Source of the DNA: Eledone cirrhosa
Taxonomy: Eukaryota
Direction of reading: 5' to 3'
DNA length: 64,000 nt
NCBI GenBank assembly: GCA_964016885.1
Contig: OZ024742.1
Location: 148,056,001 to 148,120,000, forward strand
A program made the translations under genes and the position numbers. Positions 1 through 64,000 of this stretch are shown piece by piece. A model generated the notes under the pieces. It was not told where the DNA came from and did not search any database. It was given only the letters and a program-made list of their open reading frames with translations. The first letter of the stretch is position 1. The number at the start of each line of letters is the position of its first letter.

Positions 1-322
1 CTTCCATCATCCTTTTGAGAAACGTGGAACAACCACGTCTATGCAATGATACACGTTTTACAGTCAGGCAGAAGATGAACCATCTCCTAGAGGTCACTAT
101 TCTAGGTGGGAGCACCTAGAATTGGTCATATACTATGCACAAACGGTACAACGAAGAATCTGGTATATCTGGAAGATTTTTTTTTACTGTTTTCTGCATC
201 ACACAGACACCACAGACTCGCCTCATACTGTAACCAGATAAACATCCAATACAGTCATTTTCTCTTTTACCTGTCTTCTCTTATCATCTGTTTACCCGGG
301 CGAAGCTGGGTACGTCAGCTAG
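1..322 (+). mobile_element. Non-autonomous Helitron 3' part (Pif1 helicase remnant, 3' hairpin, CTAG)
   Basis: Translates as IILLRNVEQPRLCNDTRFTVRQKMNHLLEVTIL, then GAPRIGHILCTNGTTKNLVYLE (Helitron helicase C-terminal motifs). Ends TACCCGGGCGAAGCTGGGTA hairpin + CTAG (319-322) followed by T. Confidence 0.85.
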
Positions 323-820
323 TCTATATATTAATTTCAGCAATGTCAGTATTCTGTGTGTCATAATTCTCGATTATCATTGGTTCATAGGTTTCAAACG
401 ACTCCGCCCACCTCAACGACGCCAAACTTAAATTAATATGCATATTGCCAATGAGGGAGTGAAAGGGGAGAATAAGAAACAGAGAGGCAAAGTGAACGCT
501 GTAACTATTACCATGTGTGCGTGTGTATGTACGTGCGCGTATGTTTATGTATGTGTGCGTGCGTGCAGCGTTCCACAGAAAGTAAAAGCAATTCGACTTT
601 ATCAAACAGTGAACTACAGCGGCGACGGCGTGCAGCCAGGAATGAAGAGAAACGGGCCGAACAGCGCCATCGGAACGTCGAACTTCAGAGGCGAAGACGA
701 GCCGCCATGAATGAAGAGGAGCTGGCTGAACAACGCCAACGAAACACTGGAGCCAAGCAGCGACGGCGTGCTGCGATGGTTGAAGACGAACTGGCTGAGC
801 ATCATCTTTTATATTAATTA
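323..820 (+). mobile_element. Probable Helitron 5' segment with repetitive RepHel-like N-terminus
   Basis: Starts TCTATATA directly after the preceding CTAG. ORF 515-817 has ELQRRRRAA(R/M)NEE repeats like those at Helitron RepHel N-termini. Confidence 0.55.
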
Positions 821-1617
821 TCTATATCTATATCTACATATAATATAAAAGATTGGAACTGCCATCATCCTTTTGAGAAACGTGGAACAACCACGTCTAT
901 GCAATGATACACGTTTTACAGTCAGGCAGAAGATGAACCATAGCCTAGAGCACAGGTTCTCAACCCATTTAGGCCAAACGCCCCCTTTTGTCCCTCGAAA
1001 TCACGAAACGCCCCCCCCCACCCTATTTTTCCATTTTTCAATATACTACTGATTTTGATATCTGTAGATTACTAAAAAATTGATTAACAATATTCCAAAG
1101 ATACCATTGCAAGCAGCTGAGAGTATAAATACATTCCTTGAAAGGAAATATATAAATTTCAAAAAAAGGAACATAAATGTTCTTTTTTATGAATAAGGAC
1201 CAGTTGAATTTGTTATATTCCCACCAGGCGATGCCAACTATTTTGAACATTTATACAAGAACAACTCTGTCTATCCAAAGAGTGCTCTTATCTGGAAGAA
1301 AGTGGCAATTATATCATTTCAAAGCTTTCCAATTTTCCCTTTAATGAAACAGACAGAATAAATGTTGATATCTAACTTGATGTCCCCTCTGCTTTGTGAG
1401 CTTAGAGACCACGGAAGAGGGTTTTCATGACCACGCGGGACGGTATATTTATTAGTAAATGGTAAAATATATACAACAAATGAGTAAGTGAATTGTGGTA
1501 GATAGTTTCCAGTCCAGTCAGACTGCAACTACAAATAAAAAAAATTGTTAGTTTGCTTTGTAACAATAGCATATCTAAGTTTTCGGATAAATCAACTTAC
1601 TTTAACTTTGACCTCAT

Positions 1618-2680
1618 TTCAATGGGACCCTTGAACTTTATGGAGTCTAGCTAACTCTTTGACGTCAGGCTGGATTTTTCGTAAGATGTAGCCGGAGATC
1701 TCCACATGTAATTACATTGTAGCGGTTGCAAGCCTTACTGTGAAGTCTGGAAACAGCACCAAACCTCCTCTTGACTAAGTATGAGCTTGGAAAAGGCAGA
1801 GCAAATCTCTTAGCCTCTGCATGTAGGTGTGGAAATCGACGCTGAATTTCCTCTTGCATCCAAAAAAGGGGTTCACCTATTTTGGGAAATCTAATTTTGA
1901 TCATGTCATCTGCTTGAAGTTCAATGAATTCTTCCTGAAATATAACGTCCAAATCATCGACGTTAGCTGTGAAGGGATCTGCTACCCACATTGGGATGTC
2001 CATCGGCAAAAGGTCAACAAACCGTTCTCTCATGTTGTCTTGTAGCGCACGGAGGTGAGCGGTATAAATTTGGAGTTGGTCATCGCTTACAATGTTTTGA
2101 ACATTGGCGACACTAGGAAAATTATAGAATTCCCGTCAACAAAGATTCCTTTCGATGACATTCAATTTGGCCAGGAATGTTTTCACAACATTCCTTGATT
2201 TAAGCAAGGTGATCTTCTGCAAAGCCAAAATGACGCTATTGCATTTGTCGACGATGTCGGTGAGGTTGTCGCAGTTTTGCCTCACATCGAGGGTTTTCTT
2301 GTACAGTTCTGTGTTGCGTCCTCGCAGAAACTCAATGATAGAGTCAAACAGTTCAAAAAAGTGAGTAAGGCACTTGCCCTTTGAAAGCCACCTCACTTCA
2401 TTATGAAGGAGCAACTTGACGAATTCTTCGTCATTATCTTGGCACAGTTGCCGGAAAATTCGTTCATTGAGGGAATGCCGTTTGATAAAATTGATGACAT
2501 CAAGGGCCACCTGCAAGGACTTGCTCAGTGGCTTGCTGAGTTTCTTCACATCCAAGTGTTGTCGATGAATGACACAATGAACAACAAATACAGATAGATT
2601 TTCTCTCTTCAGAAGAGTGACGAAACCCTTATGTTGGCCGACCATTGCTCTAGCGTCGTCCGTAGCACATGATACAATAT
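1618..2680 (-). pseudogene. Buster-type hAT transposase C-terminal half (ZBED5/SCAND3-like), frameshifted
   Basis: ORFs 2136-2645 (HCVIHRQHL, LLHNEVRWLSKG) and 1665-2033 (W..DPF, LPFPSSYLV..RF, GDLRLHLT) are hAT/Buster motifs. The N-terminal half is missing. Confidence 0.9.
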
Positions 2681-3205
2681 GTGTGTTGTATTTGGTCCTA
2701 TATGTATGTATTACCTGCTTGTGTGTTGTAGGTAGTCATAGATGTATGTATTACCTGCTTATGTATTGCATGTGGTCCTAGATGTATGTATTACCTGAAT
2801 ATGTGTTGTATGTGGTCCTAGATGTTTGTATTACCTGATTATGTGTTGTATGTGGCCCTAGATGTTTGTATCACCTGCTTATGTGTTGTATGTGGTCCTA
2901 AATGTATGTATTACTTGCCTGTGTGTTGTATGTGGTCCTAGATGTGTGTGCTACCTCCTTATGTGTTGTATGTAGTCCTAGATGTGTGTATTACCTGCTT
3001 ATGTGTTGTATGTGGTCCTAGATGTATGTATTACCTGCTTATGTGTTGTATGTGGTCCTAGATGTGTGTATTATCTGATTATGTGTTGTATGTGGTCCTA
3101 GATGTATGTATTACCTGCTTATGTGTTGTATGTGGTCCTAGATGTGTGTATTATCTGGTTATGTGTTGTATGTGGTCCTAGATGTGTATGCTACCCGCTT
3201 CTGTG
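2680..3205. repeat. 40-bp minisatellite, about 13 copies
   Basis: Unit ATGTGTTGTATGTGGTCCTAGATGTATGTATTACCTGCTT repeated in tandem inside the hAT element. Confidence 0.95.
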
Positions 3206-3959
3206 TTTTTTTTCTTTTTTTTCTTTGTAATATTATTTATACAATAGGAAATAAAATAGATCTACATAGTGTTAACTCGTTACGGTTGAGTCAATAATTT
3301 CAGACATGAAATACATTGTTATCGGTGAAGGAAAGATAAGATTCTAACTGGCTGCGCTTGAAGTGTCCTTCACCCAGTTGACTGTGGGTTTTTCCATTGT
3401 TAGGATTTCAATTACCGGTTAATGTCTAAACACGCTTGCACACCTGCTCACAGCTGCGGTCAGACCATAGTTATGCTGTCTGCATGCTCATTTAAATGCA
3501 TTCACACTGGCTGTCTCAAAGACATACAAATATGGCTTATGAAACTTACCAAAGTAAAGAGCCTTCCAGTGCACTCCAAAGCTCCAAACTCCCCCCTAAT
3601 GCCCCCTTGCTCCCAAACGCCCCCCCCCCCAGGATTTCCGAAACGCCCTCTGGGAGTGCATATGCGCCCCGTTGAGAACCTTTGACCTAGAGGTCACTAT
3701 TCTAGGTGGGAGCACCTAGAATTGTTCATATACTATGTACAAACGGTACAACGAAGAATCTGGTATATCTGGAACATTTTATTTTACTGTTTTTTGTATC
3801 ACACAGACACCACGGACTCGCCTCATACTGTAACCAGACAAACATCCAACACAGTCGTTTTCTCTTTTACCTGTCTTCTCTATCATCTGTTTACCCGGGC
3901 GAAGCTGGGTACGTCAGCTAGTATTTAATTATTGTTGATTTCAATAACATCTGTAATTT

Positions 3960-4530
3960 ATTTACATTATTCTTAACTCTGAAGCAGAGAATCATTCGGT
4001 TTCCTAAATAGAATTTTAGTCTACGACTTCAGTTATACCATAAACGTGGTTTTGTCTTTGCGTGTAATTGTTCTCATCGATCCACATAATGACGTATTAT
4101 CTTCGTTTTTTTCCGTTCATTGCCAGGGAACGTCTCCACGAACCACCTAATAGAATATTAGTCTACAACTTCATTTATACCATGAACGTGGTTTTGTCTT
4201 TGCGTGTAATTGTTTTCACCGCTCCAAATAATGACGTATTATCTTCGTTTTTTTTTTCGTTCTTTGCCAGGGAACGTTTCCATGAACCAAAGTATCGTCT
4301 TCCTGTCTTCCTTCGGTTGCAACGTTTTTCGAAATATTTACTTCTGCGTTTACAGATTGATTTATTTAGTTTCAGAAGATCCCGTTAAGGGTGAAAGCAG
4401 CGATTCTTTGCTTAGACTTTAATCTGTTATTTTAATAAATATTTGCTCTACGGTTCTTATATATTTGATATATATTTATCCTTATCGAGCCCTCTTTGGA
4501 TTTTTGTCTTCAAATTTATTATTATTACTA
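3960..4530 (+). mobile_element. Penelope-like pseudo-LTR / terminal repeat
   Basis: Reverse complement of 46260-46735 (3' end of the Penelope copy at 46-48 kb) and of 4735-4950. Has an internal tandem duplication (~4013-4140 vs ~4152-4290). Confidence 0.75.
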
Positions 4531-4952
4531 TATATATATATATATATATACAATACATAAACAGAGAAAGCCTTAAGCGATACTCCGACCAACTCCATCT
4601 CACTCAACAAACATTAGGATATACTTAAGTATTATCCCAATTTAGTGTTTGGGGTGCTAACTAATCAGTATTTCATGGATAATTGGTTGTATTATTTTAT
4701 ATGAGACATTATTAAATAAATATGTCATATATATATATTTATTAAAATAACAGATTAAAGTTTAAGCAAAGGATCGCTGCTTTCACCCTTAACAGGATCT
4801 TCTGAAACTAAAAAGTCAATCTGTGAACGCAGAAGTAAATATTTCAAAAAACGTTGCAACCGGAGGAAGATAGGAAGACGATCCTTTGGTTCGTGGAAAC
4901 GTTCCCTGGCAAAGAACGGGAAAAAACGAAGATAATACGTCATTATTTGGAG

Positions 4953-5063
4953 AGTTCAAATCCCGCCGAGGTTGACTTTGCCTTTCATCCTTACGGGGTC
5001 GATAAAATAAAGTACCAGCAATGCACTGGGATAATTGCTGGCCTTGTGCCTAAAGTAGAAACA
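4953..5063 (+). mobile_element. 5'-truncated tRNA-derived SINE
   Basis: SINE core and tail flanked by 11-bp TSD ATTATTTGGAG (4942-4952, 5064-5074). Confidence 0.9.
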
Positions 5064-5099
5064 ATTATTTGGAGCGGTGAAAAACGGCTAGGTAGTTTT

Positions 5100-5660
5100 A
5101 GAAATACCATTAAAATTTCTTACTCTACGACTCCTAACCTTGCACATAACATCACAGCTTCAAATTTAGCTAAACTACCTAGCCCTAGGAACACGTGCAA
5201 CTCTGTAGCTAGTACTAACTGTAATTGTAGGAATCGGGTTGACTGCCCCCTATCCGGGAAATGCCTCTCTAGTAACATTGTCTACAAAAGTAAGGTTGAA
5301 ACATCCACGTCCCGTAGGGCCTACATAGGGTTAACCGCCAATAGATTCAAGCAGCGTCTTTACATGCATACCCATTCTTTTCTTAACCCTTTAAGAAGGA
5401 ATATCACGTCACTTTCAGCTTATATCTGGAGTCTAAAAGATAACCACACCCAATATAAGTTACACTGGGAGATCCTAGCTAAGGCTGGATCGTATAACGG
5501 AAATAAAAGACCATGTGACCTCTGCTCTGCTGAGGCCCTGGAACTACTCTACGCCAAAGACTACATCTTAAACAAAAAATCTGAGGCAATTTCGGCTTGT
5601 AAACATAAATTGTACAAAACTTTCCTGTATTACAGCCCCACATTATACCCTAACGGATAG
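5100..5660 (+). pseudogene. Penelope GIY-YIG endonuclease domain remnant
   Basis: RNTIKISYS..PNL, CNCR...CPL.GKCL..NIVY, YIGLTANRFKQRLY.H, T.LS.YIW.LKD, CDLC..E, LNKKSE...CKH. The annotated ORF start (4854) is read-through of pLTR and SINE sequence. Confidence 0.9.
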
Positions 5661-5949
5661 TACGAACTATACGCGGATATTTTACGTCTTGATGTGGTAG
5701 CTAAGTATATGTTACGTTTATACCATTACTTATTTGTATAGGTAAGTATATATTACCTGTATGTTTTGTGAAGGTACGTATACTTTCTCGTACGTATATT
5801 TGATTGTATATGTTATGGCGTATATATTATATATTCTGGTACATATGCATTTGGTTATGTGTATACCCGAGTTTTGCGTCTGTGTGAGTATGCGGGTTCG
5901 TACGTATGTAGGGTGTGTGTATATGTGTACTTTGTGTTTTCAAAAGAAA

Positions 5950-6009
<60 letters not shown>

Positions 6010-6016
6010 GTGTATA

Positions 6017-6089
<73 letters not shown>

Positions 6090-6335
6090 TACATACATAT
6101 TACAAGCACATATGTATAAACCCAACAAATATCTTTGCTCTTATTTATTATTATATATATAGATATCCTGGTAAACAAACGCCAGCCAACGTCAACTAAC
6201 GTCTCTCTTTGTCTCTCTCTCTTTCTTTTTCCTTTCTCTCTATTTCTCTTGCTCTATTTTCTTTCTTCTTTTGTGCGTATGATTGTAAGTACATGTGCAT
6301 ACATGTGTACCTATGTTTTCAGACTCTCTCTCTCC

Positions 6336-6426
<91 letters not shown>

Positions 6427-7019
6427 TAATAATAATACATTTGAAGACTAAAATCCAAAGAGGGCTCGATAAGGATAAATATATATCAAATATATATTAA
6501 TAAATATATATCAAATATATATCAAATAAATATATATCAAATATATATTAATAAATATATATCAAATAAATATATATCAAATATATATATTAATAAATGG
6601 AAACTATATTTATAAAACCATATTTATTTTATTATACATATTTCAAGGGCAACCAAGGCAAATTATGGTGCGCTTTCATCAGATAAATACAGATTTGTTT
6701 TATAAATATATATTGACATACCCGGGGAAAAAGAAAACCTTAACGGTTGGCGCTTCCTTGATACAAATTTATGAGTGAGTATGCAAATGAGTGTCCGAAA
6801 GGTTGAAAAGATAACGGTTTATTTAAATTAAACTGTTGGATGAAGGTGATATGTAAGGGAGAGAGAGAAAATGAAAAAAAGAAAAAAAGAAAGGAGAAAG
6901 ATAGAAGAGGAAAGAAAGAACGATTATATATATTGATAGTGGAAATTTCAAAGGATAAATATACACAGCGTAAGTATATCTAAGTGAGAGAAGAGATGAG
7001 AATAACGTGGAAGAATAAT

Positions 7020-7216
7020 TGTTTCTACTATTGGCACAAGGCCAGCAATTACTCAGTACATTACTGGTACTTTATTTTATCGACCTCGTAAGGATGAAAG
7101 GCAAAGTTAACCTCGGCGCGATTTGAACTCAGAATGGCAAGGGCCGTAACTCTATGCGTCAAAGCATGGCGTCCGACCCTCTACCAATCCTGCCAGTTCA
7201 CCGCCCTTGGTTCACC
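7020..7216 (-). mobile_element. Full-length tRNA-derived SINE
   Basis: A-box-like TGGCAGGATTGG and B-box GAGTTCAAATC; 16-bp TSD AACGTGGAAGAATAAT (7004-7019, 7217-7232). Confidence 0.92.
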
Positions 7217-7438
7217 AACGTGGAAGAATAATATTTATAATGCAGGATTCATTACGTTTTAATTATAATACTTATAATGATAGGTTGAAAAATTAGAGTA
7301 AAATTAAATTAAAATAAAAAAATTAGAAATCCAAATTAAAGATTAGAATTTACCTTAATATTAAAGATTTAATTTAATAATTTAATATTACTAATTAGTT
7401 TAAATCTGTATGTTAAGGATTATAAATTATTTAAATAA

Positions 7439-7511
<73 letters not shown>

Positions 7512-8154
7512 GTATTTTACATTAGAGCAAATCTAGTATAGTTTATTTTATTAAAAGTTGTAAGTCAAAAATTTAAACATCCAAATAATTCTAAATTTAT
7601 GAAAAATTTACGAGAGTTTACAAAGGAATAACCCCTTAGTTATATTATAAAAACAGTAAGGAAGTGTAAAGGAAGTTAGAAGTGAATTTTTAAGAATGAT
7701 TAAATGATTTAAGATGATTAAATGTTATAAAGTTAAAAAGTTAAACATTTTTTTATCTTAAGAATATAATTAAAACATGAACCATATGTTATTTTTTACC
7801 AAGTCATAAATTTACTTGCTATAAAGTTAAAACATTTAAACAAATTTATCTTAAGAATATATTTAAAGCATAAACCATATAGGTTATTCCACATATATAT
7901 AAAAAACCTATATATAAAAATCATGTTTTTCCACATATATATAAACATTTGGATATATATAACGTTTGAAGATATAAAAATATAAAAATTTAAAAATATA
8001 AAAATATTGGAAAGTATGAAAATAATGGTTTTTCTATATCCTTCAAAGGAATTTTCTTAAAACCTTTCGTAAGTTTTTCAAGAAAAATTTTCCTTAAAGG
8101 AGTTTCAAGCAGTCATATAAATTTTTTTTATAATCTATCGATAGGTGTAATAAT

Positions 8155-8348
8155 TGTTTCTACATTTGGCACAAGGCCAGCAATTACCCAGTGCATTACT
8201 GGTACTTTATTTTATCGACCCCGTAAGGAGGAAAGGCAAAGTTAACCTCGGCGGGATTTGAACTCAGATCATAAAGGGACGTAACTCTATGCTTCAAAGC
8301 ATGGTGTCCGACTCTCTACCGATACTGCCAATCCACCGCCCTATCCAC
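8155..8348 (-). mobile_element. Full-length tRNA-derived SINE
   Basis: Same family; 20-bp TSD CTATCGATAGGTGTAATAAT (8135-8154, 8349-8368). Confidence 0.92.
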
Positions 8349-8674
8349 CTATCGATAGGTGTAATAATATAAAGTATATAGTATATACTTACGCTGTGTA
8401 TATTTATCCTTTGAAATTTTCACTATCAATATATATAATCGTTCTTTCTTTCCTCTTCTATCTTTCTCCTTTCTTTTTTCTTTTTTTCTTTTTCTCTCTC
8501 TCCCTTACATATCACCTTCATCCAACAGTTTAATTTAAATAAACCGTTATCTTTTCAACCTTTCGGACACTCATTTGCATACTCACTCATAAATTTGTAT
8601 CAAGGAAGCGCCAACCGTTAAGGTTTTCTTTTTCCCCGGGTATGTCAATATTTATTTATAAAACAAATCTGTAT

Positions 8675-8730
8675 TTTATCTGATGAATGTGCACCATAAT
8701 TTGCCTTGGTTGCCCTTGAAATATGTATAA
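8675..8730 (+). ncRNA. Hammerhead-like core in pLTR (inverted copy at 6632-6688)
   Basis: CTGATGA (8680-8686), imperfect stem II, GAAA (8718-8721), then TATGTA. The stem I register is imperfect. Confidence 0.45.
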
Positions 8731-8880
8731 TAAAATAAATATGGTTTTATAAATATAGTTTCCATTTATTAATATATTGTGTAATTATTCCACACATCTG
8801 TTGAGTGCTTTATATCAGTTATAAATTTTTTTAAGCTTGTTGAATCCCAACAAATTAAATATAACCTCTGCATATATATA

Positions 8881-9048
8881 TTAATTATAAGAAACCAGTG
8901 AAATGTGAGAGAAGAGAAGACTTCTGAGCTCATAGAAAGTTCTTTTTAATTATTTTCTATTTTTGTTCGTTAACAAAAGATTTTGTACTCCTCTGTTGTC
9001 GATGTTATTGACTTTAAATAAACATAGCCTTAACCTTGATATACGAGT

Positions 9049-9089
<41 letters not shown>

Positions 9090-9108
9090 TCTATTTTGTA
9101 TATATATA

Positions 9109-9140
<32 letters not shown>

Positions 9141-9171
9141 CACACACACACATATATATATACAAAATAGA

Positions 9172-9238
<67 letters not shown>

Positions 9239-9313
9239 ACTCGTATAAAAAGAACTTTCTATGAGCTCAGAAGTCTTCTCTTCTGTCACATTTCACTGGT
9301 TTCTCATAATTAA
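8881..9313. repeat. Foldback (long imperfect palindrome)
   Basis: 8881-8946 pairs with 9247-9313. 9040-9120 pairs with 9140-9246, including (CT)n/(AG)n and (TG)n/(CA)n tracts. Confidence 0.9.
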
Positions 9314-10019
9314 AGAAACGCAGGCGACATTTGGTGACCTAGTTTTCGTTATAAATTACTGCACAGCACATTATAAATATATTTCCTCCTTCATAAATCA
9401 GTTGCCATGTCAACAATAGGAATTGTCGTTTATTTAAAAATAATTTGAATGCTTTCTCGCAAAACTAATCCATTCACGCATAGAAAAGAAAAGAAACCGA
9501 TTCAACCAATGAACGAAGATAGAACTATCAGCAAAGATAAGAGTTTCGGCGAAAATGCATTATCTAACATCATCAAGATTTCCATTGGCCCTCATTTGCA
9601 ACTACGGCACGTATCTCTTCCTTTCACTGTTAATAATAGATTGAACACACACACACACATACATACACATACACACACGGACACACACGGACACACACGG
9701 ACACACACACAGACACAGACACACACGGACACACACACAGACACAGACACAGACACACAGACACACATTCACACACACATTCACATACCGGCGGACACAA
9801 AATTAATGACAAGAGAGAGGTCGATCCCCGATTTTTTATTTTTCATTTTGCAAGAGAATAGACTGGGTATTGGCCATACCAATCCTTGCAGTCTAGGAAG
9901 ACTAGCAAAGGTTATGGGATTTCTCTCTCCTACGTTGACTAACCTATTAACACAAATATATCCTGCTGGACTAATGATGATTTCTAATTTAGACACAGGA
10001 TCAACAATTTAGGGAAAGG

Positions 10020-10730
10020 GAAGAGTCTATTAAATGTACCCCAACACTTCGAAAGGATGAAAAGTAAACTTGAGCTCAGCGGGATTTGAAACCAGAACGT
10101 AGTTGGACGCAACGAAATACTGCAATGAATTTTACCCTATGCTTTAACGATTTTGAATAATGGTTTCAAATTTTTTGCGCAAGGCCAACAGTTTGAGGGG
10201 AAAGGAAAGTCGACCACCTTTTGTTTTATCGAACCCGGACGGATGAAAGGCAAATTTGAACTCAGAACGTAAAGAGCCGGAATAAATAACACAAGCCATT
10301 TTGATCGACGCTTTAACGATTCTGCTAACCCACCACCCTTATACTGGTGGATAATAATAGCAGTTAAATGATATTATGCAATAAAATAGAGTCGATTGCT
10401 TGATTTTTCCTGATTAGAGATATAAATAAAAGGGGTATTAATCTTGGTTGCTTTGAGAGACGGATAAATAGAAAGTATAACATTTATGACATTCACAATA
10501 GCATAAGCAAAGCGAAGAATTGGCAGAGTCGGATTATCTGCCTTATGGTATTTGTTCCGACTCTCTACTCCGAGTTCAAATCCACCGAGGTCAGCTTTAT
10601 CGTCCATCCTTTCGGAGTAGATAAATAAAGTACCAGTCCAGGTTGGTGGATTGATCAAATTGTTTGAACATCGAACAGGATGCTTTGCGGTATTTGCTAC
10701 GGCGCTACATGTTCCGAGTTCAATCGCGCT
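10020..10730. mobile_element. Cluster of old, diverged SINE copies in both orientations
   Basis: Degenerate GGATGAAAGGCAAA / GAGTTCAAATCC motifs at ~10055, ~10240, ~10570 and ~10715. Confidence 0.7.
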
Positions 10731-11304
10731 TCCTATCACTGGAAATATGGTGACATGATATATCACAGGATTTATACATTGCAGTATTCAATGACTTTCT
10801 CGTCGATTTCTGTCTGAGTCAAAATCCTTGCCTGTGTCTAGAGTATTTTCTTTTCTTTTCTTTTCTTTTCTTTTCTTTTCTTTGAAGAATCTGATTTCAG
10901 GGAGATTTGGCTGCTACTTCTAGTAGGGTTGATCTGAGGATAAACAGTAACAACAACAGCAATGACCATATGTACAAATAACACATTGGGAAGATTCGGA
11001 GAGATCACACTGAAAAATAAGTAGAAAAGAAGAAAAAAAAAATAGAAAAAAAAAAATTACGCAGTCGGTAGGTTTTTCTAATAACCGCATACTTAAAATA
11101 TCTTGATTAGCAATAACGCTGTGAGGAAATTAGTTTTGAGTCAGAGTTCTTTCAGAGTGACTGTGGCTGACGAAAAGTGAAACAGCGATTTAGAAAATCA
11201 CGTGTAGTTAGTATATATGAAATCGATTAGGAAGAAGAATGAGAATGTCGACAACGACGGCGGATGGTGATGGTGATGATGATGATGATGATGACGACGA
11301 CAAC

Positions 11305-11345
<41 letters not shown>

Positions 11346-12137
11346 CAAGGATGAAAGCTAGTAAGAAAAAAAGAGATGGAGTGGTGGTGGTGGTGGTGGT
11401 GGTGTCATTATTGGTGACGTGGTGGCGTGGTCATGGTGACATTGGTATTAAATGTGGTGCTAATAGTGTGATAGTCATATAATAGTGTTAATAGTAGCAG
11501 AGCTGACGGGGAGGGAAGGGGAGGGGGGGGGGGGGGGCATAGAAAAAATGGGGTGGGGGTGTAGCATAGTTATGATGATGTTTTGCTGTTGTTATTGTTG
11601 TTGATACTATTGTTATTGTTGTTTCCTCCTGATCGAAACGGACCTATTAAAGACATTCCAGGCGTGACCATCTTGTCTTCTTATGAGTATTTAGAAATAC
11701 ATTATCAAACATGTCCTCCTTTTCTTTGTAAGAAGTTTGAGTGATTTTGAGGAATTTGGCTGCTATTTTTTAGCACGTTGAAGGACACACGTTGATTTTG
11801 TACGTGAAGGCGAATGGAAGTGAGGTATTGGCAAAGTCGATCACTGTATTGATAAAGGTGATGATGTTGGTGTCGGAGTCGAAAAAAAAATATTATTAGC
11901 AAATATAAGAAGTAAAACATATTAGATCATATATATATATATATGTATTTAAAAAAACAATATTATTAAACAAAAACATAAGCACAAACGAATGAAACTA
12001 ATACTGATGTAAAAACTAAAGAAAACAAAAAAATTAAAACCCAAAAGGTATCATATTTTGATATAAAAAATACATTTAAAAATAACATCAAAATATTTTG
12101 CGTGTGATATCAGGATATCAATATTAAATATAAAGGG

Positions 12138-12316
12138 TGGATTGGCAGGATCGGTGGAGGGTCGGACGCCATGCTTTCCAGCATAGTTACGTCCCTTTAC
12201 GATCTGAGTTCAAATCCCGCCGAGGTTGACTTTGCCTTTCATCCTTACGGGGTCGATAAAATAAAGTACCAGTAATGCACTGGGTAAGTGCTGGCCTTGT
12301 GCCTAAAGTAGAAACA
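12138..12316 (+). mobile_element. tRNA-derived SINE
   Basis: Near full length; TSD AATATTAAATATAAAGGG on both sides. Confidence 0.92.
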
Positions 12317-12994
12317 AATATTAAATATAAAGGGAATATATGGAACTTGAAAGAGATGATAGGTCTATTAGAAGAAGGCGGAATTCTGTTTTAATCAGTG
12401 TTTGATATCGTTCTAAACATTTATGACGTACAGAAATGTATATTTGTTTGTGCGCGTTGTGTAATTTTGTGTTTCATTCATGTATATATGGGCGCTTTTA
12501 TGACTGTCTATGTAATTATGTATGTGTGCGTGTGTGAACAAACAGAAGTTAAAGAGTAAATATATGAAGCCGAGTTTATATATTCGATATCGATAAGTTA
12601 CAACTTAAGCTGTGTGAATTTGTGTTTGTTTCGATTGCTCGTATGCGTTTGCACGTGTGTATTTTTCAGTAAGTGTGTGCAAAAAGAAAGAAAGAAAGAA
12701 AGAAAGAAAGAAAAAAGCCAAAGGCCAAAAGCAAAGAGATCGGGCAGAATGAAAAAAAGCCGTTTGAGGACATAATTTTAAAGTAAGAATTTTGAAGCAT
12801 GACAGAAGAAATCTAACATCTCAGCTTATTCAACTCTCTTAAATATTGCTATCTTAAAACAATATAAAATGTTTTTAATTTAAACAAAGCTTAGAGCATA
12901 GATTCAAACGGAATACATTATAGAATAGCATTTTCGAGAATTTAAAGCAAATGTGATTTGAGAAGATTGAGGAAACTTTTCTCTCAAGAGCAAG

Positions 12995-13160
12995 GCAATG
13001 GCCGATACAGCTTGGTACCAGTGACATTGTAACTCATTTCTACAACTGAGTGAACTCGACAAACGTGAAATAAAGTGGCTTACTCAGGGACACAGCACAT
13101 CGCCCCGTCTGGGAATCGAACTCACAACCTCACGATTGGGAATCCAACTCTGTAATCCCT
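12995..13160 (-). mobile_element. Second tRNA-derived SINE family (also 41250-41565 + and 52540-52730 -)
   Basis: B-box GAGTTCGAT followed by TGTGTCC(C/T)TGAG(T/C)AAG..ACTTTATTTCAC, shared among the three loci. Confidence 0.7.
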
Positions 13161-13189
13161 TCACACACGCACACTCTCACACGCACATG

Positions 13190-13264
<75 letters not shown>

Positions 13265-13590
13265 GTAGAAAACGCACACCTGTGCAAAACGGAACTGCGA
13301 GTCGACAGTTGTTAATGGCTTTGACCTGTTCTTTTGGATACTTGCCACTGTTGTTCAGAGAGTGCGATTGGTCCAGTACAAGGCCTTTCTTCACTTAAAA
13401 AAGCTTCAAGCCCAAGTAGCACCTGATCTAAACAACTTTCGCGTGTATTGCGTCAGCACTGCTTTTCTTTTTTCTTTCGCTGTAGAAAGAAATCTAAGTC
13501 CTCGACAGGGCTAACAAATCATGTTCGTGCCACCCATGTATGTATGAGATAAAGATCTAGGGATGGTAATTCTCGAAACCGAAAAGCAGC

Positions 13591-13702
13591 AGTTCAAATC
13601 CCGCCGAGGTTAGCTTTGCCTTTCATCCTTACGGGGTCGATAAAATAAAGTACCAGTAATATACTGGGTAATTGTTGGCCTTGTGCCAAAAGTAGAAACA
13701 AT
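13591..13702 (+). mobile_element. 5'-truncated SINE
   Basis: Matches the SINE from the B-box to the AAACAATT tail. Confidence 0.88.
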
Positions 13703-13810
13703 TGTGTATATATGTATATATGTATATAGTATGTATGATGTATAGTATATATGAAGTATGTATGTATGTATGTATGTATGTATGTATGTATGTATGTATG
13801 TATGTATGTA

Positions 13811-14150
13811 GAAGTAGTCGGGCTGGATATCCGATCGCGCGTTTAAACCACTGGGAGTGAAGGACCCCTAGCATTTGTTAAGGCATTCTTCTAGGAGAAG
13901 GCAACTCAGGAAACTGGGATAACTCCGATATAAAACCTACGGCTCAGTAGTTACCGATGATGTTGATTTTTTCTTCTTTTCGGGCTAGAGCTACTGTCGC
14001 TCAGAGAGTGGGATTAGCTCAGTGCACAGTCTTTCCTCACTTAAAAAAATATCTTCACGCACAGGCATTGCACGATAGAATTAATTAATAATTATTAATA
14101 ATTGTATATCATGCAATGGCCATACTCGATAACGAGGGGGCAGCCATCAT
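13811..14150 (+). mobile_element. Non-autonomous RTE-like element, short subfamily (second copy 61432-61890 on -)
   Basis: Shares TCTAGGAGAAGG.AACTC, CAGGCATTGC and the 3' GGCAGCCA.C-(ATGT)n end with the longer family; follows a (TATG)n tract. Confidence 0.7.
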
Positions 14151-14169
14151 GTATCTATGTATGTATTCT

Positions 14170-15165
14170 CTTTCTCTTAATTTCGAGTACATTTTTGACC
14201 GGCCACCTCTCTTGAATTGCAAGAATGTGTTGCAAATTTTGAGGGTGCCAGATATCACGGCCATTTGTAGTCTATGAATTAGGGAGCTGCGCTCTTTACC
14301 CACACATCCAAATTCAGTCATACTTTGGTTCAAGTGGGTTGGTATATAACCTGTAGCTCCCATAATAATGGGTATGAAGCTGAATGTGAATCTTGGCTCT
14401 GCAAACTCCTCATCAATGGTCCGTAGATGTCCTCCTCCTCCTGTATTTTGCTTACAATGTTGACATCAAGAGCACGTTTTCAATGTATGGCCCCAAACAA
14501 TAATATCAGGCTGGTTGTGTTTTAATTTGGTGGCAGTTTTTATTTTTAGGTTCCACCAGTATTCCTTAGTGCCATCTATCTCAACATATTTCTCCTCATT
14601 TGTTTTTAATTTTGTTTTCCTAAGTGCGTTCCACATGGTTCTAGCTATCACATAGTGTCACATAGTGAGGTAGTAACGAGACGACATTGTTTCACAGTTG
14701 GCAATAATGTCGCTAACATCTTCGATCTTTATCTTACATAGCCTACATTTATTGTTGACTGATGGCCCTCCTCTTTTGTGTAGTAGACATTTGGTAGGGA
14801 TGTTTTGTTTCTGTATTGCATAGAGATATTCTTAAAGGTGGGATGTTATAAACTTGTCGGAACTCCATGCCAAGCTTTTTGAATGATTTACCCCCTCTAT
14901 GGTCTGTGTTTTTCGTCTCAGGTAACCATGCACAACTTTCTCTCTGAATTGGTTCATTTTTTTTTATCTTGTTCGAGTATTGAATAGGATCTTCCAATGT
15001 TCCTGGGAGAGAGATTTATATTAGGCCTTCTTCCATGTCTCTCCTCCAGATCAGTGGCTATCCTAATGATATCATTTCCTTCATGTTCATAAACCTAGGC
15101 AAGATGGTTGCTGACCTTTTTCTTCTGTTGAAGATGTTACTTCAGTGTTCCTATCCGTTAATATG
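14170..15165 (-). pseudogene. R4/Dong-like non-LTR retrotransposon C-terminal remnant (CCHC + restriction-like endonuclease)
   Basis: Fragments encode IIANC...YL, WWNLKIKT..KLKHNQPDIIVW and IPIIMGATGYIP...LQMAVISGTLKI, which are RLE-clade C-terminal motifs; many frameshifts. Confidence 0.72.
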
Positions 15166-15242
15166 GATTTTATGTATGTATGTATGTATGTATGTATGTA
15201 TGTATGTATGTATGTATGTATGTATGTATGTATGTATGTATG

Positions 15243-15762
15243 TTTCTTGAAGGTCTCTTGGTGAGGAGGGTGACTTTGGACATCCTGAAGGACTAAAAAC
15301 AAAACCTGTCAAAGGGAAAAGGAGCTCTTAAGAGTCAATGGCCATCCAAAATCACCGGGAGAGATGACCCCTTAGCCTTTGTCAAGGCAGAATTCTAGGA
15401 GAAGGAAAACTCTGATATAACACCTGCAACTCTGATGGTATCCAATGATGTTGACTTCTTCTTTTTGGTAAATATCATCTTGGTTAAGAGAGTGAGACTG
15501 GCTTTGTGCAGTGCCTTTGCTCACTATAAAAGCTTCACGACACAGGCATTGCTTTATATCTGGAGATCTCTCTGCACTTGTCATCACATGGTACCATGGA
15601 CCCAGCACTATGTGTCAATAATTGTCACAAGTGTAGTGTTTGTACCAGAGTTTTCAAGTCGCTGGCTGGACTAAAAAGTCACACTCGTTCAGCGCATCGG
15701 TAGGGGTTCTCCTACATGGATATAAAGTAGTGGCCGTACTCGAAAACGAGTTGGCAGCCACC
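15243..15762 (+). mobile_element. Bipartite non-autonomous RTE-like retroposon, copy 1
   Basis: RTE-like 5' UTR motif CTAGGAGAAGGAAAACTCTGA fused to a terminal C2H2 finger (15596-15703, CSVCTRVFKSLAGLKSHTRSAH*) and an (ATGT)n tail. Confidence 0.75.
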
Positions 15763-16588
15763 ATGTATGTATGAATACATATGTATATACATATATTTGT
15801 ATAAAGGTCAATTATCTGTTCAATGGTTGTTATTCATGAAGGCCAGTATCAGAATTTCTAATCGACTAATTGTCTATATATGGTTTCTGTAAAAAATATT
15901 AACCCCCCCCCCCCACCCACACATACACACGCATACACACATACACACACGCACGCACACACACACATACACGCACACACAGACACTCGATAATTATTTG
16001 CTCAAATTCATTAACTAATCAAATAGTGTTCCCCAACTAAAATTATAATTACATTTATTTAGTTTCCATGTTTTTATTGTTATTGCAATTGTTCTTTTAT
16101 TTTCCTACATCTTTGTCTTGTTTAATTCATGTAATAGAATAAAACTATATTAAAGTATGCTGATAGTAATTTGATGATAAATTAAAGATATCTTACAAAA
16201 GTATTTCGAAACACTTTATTCAAATCAGCAACGAATTAAAGCCAGTCTTCTTCATACACGGCGTCTGAAACGTTAAGACTCTTTCTCAATAAAGCGTTGT
16301 AGTGACCTACATTCTGCGGGCTCACATACATTCTCTGTGCGTGATTTGGCTCAGCTCAGCCAATCAACGCCAGTAGAAGAGGATGTATCCCTACGCGCCC
16401 TGAGGGAGAAATTACCCGCGAAGATTTGAAGAATCTTCCTCTCGCACCAGGAACTTCAAACCAGCAACACGTACAACATGTGACGGTGAGATTTTGCATT
16501 TTGGCCTGCCGGCTTTCCGGCGCAATGGCACATTCCCTTTTGTAACCTCAGTTTATGTGTAACTTCAACCATACAAGTTAACAAACAT

Positions 16589-16985
16589 CGGTGGATTGGC
16601 AGTATCGGTAGAGGGTCGGACGCCATGCTTTCCAGCATAGTTACGTCCCTTTACGATCTGAGTTCAAATCCCGCCGAGGTTGACTTTGCCTTTCATCCTT
16701 ACGGGGTCGATAAAATAAAGTACCAGTAATGCACTGGATAATTGCTGGCCTTGTGCCTAAAGTAGAAACAATTATTTGTGCTACAACAGGGCGGTGTATT
16801 GGCAGTATCGGTAGAGGGTCAGACGCCGTGCTTTGCAGCAAAGAGTTACGGCCCTTGCCATTCTGAGTTCAAATCCCGCCGAGGTTAACTTTGCCTTTCA
16901 TCCCTACGGGGTCGATAAAATAAAGTACCAGTAATACACTGGAATAATTTCTGGCCTTGTGCCAAAAGTAGAAACAATTATTTGT
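16589..16985 (+). mobile_element. Two head-to-tail SINEs
   Basis: The second copy sits at the tail of the first, with duplicated ATTATTTGTGCTACAACA. Confidence 0.9.
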
Positions 16986-17164
16986 GCTACAACAAAAATA
17001 AACATACATTTCATCTCTAATTTCTGCTGTTGACATCATTATTATGTTACTCGTGCCTCAATAACATTTATACACCATGCTGCTAAAGCGTTATACAAAT
17101 GTACCGTTATTATACCGTTTTATCTTAATATGTATATATAAATAGATTAAAACAATAACAATAA

Positions 17165-17505
17165 TAATTGTTTATACGTTTGGCACAAGGCCAGCAATTA
17201 TCCCAGTGTATTACTGGTACTTTATTTTATCGACCCCGTAAGGATGAAAGGCAAAGTTAACTTCGGCGGGATTTGAACTCAGACCATAAAGGGCCGTAAT
17301 AATTGTTTCTACTTTTGGCACAGGGCCAGCAATTATTCCAGTGTATTACTGGTACTTTATTTTATCGACCCCGTAAGGATGAAAGGCAAAGTTAACCTCG
17401 GCGGGATTTGAACTCAGACCATAAAGGGCCGTAATAATTGTTTCTACTTTTGGCACAAGGCCAGCAATTATGCCAGTGTATTACTGGTACTTTATTTTAT
17501 CGAGC
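17165..17505 (-). repeat. 135-bp tandem array (2.5 units) of a truncated SINE
   Basis: Units start at 17166, 17301 and 17436 with the identical junction GGGCCGTAAT|AATTGTTT. Confidence 0.88.
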
Positions 17506-17840
17506 CCCGTACACCAGGTCCGAACACAGAGAAGCCGAACTCCCACTGTCATCGCCTCCATCTCCCCCACCCCCATCACTCATTATTATGAGCAAACGGG
17601 GTCTTACGCGCTGGCCGGCGGAAGAATAGAGAAGGCGTTTCTCCGGAGGTTTGTAAGGGAGATGTGCTGGAAGAGGCATTCCATCTCGTGAGGCTCACAC
17701 CTGCGACTCACCAGCTCAGTACCTATGGTGGTAAGTAGGGAGGTAGCCCTAGGGCCAAGGAAACCAGTCTCCCCTGCTAGGGGCTCGACTGCAAAACTGT
17801 CTGGGTTACTGGCAGACTGCACCAAGTTGCCGCTGGAAAG
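17505..17840 (-). mobile_element. 3' fragment of a CRE-like retrotransposon
   Basis: Encodes FAVEPLAGETGFLGPRATSLLTTIG...LFQHISLTNLRRNAFSIL, homologous to the end of ORF 18509-19891. Confidence 0.8.
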
Positions 17841-17855
17841 TCGTTGATATTTCTA

Positions 17856-17884
<29 letters not shown>

Positions 17885-17894
<10 letters not shown>

Positions 17895-18115
17895 GTGCAG
17901 CATAGAGTGCTCAACCGGCATACCGCCTATGGAAGCATCTTAGCTACTATCAGACACACACACACACACACGCACATAGACACACAGACACACAGACACA
18001 CGCAGACAAACACACACACACACATACACACGCATATATATATATATATATAGAGTGCAGCATAGAGTGCTCAATCGGCATACCGCCTATGGAAGCATCT
18101 TAGCTACAATCAGAC
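17885..18115. repeat. Direct duplication of a ~65-bp unit separated by (CA)n
   Basis: AGAGTGCAGCATAGAGTGCTCAA.CGGCATACCGCCTATGGAAGCATCTTAGCTAC at ~17892 and ~18052. Confidence 0.85.
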
Positions 18116-18243
<128 letters not shown>

Positions 18244-18511
18244 TAACACAAGGGACAAGCAAAGAACACTGAAAACTTGGAGAAGACGGGCCCACGAAGA
18301 TTTCCCGTGCTTCAGCTTTCTATTGCAAGCCTTTATAATTTCAGATTCTAGGAGAGTACTATTCTTCACAAAGCACCATTAGCTCCTAAAGCACCAATAG
18401 CTCCTAAAAAAAGAAAGTCATTCTTGATAACAAATCTTTTTGACATGAATTTTCGGAATAATATACAACAGGCAAGGCAACAACTATTTAAGTTTATAAC
18501 TTCGCCTATTA

Positions 18512-21500
18512 ATCCGTATGGTGAGCAAATGGGGTCCCACGTGCTGGCTTCCCCACAGCCCCGGCAGACAGAATGGAGAAGGCGTTTCCCCGGAGGATGG
18601 TAAGGGAGCTGCGCTGGAAAAGCCATTCCAACTCGCGAGGCTCACACTTGCGGCTGGCTAGCTCAGCGCCTATGGTGGTGAATAGGGAGGTAGCCCAAGG
18701 GCCAAGGGCACCAGAAGTCTCCACTGCCAAGGGCACGACCGCGAACCTGTTGGAGAGCGACCGGTACTTGGAGAGTACGTGCAGCAGTACCTGGGTTAAT
18801 CGCAGACAACACCTGGTTGCGACTGGAGAAAGTGTCGGTGCAAGTGGCATCCCACCGCGGAACGGGAAGATGTTCATACCGTCTGGCCTTTTGCTATCCT
18901 CTCGGTCCAACCCCACCGGCCCGAGCTGGGAGGGGAAGCCTGCAGCGTCCAAGCCATGCTTAATGACCTCGTTGAGGGCAGCATGGCGTGGAAGGCGGCC
19001 GGCACTGTGAAGACAGGAAAGCGGGTGGAGTCCGAAAGAGTCCATCGTGGATCCACAACGACATTTATGTGGCTCGCAGATCCGGAGTCCAAGCCTCAAG
19101 GAAACGCCGATGCGCAGGCTATCGTTATCCAGCTGCGTGCCAGTGGAGAAGGAGGGCAAGGCATGGAGCCAGGCACCACTGTGGGGTTTGGAGGCCGCGC
19201 AAAAACAGGCAAGGCGGTGCTGGCGCGTGAGCCTGTCTGAGGCCAGGCTGCACTGGATGGCATCCCATACGCTTTGGGGGGACTTGACGTCAGCAGGGGG
19301 AGAAGGTGAAGGGACGTCTCCCGGGCTAAGTACCAGCCTGTCCCACATCTCACAGGTGACCTCACGTTCCCTGAACACAGAGGGTTCTATTGGGTTTTGG
19401 CGAACCCTGCTGACGAGGACGCGGCATGTGGTTAGCGATGAAAGAAACGCCGGCAAAGTCAGCGAGATTGGGGACCGGAGGCCAAGGCCGCCATAACTGA
19501 CAGGTAAAGTGGCCTGTTGCCATCCAATGTCGTCAAACCTGACGTTACATATCTCCTCAGCTGCTGCTCGGATACAAGTATCGAGTTCAGCGAGGAGAGA
19601 TGCTTGGCTGTAGCACGGAGCGCTGCGAAGGGTGTAGAGGAGCTTCGGCATGGTGAAGCAGTTCCTCAACAGAAAGAGAGCTGGATGACGGTCGATCAAG
19701 CCCAGTCGGCTCGTGAGGGTCTGCAGTTGTTGGAGCCTTGACCTGATGGTGGAGCGGATGGCCGGTGAGTAGATCGGTGACCCGAGGATAAGGACATCCT
19801 CTTTCGAGGTCATCTGTATCTGGTGGAGAATGGATCGCACGTCCAAGACGGAGGCTGCAAAGCTCTCAGTATCATAGCTGACATTCAACACTTCCGACTT
19901 GGACGAGTTGACCTGGAGGCTGATTCCCTCAGGGCAGAAATCACCGATTGAAGGTCATGGCAGACAGTCTCCACGAGCCCACCCAGCGTAGCATCATCCA
20001 GGTACCAAACGTTGAGAGGGGCCGTGATACTCCGGGCAATGTGGTCTATACCAAGGGCAAACAGGAGGGGGGTCCAAAGGGTCGCCCTGTTGGACCCCGG
20101 TGGCCGAAGGTATGACCGTGTCAGCAGCAAGAAGCATGCTTGGTGCTCCATATGACAAGTAGGCCAGCGGGTAGGCGGAGGGGGCTCGGCTAAGGTAGGC
20201 ATTGAGCAGATGGTCACAGCGTATGCAGTTAAAGGCATTCCTCATGTTAAGCTTGACAATGAGGTGCCTGGAGTCCCTGGATGCCGGTTCCGGTGGGCAG
20301 CTATTGAAGAACTGCCTGGTTGCATGTGCGGGCCCCCCTCACAGCCACCGGACACGCCGACAGCTAGTTGCACCGGACTGACAGTTCAGGTGATATGGAC
20401 CTGCAGACAACCTTAGCAGTCAGCCTCCGGAAGACATTGCTCACAGCGATGGGGCGTATGCCACCCACTTTCTTCCTGAGAGCGGTCACGCTAGCCGAAA
20501 AAAGAGGCCTCGGGCGTGAGGTTCCAGGTGCCATGCATAAGCCTATTGGTGAATGCCACAATTGCACTCAGAAGGCGGCGCCCGGCCTCAGCGGAGAAGG
20601 GGGATAGCAACTCCTTGAGGTGGCCTGGTCGGAGATGGTCAGCGTTTCCGCTGCTGCTAGCTGGGAAGGACTTGATGGCAGACATGATGTCTGCGTCGCA
20701 AGCCACAAGGAGCAGGTGCGAATCGGGTGGGGTATGGGTCGGAGGTCAGTGGGTGGATCAGGGTGCTTGAGTCGCAGGGCAGCCAGGACCTCCTCGGTGG
20801 GTTGGAGGACAGTGTCTTCTGAGGCAACCACTCTGACTGCGGCCTTGACATCACCCATGATAAGTTTAGCGTTTACGCGGTCGCGCGAACTCTTGGCGCT
20901 GGCCTCAGGGATGGAGGATTGGAGGTACCCAAGAGCAGGGGTTGTGGCGTCCTTCGGCACGCTTGGAATGGGCGCTTGCCCAAAGGACGAAACATTGGCC
21001 TTGACAAAGGGCTGCTGTCGACAGGCTGCTTCGGTCAGCGCCAGAGCTGGGGAGGACGAGGGTGAGTGGGGCGAAATAGAAGAGGCGCTCCCAGTCGCTG
21101 GCCCGATTGGAGTCCAGAGAACTCTGGATCGAGGAAGCGAGGGCATCGGGTACCGGCACCCGGGCCGCTCTCGGGATCCTAAGCGGAATCTTCTGGAGCC
21201 GCCTGAGCCGAGCGATGTTGACCCGCGAGGCTTGGGCATCAGGCAAGTCTTATCTGGTGGAGTGCCAGACGGCTGTGGCTGGGCAGACGAGGGGAAGAGA
21301 CAGTTTTTGCATCTCACGCTGTGAGGACACTGGAAGCTCGACGCGTCAAGCCAACACAGGTGAGGTGGTGGAAGCAGCCGCACCCCGAACAGTTCCGACC
21401 CCTCTTCCGTCTGTTCGTGGTGCTGCAAGTGCTGCAGATGTCGACTGGTGGGGATGGAGGATGGGACGTGGAGCCGGGGACTGGGGAACCAAGCAACATC

Positions 21501-21615
21501 AGGGGTGAGTGGCTGGTTGTTACCAGCCTAGGTGTTAGGCAGAACTGCACGTGTGTGGAAGGAAAAGTGTTGGTATGAGTGAGGCCTCTGTTGTCTAAAT
21601 AAGACAAGTAGGGAA
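18512..21615 (-). mobile_element. CRE-clade non-LTR retrotransposon (PHD + RT + zinc knuckle + RLE), frameshifted
   Basis: GGIRPIAVSNVFRRLTAK, NAFNCIR, GVQQGDPL, WYLDD, LPVSYGGLGLR, HSGAWL, C.C...H.LSC...RHAALN, KRPDG and PLAVETSGALG spread over overlapping ORFs; N-terminal Cys/His finger. Confidence 0.85.
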
Positions 21616-23699
21616 ACAACTTGAATCAAACGAGACAATTTGAAGATCGAAACTCCTGTTAGAAGAGTTCAGGTCATCTCAGATATGCTACCTTGCATAG
21701 TGAAGATGCTTCGTTGACGAGATATAACAAGATCGAAACATGCCCATTGCTTTCACCAGTTGGTTTATGGACAAGGTCCATTCCCAATGCGTTGTTTTGA
21801 AATGTTATAAAAAGCTTGAGTCAGCCGAGAGTATAAGAGCTATGTTCAAGATTCTAGGCCCAAAGCCCAATCATCCTCCCCCTTCTGTGACACCAGAGCT
21901 CTTTCCATCCCCTTCCCGTTCATTTTCTTCTTTCTTTCTCTCTTTTCTTTTCTATATTTCCCTAGTCTTTCTTTCCTTTTGTTTTCCATTTTTTTAATTT
22001 TTTCTCACAAAATAAATTCTACGACCAGCTACCAACATCGTTGGATTACAATACAATGTTAGTCATATTGTATGAACTACTATTAATAAAAAGAAGCCGG
22101 AATTTGATGTTCTTGTATATAGAAGTGTCACTATGCCAGTCGATGTTTTGGAGTAGGCATAACATCAGGTTCTCTGTAGGTTCAGAACACTCAGAAAATG
22201 AATCAAAGCAGAGTTAGAGTTTTCTCCTTTAAATTAAGTAATACGGTTTCGTGTAGAACATGACTTTAACACGTTTTACAGTCTGTCTAAAGATTTTAAA
22301 TTATATTTTTTGTACTTGACGGGTACTTTATTTTATCGAACTTCAGTGATGAAAGTCAAAGTTGACCTCGACAGGATTTGAATGTAGACATTTTTTATGT
22401 ACGTGTACACGGCCTATAAATATAGTTGTTACTTGGAAAAGCTCACGGAGAAAGCTAAGCGAAAGACACTGTTGGATACAGAAATACCGTCACCGATGCT
22501 AGTTGGGAAGACATAAGCTCTACAGATCTCATTTAAAATTTTCTTCATATACTTGCCACTTCATATCTGTATGATACATTAAAAAAATATATTAATCTAA
22601 TCGTCATCACAGTCTATCAATCCCGAGTGATGAAAGGCAAAGTTGAACTCAACAGGATTTGAACTCAGTACCCAAAACAATGTAACTAATAAAGCGAATT
22701 GCAATTAATTCAACAACACTGCGCTTCGGTATATCAATTCTTATTGTCTTATTGTACCTCATTAGAGAAACATTCTTTAAAAAATACAAGGTAGTGATAT
22801 AACTGCATCACATTAAAATATAGGCTTTACTTTAACTTATAGCAAATTTTTACAATGATTTATCCACTAGTAATGTTACTACAAATATTTGAAACAACAA
22901 ATCCGGATTTAGATATTTTCTGCTAAATCATTACAGGGGGTTAAGAGTTAAAGACAAAGACTCAATAGATTTGTACAAAATGAACTCGTAATGATTCAGA
23001 GTAAATTTCTGACATGGAATAAGCATACGGTATCACCTTTCTTATCCCTCCCCCATCTATTTCCATTTCTCCTGTAATAATAATCGTTTACAACCGTTTG
23101 ACTTGTGTAAATGTAATTTTTTGTAAAATTGACTGCACCGGCATTTGTAAGCGAGGAGAAAAATACACTCGAAATGTCGTCTCTTTATCCGGAAATCGAA
23201 TTTCCTGCTTCGAAGAATTCCTGCATTCCTGATGGGTTTTGGAATTCCTTTTTGTTTCAGTCATCACAGTCAATAAATTCCCCCACAGAGGAATATTCTC
23301 GACCTGGTTTCAATTTTAGGTATAAAATGCTTTTTACTTTTGTCTCAGAAGCGGGTTAAAACAGTGGAAAGATCGTATGACTGAAAGAATACACAAAAAA
23401 TAAACAAAAAGTAAAACAAAAACCAAAGATAGCATCAATTTCTTAAATAAATCAGTATCCAATGTTTTAAAATGTTGCTTTTAATAACTGATATTTTATC
23501 TCACTTCTCTCCCTTTCACTGACTGACAATATTCATCTCCAATTTTTCACTTGATTTATCTTACTTCCTTCCCTTCCAGACGTCTTTATCTATCTATCTT
23601 GACACCCCCTCCCCCTCTCTGTATACATATGTACTTTCTCATTCTTTCAATTGCCTGTTGTGCAGTTTGACTACTCTCCTTCTTTATGACTATGTCGTG

Positions 23700-23701
23700 A
23701 A

Positions 23702-23778
<77 letters not shown>

Positions 23779-23805
23779 CACGCACACACGCACACACGCA
23801 CACAC
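23700..23805. repeat. (ACGC)n microsatellite
   Basis: Direct reading. Confidence 0.95.
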
Positions 23806-24277
23806 TGTTAATATTTCTCGCTAGTGCAGTAGATTAGTTAGGAGTAAGGTATAAGAGAACTGACTCAGTGACTAGGTTTCAATTGATGATGGGATTAATT
23901 TAAAAGATAAAAATAAGTTTATTTCATTTTATGAGCTGGTCTGACGGAAGTCGCTGAGCCCATGATTTTGTAGACCCTCGGAGGCGGGTGAGGTTGATGA
24001 ACTTAACGTTTCTATTGAATTATTGCATCTTAACAGCTAAAAAATAAAATAATAATAATATTAATGATAAAAAAACAAACATGCACAGGTAGGAATTTCC
24101 TGAGGGTCAGATGCTGGGAAATTAAGGATTGGGTTTTGTTTCAGGTTAGGGGCCAGGGGGATTGTGTTAGTGACGGACAAAATAGGAGTGTATGTGTGTG
24201 AGAGAGAGAGAGAGAGGCAGAGAGAAAGAGGGGATAGAGAGTGGTGAGAGATGGGGGATAGAGAAGGGATAGAGAGG

Positions 24278-24309
<32 letters not shown>

Positions 24310-24761
24310 ACACGCCTGCGTGCCAGAAAATGCAGGTCAAATATGCTGCAGCCTAAGACGCACTACTGAACCTTAAACAATCACAGTTTTATACAAACCA
24401 GTATAATGTAATTTATAATACTTTCCTGCAGTCAATAAATGTATCGCTAAACATCTTTGCCACACAACAGCGTTGTGGAAATATCCAAACTGGTGGAGTG
24501 GGTCGTATGAGGTAAGGACCTGTCAAATGATTTTGTCGGGGTAAGTGTGGATTGTGTAGTGGAAAATAATAGCTTAGTGATTTTGTTTGTGTAATCAGAG
24601 CAAGAAGCGTTAAAAACTAGGTTCGTCAGCTTGTCAAACTAATTCAGTTGGGAGAAGGGACGCAAATTGTGGGGCTAGTTTGGGGTGCTCTATATACAGC
24701 CCGGCGCTGAATAGGGGTGGTTTCTAGCTAGCTCCGAGAAGTAGAGGCCAATGTAGTAGCC

Positions 24762-24840
<79 letters not shown>

Positions 24841-25399
24841 AAGGGAGGGAGAGAGGTAGAGAGAAAGCATGAATGAGAAAGAGAGAGCGCGCGTGTGTGT
24901 GAGAGAAAGAGAGTGAGTGAGAAAGGGGAGAGAACACGTCTGTGCACCAGAAGATGGAGTGTGTGCGCAACTTTATGCCAATGAGTCAAATGATCTTTCT
25001 TTGCTTCTGCTGCTAACTTTTGACGTACTATATTAGAGCTCCCCAAGATAGTCGACGGGACTATCCAGGGTTCGATGGGACCACCTAAGAAGTCGATTGA
25101 ATTTTTAATACAATAAACATAGCTTGCTTATGCAGATTACTGTTTCACAAATAATTAGTCTATATAATCTGCTTATTTTATATTCTTTTTACTGATTTAT
25201 TTATTTATTTTTGTACATACCTGGATAAGATGAAGTATCAAGGATTCCATGAATTGGTCGAGGGTTTAAAACGTTCAGGGATCCTGCATTACACGATCTC
25301 TGAGTTCGGAGAAGTAGGGGCTCTACCTAGAGCAACTCTGACCTCCGAGTTACTCTATCGAGTAACGTTATTCCAGAAAGTTGAAAAAAAAGAATAAAA

Positions 25400-25833
25400 G
25401 AATATGGTTAATTTATTGCTTTTGATAAGATTGATTCAATGATTATCTCAGGAACATATGATCCAGATAATTTTGTAATAAAATTGATAACCATAGTATC
25501 ATAGTAGTGAATGAATTTTGCAATCTTGGTTAACACACTTTTTGCTGAAGCTTTGTTGTTGTTTTTAGCTAATTTTGAGGTGCTTATTTCAAATATGGCA
25601 TCCATTTTCCCCTAACACATCAGGTTTTCATGTTTGTCTTTCGCTCGGCTATCTCATGAACATAGGAAACACGGGTATTTAGTATACCTTACTTGTTGTC
25701 CAAATGAAAACTTGTAATAGAAAAAAAGTAGTCATTTTAAAACTCAGTGGCCCCAAATAACTCAAGAACAGGTCTCAAACTTAGGTCAGTAGAAAAAAAA
25801 AAAAAAAAGCAAAATTTTGTTGACCAGTGTTAT
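25400..25833. mobile_element. Possible non-autonomous DNA transposon remnant
   Basis: The right end reads TAACACTGGTCAACAAAA on -, with an ATATTTGAAAT.AGCAC subterminal motif. No matching left TIR was found. Confidence 0.3.
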
Positions 25834-26215
25834 TAAAAATACATGTAAGACGATGGATTGGCTGTGTTGTTGGAACGTTGGATAAAATGTTTTGCTCTAT
25901 TTGTTCCGACTCTTTACGTTCCGAGTTCAATTAACGCAGAGCGCAACTTTCATCCTCTCGGGGTCGGTAAAATAAAGTACCAACCAAATGCTGGGTTTGT
26001 ACCTAAATTAAATAGACTTTGTGTAAATGCTAGGAACCATTATTACAAATCAATGTAATGACATCAAAGAGATATAAAGAAGAATTTCGATAGTAAAATC
26101 TGGTGTTATCTCTTTTAATAGCATTTAGAAAAATCTCTCGGAAAGCTAAAAAAATTACCTTTACTGCATATTTTGATATTTACAATAACAATGTAAGAAT
26201 CTGAATGCTAATCTT

Positions 26216-26273
<58 letters not shown>

Positions 26274-26864
26274 AAAAAACGATAGAAAAAAGAATTCGGT
26301 GTTATAGAATGCTAAGAATTAGCTGAACCAAAATAAGGGAGACAACTCGGTATGTATTGGACCAAGATAGTATTGAAAAAGAGTTTTGTACAAGTAAAAC
26401 CCGAGATATTTTTTTTTATCTAAGTGTACACGGCCTACATAAATAGTTGTTCCTAGGAAAAAGTCATTAATGCATCGAGTTAATCAATATTTTTCATATG
26501 AAATATTTTAAAAATGTTTTTTATGACTGAATATTTTATCTTATTTCTCTCCCTTACATTGATTGACTCCGATTTTGCACTTGATTTAGCTCGTGCATAG
26601 GGAAGGGAGAGAACTCAGTATGTGTTGGACCAAGGTGAAACCTTAGATATTTTTTAAATTTAAGTGTACATGGTCTACAAAAATGTTGTTCTTTGGAAAA
26701 GCTCACGGAGAAAGCTAAGAGAAAGACACGGTTGGACCCAGAAATACAAATGGCAGAATTGTGTAGCTGTTATTTACGTCCCCAATGCTATTTGGAAATA
26801 CATGAGCTCCACAGCATCTTATGTACAGCTTTCTTTATATACCTGCTACTTCCTATCTGTAAAA

Positions 26865-26973
26865 TACATATATCTATATATATATATAGGTATATATAGG
26901 TATATATATATATATCTATATATATATATATATATCTATATATATATATATATGTATATATGTATATATATAC

Positions 26974-27010
<37 letters not shown>

Positions 27011-27024
27011 TATGTATATGTATA

Positions 27025-27113
<89 letters not shown>

Positions 27114-27118
27114 GTATA

Positions 27119-27185
<67 letters not shown>

Positions 27186-27212
27186 GTATATATATATGTA
27201 TATATATATATG

Positions 27213-27243
<31 letters not shown>

Positions 27244-27244
27244 G

Positions 27245-27320
<76 letters not shown>
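26865..27320. repeat. Long (TA)n/(TATG) compound microsatellite
   Basis: About 450 bp of TA with periodic G interruptions. Confidence 0.97.
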
Positions 27321-27322
<2 letters not shown>

Positions 27323-27957
27323 AATTTAAGTGTATTACGAAAAGATTGTCTCATCTGACATATATTAATCAAAGCTTTTCTTTTTTAAATTTTCCTTGCT
27401 AAAGTTTGACCGAAATGAATGAAATATAAATATAAAAAATAGAATAGCAAATATTTTTCATTATAAAAATTGGATTGATAAAACATTAACTGTAAATCAC
27501 TGATTCCCAGAGTTAATGCTACCTTAGGCTCATTGGGAGCTGCCACACTTTGTGGGAAGGAAAAACATCGATTACAGCGATTCCAGTATGATGAAAGACA
27601 AATTTGATTCAGAGCGCAGAATACGAAAATGAATACTGTAAAGCATACTATCGGACGCTCTAACGACTCAACCAATTAACTGCCACTTTTCTGCTTTAAA
27701 TCACAAGGAAAGCATGCATAAAACACTGAAAAGTAATTTGTATAATTTATCAATTTTGTTTTAAAAGATCACCTATATAAAACTATTGCTGGTACGCAGA
27801 GTAGTTGCGTTATTCAGGCTTGTTTACTTGTAGCCTCGAATTCAAAGTTAAAACAGAATATCCTGTTTGGATTAGTTTACAATTTTAGGTTCATCTTAAA
27901 TGATTACACAACCAACAAGTTGGGATGACAGATTAGAATGACGGAAAGCATAAAGAT

Positions 27958-28100
27958 AAGCATAGTTACGTCTCTTTACAGTCTGAGTTCAAATCCTGTC
28001 GAGGTTAACTTTGCCTTTCATCCTTATGGGGTCGATAAAATAAAGTACCAGTAATGTACTGGGTAATTGCTGGCCTTGTGCCTAAAGTAGAAACAATTAT
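27958..28100 (+). mobile_element. SINE, 5'-truncated (another at 28430-28580)
   Basis: Matches the SINE consensus seen elsewhere in the window. Confidence 0.85.
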
Positions 28101-28194
28101 TATAGTGTAGATTAGTACCAGGCATAACTACAAATCTACCCATACAGTCTATCTCACGTTTTCTATATAGATAATGAAGACAACCACAAGGATA

Positions 28195-28357
28195 TGGTCC
28201 GAATGTGGAAGGGCCGAACTCCCACTGTCATCGCCTCCATCTCTCTCGCTCTCCCCATCTCTCTGTATGGTGAGCAAATGGCGTCCCACGTGCTGGCCTC
28301 CCCACAGCCCCGGCGGACAGAACGGAGAAAGCGTTTTCCCGGAGGATGGTAAGGGAA
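28195..28357 (-). mobile_element. 3' terminal fragment of a CRE-like element
   Basis: 28264-28357 matches 18516-18607; 28195-28245 matches 17516-17565. Confidence 0.8.
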
Positions 28358-28959
28358 ATTTCAAGATCGCTTTGGTTTTCTTCCCTGTCTTCCACTACTT
28401 CATATTTTTTATAGCTTCTTTCATTTGTTCACGTTCTGAGTTCAAATTTCACCGGGATAGCTTTGCCTTTCATCCTTAAGGGGTCGATAAAATAAAGCAC
28501 CAGTAACACACTGGAGTCGATTTAATCGACCCCCTCCCCCTCCTCAAAATTGTTGATCTTGTGCCTAAATCAGAAACCCTTTTATTTCTTCTCTCTTTCT
28601 AATCTTCTCCTTCTTTATTTTAGTTCCATCTTTATTTCTAGCTCTCACATTCTATTCCAAATAATCTTCTTATTTATCTGATCATTCTCACTAATAGATT
28701 TGGACTAATCTGCCCCCCCCCCCCACCTCCCCATAGTTAAACCTACATCCAGCACCTCACACTCAATTAATAAAAGTAGCATATTCATCTAGAAACGGGG
28801 ATGGTTCTATGTAACTGGTCGGCTTTTTCCAATATAACAGCTAAATCTGCATCACATTTAAATCTAGACACACCATTTAAATCTAGAATTTGATCGGCTA
28901 CCTCTGTGCCACAAATATGTTAAAGAACTTAACGGACCAATTCAACAACAACAGTATTT

Positions 28960-28999
<40 letters not shown>

Positions 29000-29002
29000 C
29001 AA

Positions 29003-29033
<31 letters not shown>

Positions 29034-29355
29034 AACAACAACAACATATATGTTTACGTATTTTAGATATCCCTGCCATAATTAGAACACCTTTGTTCAA
29101 AGATCTCCTGGTTCAGAGTTCACCTAGGGCTAAACAACAACAAAAGTAATAATTCTTAGACAAATAGATGAATGATATGACATTTAGTGAAGGATTGGGG
29201 ATTGTAGTAGCGATAAAAGGCAACGAGAGAAGTAAGAGTGCCATGTAAAGAATTGTTTTAGTTACCTGATCGAACAGACAAATTATCAAAGTTCTTTAAG
29301 CCGTGACTATATTTCTTTTTCGAACAAAATGCATTTACAACTACATTATCTATAG

Positions 29356-29562
29356 CAGGCATGTCAAACTAAGGGTCACCCCGAGGGCCATATGGGTCAC
29401 ATATGTGTTGTCTGAGGGCCACACACGACAACTAATTGCGCACATTACAACTAATTTTACGAAGATAAAGCATGCTCGTGCTGTAAAAACCTTTGGTGCG
29501 GGCCGCAGATGTGCTTGTAAAGGGCAAAACGCGGCCCGCAAGCCGCATGTTTGACATGCCTG
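29356..29562. mobile_element. hAT (Buster/Charlie-type) MITE
   Basis: Perfect 14-bp TIR CAGGCATGTCAAAC / GTTTGACATGCCTG; perfect 8-bp TSD ATCTATAG (29348-29355, 29563-29570). Confidence 0.95.
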
Positions 29563-29891
29563 ATCTATAGTGTTCTTTCATTTTAACAAAGCAGGATGTG
29601 ATTTTGTGCTATTTCCAACTGATGGAACGATTACGTAAGCGGCTCTCTCGGCGACCTGTGGACAAGTGACTGTACTCTGTTGCGACGTGAATCTTTGTTA
29701 ATAAGATGAAGAGCCAGTTTTTAGACAGGGTATATGATGTTTGAGGCGGGGAATTAGCAGAGTCGTTAGAACCGGATAGAATGCTATTCGGTATTCGTTC
29801 CAGCTCTCTGGAATTTAAGTTCAAATCCCGCCAAGGTCAATATAGCCTTTTATCTTTTCGCAATCGGTAAAAAAAGTACTACTCCAATACT

Positions 29892-30079
29892 TGTTTCTAC
29901 TTTAGGCACAAGGCCAGCAATTACCCAGTGCATTACTGGTACTTTATTTTATCGACCCCGTAAGGATGAAAGGCAAAGTCAACCTCGGCGGGATTTGAAC
30001 TCAGACCATAAAGGGACGTAACTATGCTGGAAAGCATGGCGTCCGACCCTCTACCGATACTGCCAATCCACCGCCCTTT
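29892..30079 (-). mobile_element. Young SINE nested in an older long-tailed SINE (29745-30250 +)
   Basis: TSD GTACTACTCCAATACT on both sides; the host SINE continues after the insert. Confidence 0.88.
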
Positions 30080-31214
30080 GTACTACTCCAATACTGCTGT
30101 CCATTCTTCCTTTGTATTTCTCTCTCAATTCCTCTTTATCACTTTCTCTCCTTCCTTGGAAGAAATGGGCCGTGTTCAGATCTGGGTTTCGACAGGTTGA
30201 AAATGCCCAAGGCACGTTGTATATCATTATGGCACTTCTACAACTCCACCCACTCATCCGTCCATTCATCCATCCCTCAACCTATCCGTCATTCCACAAA
30301 CCCATCCATCCACCTGCCCATTCATCCAAACCCATCCATCCTGTAATATATTTCAGCACGCAGCCGGTACACGGTTGACATGTGATAAACAAACTATTGT
30401 AGGTTATTTTATTAATTTAATTATTTTATCTCGCAGGTTTCATTAGTTCACTGCATTTCTGATGGTGAGAGTGGAAAGACAAAACGCACAGATACGCACA
30501 CACACCACACGCACACGCACATACACACACACGCACACGCACACGCACACGCACACGCACACACACATCAATTCTTAACGAAATAGTTAAAAGGAGGTGT
30601 TAATCCAGCTTCTAAAAACAACAACAAAAAAGTACACTTCGCATAATTGAAATTATTAAGAACTGCTATCGTATTTATATGTGATAGCAGCCAACTGAAT
30701 TTCAAAGATAACGCCCAATTGAGATTTTTACGACTAAATCACCCCAAGAACTAATAAATCAAAGGCTCATACTTGGAAAAATCATTGCACATTACTTTGA
30801 AATTTCCGTATAAAAAGATTATAGCTAAGGATGCTATTCATTCATACATTCTAGCTAAATGATAACAACGAAAGAATTACAGTTACGAAATGTTTGTTGA
30901 TTAGGAATTAATTCCGACGTTGCCATAATAAATATCTCTTATATTGTCAAACAACGAAGAATACTAACATGCATGAATCTCTTGGATAATAGTTGTCATA
31001 GAATTAGTATATAATAAAAATATGTATATGTAAACGGTTTCCTTCAGAAGAAAGTATCATGGCGATTGTTAATCAATTTAGCAAATGACCAGTTTCATAC
31101 GAGTATAATGGAAAATATCATTACAAGTAAAGGTACTTATGACCAGATTCCATTCCAACCAACTAGTTGTAAGTCGATATGGTTGTAACTTGACATGGAG
31201 ATGATACATATGCA

Positions 31215-31360
31215 GACCCGTCAACTCTCCCCGTACATTTTGGGGTGGGTGAGAGATGTCTTCTCTTGTGAAAATGGGTATAGTTTTCATTATCTAAAAT
31301 CTCCCCATTTTGCCTCATTTCTCCTCATTTTAGGGTATTTTTTCTCATGGTACTCCCCGT
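31215..31360. repeat. Dispersed repeat (second copy 57200-57357)
   Basis: Shared CTCTTGTGAAAATGGGTATAG...AAAATCTCCC.ATTTTGCCTCA; class not determined. Confidence 0.7.
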
Positions 31361-32450
31361 TTGGACTTTTAGATATTAGCAGGTTTGCATATGCATTACT
31401 CAAATGTAGGAGGTCAATTTGGAAGAGTCGTCAGAGCTTTGGATCTTATTCCTGGGTTCTTATCCTGAGTTTAAATCCCACCGAGATACACTTCGCCTTT
31501 CATACGTTCGCGGCCGATAAAGATCATACCAGCCCAGTACTGGTGCAGCCCACACTCTCTCCTTCTAGCTGGCACATCCTGAATGTTCCACTGAATCAAT
31601 AGAGAGAGGCTGTCTGTGTCTACATAGGTACCTAAACCCCACAGTGAAAGCACGATACTTACTACCACGCCATAGTTGATTGTGAGTGTAGACTGTAGTT
31701 TTAGTTTAGTAGTTTTACTCATATGTACTGTACATGCTCAAGCATGGTTTTTATTTTTTTCTGTAAGCATGTTCAGGCGTAAAAATATTTGAATTTAACT
31801 GCCGAAGCATAACAGATGCATAGGTCGTATCTCGGGGAATGTCTGTATTATATTACTTATGGTTGACTCAAACTCTTGTAAACTTCTGATCATGGACACC
31901 ATTTTCTAAGTTCAGATTAGAAAAATAAATTCTATGAAGAAGGTTAAGTAGTATATAGGGGCAGCTTTTCTACCGAGAAACATAATCGCCATGCATACAA
32001 TATATGTTATGATACCTTAACTTAGTATATAACTACTCCACATACTTAATTTGTTGAGCTGATTATACTGTGACTAGTACCAGTACTATTTCTATCTGTC
32101 GTCACAGTTAAAATGTTCTTCACACCATGCGGTCTACAGTTTTGGCTGACTCTCGAGTCCCGACAAATATAAAGGAATTTTGTACTTTATTGGAACTTAT
32201 CTAAAGACGATTCCTCTGATGATTAATTTTGCGTCTTCCGTAACCTTACCAATATCGATTTTTGCATCGGTTTACGAACTATGAAACGGTGTCGTAAGGA
32301 AAATAAGAACTTTTCAGCCTTAAAGTATGCACTTTTTCCTAAATAACAAATGCTTTATATATATGTACAAAATACTATGTATTTTTTCTAACGATATGTG
32401 GCTCTATATATACATATACCTTTTAATTTGAATTATGTGTGTGTGTGTGT

Positions 32451-32535
<85 letters not shown>

Positions 32536-33164
32536 TGTGAGTGTGCGTGTGTCTGCGTGTGACTGTTTGCCTGTCCGTCTGTCCGTCCGTGTTTGTGTTT
32601 ACGTTTGTACCATATTTAAAATATTAATTACTGGGGTCGATATGATTGACTGAAAATCAAAGCGGTGCTCCGGCATGGTCTCAAAACAACTAAAAGAGTA
32701 AAATAACAGTGATGACAGCGATACTTTTTCACCGTTGCCATTGTGAAGTTGAGGTATACATAAAGTTGTTGAGGCTACATGCTTAGATTTGAGTTAGGGA
32801 ACCATGTCAACAAAGTCTTCTGCTTCGATTGCATTTTTGATATTCTCCTTTTCGTAACACATCGAAAATCTGTTTCGTTCCTGTAGATTCATTATACGGG
32901 ATTAACCGCATGATTTCCATTAAGCGCATGCACTCATTAGTTTTTGATTTCTTTTTCGGATTGATTATGACGAAAGCTGCTTAACTAAATCTATTGTACC
33001 GTAAGTATAAATATCGGCGTTTATTTTGCTTCTGTTCTTAAATTATTTTCAAGAAGAGTTTAATTTGTTCTTCTTTAAATGTAAATATGCATGTTACTTA
33101 AAGTATGTTGAAGTTCTTTTATATACAGGACTACATAGTTTTAGCATACTTTTACACATAACGA

Positions 33165-33381
33165 AGGCGGTAATTGGCAGTATCAATAGAGCGTCAGATA
33201 CCATGCTTTGCAGCATAGAGTTATGGCCCTTTACGTTCTGAGTTCAAATCCCGCCGAAGTTAACTTTGCCTTTCTTCCTTAGGGGGTGGATAAAATAAAG
33301 CACCAGTAATACACTGGGGTCGATTTAATCGACTTTTCCCTCCCCAAATGTTGCTGGCCTTGTGCCTATAGTAGAAATCAT
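33165..33381 (+). mobile_element. Full-length SINE (longer variant with GGGGTCGATTTAATCGAC)
   Basis: A/B boxes, core and tail; the flank TTTTACAC.TAACG is duplicated. Confidence 0.88.
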
Positions 33382-34632
33382 AATTTTACACCTAACGGAT
33401 TTCTTTTTACGTTAGGCTGTAAAGTAAAGGTCCTCCTCGTCGTCGTCGTCATCGTCCGTATCATCGTCATCATTCCCATCCTCGCCATAGCCACCCCCTC
33501 AAACACCATCATAGAGTTAGATACATGACTTGTATGAAGGATAGATATGGCTTATTAAGGTCCACAGTAAGACACGTGTGAAGAGGATATAATTTTGAAG
33601 TAACAGTCTAGAATGTTTGAGTGATTGATAAGTGTACAGACAGATTTGTAATTTATTTTTCACCGTTAAGTATATTTGTGTTATGTATAGAATTTATCTG
33701 AAGTAATCTCTAGCTTTGCTGGAGTCTTGGCTAAGTTGCTGTTTTGTTATATACAAATTAAGTGGTCAGCATAAAACTATATGACAGGATTTAGTATTTG
33801 TTAAAATAGTATTAAACAGAGACAAGGCTATGGAAACTATGCTTTTTTAAAAATTACTTTAATGTTTTTTTATAATGCTTATTTAACATTGAATAAACGA
33901 AATATTTTTCACCAGTGATGGAAGCTGTATATAACCAAAAGAGCAGACGTTTCATAAGACTACAACATCGTTTAATTACGCTAAAGAAAATATTTCTTTT
34001 ACTAAGCCAAAAACAGGCTTAGAAATTCAACCAGAATAATACACATGAATAAATTAAAATAGTGAAGATTACATAAATGTGTTAACTAAAGATTGGCAAG
34101 GAAAACAAAGAATCTTTGTCTGTAACATCACATATTCAATGAAGTCTACAAGCGAAATGAAATGAAGCTGAAAGCCGGATTTGTCCTGCCGAACGTAGTT
34201 TGCTGACCACTGATATAGTGACAATTTGATACATCCTTAGAGAATTTTAAATGCCTATCAACTTCATTTCATCAAAGGCTATAAGACGGAGTATAAGAAT
34301 AGCAAAAGATATGTTCAATTCATTTATGATTCATGTATTGCAATGCTACAAACATCCTTCGCTTAAAATATGGCTGATGAATATACTTTTGTTTTTGTTA
34401 AGTGCTTTTGTATTAAATATTAAGTGTTTTAAAGCATGCAAATGCTTTTAATTGTTATTTTTGATGCATGGCTGCTGTTTAAAAGAGATTATATCTACCT
34501 ATCAATCTATCTATAGACATATATGTGTATGTATATTCTTGACTGATGACTCTAATAATACAAGAGATATTCCAGAGTAACTCGACTTTAATAAAAGCAT
34601 TAATCTTTACGATACATGTATAAATATATATA

Positions 34633-34780
34633 CTAGCACAGTACCCGTCAAAAATGAAGGGGTTTATAGTAAAACATATTTAATAATTCCTTGATTATAA
34701 CTGTGTGTGTAAATATATTTTAACTCTCGATTCAATCGTCGTATTTCGTTTTACATTCATTAAAATCAATTACAATAATT
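34633..34780 (-). mobile_element. Helitron-like 3' terminus
   Basis: On the - strand, hairpin ACCC.TTCATTTTTGACGGGT then ACTGTG-CTAG (34633-34636). The upstream extent is uncertain. Confidence 0.55.
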
Positions 34781-34843
34781 TTCTATCTACCTATCTAACT
34801 ACCTATCTACCTATCTATCTAGCCTTGTTAATCTATCTATCTA

Positions 34844-36510
34844 GAAAGCGGTGTCGGCCTACGCCGATGACGTAACAGTAATGGTGTCGACGGCCTCGGA
34901 AATCGGGGCGATCGGCACCTTACTGGAGGAGTACGAAAGGTTTACAGGGGCTAAGCTGAAGCGGGACAAGTCGATCGGTCTGCAACTCGGCACGCGGAGG
35001 GGCAGATCGATGCCCTTCGATGGCGTCGTCGGGCGCTGGACGGAGGGCCCGGTGAAGTTGCTCGGGGTCTGGTTCGGACCAGACCTCCAGGTGGAGAAGA
35101 ACTGGGGTGAGGTAACGAACAGGGTGTTTGCACTGACCCAGAAGTGGGCCGAGTGCAAACTGTCCCTGAAAGGTCGGGCGGAGGTGGCGAACACTTATAT
35201 AGCGTCTGTCATCTACTACCGCTTGACCGTTGTGCCTTGCCCAAGAGAAACGCTCACCAAAAGGGAGCGCGCACTCTTCCAATTCCTTTGGAAGAAGCGA
35301 GCTCCTATGGCGAAGAGATCCATCTGCTGTCAACACCCTTCGAAAGGAGGGCTGGGGATGCCGTGGCTAATGATACGTAAACACGCATGAAGGCTACGGC
35401 ACCTCCAGGTATTCCTCACCGGTCAACCGGTGTGGGCCCCGTTTGTGAGGCGAGCCTTTCCCAGATTCGTCTCGCTCACCGAGCTGCAATCCTGGGTCAA
35501 GCAAAGACCGAGAAAACTGGGCGCCTGGCACACCGAGTGTGCCCAGGTGCTCACGGCTCTCTGGCAGGCGGACCCGGCTGTCAGTGGAGAATCCACCTCG
35601 TCATTCTATAGAGGGCTGGTGGTTAGCAGGTGCGACGACGCCCTCGGAGAAGCCCTAGGCATGGAGGAAGACGAACTGGCCAGCTTATTCGGTAGGACAT
35701 TCAGCCCAGGACCCATGGATAACTTCCAGAGGTCTCTGGCCTGGCAGTGCTACCGAGGGGCTCTGCCCGTTCGAGAAAGGCTCTGCAGACACGGGCGCCC
35801 GGGTAGGGACCTTTCGAAAAAGATCTGTCCCAGATGCGTGTGCGACGAGGAAACCGTTGCATACGCATTGGTACACTGCTCGGGCATTGCCGATCTGTGG
35901 GGCTATGTCGAACAACTGCTGTCAAGGGTAGGACCGATCCGGTTGACCACCGAGTCTATTGTAACGATCAAGCCGCCTCCCTTCTTCAAAAACGAAGGAG
36001 AGGCCGTGTTTCTGTGCGTAGTAGCCATGGCGAAAGAGGTTGTATGGTGGACGCGTCTGAAAGGACTGAGGTCAGACACCTTTCTCTCTGGCCAACAACT
36101 GGTCCGTTTCTTCCAATATCATTTCGGAAGAAGGATCAGGATGGAGAGAGAGGTGCTGCACCCCAGCCGTTTCTATGAAAGATGGGTGAAAGTGGGGAGA
36201 ATGGCCTGTGTGAATGGGCCTTCACTCTACATCAGACTGTAGGTGAGAAAGATGAAAGTTCATGGGAGCACCCTCTCTCTGTGTTTCTGAGGAGAAGGGT
36301 TGCACACTTTTTTCGGGGGTGTGTGCGACCCCCCAAGGCGCCTCCTCCCTATTGAGGATTTTGTTTTTCAATTTATTTTTGTTATATTTTATATTTTATA
36401 TTTTTATATTTTGTTATTGCCTCCTCCTTATTGAGGACGCCTTGTTATGTAAACTCCCCCCATTGTATTTGTCCCACTCTTTGATGCCCTGGTGGCAAAT
36501 AAAAAGAAAG
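34844..36510 (+). mobile_element. Tx1/L1-clade LINE, 5'-truncated, copy 1
   Basis: SAYADDVTV (RT), KLLGVWF, LSLKGR...NT, GGLG, zf-RVT-like W..YRGALP...CPRC...ET...C; 3' AATAAA then (TCTA)n; one in-frame stop at 35388-35390. Confidence 0.9.
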
Positions 36511-36534
36511 TTATCTATCTATCTATCTATCTAT

Positions 36535-38067
36535 CCCGCTGACGGGAGCAAAACTAAACCCAGACAAGTCTGTCGGTTTGCAACTCGGTACGTGGAGAGG
36601 CAAACCGATGACATCCGACAGCGTCGTTGGACGCTGGACGGACGGACCGGTGAAATTGCTCGGGGTCTGGTTCGGTCCAGACCTCCAGGTGGAGAAAAAC
36701 TGGAACGAGGTCACGGCCAAGGTGTTTGCACTCACTCAGAAGTGGGCAGAGTGCAAACTGTCCTTGAAAGGTCGAGCGGAGATGGCGAACACTTTCATAG
36801 CGTCCGTCATCTACTACCGCTTGACTGTCGTGCCTTGTCCCCGTGAACACCTCGCCAAGATGGAACGCATGCTCTTCCAGTTTCTGTGGAAGAAGCAGGC
36901 TCCGCTGGTGAGGAGATCCGTCTGCTCTCAGCACCCTTCCAACGGAGGGCTGGGAATGTCGTGGCTGATGATGCGCTGAGGCTGCGGCATCTCCAGGTAT
37001 CCCTCACCGACCCCCAACCGGTGTGGGCACCGTTTGTGAGACAGGCTTTCCCACAGCTCGTCTCGCTAACGGAGCTGCACTCCTGGGTGAAGAAAAGACC
37101 GAAAACGATGGGCGCCTGGCACATTGAATGCGCTCAGGCGCTCACAATCCCCTGGCAAGCGGGCGCAGCAATCAGTGGAGACTCCACTTCGACATTCTAT
37201 AGAGGGATTGTACGTTACAAGGGCAACGACGTGCTCGGAGAGACTCTGGGCGTCGAAGACGATGAGCTCACCAGTCTGTTTGGTAGGACTTTCCGCCCGG
37301 GACCTATGGACAACTTCCAGAGGTCCCTGGCCTGGCAGTGCTACCGAGGAGCTCTACCGGTTCGTGACAAGATCTACAGGCACGGACGCCCTGGCAGGGA
37401 TCCTTCCAAGAGGACGTGTCCAAGATGTGCGCAGGACATTGAAACAGTTCTGCACGCAATTGTACACTGCCCGGGCGTAAGCGACCTGTGGAACTATGCA
37501 GAACAACTGCTGTCGCGTATGGGACAAATCCAGTTGACTGCCGAGTCCATAGTAAGGATCAAACCGCCAGACTCTTTCAAAAACGAAAGAGAGGCGGTTT
37601 TCCTCTGTACGGTGGCTATGGTGAAAGAAGTTATATGGTGGACGAGGTTGAGAGGACTGAGGACAGATGCCTTTCTCTCCGGACAACAATTGATTCCCTT
37701 CTTTAAGTATCACTTTAGAAGGAGAATCAGGGTGGAGAGAGAGGCACTGCACCCCAGTAAATTTACTGAAAGGTGGGTGAATGAAGCGAAAATGGCCCGA
37801 GTGATTGGGCTTTCTCTGTTTATAAGCCTGTAGGTTGAGGAAGAGAGCAAAAGGAAGAAAGGAGCACTTGCACAACACGCTCCTTGAGTTGAGGGTTGTT
37901 CTATCGACGGGGTATTAAACAACCCATTTGTGGCGCCTCCCCCCTATTGGGGATTTCGATTGTTGAAATTGTTTGTTTTTATATTTTTTACACGACTGTA
38001 TGTAAAATCCCCGGCATGTCTTTGTATTGTCCCCTTTTCTTGTTGCGCCCTTGTGGCTAATAAAGAA
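36535..38067 (+). mobile_element. Tx1/L1-clade LINE, 5'-truncated, copy 2 (more diverged subfamily)
   Basis: Homologous ORFs 36578-36979 and 36886-37833 joined by a frameshift; ends AATAAAGAA-(ATCT)n. Confidence 0.9.
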
Positions 38068-38150
<83 letters not shown>

Positions 38151-38153
<3 letters not shown>

Positions 38154-39390
38154 GTAGAACGACTATTGTCGCGGGTGGGACCAATCCGGTTGACCACCGA
38201 GTCCATTGTCATGATCCTTTGGTAAGAAGATCCATCTGCTGCCAACACCCTTCTAACGGAGGGCTGGGGATGCCGTGGTTGACGATGCGCAAACACGCGC
38301 TCAGGCTGCGGCATCTCTACGTATTCCTCACCGGACAACCGGTGTGGGCCCCGTTCGTGAGGCGAGCCTTCCCACGACTCGTCTCACTGACCGAGCTGCA
38401 GTCCTGGGTCAAGCAGAGACCGAGGAAAATGGGCGACTGGCACATCGAATGTGCTCAGGCGCTCACAGCCCTCTGGCAGGCGGACCCGGCGATCAGTGGA
38501 GACTCCACTTCGTCATTCTATAGAGGGTTGGTCCGCAGCAAGTGCGACGACGCGCTCGGTGAAACTCTAGGCGTGGAGGAAGATGAACTGGCCAGTCTGT
38601 TCGGTAGGACCTTCCGCCCGGGACCGATGGACAACTTCCAAAAGTCCCTGGCCTGGCAGTGCTACCGAGGAGCTCTACCAGTTCGAGACAAGCTCTACAG
38701 ACATGGGCGCCCGGGCAGGGACCCTGCAAAAAAGATCTGTCCGAGGTGCGTGCGAGACGAAGAAACCGTCGCGCACGCATTCATACACTGCCCGGGCGTC
38801 ACTGACCTGTGGGGATATGTAGAACGACTATTGTCGCGGGTGGGACCAATCCAGTTGACCACCGAGTCCATTGTCATGATCAAACCGCCACCCTCCTTCA
38901 AAAACGAAGGAGAGGCGGTTTTCCTTTGTGTGATAGCTATGGCGAAAGAGGTTGTATGGTGGACAAGGTTGAAAGGGCTGAGGTCAGACACCTTTCTCTC
39001 CGGCCAACAACTGATTCTTTTTTTCAAATACCACTTTGGAAGAAGAATCAGGATGGAGAGAGAGGTGCTGTACCCCAGCAAGTTTTATGAAAGGTGGGTG
39101 AAAGTGGCGAGAATGGCCCGAGTGAATGGGCCTTCTCTCTATATCAGCCTGTAGATTGAGGAAAAGGAGGAGGAGAGGAAAGGAGTACAAGCTCTTCGTA
39201 CTCCTGGAGATGAGGGTTGCACATTTTTTTCGGGGGTATGTGTTACCCATATAAACTGTCTCCCTCTATTGGGGAAAATCGACTAACTTTTAAATTCCAT
39301 CTGTGATAACATTTTACACGTTTTTATTGTATGTAAACTTCCCCCTTTGTATTTGTCCCCTTCTTTTGTGCCCCTGTGGCTAATAAAGAA
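38151..39390 (+). mobile_element. Tx1/L1-clade LINE, 5'-truncated, copy 3
   Basis: Open frame to 39154, homologous to copies 1 and 2; ends AATAAAGAAA then (ATCT)n. Confidence 0.9.
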
Positions 39391-39393
39391 ATA

Positions 39394-39432
<39 letters not shown>

Positions 39433-40049
39433 TTTCGGGCTGTGAATGGGATTTCGGCTTTGTTGTTATTGTTGTTCTTGTCCGAAGATAGATACATTGA
39501 TAGATATACTTAAAATGATAACTATAAATTGACAGCGAGGGACACAGATAGACAGGAAGACAGGCAAACAGATAGAGAGGTAGGTAAGTAGATATATAGA
39601 TAGACCAGTAGGTAGGTAGATAGATAGAGATACAGATATGTAGGGAGGTAGAGAGCCATATGCTGTCATTTTAGGTATACATGGCAGCCTATTTTTGATA
39701 CCTTTCAATCAGACGCCATATCATCAACCACAACTCGCCCCACAGATTGAGGGGTCTCTTGAAGATCCGACAGCCTCAAAGCACTGGTGCACTTTTCTGG
39801 TGCACGATTGCTGTAGACCAGTCCGCGAAACTGCAGAAAAAATAGGTATATTTTTGTCTATTATTTCCTCATTTATAATTTGATAGATAGTTCTGATTAG
39901 AGGATTATTTTAATTCTTTCGGTCATTGAGCAAAACTGGTCAAGGCGGAACACCACACACACATTTGTATAATATCTGTGTGTATGTATCTTATTACTAT
40001 ATATATATAATTCATAGTGAGCAGTCTTACTATATAGTCAATAATTTAA

Positions 40050-40228
40050 TTATTTCTACTTTTAGCACAAGGCCAGCAATTATCCAGTGCATTACTGGTA
40101 CTTTATTTTATCGACCTCGTAAGGATGAAAGTCAAAGTTAACTTCGACAGGATTTTAACTCAGGATAGCAAGGGCCGTAACTCTATGCGTCAAAGCATGG
40201 TGTCCGACTCTCTACCGATACTGCCAAA
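40050..40228 (-). mobile_element. SINE
   Basis: Consensus match; flanked by AATAATTTAAT duplication. Confidence 0.88.
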
Positions 40229-40702
40229 ATAATTTAATGGTCAGTAATTAGAGGTGTTTCCTTGCAAACAAGAAAGAACGATGTCTACCGTTCCTTTACG
40301 ATATCAGTGAAAACTATTGAAATAATTAAAAACTATTGAAATAATTATATAGAATGTATATCTTATTTCGTATTAATACATCGGTTCTATTCTAGCATTA
40401 CATGATTCCATTTAAAGCTATATATCATTTTTTTTCGAACGTAAACACGCGGTTCAATACTTCATCCCCATGGTCACAAAGTCGATAGAATATCGACCTA
40501 TAACCTAATTAGAAACTAAAATTCACAGTATTGAACAAACATTGGAAAAACAACAAACGAAAAAAATCAAACAAAAAAACCAAAGCAAAAAAAAAGTAAA
40601 ATGATAAAACAGACACAACACACACATACATGTATATACAATGTACATATGTATGTATGTATCTATGTATGTATGTATGTATGTGTGTATGTATGTATGG
40701 CC

Positions 40703-41098
40703 TCTTAGCCTTTGTCAAGGCAGAATTCTAGGAGAAGGAAAACTCTGATATAACACCTGCAACCCTGATGGTATCCAATGATGTTGACTTGTTCTTCTTT
40801 TTGGTAAATATCATCTTGGTTAAGAGAGTGGGACTGGCTTTGTGCAGTGCCTTTGCTCACTATAAAAGCTTCACGGCACAGGCATTGCTTTATATCTGGA
40901 GATCTCTCTGCACTTGTCGTCACATGGTACCATGGGGCCAGCACTATGTGTCAATAATTGTCAGAAGTGTAGTGTTTGTACCAGAGTTTTCAAGTCGCTG
41001 GCTGGACTAAAAAGTCACACTCGTTCAGCGCATCGGTAGGGGTTCTCCTACATGGATATAAAGTAGTGGCCGTACTCGAAAACGAGTTGGCAGCCACC
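40703..41098 (+). mobile_element. Bipartite RTE-like retroposon, copy 2
   Basis: Near-identical to 15370-15762; (TATG)n on both sides. Confidence 0.8.
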
Positions 41099-41633
41099 AT
41101 GTATGTATGTATGTATGTATGTATGTATGTACGTACGTACGTACGTATGTATGTATGTATGTAGGTAGGTAGGTAGGTATGTATGTATGTATGTACGTAT
41201 GTATGTATGAATGTACGTATGTACGTATGTATGTATGAATGTATGAAGGTGTGTGGTTTATGATTAGGGTATTCGGCTTACAATCGTAAGGTCATGAGTT
41301 CGATTTTCGGTTGTGCGTTGTGTCCTTGAGCAAGGCACTTTATTTCACACTGCTCCAGTCCACTCAGCTGGCAAACATGAGTTGTACGTGTAATTCGAAG
41401 GGCCAGCCTTGTCACATTCCGTGTCACACTGAATCTCCCTGAGAACTACGTTAAGGGTACGCGTATCTGGAATGCTCAGCCACTTGCAACTTAATTTCAC
41501 GAGCAGGCTGTTCCGTTGATAGGATCAACTGGAACACTCGTCGTCGTAACTGACGGAGTACCACAAAAATATATGTATGTATGTGTGTATGTATGTATGT
41601 ATGTATGTATGTATGTATGTATGTATGTATGTA

Positions 41634-42270
41634 TGTCAGGTCACCAGTTGGTGCTACTAATGTCAGGTCACCAGCTGGTGCTACTGGTAACATGTATCCC
41701 AGTACAACCTGTCTCATGGTCGGGTCGTTGGCGACTAAACTGGCAACCCCACCAAGGTTTCTTGGTGAGGAGGGTGACTTTGGACATCCTGCAGGACTAA
41801 AAACAAAACCTGTCAAAGAGCAAAGGAGCTTTTAAGAGTCAATGGCCATCCAAAATCACCGGGAGAGATGACCCCCTTAGCCTTTGTCAAGGCAGAATTC
41901 TAGGAGAAGGAAAACTCTGATATAACACCTGCAACCCTGATGGTATCCAATGATGTTGACTTGTTCTTCTTTTTGGTAAATATCATCTTGGTTAAGAGAG
42001 TGGGACTGGCTTTGTGCAGTGCCTTTGCTCACTATAAAAGCTTCACGGCACAGGCATTGCTTTATATCTGGAGATCTCTCTGCACTTGTCGTCACATGGT
42101 ACCATGGGACCAGCACTATGTGTCAATAATTGTCAGAAGTGTAGTGTTTGTACCAGAGTTTTCAAGTCGCTGGCTGAACTAAAACGTCACACTCGTTCAG
42201 CGCATCGGTAGGAGTTCTCCTACATGGATATAAAGTAGTGGCCGTACTCGAAAACGAGTTGGCAGCCACC
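41634..42270 (+). mobile_element. Bipartite RTE-like retroposon, copy 3 (longest)
   Basis: Extends furthest 5'; 27-bp duplicated 5' end (TGTCAGGTCACCAG.TGGTGCTACT); (TATG)n on both sides. Confidence 0.8.
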
Positions 42271-42319
42271 ATGTATGTATGTATGTATGTATGTATGTAT
42301 GTATGTATGTATGTATGTA

Positions 42320-42392
<73 letters not shown>

Positions 42393-42879
42393 ATGTATGA
42401 ATGTATGTATGTATGTATGTATGTGGACGGTTAAAATGTTGGCTTCGCAATCACAAGGTCCTGAGCCCGATACCAACGAATTTGGATCGACGGAAACTGC
42501 TTGGAAGTCTACAGGAACAGTAATACAGCACAATGCCAGCTGCATTGTGCTGTATTTCACGTATCTGTGAAATGCTCAACTACCAGCACCTTAATTTCAC
42601 GGGAGGCTGTTCTGTTGATCGACTAGCTAAAACATTCATTGATGAAAGCAAGAGATTGATATTTAAGTACTTATATAGTCTAGAAATAATTAACATGGGT
42701 ATTAATAATTATGAAGGATGAAGTAGAATTAACAAATTAGTAAGATGGGATAGAGGCCAAAATTAATTATTAACATAGATACTGGCTTGACAAACAAGTA
42801 AACAAATTAAGTAAAAAGGATCAATAAAGCAAAATAAAATGAAATAAAATAAATTAAGTTGGGACATGGTATGGTATGG

Positions 42880-43190
42880 ACCCGTTACTCCCGAGGGAGT
42901 CGTAGGGGCGCCATGTTGACACACGGCGTTTCTAGAGTATTTAAAAAAAATATCGCGGAGCCCATCTCTTCACCAGGTCTGAATACATCAGATTTCTTCC
43001 AGAGAAAGATAATGGAAGTATAGAGGAAGAATCGAACCCAGTACTTGACTGGTTCTTTTTTTTTTATCGACCATGAATAGATGAAAGGCAAAGTTGACCG
43101 TGGCGGGATTTGAACTCAGAGAACAGAGAGCCCAAATGAATACTACAAAACATTCTATCTGACGTTCTAACGACTCTGCCAATTCGCCGT
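42880..43190 (-). mobile_element. Long-tailed SINE family (also 59380-59700 + and 60545-60870 +)
   Basis: Same tRNA head and core, but a different 3' half (GGAAGAAATCTG...GGCGCCCCTACGAC...GAGT.ACGG) ending in CCATAC/CATA repeats. Confidence 0.75.
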
Positions 43191-43381
43191 CTAAGCTGCG
43201 ACATATCTTCGCTTAAAAAAATAGTGCAATAATCAATGTTGTCATACTATTTATTATCAGTTCATTTCTATGATTTAAGAGCCTTCGTGGGGACATAGTG
43301 AACTCGCAAGCTAAAGAAGATAGAGGCAAGAGACTTCGATGGTGTTCCAATGACCCATAAAAATTATAAAGCATTTAATTA

Positions 43382-43973
43382 CCGTATATATTCGTGTAAA
43401 AGTCGATTCCATGTAAAAATCGAATCCCTATTTTCGAAACCAAAATGTTGATTTTTTCCACATATCTCATGTAAAAGTCGGCCCTAGATAACAGAACAAC
43501 ATTTGTAAATCAATACATTATCTTATACAGAAATTTTACGATGAGGAAATTAATATTTCTATTAATTTATGTTCTGATGTATGCATATGGAATGTTAGTT
43601 TATGAGTTACGAGGCATTGTGTATGTGTTTTAGTAGCGAGGAGTTGGTTTCGATACATAAACATATCTGCATTTCATCCTTACGAGGTCGATAAAATAAA
43701 ACACCAGTAATGCACTGGGGTCGATTTAATCAACTTTCCCCTCCACTTCAAATTGCTGGCCTTGTGTCTAAAGTAGAAACAATTATTACTGTAATTCATT
43801 GTTTTACTTTTTTCCATTTAAAGTCTATTTGATCTTCTTATGATCAATACGGTATTTTGGATTGTAGTGTGAATTCCAGCCCCACGAAAATAGTATCTTT
43901 GTAACAGTCGACCTTATAACTTTAAACTGAAAAAATAGTCTAACAAATTCGATATTTACATGAATATATACAA
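43382..43973. mobile_element. Tc1/mariner (pogo/Tigger-like) MITE with an internal SINE (43668-43787)
   Basis: TA|CCGTATATATTCGTGTAAA ... TTTACATGAATATATACAA|TA imperfect TIRs with TA flanks and repeated TGTAAAAGTCG subterminal motifs. Confidence 0.65.
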
Positions 43974-44320
43974 TATTCATTTCCTGTATTCTAGAAATGA
44001 ATCTAAAGAGTTAGGAGCAAACTTAATTTTTTCTTTGGGCGTATTTCATTTTATTTAGACTGCTGATTTATACGTAGTTGTGTTTCAGATTTCACAGTTC
44101 AGGTCTACATTGTGTATCTATCATTTTGTTTCAAGTCGATAGGGTTAGATTTGAGGGAATTTGGCAGTTATTTCTTGCAATTCGTATGATCGCTTTTTTT
44201 GTAGATGGTGGCAATGTTAACATCGTTCTACAGTTGAGGTACATATGTCTGGTGCCACACTTCTGTGATGTAGCGTCACACACCCACACACAAAGACACA
44301 TACACACACACGCACACAAA

Positions 44321-44434
<114 letters not shown>

Positions 44435-44933
44435 AGCACACATATACATATATACTAATACGCACAAAGACACAAAAGCACACATAGACACGTACAAACA
44501 CACATAAATACATACATACACACATGTGTGTGAGAGTGATCATACAGTGTAATTATATTTAAATAGCTTGTTTGTTAGAGAACGCTACAAACAGGTTGGC
44601 TTCAGATATGCACACAGGCGCACACACACATGTACGCACGCACACACATGCACGCACACATACATACATACACACACTAACACACACACACACACGCACG
44701 CACAAACGGACACACAATATGAAGGAGCTTCAACGTGGTCACTCGATCTGCCAGAAAATGCAGTCTTTAAATCCCAACTTGGAAAAAAAACTACTAAACA
44801 AAAACAAAAGCAAAAGAAACCTCGCCATGTCAACTATTATAACTGTGTTTACATTGAGGGAGAATTCTAAACCGTTTTAACTGACTCATAAATCTCAAAT
44901 TTCGCTCTTCGTTTCACATATGCATACATACAT

Positions 44934-45015
<82 letters not shown>

Positions 45016-45031
45016 GTGTGTGTATGTATAC

Positions 45032-45074
<43 letters not shown>

Positions 45075-45654
45075 ATATATATAGTAGGGAATTTAAATCG
45101 AATTTTTGACATAAGCACAGATGCCAACGTGAATTATTGATTTCACTTCCAATATAACTGCTCTACAACAACCAGAACCACCTGTGAGAAATCAGTTTTG
45201 GAGCATATCATATCGATTCGTTCACTTGTCAGCAGTACCCATGTAGAACGAACAGCTGTATAACAATCAAAGAAACATAAGAATTCCAACAGTTTAACAA
45301 AGAAGGAGTTAAGATACTTAGATTCTTCTTCACGCGGACCAAAATATTTTGGTTTCGACCCTCGAAAACATTTGTCAACCACAATTATTAAAGATTGATT
45401 ATGGCAAACTAGGAATACGGGATCCTATCAGCAGGTAGTTCTACAAGCCAAATAATTCTGTCTAACATTGAGGCCAGAGGTACAACTGCTCCCTACAGTT
45501 GCCAGGCAGGAAAAGGGCTATTGAGTAAATAGGCCAGAGGAGGCTGGAAATAGCAGCAGCTCACTTAGCCTATCAAAAAGCAGCTCACCCTTCTTGACCT
45601 AGGCCCAAAGCCCAATCACCCCCCTCCCTGGCCCCTCCCCTCTCTTTTGCGACA

Positions 45655-46138
45655 CTTTACAGGTAGGAGGATGATGAACCATCTCCTAGAGATCACCATT
45701 TTTGGAGGCAATCATCAAGGAGAAATGCATTTATTCCCAAGATTCCTCTTATTTCTTTCTCTACCGAGCTGCCGTTCAAATTCTCAAGACTTCTGTTCCC
45801 TGTTAGAGCCAGTTTTGCTATGACCGTACATAAAGCCCAGGCTTAGAGTCTCTAAGTTGTAGAATTGAATATGAGAGAATCAGTTTTTACCCATAGTCAG
45901 TTATATGAAGGTTGTTCACGAGTGGAAACACCTAGAAATCTTCATATACTATGCACGAACGGTAAAACGAAGAATCTGGTGTATCTGGAAGATTTGTTTA
46001 CTGTTTATTTTTTTGTAACACACATCACGGTCTCACCTCATACTGTAAACCAGACAAACATCCAATGCAGCCATTTTCTCTTCTACCTGTCTTCTCTTAT
46101 CATCTGTTTACCCGGGCGAAACTGGGTACGTCAGCTAG
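45655..46138 (+). mobile_element. Helitron 3' fragment with Pif1 helicase C-terminal motifs
   Basis: FIPKIPLI, LPFKFSRLLFPVRASFAMTVHKAQ, VFTHSQLY.GCSRV, NGKTKNLVY; hairpin + CTAG at 46135-46138. Confidence 0.88.
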
Positions 46139-46259
46139 TATAATATATTTTAGTTCTGTACATTACATAGAACGCTTTCTTCCTTGATCTATTTCTTCGT
46201 AAACTCATGGAACTATGTATATGTACTTATATATATGTATATGTACTTATATATATATA

Positions 46260-46961
46260 TATTTATTAAAATAACAGATTAAAGTTTAAGCAAAGAATCG
46301 CTGCTTTCACCCTTAACGGCCTCTTCTGAAACTAACAAAGTCAATCTGTAAACGCAGAAGTGAATATTTCAAAAAACGTTGCAACCGGAGGAAGACAGGA
46401 AGACGATACTTTGGTTCGTGGAAACGTTCCCTGGCAAAGAACGGGAAAAAACGAATATAATACGTCATTATTTGGAGCGGTGAAAAACAATTACACGCAA
46501 AGACAAAACCCCGTTTATGGTATAAAAGAAGTCGTAGACTAATATTCTATTAGGTGGTTCATAGAGACGTTCTCTGGCAATGAACAGAAAAAACGAAGAT
46601 AATACGTTATATGTGGAGCGGAGAGAACAATTGCACGCAAAGACAAAACCACGTAAATGGTATAACTGAAGTCGTAGACTAAAATTCTAACTAGGAAACC
46701 GAATGATACTCGGCTTCAGAATTAAGAATAAAGTAAATAAAATACAGAGGTAAATGAAATTAAATAAATACATACACGCATCCATATACGTACATACACA
46801 AGCATACGCGAAAACACTCGCCATAGGTACACAAATACACGCACGTACCCCCCCCCCCCCCCCAAAAAAAAAACGCACGCACATACATAACCCACGCAAC
46901 GCCTGTACCCGCATGCATACGAATGTATATACCAAATACACATAATAATATATATAAAAAA

Positions 46962-46994
<33 letters not shown>

Positions 46995-48590
46995 CGTGTA
47001 TACATATAATCAAATAAACGTATATAAATAAATAAATACGTATATAACAAGCGCACACACAAACCTACATGTAAATACACTTATGTTCGGAGACGACCGT
47101 CAACCAAAACATGAAGTACACATATACACACACCCTACATACGTACGAACCCGCATACTCACACAGACGCAAAACTCACGTATACACATAACCAAAAGCA
47201 TATGTACCAGAATATATAATATATACGCCATAACATATACAATCAAATATACGTACGAGAAAGTATACGTACCTTCACAAAACATACAGGTAATATATAC
47301 TTACCTATACAAATAAGTAATGGTATAAACATAACATACTTAGCTACCACATCAAGACGTAAAATATCCGCGTATAGTTCGTACTATCCGTTAGGGTATA
47401 ATGTGGGGCTGTAATACAGGAAAGTTTTGTGCAATTTATGTTTACAAGCCGAAATTGCCTCCGATTTTTTGTTTAAGATGTGGTCTTTGGCGTAGAGTAT
47501 TTCCAGGGCCTCAGCGGCGCAGAGGTCACATGGTCTTTTATTTTCGTTATGCGATCTAGCCCTAGCTAGGATCTCCCAGTGTAACTTATATTGGGTCTGG
47601 TTGTCTTTTAGACTCCAGATATAAGCTGAAAGTGACGTCATATTCCTTCTTAAAGGGTAACGAAAAGAATGGGTATGCATGTAAAGACGCTGCTTGAATC
47701 TATTGGCGGTTAACCCTATGTAGGCCCTACGGGACGTGTGTGTTTCAACCTTACATTTGTAGACAATGTTACTAGAGAGGCATTTCCCGGATAGGGGGCA
47801 GTCAACCCGATTCCTACAATTACAGTTAGTACTAGCTACAGGGTTGCACGTGTTCCTACGGCTAGGTAGTTTAGCTAAATTTGAAGCTGTGATGTTATGT
47901 GCAAGGTTAGGAGTCGTAAAGTAAGACATTTTAATAGTATTTCTATTAAAAATTTTACTATATTTATGTGTAGGGGGAAAATGCTTCATAATTGTTTCTA
48001 CTTTAGGCACAAGGCCAGCAAATTACCCAGTACATTACTGGTACTTTATTTTATCGACCCCGTAAGGATGAAAGGCAAAGTTAACCTCGGCGGGATTTGA
48101 ACTCAGACTGTAAAGGGACGTAACTATGCTAGAAAGCATGGCGTCCAACCCTCTACCGATACTGCCAACTTCATAATAAAGGAGAGAAAGATCTTAGCTA
48201 AAGGTTTGGCCACCTCCATATTATATGGTGGGTTATACCATATAATGCGTCGGGATCTATTTCTTCTAGGTCTATTCTCGTACTCTGTATATGCTACCTT
48301 ATCGACAAATCCACACCGAGAAAGAGCTTCATTGTAATATGTGGAATGGTCGTTGAAAATATGCTCGTTAGTAGATAGACGGGAAAGCCTCAGAGAAACG
48401 TTACTTCACCATCATCACTCGTCGACTACTGTCGAGATGATGGATCTCACTCTCATGCCCCAGAATCCCCTGTCCCCCATCGCTGCCCCCAGGTCCTGTC
48501 TGGTGATTCCCGTATCCCTAGAGTTCTTAGTTATGCTGGCAGGATGGTTAGAATGCTTAAAAATGTGTGAAACGCAGCAAAGCGCGGGTA
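46260..48590 (-). mobile_element. Penelope-like element (same family as 4735-5940), decayed
   Basis: SNHPASITKN (~48540), RRIIWYNPPY (~48240), then the GIY-YIG ORF to 47384, 3' UTR, and pLTR at 46260-46735. Confidence 0.9.
47992..48168 (-). mobile_element. SINE inserted in the Penelope ORF
   Basis: 9-bp TSD ATTATGAAG; removing the insert restores ...IFLSFIMKHFPPTHKY. Confidence 0.9.
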
Positions 48591-48599
48591 ATTCGGTTA

Positions 48600-48687
<88 letters not shown>

Positions 48688-48699
48688 ATATATATGTAT

Positions 48700-48847
48700 A
48701 TTATGAGCACTCTATTGACTTATATTCATCATGCAGAAACAACATCTGAATATTTCTACAAAGAACATACCCGTACCAAGCAGGAAAACATACCTAAAAC
48801 TCCTGATACAGAAAACAGACGCGTTCATGAAAAGGTTACGTTGTAAG
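48700..48847 (+). pseudogene. Penelope ORF N-terminus, opposite in orientation to the adjacent element
   Basis: ISTKNIPVPSRKTYLKLLIQKTDAFMKRLR resembles the conserved S.KNIP.P...Y...L..K...F..R.RW start of Penelope ORFs. Confidence 0.65.
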
Positions 48848-48849
48848 AA

Positions 48850-49431
48850 AATTATGATTGATTTTAAATCAGTGATATAATTTATGGAGAAAAAAACTCT
48901 GCATTTCAATATTATTCAATGTAAAATGTAATGCTTGAAAAATTGGAAAACATTATTTTTTGTAATATATCTAATCAAAGTTACATACTAAATCTTATTC
49001 TTATTTTTTTCAAAATATCAATTGAAAACTTTTGTAAATAGGCATCATATCTTATCATTTACCTATGGTTTAAATTTCATATAAATCGAAAGGAAACAAT
49101 TTTCAGCGGGGGGGTTTGTGCCTCCCGGGGAACCCTAATAGAGGGTTTAGCCCCCATTAGGGTGTCTTAATATTACTGAAATTTGCTGAAATTTTATGAA
49201 TCCGCATCATATCTTGTCATATACCCATGGTTTAAATTTCATAAAGGGAAAATCTTTTAGGGGGGTTTTCAGCGGGGTTTTGTGCTCCCGGGGAATCCTT
49301 TGATTAAAATAAAATATACTTATCCAAGTACCCTGGGCAATGTAGTTTCAGAATATATATGGTTATGGGGGTCTATCTCCAAAACCATAGGTGGAGTTCG
49401 TGAACAAACAAACAAACGGACAGGAACTACA

Positions 49432-49440
<9 letters not shown>
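48850..49440 (-). mobile_element. Non-autonomous Helitron/Helentron-like element
   Basis: On the - strand begins TATATAAAGTTG...TGTCCGTTTGTTTGTTTG, with an internal duplication (GCATCATATCTT.TCAT.TACC.ATGGTTTAAATTTCAT twice). Confidence 0.45.
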
Positions 49441-49520
<80 letters not shown>

Positions 49521-49548
49521 AAATGTGTGAAATCTCTGGTACAGTTAG

Positions 49549-49909
49549 GTATATTTAAAAAAAGGAAAAGAATGACTTCACTTGTAGTTCTAAAAAATTT
49601 GATTTAATTTTATAATATTTATAATTTTACAATTTGGTTTTGTAGATCTAGTAAGTTCTTTGTTAACTTCGGTGGGGACATTTTTAAAGACTCCTGGTTA
49701 ACTTTCCTGATTGACAAATCGCCACCGACGAATGCGAGAAAGTTCTCCAGGAAAGTTAACCAGGAATCTTTACAAATCTCCCCACCGAAGTCAACAAAGA
49801 ACTTACTAGATCTACAAAACTAAATTGTAAAATCATAATATTATAAAATTAAATCAAATTGTTTAGAACTACAAGTGATGTCATTCTTTTCCTCTTTTAA
49901 AATATATAC
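49549..49909. repeat. Foldback element, ~160-bp arms and 38-nt loop, between (TA)n tracts
   Basis: 49549-49709 is the reverse complement of 49748-49909 with scattered mismatches. Confidence 0.92.
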
Positions 49910-49911
49910 AT

Positions 49912-49988
<77 letters not shown>

Positions 49989-49989
49989 G

Positions 49990-52400
49990 TAAATGGTAAA
50001 CAGAAATAACAACACAATCGGTACAGTATATGGAAAGGATATATTAGGTTAACGCTTGATATATCAGGAAGAGGGTCTTAACGTTTCGGACGTTAGTCCT
50101 TCATCAGAAGAAAAAATGATAAATAAGATAGATTGAGGGGACGGGCGGGATGGAATTGGAAAAAATTACTTTAGATAAAAATTACAATTAGCAAAAGTAT
50201 GTTAATATAAGGGTGTGTATGTGTGTATACAGAGCAGTGAAGGGAAAAGTGGAGTGAGCATATATAGCGGCCTGTATTAGTTGTAAGAGAAGATTTTAAT
50301 GATAAAGAGAAAGCGATAAGAATCTAGGGGTGTGATAATGGATGGGGTATTAGAGAAATTGGGGAGATAAGTTGAGTCCAAGAGGGGAATAGGAACCAAG
50401 GCGGTGAATCAGACTCTGTTCTGTCCTGGTGCGCGAGGCCTGTGATCCATGATGTAAAAGGACACCCAGGACTGAAACATATAGGGAAGAATGACCATGA
50501 GGACAGAAATGACGGGCGACAGGAGTATCCAAACCGAGTCGTATGTCCCTCAAATGCTCGGCAAAACGGTCCGCCATACGGCTCCCCGTTTGCCCGATAT
50601 ATAAAGACCAGCAAAGGGAATACCGGAGGGCATAGACAACGTGGGTGGATGTGCAGGTGAACGAGTGGGGGATACAGAAAGACCCGTTAGGGCCTGTAAG
50701 AGTGGTGAGGGTAGAAATGAAGGTACAAGTGTTGCAGCGGGAACGGGAATAAGGATGAGAGCCGGGTAGAGTCGTGGGAGAGGAGGAGAAAGAACTGCGA
50801 ACCAGGAGGTCACGGAGGTTGCGGGCGCGCTTAAAAGTAGTAATGGGTGGGTTTGGAAAAAGCGAGAAGTGACGGTGTCAGAAGAGAGGATGCGGAAGGA
50901 ACGGAGGATATGCCGCCGGAGTGGTAGGGTGATGGGGTGGTAGGTGAGAGGGAAAGGAACGTAGATGGGAGGGTGGGGGTGCTGTGAGAGGGCTGTGGTG
51001 CGGTCTGTTTCAGGGGTGCGGGTGAGAACAGCTTGGATCAGGGTGTGTGTGTGGGGGGGGGGGGGTATTCACGCTGGGTGAAGCAGGAAGCCATGCGAAG
51101 GGAATGGGTTTCAAAATGTTCGTCCTGGCTACAAAGTCGACGATTACGGAGGAATTGGGAATAGGGTATGGAGTGTTTGGTGTGGGTTGGATGGGAGGAG
51201 GTGAAGTCGAGGTGAGATTGGGAGTCTGTTGGTTTAATGAAGATGGAAGTAGAGAGGGTGTGGTGAGAGTGATTAATAGATAGAGACATATCTAGAAAAG
51301 CGACAGAATAATCAGAGACGGTGAAAAGATAGGACAAAAGAAAGAAAGCCGTCGAGCTGTTCTCGTGATAGAGAGGTGGCGCCGTTACAGCCGTCGATAT
51401 AACGACCGTATAGCTCAGGAGTCGGTCCAGCATACTGGGAGAAGATCTGGGGTTCGATGTAGCCAACAAACAAGTTGGCATAGTTTGGACCCATCTGGTT
51501 CCAATCGCTACCCCAGAGACCTGCTGATAAAATTCACCAGAAAAAGAAAATCTATTGAGGCTGAGAACAAGCACAGCCAGACGGAGAAGAGTGGTAGTGC
51601 TGGGGTAAGGGGTAGGGCGTAAATCTAAAAAATGTTGGAGAGCGCGGAGGCCGTCATCATGAGGGATGACGGTATAGAGAGAAGTGATGTCCAGGGTAAA
51701 GAGAAGGCGGGAGGGACCAGGAGGGAAGGAGAAGGAGTTGAAGAGTCTAAGAGCATGATTTGTATCGTGGATGTGGGAGGGGAGATTGCTGACCAACGGG
51801 ACGAGGATGGTGTCTAAATATTCAGAAATTATCTCGGTGGGGCAGTTGCACGCAGAAACGATAGGACGGCCGGGATTATTTTGTTTGTGTATTTTGGGGC
51901 GGAAGTAGATGGTAGGTGTGCGAGGGGTGCGTACAATAAGGTTGGTGGCTGTGGGGGGTAGGAGAGAGGAGGAGATGAGCGAGCTCGAGGATGGTGGAGG
52001 AGACGAGTTGTTGGTAGCCAGGAGTGGGGTCGGGGGATAAAGGGCGGTAAAAAAGGGTATTGTGAAGCTGGCGGAGAGCCTCAGCTCTATAGAGGTCAGC
52101 ACTCCAAACCACCACAGCGCCACCTTTGTCAGCGGGTTTGATGACAATGTCATCGCGACGCCGAAGGCTGCGAAGAGCAGAGAGCTCAGTCCGTGTGATG
52201 TTAGAGCGATGAGAATGCTGATGGAAACGGAACCGATTCACAGTACACCGGCAAGTATCGACAAAGGAGTCGAGGGTGCTGGACTGGCCAGAGCTCGGCG
52301 TCCAATTGAATAGACGAGAGCGTGTGTGGCGTGTTGGGGGAAGTGGTAACACTTTGGTCCGGTAAACCAAAGGTGTAGGTTCGTATCCAATGTACGTCAA
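49990..52400 (-). mobile_element. Penelope-like element (Neptune/Poseidon-type RT + GIY-YIG), frameshifted
   Basis: IVIKPADKGGAVVV, PKIHK...PGRPIVS, FTLDITSLYT.IP, YQQVSGVAIG/MGPNYANLF, RYIDG, SHP.HTK.SIPYSQFLR.RRLCS, YIGQTG, DRFAEHLR...PVARHF. Confidence 0.92.
50077..50111 (-). ncRNA. Minimal type I hammerhead ribozyme
   Basis: UCUU-CUGAUGA-A-GGAC-UAAC-GUCC-GAAAC-GUU^AAGA in the 3' region of the PLE. Confidence 0.8.
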
Positions 52401-52725
52401 TACTCATTCTTTTTTTCCATTCAGAGGGTTTTTTAAATTCCCAACTAACAGACAAATTCTATTTAGTCAAATACGGCGTAAGCACATGTTACTACCTAAT
52501 ATAATATATATATATATAAGGAACGATCGACTTTCGTCAAATCGGACCGAGGGAACAATGTTTCCGTTGGTCTTTCCAATTGCTAATGCTATCTATCGGT
52601 CGCAACTCCAGGTAGAAGGATCAATGTGAAATAAAGTGTCTTGCTCAAGGACATAACGCATCGCCTGGTCCAGGAATCGAACTTACGATTGCGAATCCAA
52701 TTCTCTAACCACTCACCCACACGCC

Positions 52726-52860
<135 letters not shown>

Positions 52861-53054
52861 GATATTAAATAAATGGAAACTATATTTATAAAACCATATT
52901 TATTTCATTATATATATTTCAGGGATATCATATTAACAATATGCTATGCCTTCCTCAGACAAAATACAATATAGACAGTTTTATAGATAAATAGATTTGA
53001 CATACCGTTCAACATCGACTTGTATTTGAAAAGTTGATTTGGCAGTGAAAAAAC

Positions 53055-54183
53055 CGGAGGTTTATATAGAGATGACATGCTTTTACTTATTGATAATAAT
53101 AACTCTGAACTAAATAGAAAATGTAAACAAATTACACAATTTTTTAATTACTTTAATCTTAAAATAGAAATTGAGAACAACCATAGAATAGTCAATTTCC
53201 TAGATATAACATTAAATCTCAACACATGTCTTCACTATCCTTTTCACAAGTTGAATGAAAACTTAAACTATGTCAGCTTTAACTCTAACCACCCCAGATC
53301 TGTCAAAAACACTATAGTAAACTCTGTTCAAAAACGTATCTCTAGAATCTCATCCAATAGAAAGATTTTCGACGAAAAAGCCCAGTACTACAATGAAGCG
53401 TTAGCTAGAGCAGGATATAGTGATAAGATTATGTACATAGATAATGATAGACAAACTAAACAAAATAACAACTATTTTAATTACGGCAACAACCTTAACA
53501 ACTATAATAGAAAGCATTACAATAATTCCAAAAGCCAAAAAAGAAATAGAACTAGGAACATAATTTGGTTTGCCCCCCCTTTCTCACTAAACATTAAAAC
53601 CCACATCGCTAAACTATTTTTTAAAGCTCTTGATAATCGCTTCCCTAGAACACATAGGTATCACTCAATTTTCAATAGACATACTATAAAATTAACCTAC
53701 TCATCCACCAAAAATTTAGCACAAAATATTAATAGAATAAATAATAGGAACTTAAAACCTAGTGATAATAGCATAAATAATATACAAGTTAACAAATGTA
53801 ACTGTAGAGATAGATCTAAATGTCCGTTAAATAACAACTGCTTAGTTAAAAATATAATATACAATTGTAATGTTAAAACTGACTCTAATTCTTTTAACTA
53901 CGTCGGTTCCACATCGACGGAATTTAAACTTCGCTATAATAACCACAAGAATTCTTTCACAGATCCAAGCAAAAAATCTTCAACAGCACTATCAGGCGTA
54001 CTCTGGCAACTTAAGCTAGATAACGTTAGATATTCGACGGCTTGGAATATAGTCTCAAGAGGGATTCCTTTTAATTCATCCTCTGAGACATGTGACCTCT
54101 GCGCAGAGGAGATATTCTTTATACTAAAATCTAAAAATTCCCTTAATCTACGGACAAAATTTATTCAGTTGCTGCAAACATAG
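53055..54183 (+). pseudogene. Penelope RT C-terminus + GIY-YIG, 5'-truncated
   Basis: GLYRDD, VNFLDITLNL, YV..NSNHP, RNIIWFAPPFS, CNCR....CPL.NNCL, YVGSTSTEFKLRYNNH, CDLCAEE. Confidence 0.92.
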
Positions 54184-54688
54184 ATTAAACTCAACTTTTA
54201 AATATGAATTTAAATTTAAAATGTAGTATATTTAGTTTGATTTATAATTATTTGGGAAACTAGCCGATAAATCTTTCGATTTCTTCTTTTTATTCTTCTT
54301 TTTATTTTTATTTTTATTTAAACATTCTTCATGAAAAATTAAACTACCTTAAAAGTTGATGCTCCAAATATTTCGAATAAACGTTACACTAGATAAACTT
54401 CTATATTAAATATAAGAACACATGTAGACCAAATGGGCATCCTAAACTTTGTGAAATGATTTTTGCTAGACGCGATTTGATAAATAATTTTTAGCTTTAT
54501 CTGTTTTCGACTCTGATGCTTATAATGAACTTGGCAATATATTGTCAATTAATTTTGAAGGGTTGATCTTTGTGGTTTGTTTTTATTATTGTAGTATTTT
54601 CTAATATTTTTATTTTTAATATGTAATATTTTTAATATGTAATATTTTTAATATGTAATATTTTTTCGTAATATTTTTTAGTTTTCTA

Positions 54689-54743
<55 letters not shown>

Positions 54744-55602
54744 TTTTTTTTTTTTGGGGGTTTTTGTTTCTGATATTTTTTTTATTAATATATTGAAATC
54801 TGTTCTCTATTTCTGCTTGATAGATAATCACGTAGAGTAAAGACAAGATTAGTAGTAATATAGACTCTATATATATGTGTATATATATACACATATATGT
54901 ATACTTAAATTTTTATAGCACAATGAGAATGTTCTCCGTGGAAAATTGGGGTTTGCAGAGTTGATCACGTAAATTCACATCGATGTTTGTAGTTATCATA
55001 TAAACATATGAATTTTTAAAACTAAACATAAGATCATTACTTTTCACACATTATGGATACGTGTCTCATTCAGGAATACTGATATTTACATTATAGTGCC
55101 TGGTTTTTATACATACTAATACTTCTACATTAAAACATAGGTTTTTTATGCCTCGCCTATGTCTGGTTACTTTTCATTTTTCTCTCTATATAACAGCTGG
55201 TTTCTCTCCTAACCACATATATCTCCCTTACATTAATACTAGAGCTAAATAAATAAATAATTAAATGTATCATTGATACGTTTATTCAACGGATGTCCAA
55301 CCACCTACTTTTCTCTATATATCTATCTCTATCTATCTCCTCTCTCTATATATATCTCTCTCTGTTTCTTTACATGAAGTTCTTCTCTTTATCTATCTTT
55401 CCATCTCTCTATTTTGTTCCATGCATTTCTTCTTTTTCTTCTTTTTCTTCGTTTTCTTTCTTTCTTTTCGTTCTTTCCTTTTTTTCTCTCTTTCTTTCTT
55501 TCTGTTTACAATTTTTTTCACTGCCAAATCAACTTTTCAAATACAAGTCGATGTTGAACGGTATGTCAAATCTATTTATCTATAAAACTGTCTATATTGT
55601 AT

Positions 55603-55660
55603 TTTGTCTGAGGAAGGCATAGCATATTGTTAATATGATATCCCTGAAATATATATAATG
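55603..55660 (+). ncRNA. Hammerhead-like core in pLTR (inverted copy at ~52908-52963)
   Basis: CTGAGGA (55608-55614), long stem II AGG.ATA.CATATT / AATATG.TAT.CCT, GAAA (55646-55649), palindromic TATATA. Confidence 0.55.
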
Positions 55661-55792
55661 AAATAAATATGGTTTTATAAATATAGTTTCCATTTATTTA
55701 ATATCGTAAATATACTCCAAATACTTGTCGAGTGCTTTTATATCAGTTATAAATATTTACTAGTTGTAACCCAACAATTTAAATATAACTTT

Positions 55793-55871
<79 letters not shown>

Positions 55872-55916
55872 GAGAGTAAAACAAAGAAGCCTTCAATACA
55901 TCAAAAGTCTTTATTA

Positions 55917-55954
55917 GCCGACAATGTTTCGTCCTATTAAGGACTCATCAGGGC
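55917..55954 (-). ncRNA. Type I hammerhead ribozyme
   Basis: GCC-CUGAUGA-GUCC-UUAAUA-GGAC-GAAAC-AUU-GUC^GGC; every conserved core base is present; AATAAA follows. Confidence 0.88.
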
Positions 55955-56178
55955 AATTAAAACAACAAGAAGTAATATCGGCAGATACAAGCCGGAAGCT
56001 CCGAAGAATATGAGTGTATGTACACTCCATATTCTGAATTAGCCGTCGAAACGGCTTGAGCTCAGCCGTCGGGGTGTTACTGGTTCCTATATATATATAT
56101 ATATATATATATATTAGTAGAACACTGGAGGGTTATATCCGCAGTAGTAGAACACTCAGTCCATAGGACGAGTTTGGT

Positions 56179-56278
56179 AGAAGTAGTTCCACAACAGTTA
56201 GTTCACCATACCGAGCTGAAGATCCGCTTAAGGTGAAACATTTGTTCTCGGTATGGTGAACTAACTGTTGTGAACTGC

Positions 56279-56282
<4 letters not shown>
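56179..56282 (+). ncRNA. Hammerhead core closed by a ~36-bp stem I
   Basis: Arms 56179-56215 and 56247-56282 pair; the loop reads CUGAAGA-UCC-GCUUAA-GGU-GAAA-CA-UU-UGUU^. Confidence 0.7.
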
Positions 56283-56326
<44 letters not shown>

Positions 56327-58204
56327 GCATGTATATGAGAATTCTTTATTATAACTGAACCATTTTATTGCTGTCAGAAAGGCTGCAAATTCTTGTCACT
56401 TAATGATCGATTCCTGTTAATATTGAAATGAATATTAATGGCATTCTACATACTTGCAGTCGTAGTCATGTTTAACAGATTTATTGTAAATATATTGACG
56501 AGCATTTGTGTGTGTTTGTTTGCGTTTGTGTGTGCATGTGTGTCTCTGTCTGCGTGTCTCTACGTGTGCGTGTGCTTGCATGTGTGTGTTTGTACGTGTG
56601 TGCTTGCCTGTGTGATTGTGTGTCTGTTTGTGTTTGCGTGTGTGTGTTTCTGTGTGTGAGTATTGTACAATATACAAATGAAATGATATTGATATTAACT
56701 ATTAACATTTTATTCAGCCAGTGCTATATTGAGAAACCGGAGATAATATGATAAATATAATTAAATAAATTGTATTAAATATATGTGTAATTACATTAGA
56801 TATAATTATATAATACAATAGGAAATATACTCTAAGATAATATAATATAGAATGTAATATAACGTAATATAGTATAATATCATATAACATAATTTAATAT
56901 TATGTAATGTAATACAATATAATATAATATAATATAATATAATATAATATATTTAAAAAAAATGTTGTCGATGATTCGTTGCTTGGTTCTAAATGTTTAA
57001 CTAGTCTCTTCCTCGAAATATTTGAAGGGGGTATATTAGCTTTATCTACAGACATATTTATACAAAGCAATAAGGAAATGAAGAATAAAAGAAAAGGAAA
57101 AGAAATAAAATTAATGAAGAAATTAAACAACGAAAGGAGAAGGAAAAGTGGGAAGTTCTATATTGGGAAAAGAAATACAAAGCACCGCAAGGGAAATATC
57201 AGACCTGTCAACTCTCCTCGTCCGACGGGGAGATCTTCCACCCACTTTGAAAATGGGTATAGCCTCTTGTGAAAATGGGTATAGCTTTTATTATGTAAAA
57301 TCTCCCAATTTTGCCTCACTTCTCCCCGTTTTGGGGCACTTTTTTTCATAGTATCCCTGTCTGAAATATATAAAATACAAATATGAACCGTTGACTGCAA
57401 ACATTCATAAGTATAGATAGGTTCTTGTATCGTGTTCAGAAGAGGCAACTGACGTCTCTGGGCTGATTCATGCAAGCATTTTTTTGTCTTTCGAACGAAG
57501 GGGATCGCTGATGTTGTCGTCGTTGTGGTGGTTGCTGTTGTTGTTATTGACGATGTCGTCGTTGTCGTCGTTGTTTAAACCCAGCTCAGCTCGCATCAAG
57601 TAGAATTATGGTTAAATGTGTTTCAACTGTGACATTTTGAGTTTTTAAGACAAAGCATATCCAGCATTACATTATCATTTACTTTTTAAGATTGTTGGGT
57701 GTGATTAGAGAGAAACAAGACTGCTATTTCGAGCAGATACAGTGGTTACTGTATCTGTTCAAGCAGTCTTGTTTTGTTCGCCATACCACTGACCTTAAAA
57801 ACCAATGTCATTTGGTGATAAGTTTTAAATGGAAATAGGCAGTGAACTAGACGGCCTGAGTGCAAATTCCGCCAAGGTTAATATTGCCTTTCATCCTTTC
57901 GAGTCTGATAAAATTGTGCCAATCCAGCACTGGGATCAATATCTCTTTCTTATTTCCTCTCTCTTAACCTCCCCTTTTCTTGAAGAAATCGGTCAGTGGT
58001 TGAAGGATGGGCCTCTACGGCAACTGCAACGACTCCATTACAAGACAAAATGCATTGAGAATGAAAGTCAGACAGTTGGAGGGAGAGGGATAGAAATGGA
58101 GGGGGGAAGAGAGAGATAGAGTGGGTAAGTAATGGAGGGACGGGGAGAGAGATAAGGGTGGGAGAGAGAGAGGAAGAGAAAAAGAAAGAGAAGATACGTT
58201 ACCC

Positions 58205-58306
58205 TTCTTCTTCTTCTTCTTCTTCTTCTTCTTCTTCTTCTTCTTCTTCTTCTTCTTCTTCTTCTTCTTCTTCTTCTTCTTCTTCTTCTTCTTCTTCTTC
58301 TTCTTC
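58205..58306. repeat. (TTC)n microsatellite (another at 62983-63051)
   Basis: Direct reading. Confidence 0.97.
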
Positions 58307-58452
58307 CACAGTACTCAACCCCAAACCAAAGTCTCTAATTCTTCACCCCAACTTTTGCTTTATTTTCCTATGACAATATATTCCCTTCTTTCTTTCACTA
58401 TTTCTCGTCTCCATTTCATATCGTTCTGCATTTTCTTTGTAATTATTTTTAA

Positions 58453-59700
58453 ACTAACCTCGGCGGGATTTGAATTCAGAACGCAAAGAACCGTAACTAT
58501 AAGCAACGGTTCTTTACGTTCTGAGTTCAAATCCTGCCGGGGTTAGCTTTACCTTTCATCCTTACGGTCATCGATAAGTATCAGTAACGCACTATGGTCG
58601 ATTTAATCGACTTTTCCCTCCCACCAAATTACTGTCTTAGTGCCTAAATCAGAAATGATTATTTTAAAGACATGAGTAGTTAAGTTTTAATTAAATTAAC
58701 CCAGTACTTGACTGGTGTATTATTTTATCAACTCCGGAAGGGCGAGAGGCAACGTGAACCTCGACGGGATTTGAGCTTAAAATGTCATAACTAAATACCG
58801 CAAGGCTTTTTGTTTTACGCTCTAGTGATACTGTAAATCCACCTCTTCCCTTATGAGTTCATAGTGGATTGGCAGTATCGGTAGAGCGTCGGACACCCTG
58901 CTTAGCAGCATAGAGTTATGGCCCTTTACGTTCTGAGTTCAAATCCCGTCGAGGTTAGCTTTGCCTTTCATCCTTACGGTACCGATAAAATAAAGTATCA
59001 GTAACGCACTGGGATCGATTTAATCGACTTTCCTTTCTCCCCAAATTGCTGGCCTTGTGCCTAAATGAGAAAATCATTATTTATAAGATTATAAGGGCGG
59101 TAGATTGGTAGTATCGATAGAGCGTCGGACAATATGTTTTGCACCATATATTTACCTTCCTTTACGTTCTGAGTTCAAATCCTGATAAGGTTAGCTTTGT
59201 CTTTATCTTATGTGTTCACATCCCGCCGAGGTCAACTTTGCCTCTCATCCATCCAAGGTACACAAAATAAACTACTAATAAAGTACTGGTGTCGCTCTAA
59301 TCTATTCCCACCGCCGCTACATTGCCGGCCTTAAGCCAATGCTAGAAAGAATTATTGATAAATTTACAACTAACAGATGACGAATTGACAGAGTCGTTAG
59401 AACGTCGGATAGAATGCTTTATCTTATTCGTTCCGGCTCTCTGCTCTCTGAGTTCGAATCCCGCCGAAGTCAACTTTGCCTTTCATCCATTGGAGGTCGA
59501 TAAAAAAAGTACCAGTCTAGTACTGAGGTCGATTCTTCCTCTATATCTCTTTCTCATTTCCTCCCCCACACTTTCTATCTTTCTCTGGAAGAAATCTGTT
59601 GTACTCAGGCCTTGAAGGGGATGGGCTCCGCCAGGCTTAAAATGCCCCCGTATATCAATACGGCGCCCCTACGACACTATCAGGAGTTACGGCACCATAC
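58453..59700. mobile_element. Dense cluster of about 6 SINE copies
   Basis: Repeated B-box/core at ~58520, ~58760 (-), ~58935, ~59170, ~59220 and ~59450. Confidence 0.85.
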
Positions 59701-60894
59701 ATACATACATAAATACAACTAATAGGAGTATGGTAGATTAGTAGAATCGGTAGAATAACTAGAACGTCGTGGAAAATGTCCTGCAGGCATTAATTACGGC
59801 CTTGATGTTCTGAATTCAAATGCTACCGCGGTCAGCTGCACTTTTTATCCCTTTGGAATCTCTAAAATAACTACCTACATTTATGTTATTGTATTCCTAC
59901 TTATTTCAAAATTTAAACCAAATATTGAATTATTTAGAATTTAATAAAGTACTATTTTAAATCTAGTACTAGAATAAATTTTATCAACTGTCCCTTCTTA
60001 AATTTTGGGTCATCAGTCAATGTACTGATTATAAATTTTAGAGCATTTAAACCCATCTCAGATTGTACATTTTCAATATTTATATCTATATTACATTTCG
60101 ATTTGTCGACTTAGTTGCTGATTTGAGGGCAAACTGGTATATATCATAAATAAACACTCTGAAGATAATATAATCCTAGTTCTTCAACTTACTTCAATTC
60201 GTTCTTTCAACGTCCTTTCCACTCTTTCATCGTTTCATTCTTTTTTTTCTGCTTTCTCTTCTGCTAAAATTCATTCATTCTATCTTTTGATCCTTCAGTA
60301 TTAGACTTTTACATGCTTCGGGAGGTTTTTGTGTGAATTCTTTATAAAGTTGCCCCATGACAAGACATAAGTGAAGCCAAGTAAATGACGGCTTAATTAA
60401 ATGAAGGCCATTATAATAAATTCGTGGTCATAGCAAATGCAAGTATTATAAGAAATTGACTTTTCTTTCTGATTTTCATTCTGCTTTATTCCATTCCTTA
60501 CGTCTTTTAATCTTTCAGGATTTCATGCAATTATAGGCAGTACATTTGCAGTTGTTAAAAAGACGAATAGAATGCTTTGTGCTATTCGTTCCGGATCTCT
60601 GTTCTCTGAGTTCAAATCCCACCGACGTTAACTTCGCCTTTCATCCTTTCGAGATCGATGAACAAACTTACCAGTCAAGTACTTGGTTCGATTCTTCTCT
60701 ATATCTCCTTATCACTTCTTTACCTCCTCTCCCATTCTATCTCCTTTACGAGAAGTTATCGACTGTTCAGACCTGGAGAGGAGACGGTCTCTGCCAGGTT
60801 CAAATGCTCAAGGCACGCCGTATGTTCCAGCGGCGCCCCTGCCACTCCACCAGAAGTTACGAGCCCATACATATACATACATACATACATACAT

Positions 60895-61300
60895 GGTGGC
60901 TGCCAACTCGTTTTCGAGTACGGCCACTACTTTATACCCATGTAGGAGAACCCCTACCGAAGCGCTGAACGAGTGTGACTTTTTAGTCCAGCCAGCGACT
61001 TGAAAACTCTGGTACAAACACTACACTTGTGACAATTACTGACACACAGTGCTGGGCCAATGGTACCATGTGACGACAAGTGCAGAGAGATCTCCAGATA
61101 TAAAGCAATGCCTGTGCCGTGAAGCTTTTATAGTGAGCAAAGGCACTGCACAAAGCCAGTCCCACTCTCTTAACCAAGATGATATTTACCAAAAAGAAGA
61201 ACAAGTCAACATCATTGGATACCATCAGGGTTGCAGGTAGTTATATCAGAGTTTTCCTTCTCCTAGAATTCTGCCTTGACAAAGGCTAAGGGGTCATCTC
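60895..61300 (-). mobile_element. Bipartite RTE-like retroposon, copy 4
   Basis: Reverse complement of 41865-42270; (CATA)n on both sides. Confidence 0.8.
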
Positions 61301-61345
61301 ATACATACATACATACATACATACATACATACATACATACATACA

Positions 61346-61378
<33 letters not shown>

Positions 61379-61431
61379 GCATACATGCATACATGCATAC
61401 ATACATACATATAGACATGCATACACACATG

Positions 61432-61890
61432 ATGGCTTGCCCCCTCGTTATGTAGTATGGCCATTGCACGATATAACATTATTGATAATTATTAATTAAT
61501 TGTTTCTATTTTAGGCACAAGGCCAGCAAATTACCCAGTAGATTACTGGTACTTTATTTTATCGACTCAGTAAGGATGAAAGGCAAAGTTAACCTCGGCG
61601 GGATTTGAACTCAGATCATAAAGGGACGTAACTCTATACTGCCAATCCAGCTATCGTGCAATGCCTGTGCGTGAAGATTTTTTTTGAAGTGAGGAAAGAC
61701 TGTGCACTGAGCCAATCCCACTCTCTGAGCGACAGTAGCTATAACTAAAAAAGAAGAAAAGATCAACATCAATCGGTAACTACTCAGCCGCGGGTTTTAT
61801 ATCGGAGTTATCCCAGTTTCCTGGTTGCCTTCTCCTAGAAGAATGCCCTGACAAAGGCTAGGGGTCCTTCACTCCCAGTGGTTTAATACG
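61432..61890 (-). mobile_element. Short RTE-like subfamily copy with nested SINE (61500-61650)
   Basis: Reverse complement of 13840-14150, interrupted at its AATTAATT tract. Confidence 0.75.
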
Positions 61891-62143
61891 TACATTGTTT
61901 TGTTTTTATTTTTATCAATTCTCCAGGCTGCAAATTTTTCTTTCCTTCTTCCGTGCAATTTTCGGCCTGTATTTTTATCTTGTAGCCTTTCGTTTCGTCT
62001 TTTAGGTTTTCAATCTTTTAAATTTTTTTCTAATACTTTACTATGGTTATCACTGTTCCAGTTTCTGGTAGAAAGAAACGAAACGATGCCAAATTAAGCA
62101 AATTTTGTCGGAGTAAACTGAAGCTTCTCAAAATAAAATTTGC

Positions 62144-62249
<106 letters not shown>

Positions 62250-62578
62250 TTAATAAAAACAATGAATAAAAACAAAGAACAAGTTGCTTATATTAAAAAA
62301 TTCATCATTTTACGATCGTTTCTAGGATATATATGTGTGTTGGTATGTATATCATATAGATCTATGTAAAAATTTTACAAACTATCAGAGGAAATATACA
62401 TACCTTCACATATATATGCTGTCTTCAGAAATAATCTTATATATATATGTCTATCTTATATATATATATGTCTATATATATGTCTATCTTATATATATAT
62501 GTCTATCTATATGGCTGTCTATCTTTTACTCCTTTTGGCTGACATCTCGCTTTCTCTCCCCCTCTCTCTCTCTCTCTG

Positions 62579-62661
<83 letters not shown>

Positions 62662-63084
62662 TTGTGTGAATGTGTGTGTATACATATATAAGTGTGTGTG
62701 TGTGTGTATGTATGTAAGGAAAGAGATGATGAGAAGAAGAAGAGATGTGGTGATATATGTAGCTAAATAGATAAATAAACGAGCTGTTTGTTTATAGACT
62801 TCAATTTCTAAGCCCATCTTTGTGCCTGCTAGATTAAGATTGAACAGGTCTACACAACAAATATTGGTTTCTGTATTTTAGTCAGCAATGAGTTATTGGT
62901 ATTGAAAGCCAGCCATTACTCTACCAGATTAAATTGCTGCGTCGATGGTGAAAATATGTTCAGTTCGTCATCGAGATATTTACCTTCTTCTTCTTCTTCT
63001 TCTTCTTCTTCTTCTTCTTCTTCTTCTTCTTCTTCTTCTTCTTCTTCTTCTATCAACAACACCAGAAGCGCTAATTAAAGGAGC

Positions 63085-63216
63085 CCCAAACACCACCACC
63101 ACTACTAGTACCACTACTGCTACCACCACCACCACCACCACCACTAGTACCACTATCGCCCCCCCCCCCCGCATTACCCCCCCACTAGTACTACTACCGC
63201 CAGCACCACCAGCACC

Positions 63217-63247
<31 letters not shown>

Positions 63248-63611
63248 CCACCACCACCACCACCACCACCGCCCCAATCAAATTTGTTCAATTAACAAAC
63301 TCCGAGTCAAATTACTCAATGGATAATGTAGTCCTGGATTCCATCCCTACAAATACGAAAATGACGTGATGTCACGGCCGGAACGTCTCGTCTTTGATCT
63401 TAGGTCTGCACCATTAGACCTGACCTAGAGCTAAGTAACAACAGAAATAATCAGCTACGATCAACCACCACCAACAGCAGCACCACCACCAGCACAAGCA
63501 GCAGCAGCAGCACTACTACCACCACCACCACCACCACCACCAACACCACAACAACAATAAGCAGCAGTAGCAGCACCACCACCGTCACCACCACCAGCAG
63601 CACCATCACCA

Positions 63612-63645
<34 letters not shown>

Positions 63646-63866
63646 CTACAACAACAACCACCACCACCACTACTAACAACAACTACAGCCACCACTACCA
63701 CCTCCACCAGCACTACCACCACCACCAACAACAACTCCCCCCATCCCACCACCACCACCACCACCACCACCAACAACAGCCCTCCCCCCATCACCACTAC
63801 CACCAACCACCACCACCACCACCAACAACAACTCCCCCCTCCCACCACCACCACCGCCAACTACCG

Positions 63867-63897
<31 letters not shown>

Positions 63898-64000
63898 GCC
63901 CTCCCCATCACCACTACCGCCAACCACCACCACCACCAACAACAACAACTCCCCCCTCCCACCACCACCACCAACAACAACAACAGCCCTCCCCCATCAC
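63085..64000. repeat. Compound (ACC)/(AAC)/(AGC) trinucleotide low-complexity region
   Basis: Direct reading; interrupted at 63280-63460 by a dispersed repeat. A higher-order unit appears after 63700. Confidence 0.9.

What the first reader, a model, noticed from the sequence alone, without database searches (positions are those of the whole stretch)
56179..56282. Hammerhead catalytic core forming the loop of a long inverted repeat
Seen: ~36-bp arms (AGAAGTAGTTCCACAACAGTTAGTTCACCATACCGAG / CTCGGTATGGTGAACTAACTGTTGTGAACTGCTTCT) enclose exactly CTGAAGA-TCCGCTTAAGGT-GAAA-CATTTGTT. The pairing register places the arms as stem I and GUU as the cleavage triplet. Known: Penelope-associated type I hammerheads normally have a stem I of only a few bp. 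Inference: a compact, ORF-less ribozyme hairpin element between microsatellites, possibly a non-autonomous mobile RNA or an inversion made at the cleavage site. Stem II is weak (U-U closing pair).
Basis: partly seen in the sequence, partly recalled or inferred. Interest (0 to 1): 0.75.

Follow-up and report, generated by a model that had tools for sequence, protein, structure and literature searches.

The report
Head-to-head Hydra Penelope retrotransposon stump
The hairpin and its hammerhead-ribozyme motif are real, but they are two cut-short ends of an abundant Penelope-like jumping gene lying head to head in a TA repeat, likely joined during one insertion through the ribozyme's own short stem, so this is ordinary transposon debris and not a new mobile RNA.

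Summary
The arms and the hammerhead core are as described. They are part of a 168-bp insert (56115-56282) between TA repeats. The core occurs 4,791 times in the genome (control 0). Longer copies lead into a 2,577-bp unit of end repeat, RT + GIY-YIG gene and end repeat, with Hydra-clade Penelope-like motifs. The U-U closing pair is common in published Hydra hammerheads. The insert is a tail-bearing copy (minus strand, +101 to +1 from the cut site) and a short copy (plus strand, -37 to +37), overlapping in the 6-nt native stem I. Head-to-head pairs are half of sampled copies (50 of 100). The window-type join is rare (10 exact matches) and arose repeatedly. Only 1 of 100 copies ends at the cut site, so cleavage is not shown to make the join. 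The 36-bp 'stem I' is a DNA inversion, not an RNA adaptation. This insertion shape is published, and this scan had already reported it at other loci.

The parts
56088..56114 (.). (TA)n target repeat, left flank
   Evidence: nearly all copies sit in (TA)n
56115..56178 (-). One-sided 64-nt 'tail' of the element (+101 to +38 from the predicted cut site), between its two fixed outer ends
   Evidence: follows the arm in 2,272 sense-strand pattern matches; present after both end repeats of full-length L091; window 56115-56215 is 93-94% identical to long copies L072 and L063
56154..56173 (-). Small bulged hairpin in the tail, just past the short outer end; possibly a cue for RT initiation (inferred, lead from earlier notes)
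   Evidence: -8.4 kcal/mol, z -2.1; each of its 8 pairs is unchanged in 77-93 of 100 copies, with no compensatory change among the listed variants
56179..56215 (-). Left arm: minus-strand copy of element positions +37 to +1
56210..56215 (.). 6-nt overlap at the join; reads both as +6..+1 of the left copy and as the native 5' strand of stem I (-37..-32) of the right copy
   Evidence: overlap 6; native upstream sequence in L063, L072
56216..56246 (+). Type I hammerhead core, Hydra-type: CUGAAGA, U-U plus 2 C-G stem II, GAAA, short near-palindromic stem III, GUU triplet; predicted cut 56246/56247 (untested)
   Evidence: same core format in published Hydra families
56247..56282 (+). Right arm: element positions +1 to +37 (one base deleted), ending at the short fixed outer end
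   Evidence: 43 of 50 partner arms end at +34 to +39
56283..56326 (.). (CT)n then (AT)n right flank; the CT run continues the element's last bases
   Evidence: similar CT runs after L006, L016, L023, L028

Best explanation
This is a 168-bp insert made of two truncated ends of a Hydra-type Penelope-like retrotransposon lying head to head in a TA repeat, likely produced in a single insertion event. Shown: the parent element, the two fixed outer ends (+37 and +101), variable inner ends, and a 6-nt overlap at the native stem I. Inferred mechanism: the element's GIY-YIG endonuclease nicks both strands of (TA)n. Reverse transcription starts from each nick at one of two internal RNA sites 64 nt apart, and both cDNAs stop early in or near the ribozyme. 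Their 3' ends then anneal through stem I complementarity and are repaired. Because the 5' strand of stem I is the reverse complement of the first bases after the cut site, the join is seamless and mimics a 36-bp stem I. The hammerhead is the parent's ordinary end-repeat ribozyme, predicted to need a dimer or protein help. The insert has no ORF and is likely dead.
For: Parent: L091 has the core, arm and tail twice, 2,577 bp apart, around an RT/GIY-YIG frame. Long copies of the window's own subfamily carry endonuclease-coding remnants 45-81% identical to it. Homologue clusters carry GIY-YIG, HTH_animal and DUF8422 domains. Hydra diagnostics are met. Head-to-head partner in 50 of 100 tail-bearing copies, with joins from +8 to -93; 24 of 50 have overlaps of 1 nt or more. 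Both arms share the same subfamily variant in 47 of 51 pairs, against 15.1 expected. The exact join occurs at only 10 places, with the tail on the core-less arm in 6, on the core side in 2 and absent in 2, in several subfamilies. Literature: an inverted 5'-truncated copy plus one-sided tail (PMC8557442, PMC3846280); both strands cut, two internal RT starts that define the tail, and ribozyme mutants still insert in vitro (PMC11167929).
Against: The twin-start and annealing steps are inferred from sequence and from a different clade (Poseidon, in vitro). 20 of 50 joins have inserted bases and 6 are blunt, so microhomology is not required. The tail (64 nt) is longer than the published 30-40 bp. 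No Pfam family passes on three parent ORFs and no PDB sequence matches one. No tree against named Hydra sequences was built, and the motif reads RWR rather than RWK.
Confidence: 0.85

Rival explanations
1. The ribozyme cut the template: one cDNA ran off an RNA cleaved at GUU (ending at +1) and then annealed to the second cDNA through stem I. The insert would be a fossil of cleavage in vivo.
For: The core-less arm ends exactly at +1. Ten places share this join. One sampled copy (L108) ends at +1 with an unrelated join.
Against: Only 1 of 100 unselected tail-bearing copies ends at +1, against 8 at -2 to -4 and about 50 at -13 to -39. The 6-nt overlap leaves the break anywhere from +1 to +7. Uncleaved RNA was the main substrate in vitro, and no reads ended at the cut site in anole (PMC11167929).
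Confidence: 0.12
2. Fold-back self-priming: one cDNA or antisense template folds back at stem I and copies itself, as proposed for palindromic joins in rotifer Penelope elements.
For: About 7 of 50 joins are centred on the element's own short palindromes near -10, -26 to -29 and -32 (two of them, L195 and L197, may be one duplicated event). PMC3846280 Discussion.
Against: Here the core-bearing copy stops at +37 while the other arm runs to +101, so fold-back of the core-bearing strand cannot supply the tail without a template switch. 43 of 50 partner arms end at a fixed site.
Confidence: 0.15
3. A non-autonomous hairpin-ribozyme RNA (retrozyme- or SINE-like) that spreads as a unit, with a selected long stem I.
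For: One search returned 40 of 40 scored places matching nearly the whole 168 bp at 84-100%. Non-autonomous hammerhead retrozymes related to Penelope ends exist (bioRxiv 10.64898/2026.07.22.740005).
Against: Those copies differ at the join. The exact join has 10 matches against 4,791 cores. Rare changes fall on one arm only in 63 cases and on both in 5, so pairing is not maintained. No tandem array here. The active fold is about 0.06% of the predicted ensemble.
Confidence: 0.03

Closest known systems
Hydra clade of Penelope-like elements (Craig et al. 2021, PMC8557442), including Hydra-1_Obim
   Same: Unit under 3 kb, C-terminal GIY-YIG, DKT, CxCX5C linker, CxxC and CxH motifs, no CCHH, (TA)n targets. 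Hammerhead with CUGAnGAU...UGAA core, short palindromic stem III and U at H17, as in Hydra-1_aJap, Hydra-1_cRog and several Penelope_HM rows.
   Different: A different family from Hydra-1_Obim: the protein is alike by eye only, that element's hammerhead has a 7-bp stem II, and two short motifs of this ribozyme were not found in a Hydra or HHR entry among the supplement places shown. Stem II here has only 2 C-G pairs, shorter than the 3-7 bp in the 18 rows seen. RWR instead of RWK.
Inverted 5'-truncated pLTR plus one-sided tail of endonuclease-bearing Penelope-like elements (PMC3846280; PMC8557442 Fig. 2 legend; PMC11167929)
   Same: Head-to-head inverted copy, tail on one end only, overlapping or palindromic joins, AT-rich target.
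   Different: Both copies are reduced to about 100 and 75 bp, the tail is 64 nt rather than 30-40, and the join falls on stem I so that the core forms the loop of the inverted repeat.
Minimal, dimer-acting hammerheads of metazoan Penelope-like elements (Cervera and de la Pena 2014, PMC4209133)
   Same: Type I, short helix I, tiny palindromic helix III, located in both end repeats.
   Different: Lacks their conserved G10.1-C11.1 pair and long (6-8 bp) helix II.
Metazoan non-LTR retrozymes (bioRxiv 10.64898/2026.07.22.740005)
   Same: Short, non-coding, type I hammerhead, related to Penelope ends.
   Different: Retrozymes are direct tandem repeats with a ribozyme in each unit. This is a single inverted pair with one core and a variable join.

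Membership tests
Hydra-clade Penelope-like element (parent) | Single ORF with RT followed by C-terminal GIY-YIG endonuclease | tested here: met
   Frames of 589-722 aa with FDIVDFYPSI, YRDD and VIYEA...YVG motifs (motif labels from my own knowledge); homologue clusters carry PF01541. Pfam gave no direct hit.
Hydra-clade Penelope-like element (parent) | Direct end repeats with hammerheads; unit under 3 kb | tested here: met
   L091 cores at 2747 and 5324, 2,577 bp apart
Hydra-clade Penelope-like element (parent) | DKG changed to DKT; CxCX5C linker; CxxC and CxH motifs; CCHH absent | tested here: met
   SDKT, CSCRKPEAC, CGLC, CPH, and no cysteines inside the GIY-YIG hairpin against the definition
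Hydra-clade Penelope-like element (parent) | N-terminal RWK motif | tested here: inconclusive
   RWR in L091 and L096
Hydra-clade Penelope-like element (parent) | Insertion into (TA)n | tested here: met
Hydra-clade Penelope-like element (parent) | RT phylogeny within the Hydra clade | not tested
   Only a by-eye comparison with Hydra-1_Obim as printed
Penelope-like inverted insertion unit | Inverted 5'-truncated copy next to the direct copy, with a tail on one end only | tested here: met
   50 of 100 copies
Type I hammerhead ribozyme | Conserved core CUGANGA / GAAA / UH with three helices | tested here: met
   core in 4,791 places
Type I hammerhead ribozyme | G10.1-C11.1 closing pair and a stable stem II; Rfam RF00163 score | tested here: not met
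   U-U, C-G, C-G in 77 of 91 stored cores; no Rfam hit at this motif. U-U is the usual Hydra variant.
Type I hammerhead ribozyme | Self-cleavage at H17 | not testable with these tools
   Needs an in vitro assay or RNA 5'-end data
Non-LTR retrozyme | Direct tandem units, each with a hammerhead | tested here: not met
   No tandem array at the locus; copies are inverted pairs with variable joins

The most novel reading that the evidence does not exclude
The hammerhead domain, rather than its cut, sets where Hydra-element cDNAs end and join. Arms that start 64 nt apart stop in the same 50-nt zone (77 of 100 long arms and 44 of 50 short arms end between +8 and -45; only 6 long arms end between -46 and -220), and the ribozyme's own helices and palindromes supply the annealing points. 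The ribozyme would then be the structural cause of Penelope inverted stumps, and rare stem I joins like this one would create ribozymes with a locked 36-bp helix I that might cut host transcripts.
Probability: 0.2. Interest if true: 0.5.

Novelty: new member of a known kind. Interest (0 to 1): 0.17.

Why it matters
As a single locus it matters little: it is one of thousands of dead stumps of a known kind of retrotransposon. It is a warning that long 'stem I' hammerheads and apparent arm covariation in animal genomes can be DNA inversion artefacts. As a population, the copies are a free read-out of a mechanism that is still open. The two fixed outer ends match the two-start model shown in vitro for one Poseidon element. 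The lack of a pile-up at the cut site agrees with uncleaved RNA being the template. The concentration of inner ends in the ribozyme zone could be used to find the transcript's 5' end or an RT stall.

Tried and rejected
Rfam at gathering score (whole window) and at E<=10 (55700-56500) did not detect this motif; the miRNA and snoRNA hits are microsatellite or hairpin noise. Pfam on three parent ORFs gave nothing passing, and PDB sequences gave no match for one ORF. Sequencing runs: no RNA holder listed, which says nothing on expression. Laying contigs of 3 of the 4 listed runs gave only short repeat pieces, none spanning the insert. A hot spot of ends at the cut site was tested and not found (1 of 100). 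Arm covariation as evidence of RNA selection was rejected: arms match because they are copies. A second hairpin past the long end, suggested by earlier notes, was not supported in L091 or L095 (z -0.15 to +1.1). A search of earlier findings by sequence gave nothing. Paper search 'Penelope, hammerhead, truncation, twin priming' gave 0 papers; 'Octopus, Penelope, hammerhead' gave 5 papers, 4 listed, none on this family by title or abstract start. Lunse et al. on small dimeric Penelope hammerheads was not held, so this exact variant may be described there.

Full report
Observation. Arms 56179-56215 and 56247-56282 pair over 36 positions with one bulge and one G-U (z -11.9, 0 of 200 shuffles). The 31-nt loop holds CUGAAGA at 56216, GAAA at 56235 and GUU ending at 56246. 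Rfam does not score it. Coordinates below count from the predicted cut: +1 = 56247.

It is a dispersed repeat, larger than the finding. The window lies in a 3.0-Gb genome. Searching with 56115-56282 gave 3,561 candidates, and all 40 scored places matched nearly the whole length at 84-100%. In the 30 loci fetched, the ends were constant and flanked by (TA)n or related simple repeats, but the join between left arm and core varied (part's output was cut). This suggested that the left part is a reversed copy of a longer unit. A pattern for the core's 3' half followed by the reversed left part matched 2,272 places, control 0, and the core alone matched 4,791, control 0.

Parent element. Six of the 30 loci ran on upstream into a 3' UTR or coding sequence, five of them into an endonuclease-like frame. 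So did L063, L069 and L072 among 14 matches of the window's own subfamily. An RT piece gave 32,880 candidates, 150 scored at 87-100%. L091 is full length: core, arm and tail at 2747-2872 and again at 5324-5449, around a 722-codon open frame. The protein has SDKT, RWR, FDIVDFYPSI, YRDD, CSCRKPEAC, a GIY-YIG-like segment without cysteines, CGLC and CPH (the RT motif labels are from my own knowledge). These match the definition of the Hydra clade in Craig et al. 2021 (PMC8557442, section 11 read), except RWR for RWK. Homologues number 946 among 7,997 scored candidates, best 37-50% identical, and carry PF26215, PF28514 or PF01541 (Atlas clusters agree). Direct Pfam and PDB searches were blank. The paper's supplement lists Hydra-1_Obim, (TA)n-targeted and 2,507 bp long. 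Its protein resembles this one by eye, but its hammerhead differs, so this is a sister family. No tree was built.

The ribozyme. In 91 distinct cores in stored loci, stem II is U-U, C-G, C-G in 77, stem III reads CAAUUGU (57) or CAUUUGU (26), and H17 is U in 90. The supplement's hammerhead table shows the same CUGAnGAU...UGAA core, palindromic stem III and frequent U at H17 in Hydra-1_aJap, Hydra-1_cRog and many Penelope_HM rows (18 rows seen). The U-U pair is therefore a clade trait; the 2-bp stem II is shorter than in those rows. In native context, constrained folding gave a proximal stem I of about 3-6 bp, extended across a mismatch or bulge by a distal helix (9 of 11 planned loci folded before the script stopped). 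None of the 9 adopts the hammerhead fold as its free minimum. In the window hairpin the hammerhead-compatible states are about 0.06% of the ensemble (nearest-neighbour model, no tertiary contacts). This fits the low, dimer-dependent activity reported for metazoan Penelope hammerheads (PMC4209133, parts 1-2 of 4 read; PMC6765202, passages) and protein-assisted cleavage in the anole element (PMC11167929, parts 1-2 of 4 read). Cleavage was not tested here.

Anatomy of the insert. The left copy lies on the minus strand from +101 to +1, and the right copy on the plus strand from -37 to +37. They overlap by 6 nt, because the 5' strand of native stem I is the reverse complement of +1..+6. To sample without selecting on the join I took the first 100 listed of 1,713 matches to a tail-plus-arm pattern, all on contig C1. 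Fifty have an inverted partner within about 330 nt; longer partners would be missed. Partner arms end at +34 to +39 in 43 of 50. The long end was capped by my reference (93 of 100 reach +95 or more) and reads +101 directly from the window. The script scored the window's own short end as +26 because of its deleted base. Inner ends: 77 of 100 long arms at -45 or closer, 6 between -46 and -220, 17 beyond; 44 of 50 partners at -45 or closer. Joins: 24 with overlap, 6 blunt, 20 with inserted bases; two overlaps of 15 look like alignment artefacts. Only L108 ends at +1. The window-type join matches exactly at 10 places including the window. They carry different stem II loops, stem III and arm variants, and the tail is on the core-less arm in 6, on the core side in 2 and missing in 2. 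They arose independently. Across 77 arm pairs from 130 loci (at least L025/L110 is one place counted twice), both arms share a subfamily variant in 47 of the 51 pairs with common variants, against 15.1 expected. Rare changes are mirrored in 5 cases and one-sided in 63. The arms were copied from the same kind of template and then decayed without keeping their pairing.

Mechanism. Shown: parent, two fixed outer ends, variable inner ends, stem I overlap, TA targets. Inferred: both strands are nicked, RT starts at two internal sites, both cDNAs stop early, and their ends anneal. The first two steps were shown in vitro for a Poseidon element, where the tail is the distance between two starts and ribozyme mutants still insert. 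The inverted-copy-plus-tail shape is described in PMC8557442 (passages) and PMC3846280 (passages and Discussion); the latter proposes self-priming instead. Why the ends crowd into the ribozyme zone is open: RT stalling at structure, annealing at its palindromes, or run-off at a transcript start near -45. Unrepresented subfamilies could also end some of my alignments early near -32 to -37.

Verdict. Real motif, known class, known insertion shape; the family itself was not found in the searches named. The scan had already reported such stumps in this and other genomes. I reached this reading before consulting those notes. Lunse et al. could not be read, and the bioRxiv retrozyme paper was read only in part 1 of 5, with its supplements closed. 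Either may list this variant.

Noticed in passing
window 55869-56026 (-), hammerhead at 55913-55957: End of a second, unrelated hammerhead-bearing repeat with a canonical core (Rfam RF00163 31.7 bits, E 7.7e-6, below the gathering score of 34). 2,532 candidates, many 98% identical. One copy (L211) sits by an RT-like frame, and L209 is head to head. It is cut at its own short end into (TA)n, 60-90 bp from the studied insert.
   Followed up: partly
window 52851-55713: Another Penelope-like remnant: 202-bp inverted ends 99.5% identical (52851-53052 and 55512-55713), each with a hammerhead-like motif with a long stem II (52958 -, 55608 +), and a frame at 53059-54162 that is 36% identical to the studied parent.
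   Followed up: partly
window 47495-48402 (-), 5100-5549 (+), 6682 (-): Further decayed Penelope-like coding pieces (28-34% identity) and one more hammerhead-like motif.
   Followed up: no
window 56154-56173 (-): Bulged hairpin in the tail, 5 nt past the short end, kept in most of 100 copies. Earlier notes propose such hairpins as RT start cues.
   Followed up: partly
window 56036-56087: Fragment of another very abundant palindromic repeat, with very high summed contig depth. Similar sequence lies in the flanks of L004, L053, L061 and L065.
   Followed up: no
window 52328-52399 (+): tRNA-like sequence, Rfam 31.6 bits; possibly a SINE head or pseudogene.
   Followed up: no
L091 431-1516 (-): 362-codon frame that looks like a mariner-type transposase (label recalled, not searched).
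   Followed up: no
L107-L206 (contig C1): Inner ends are bimodal: 77 of 100 within 45 nt upstream of the cut site, 6 in the next 175 nt, 17 longer. There is a small cluster of 8 at -2 to -4.
   Followed up: partly
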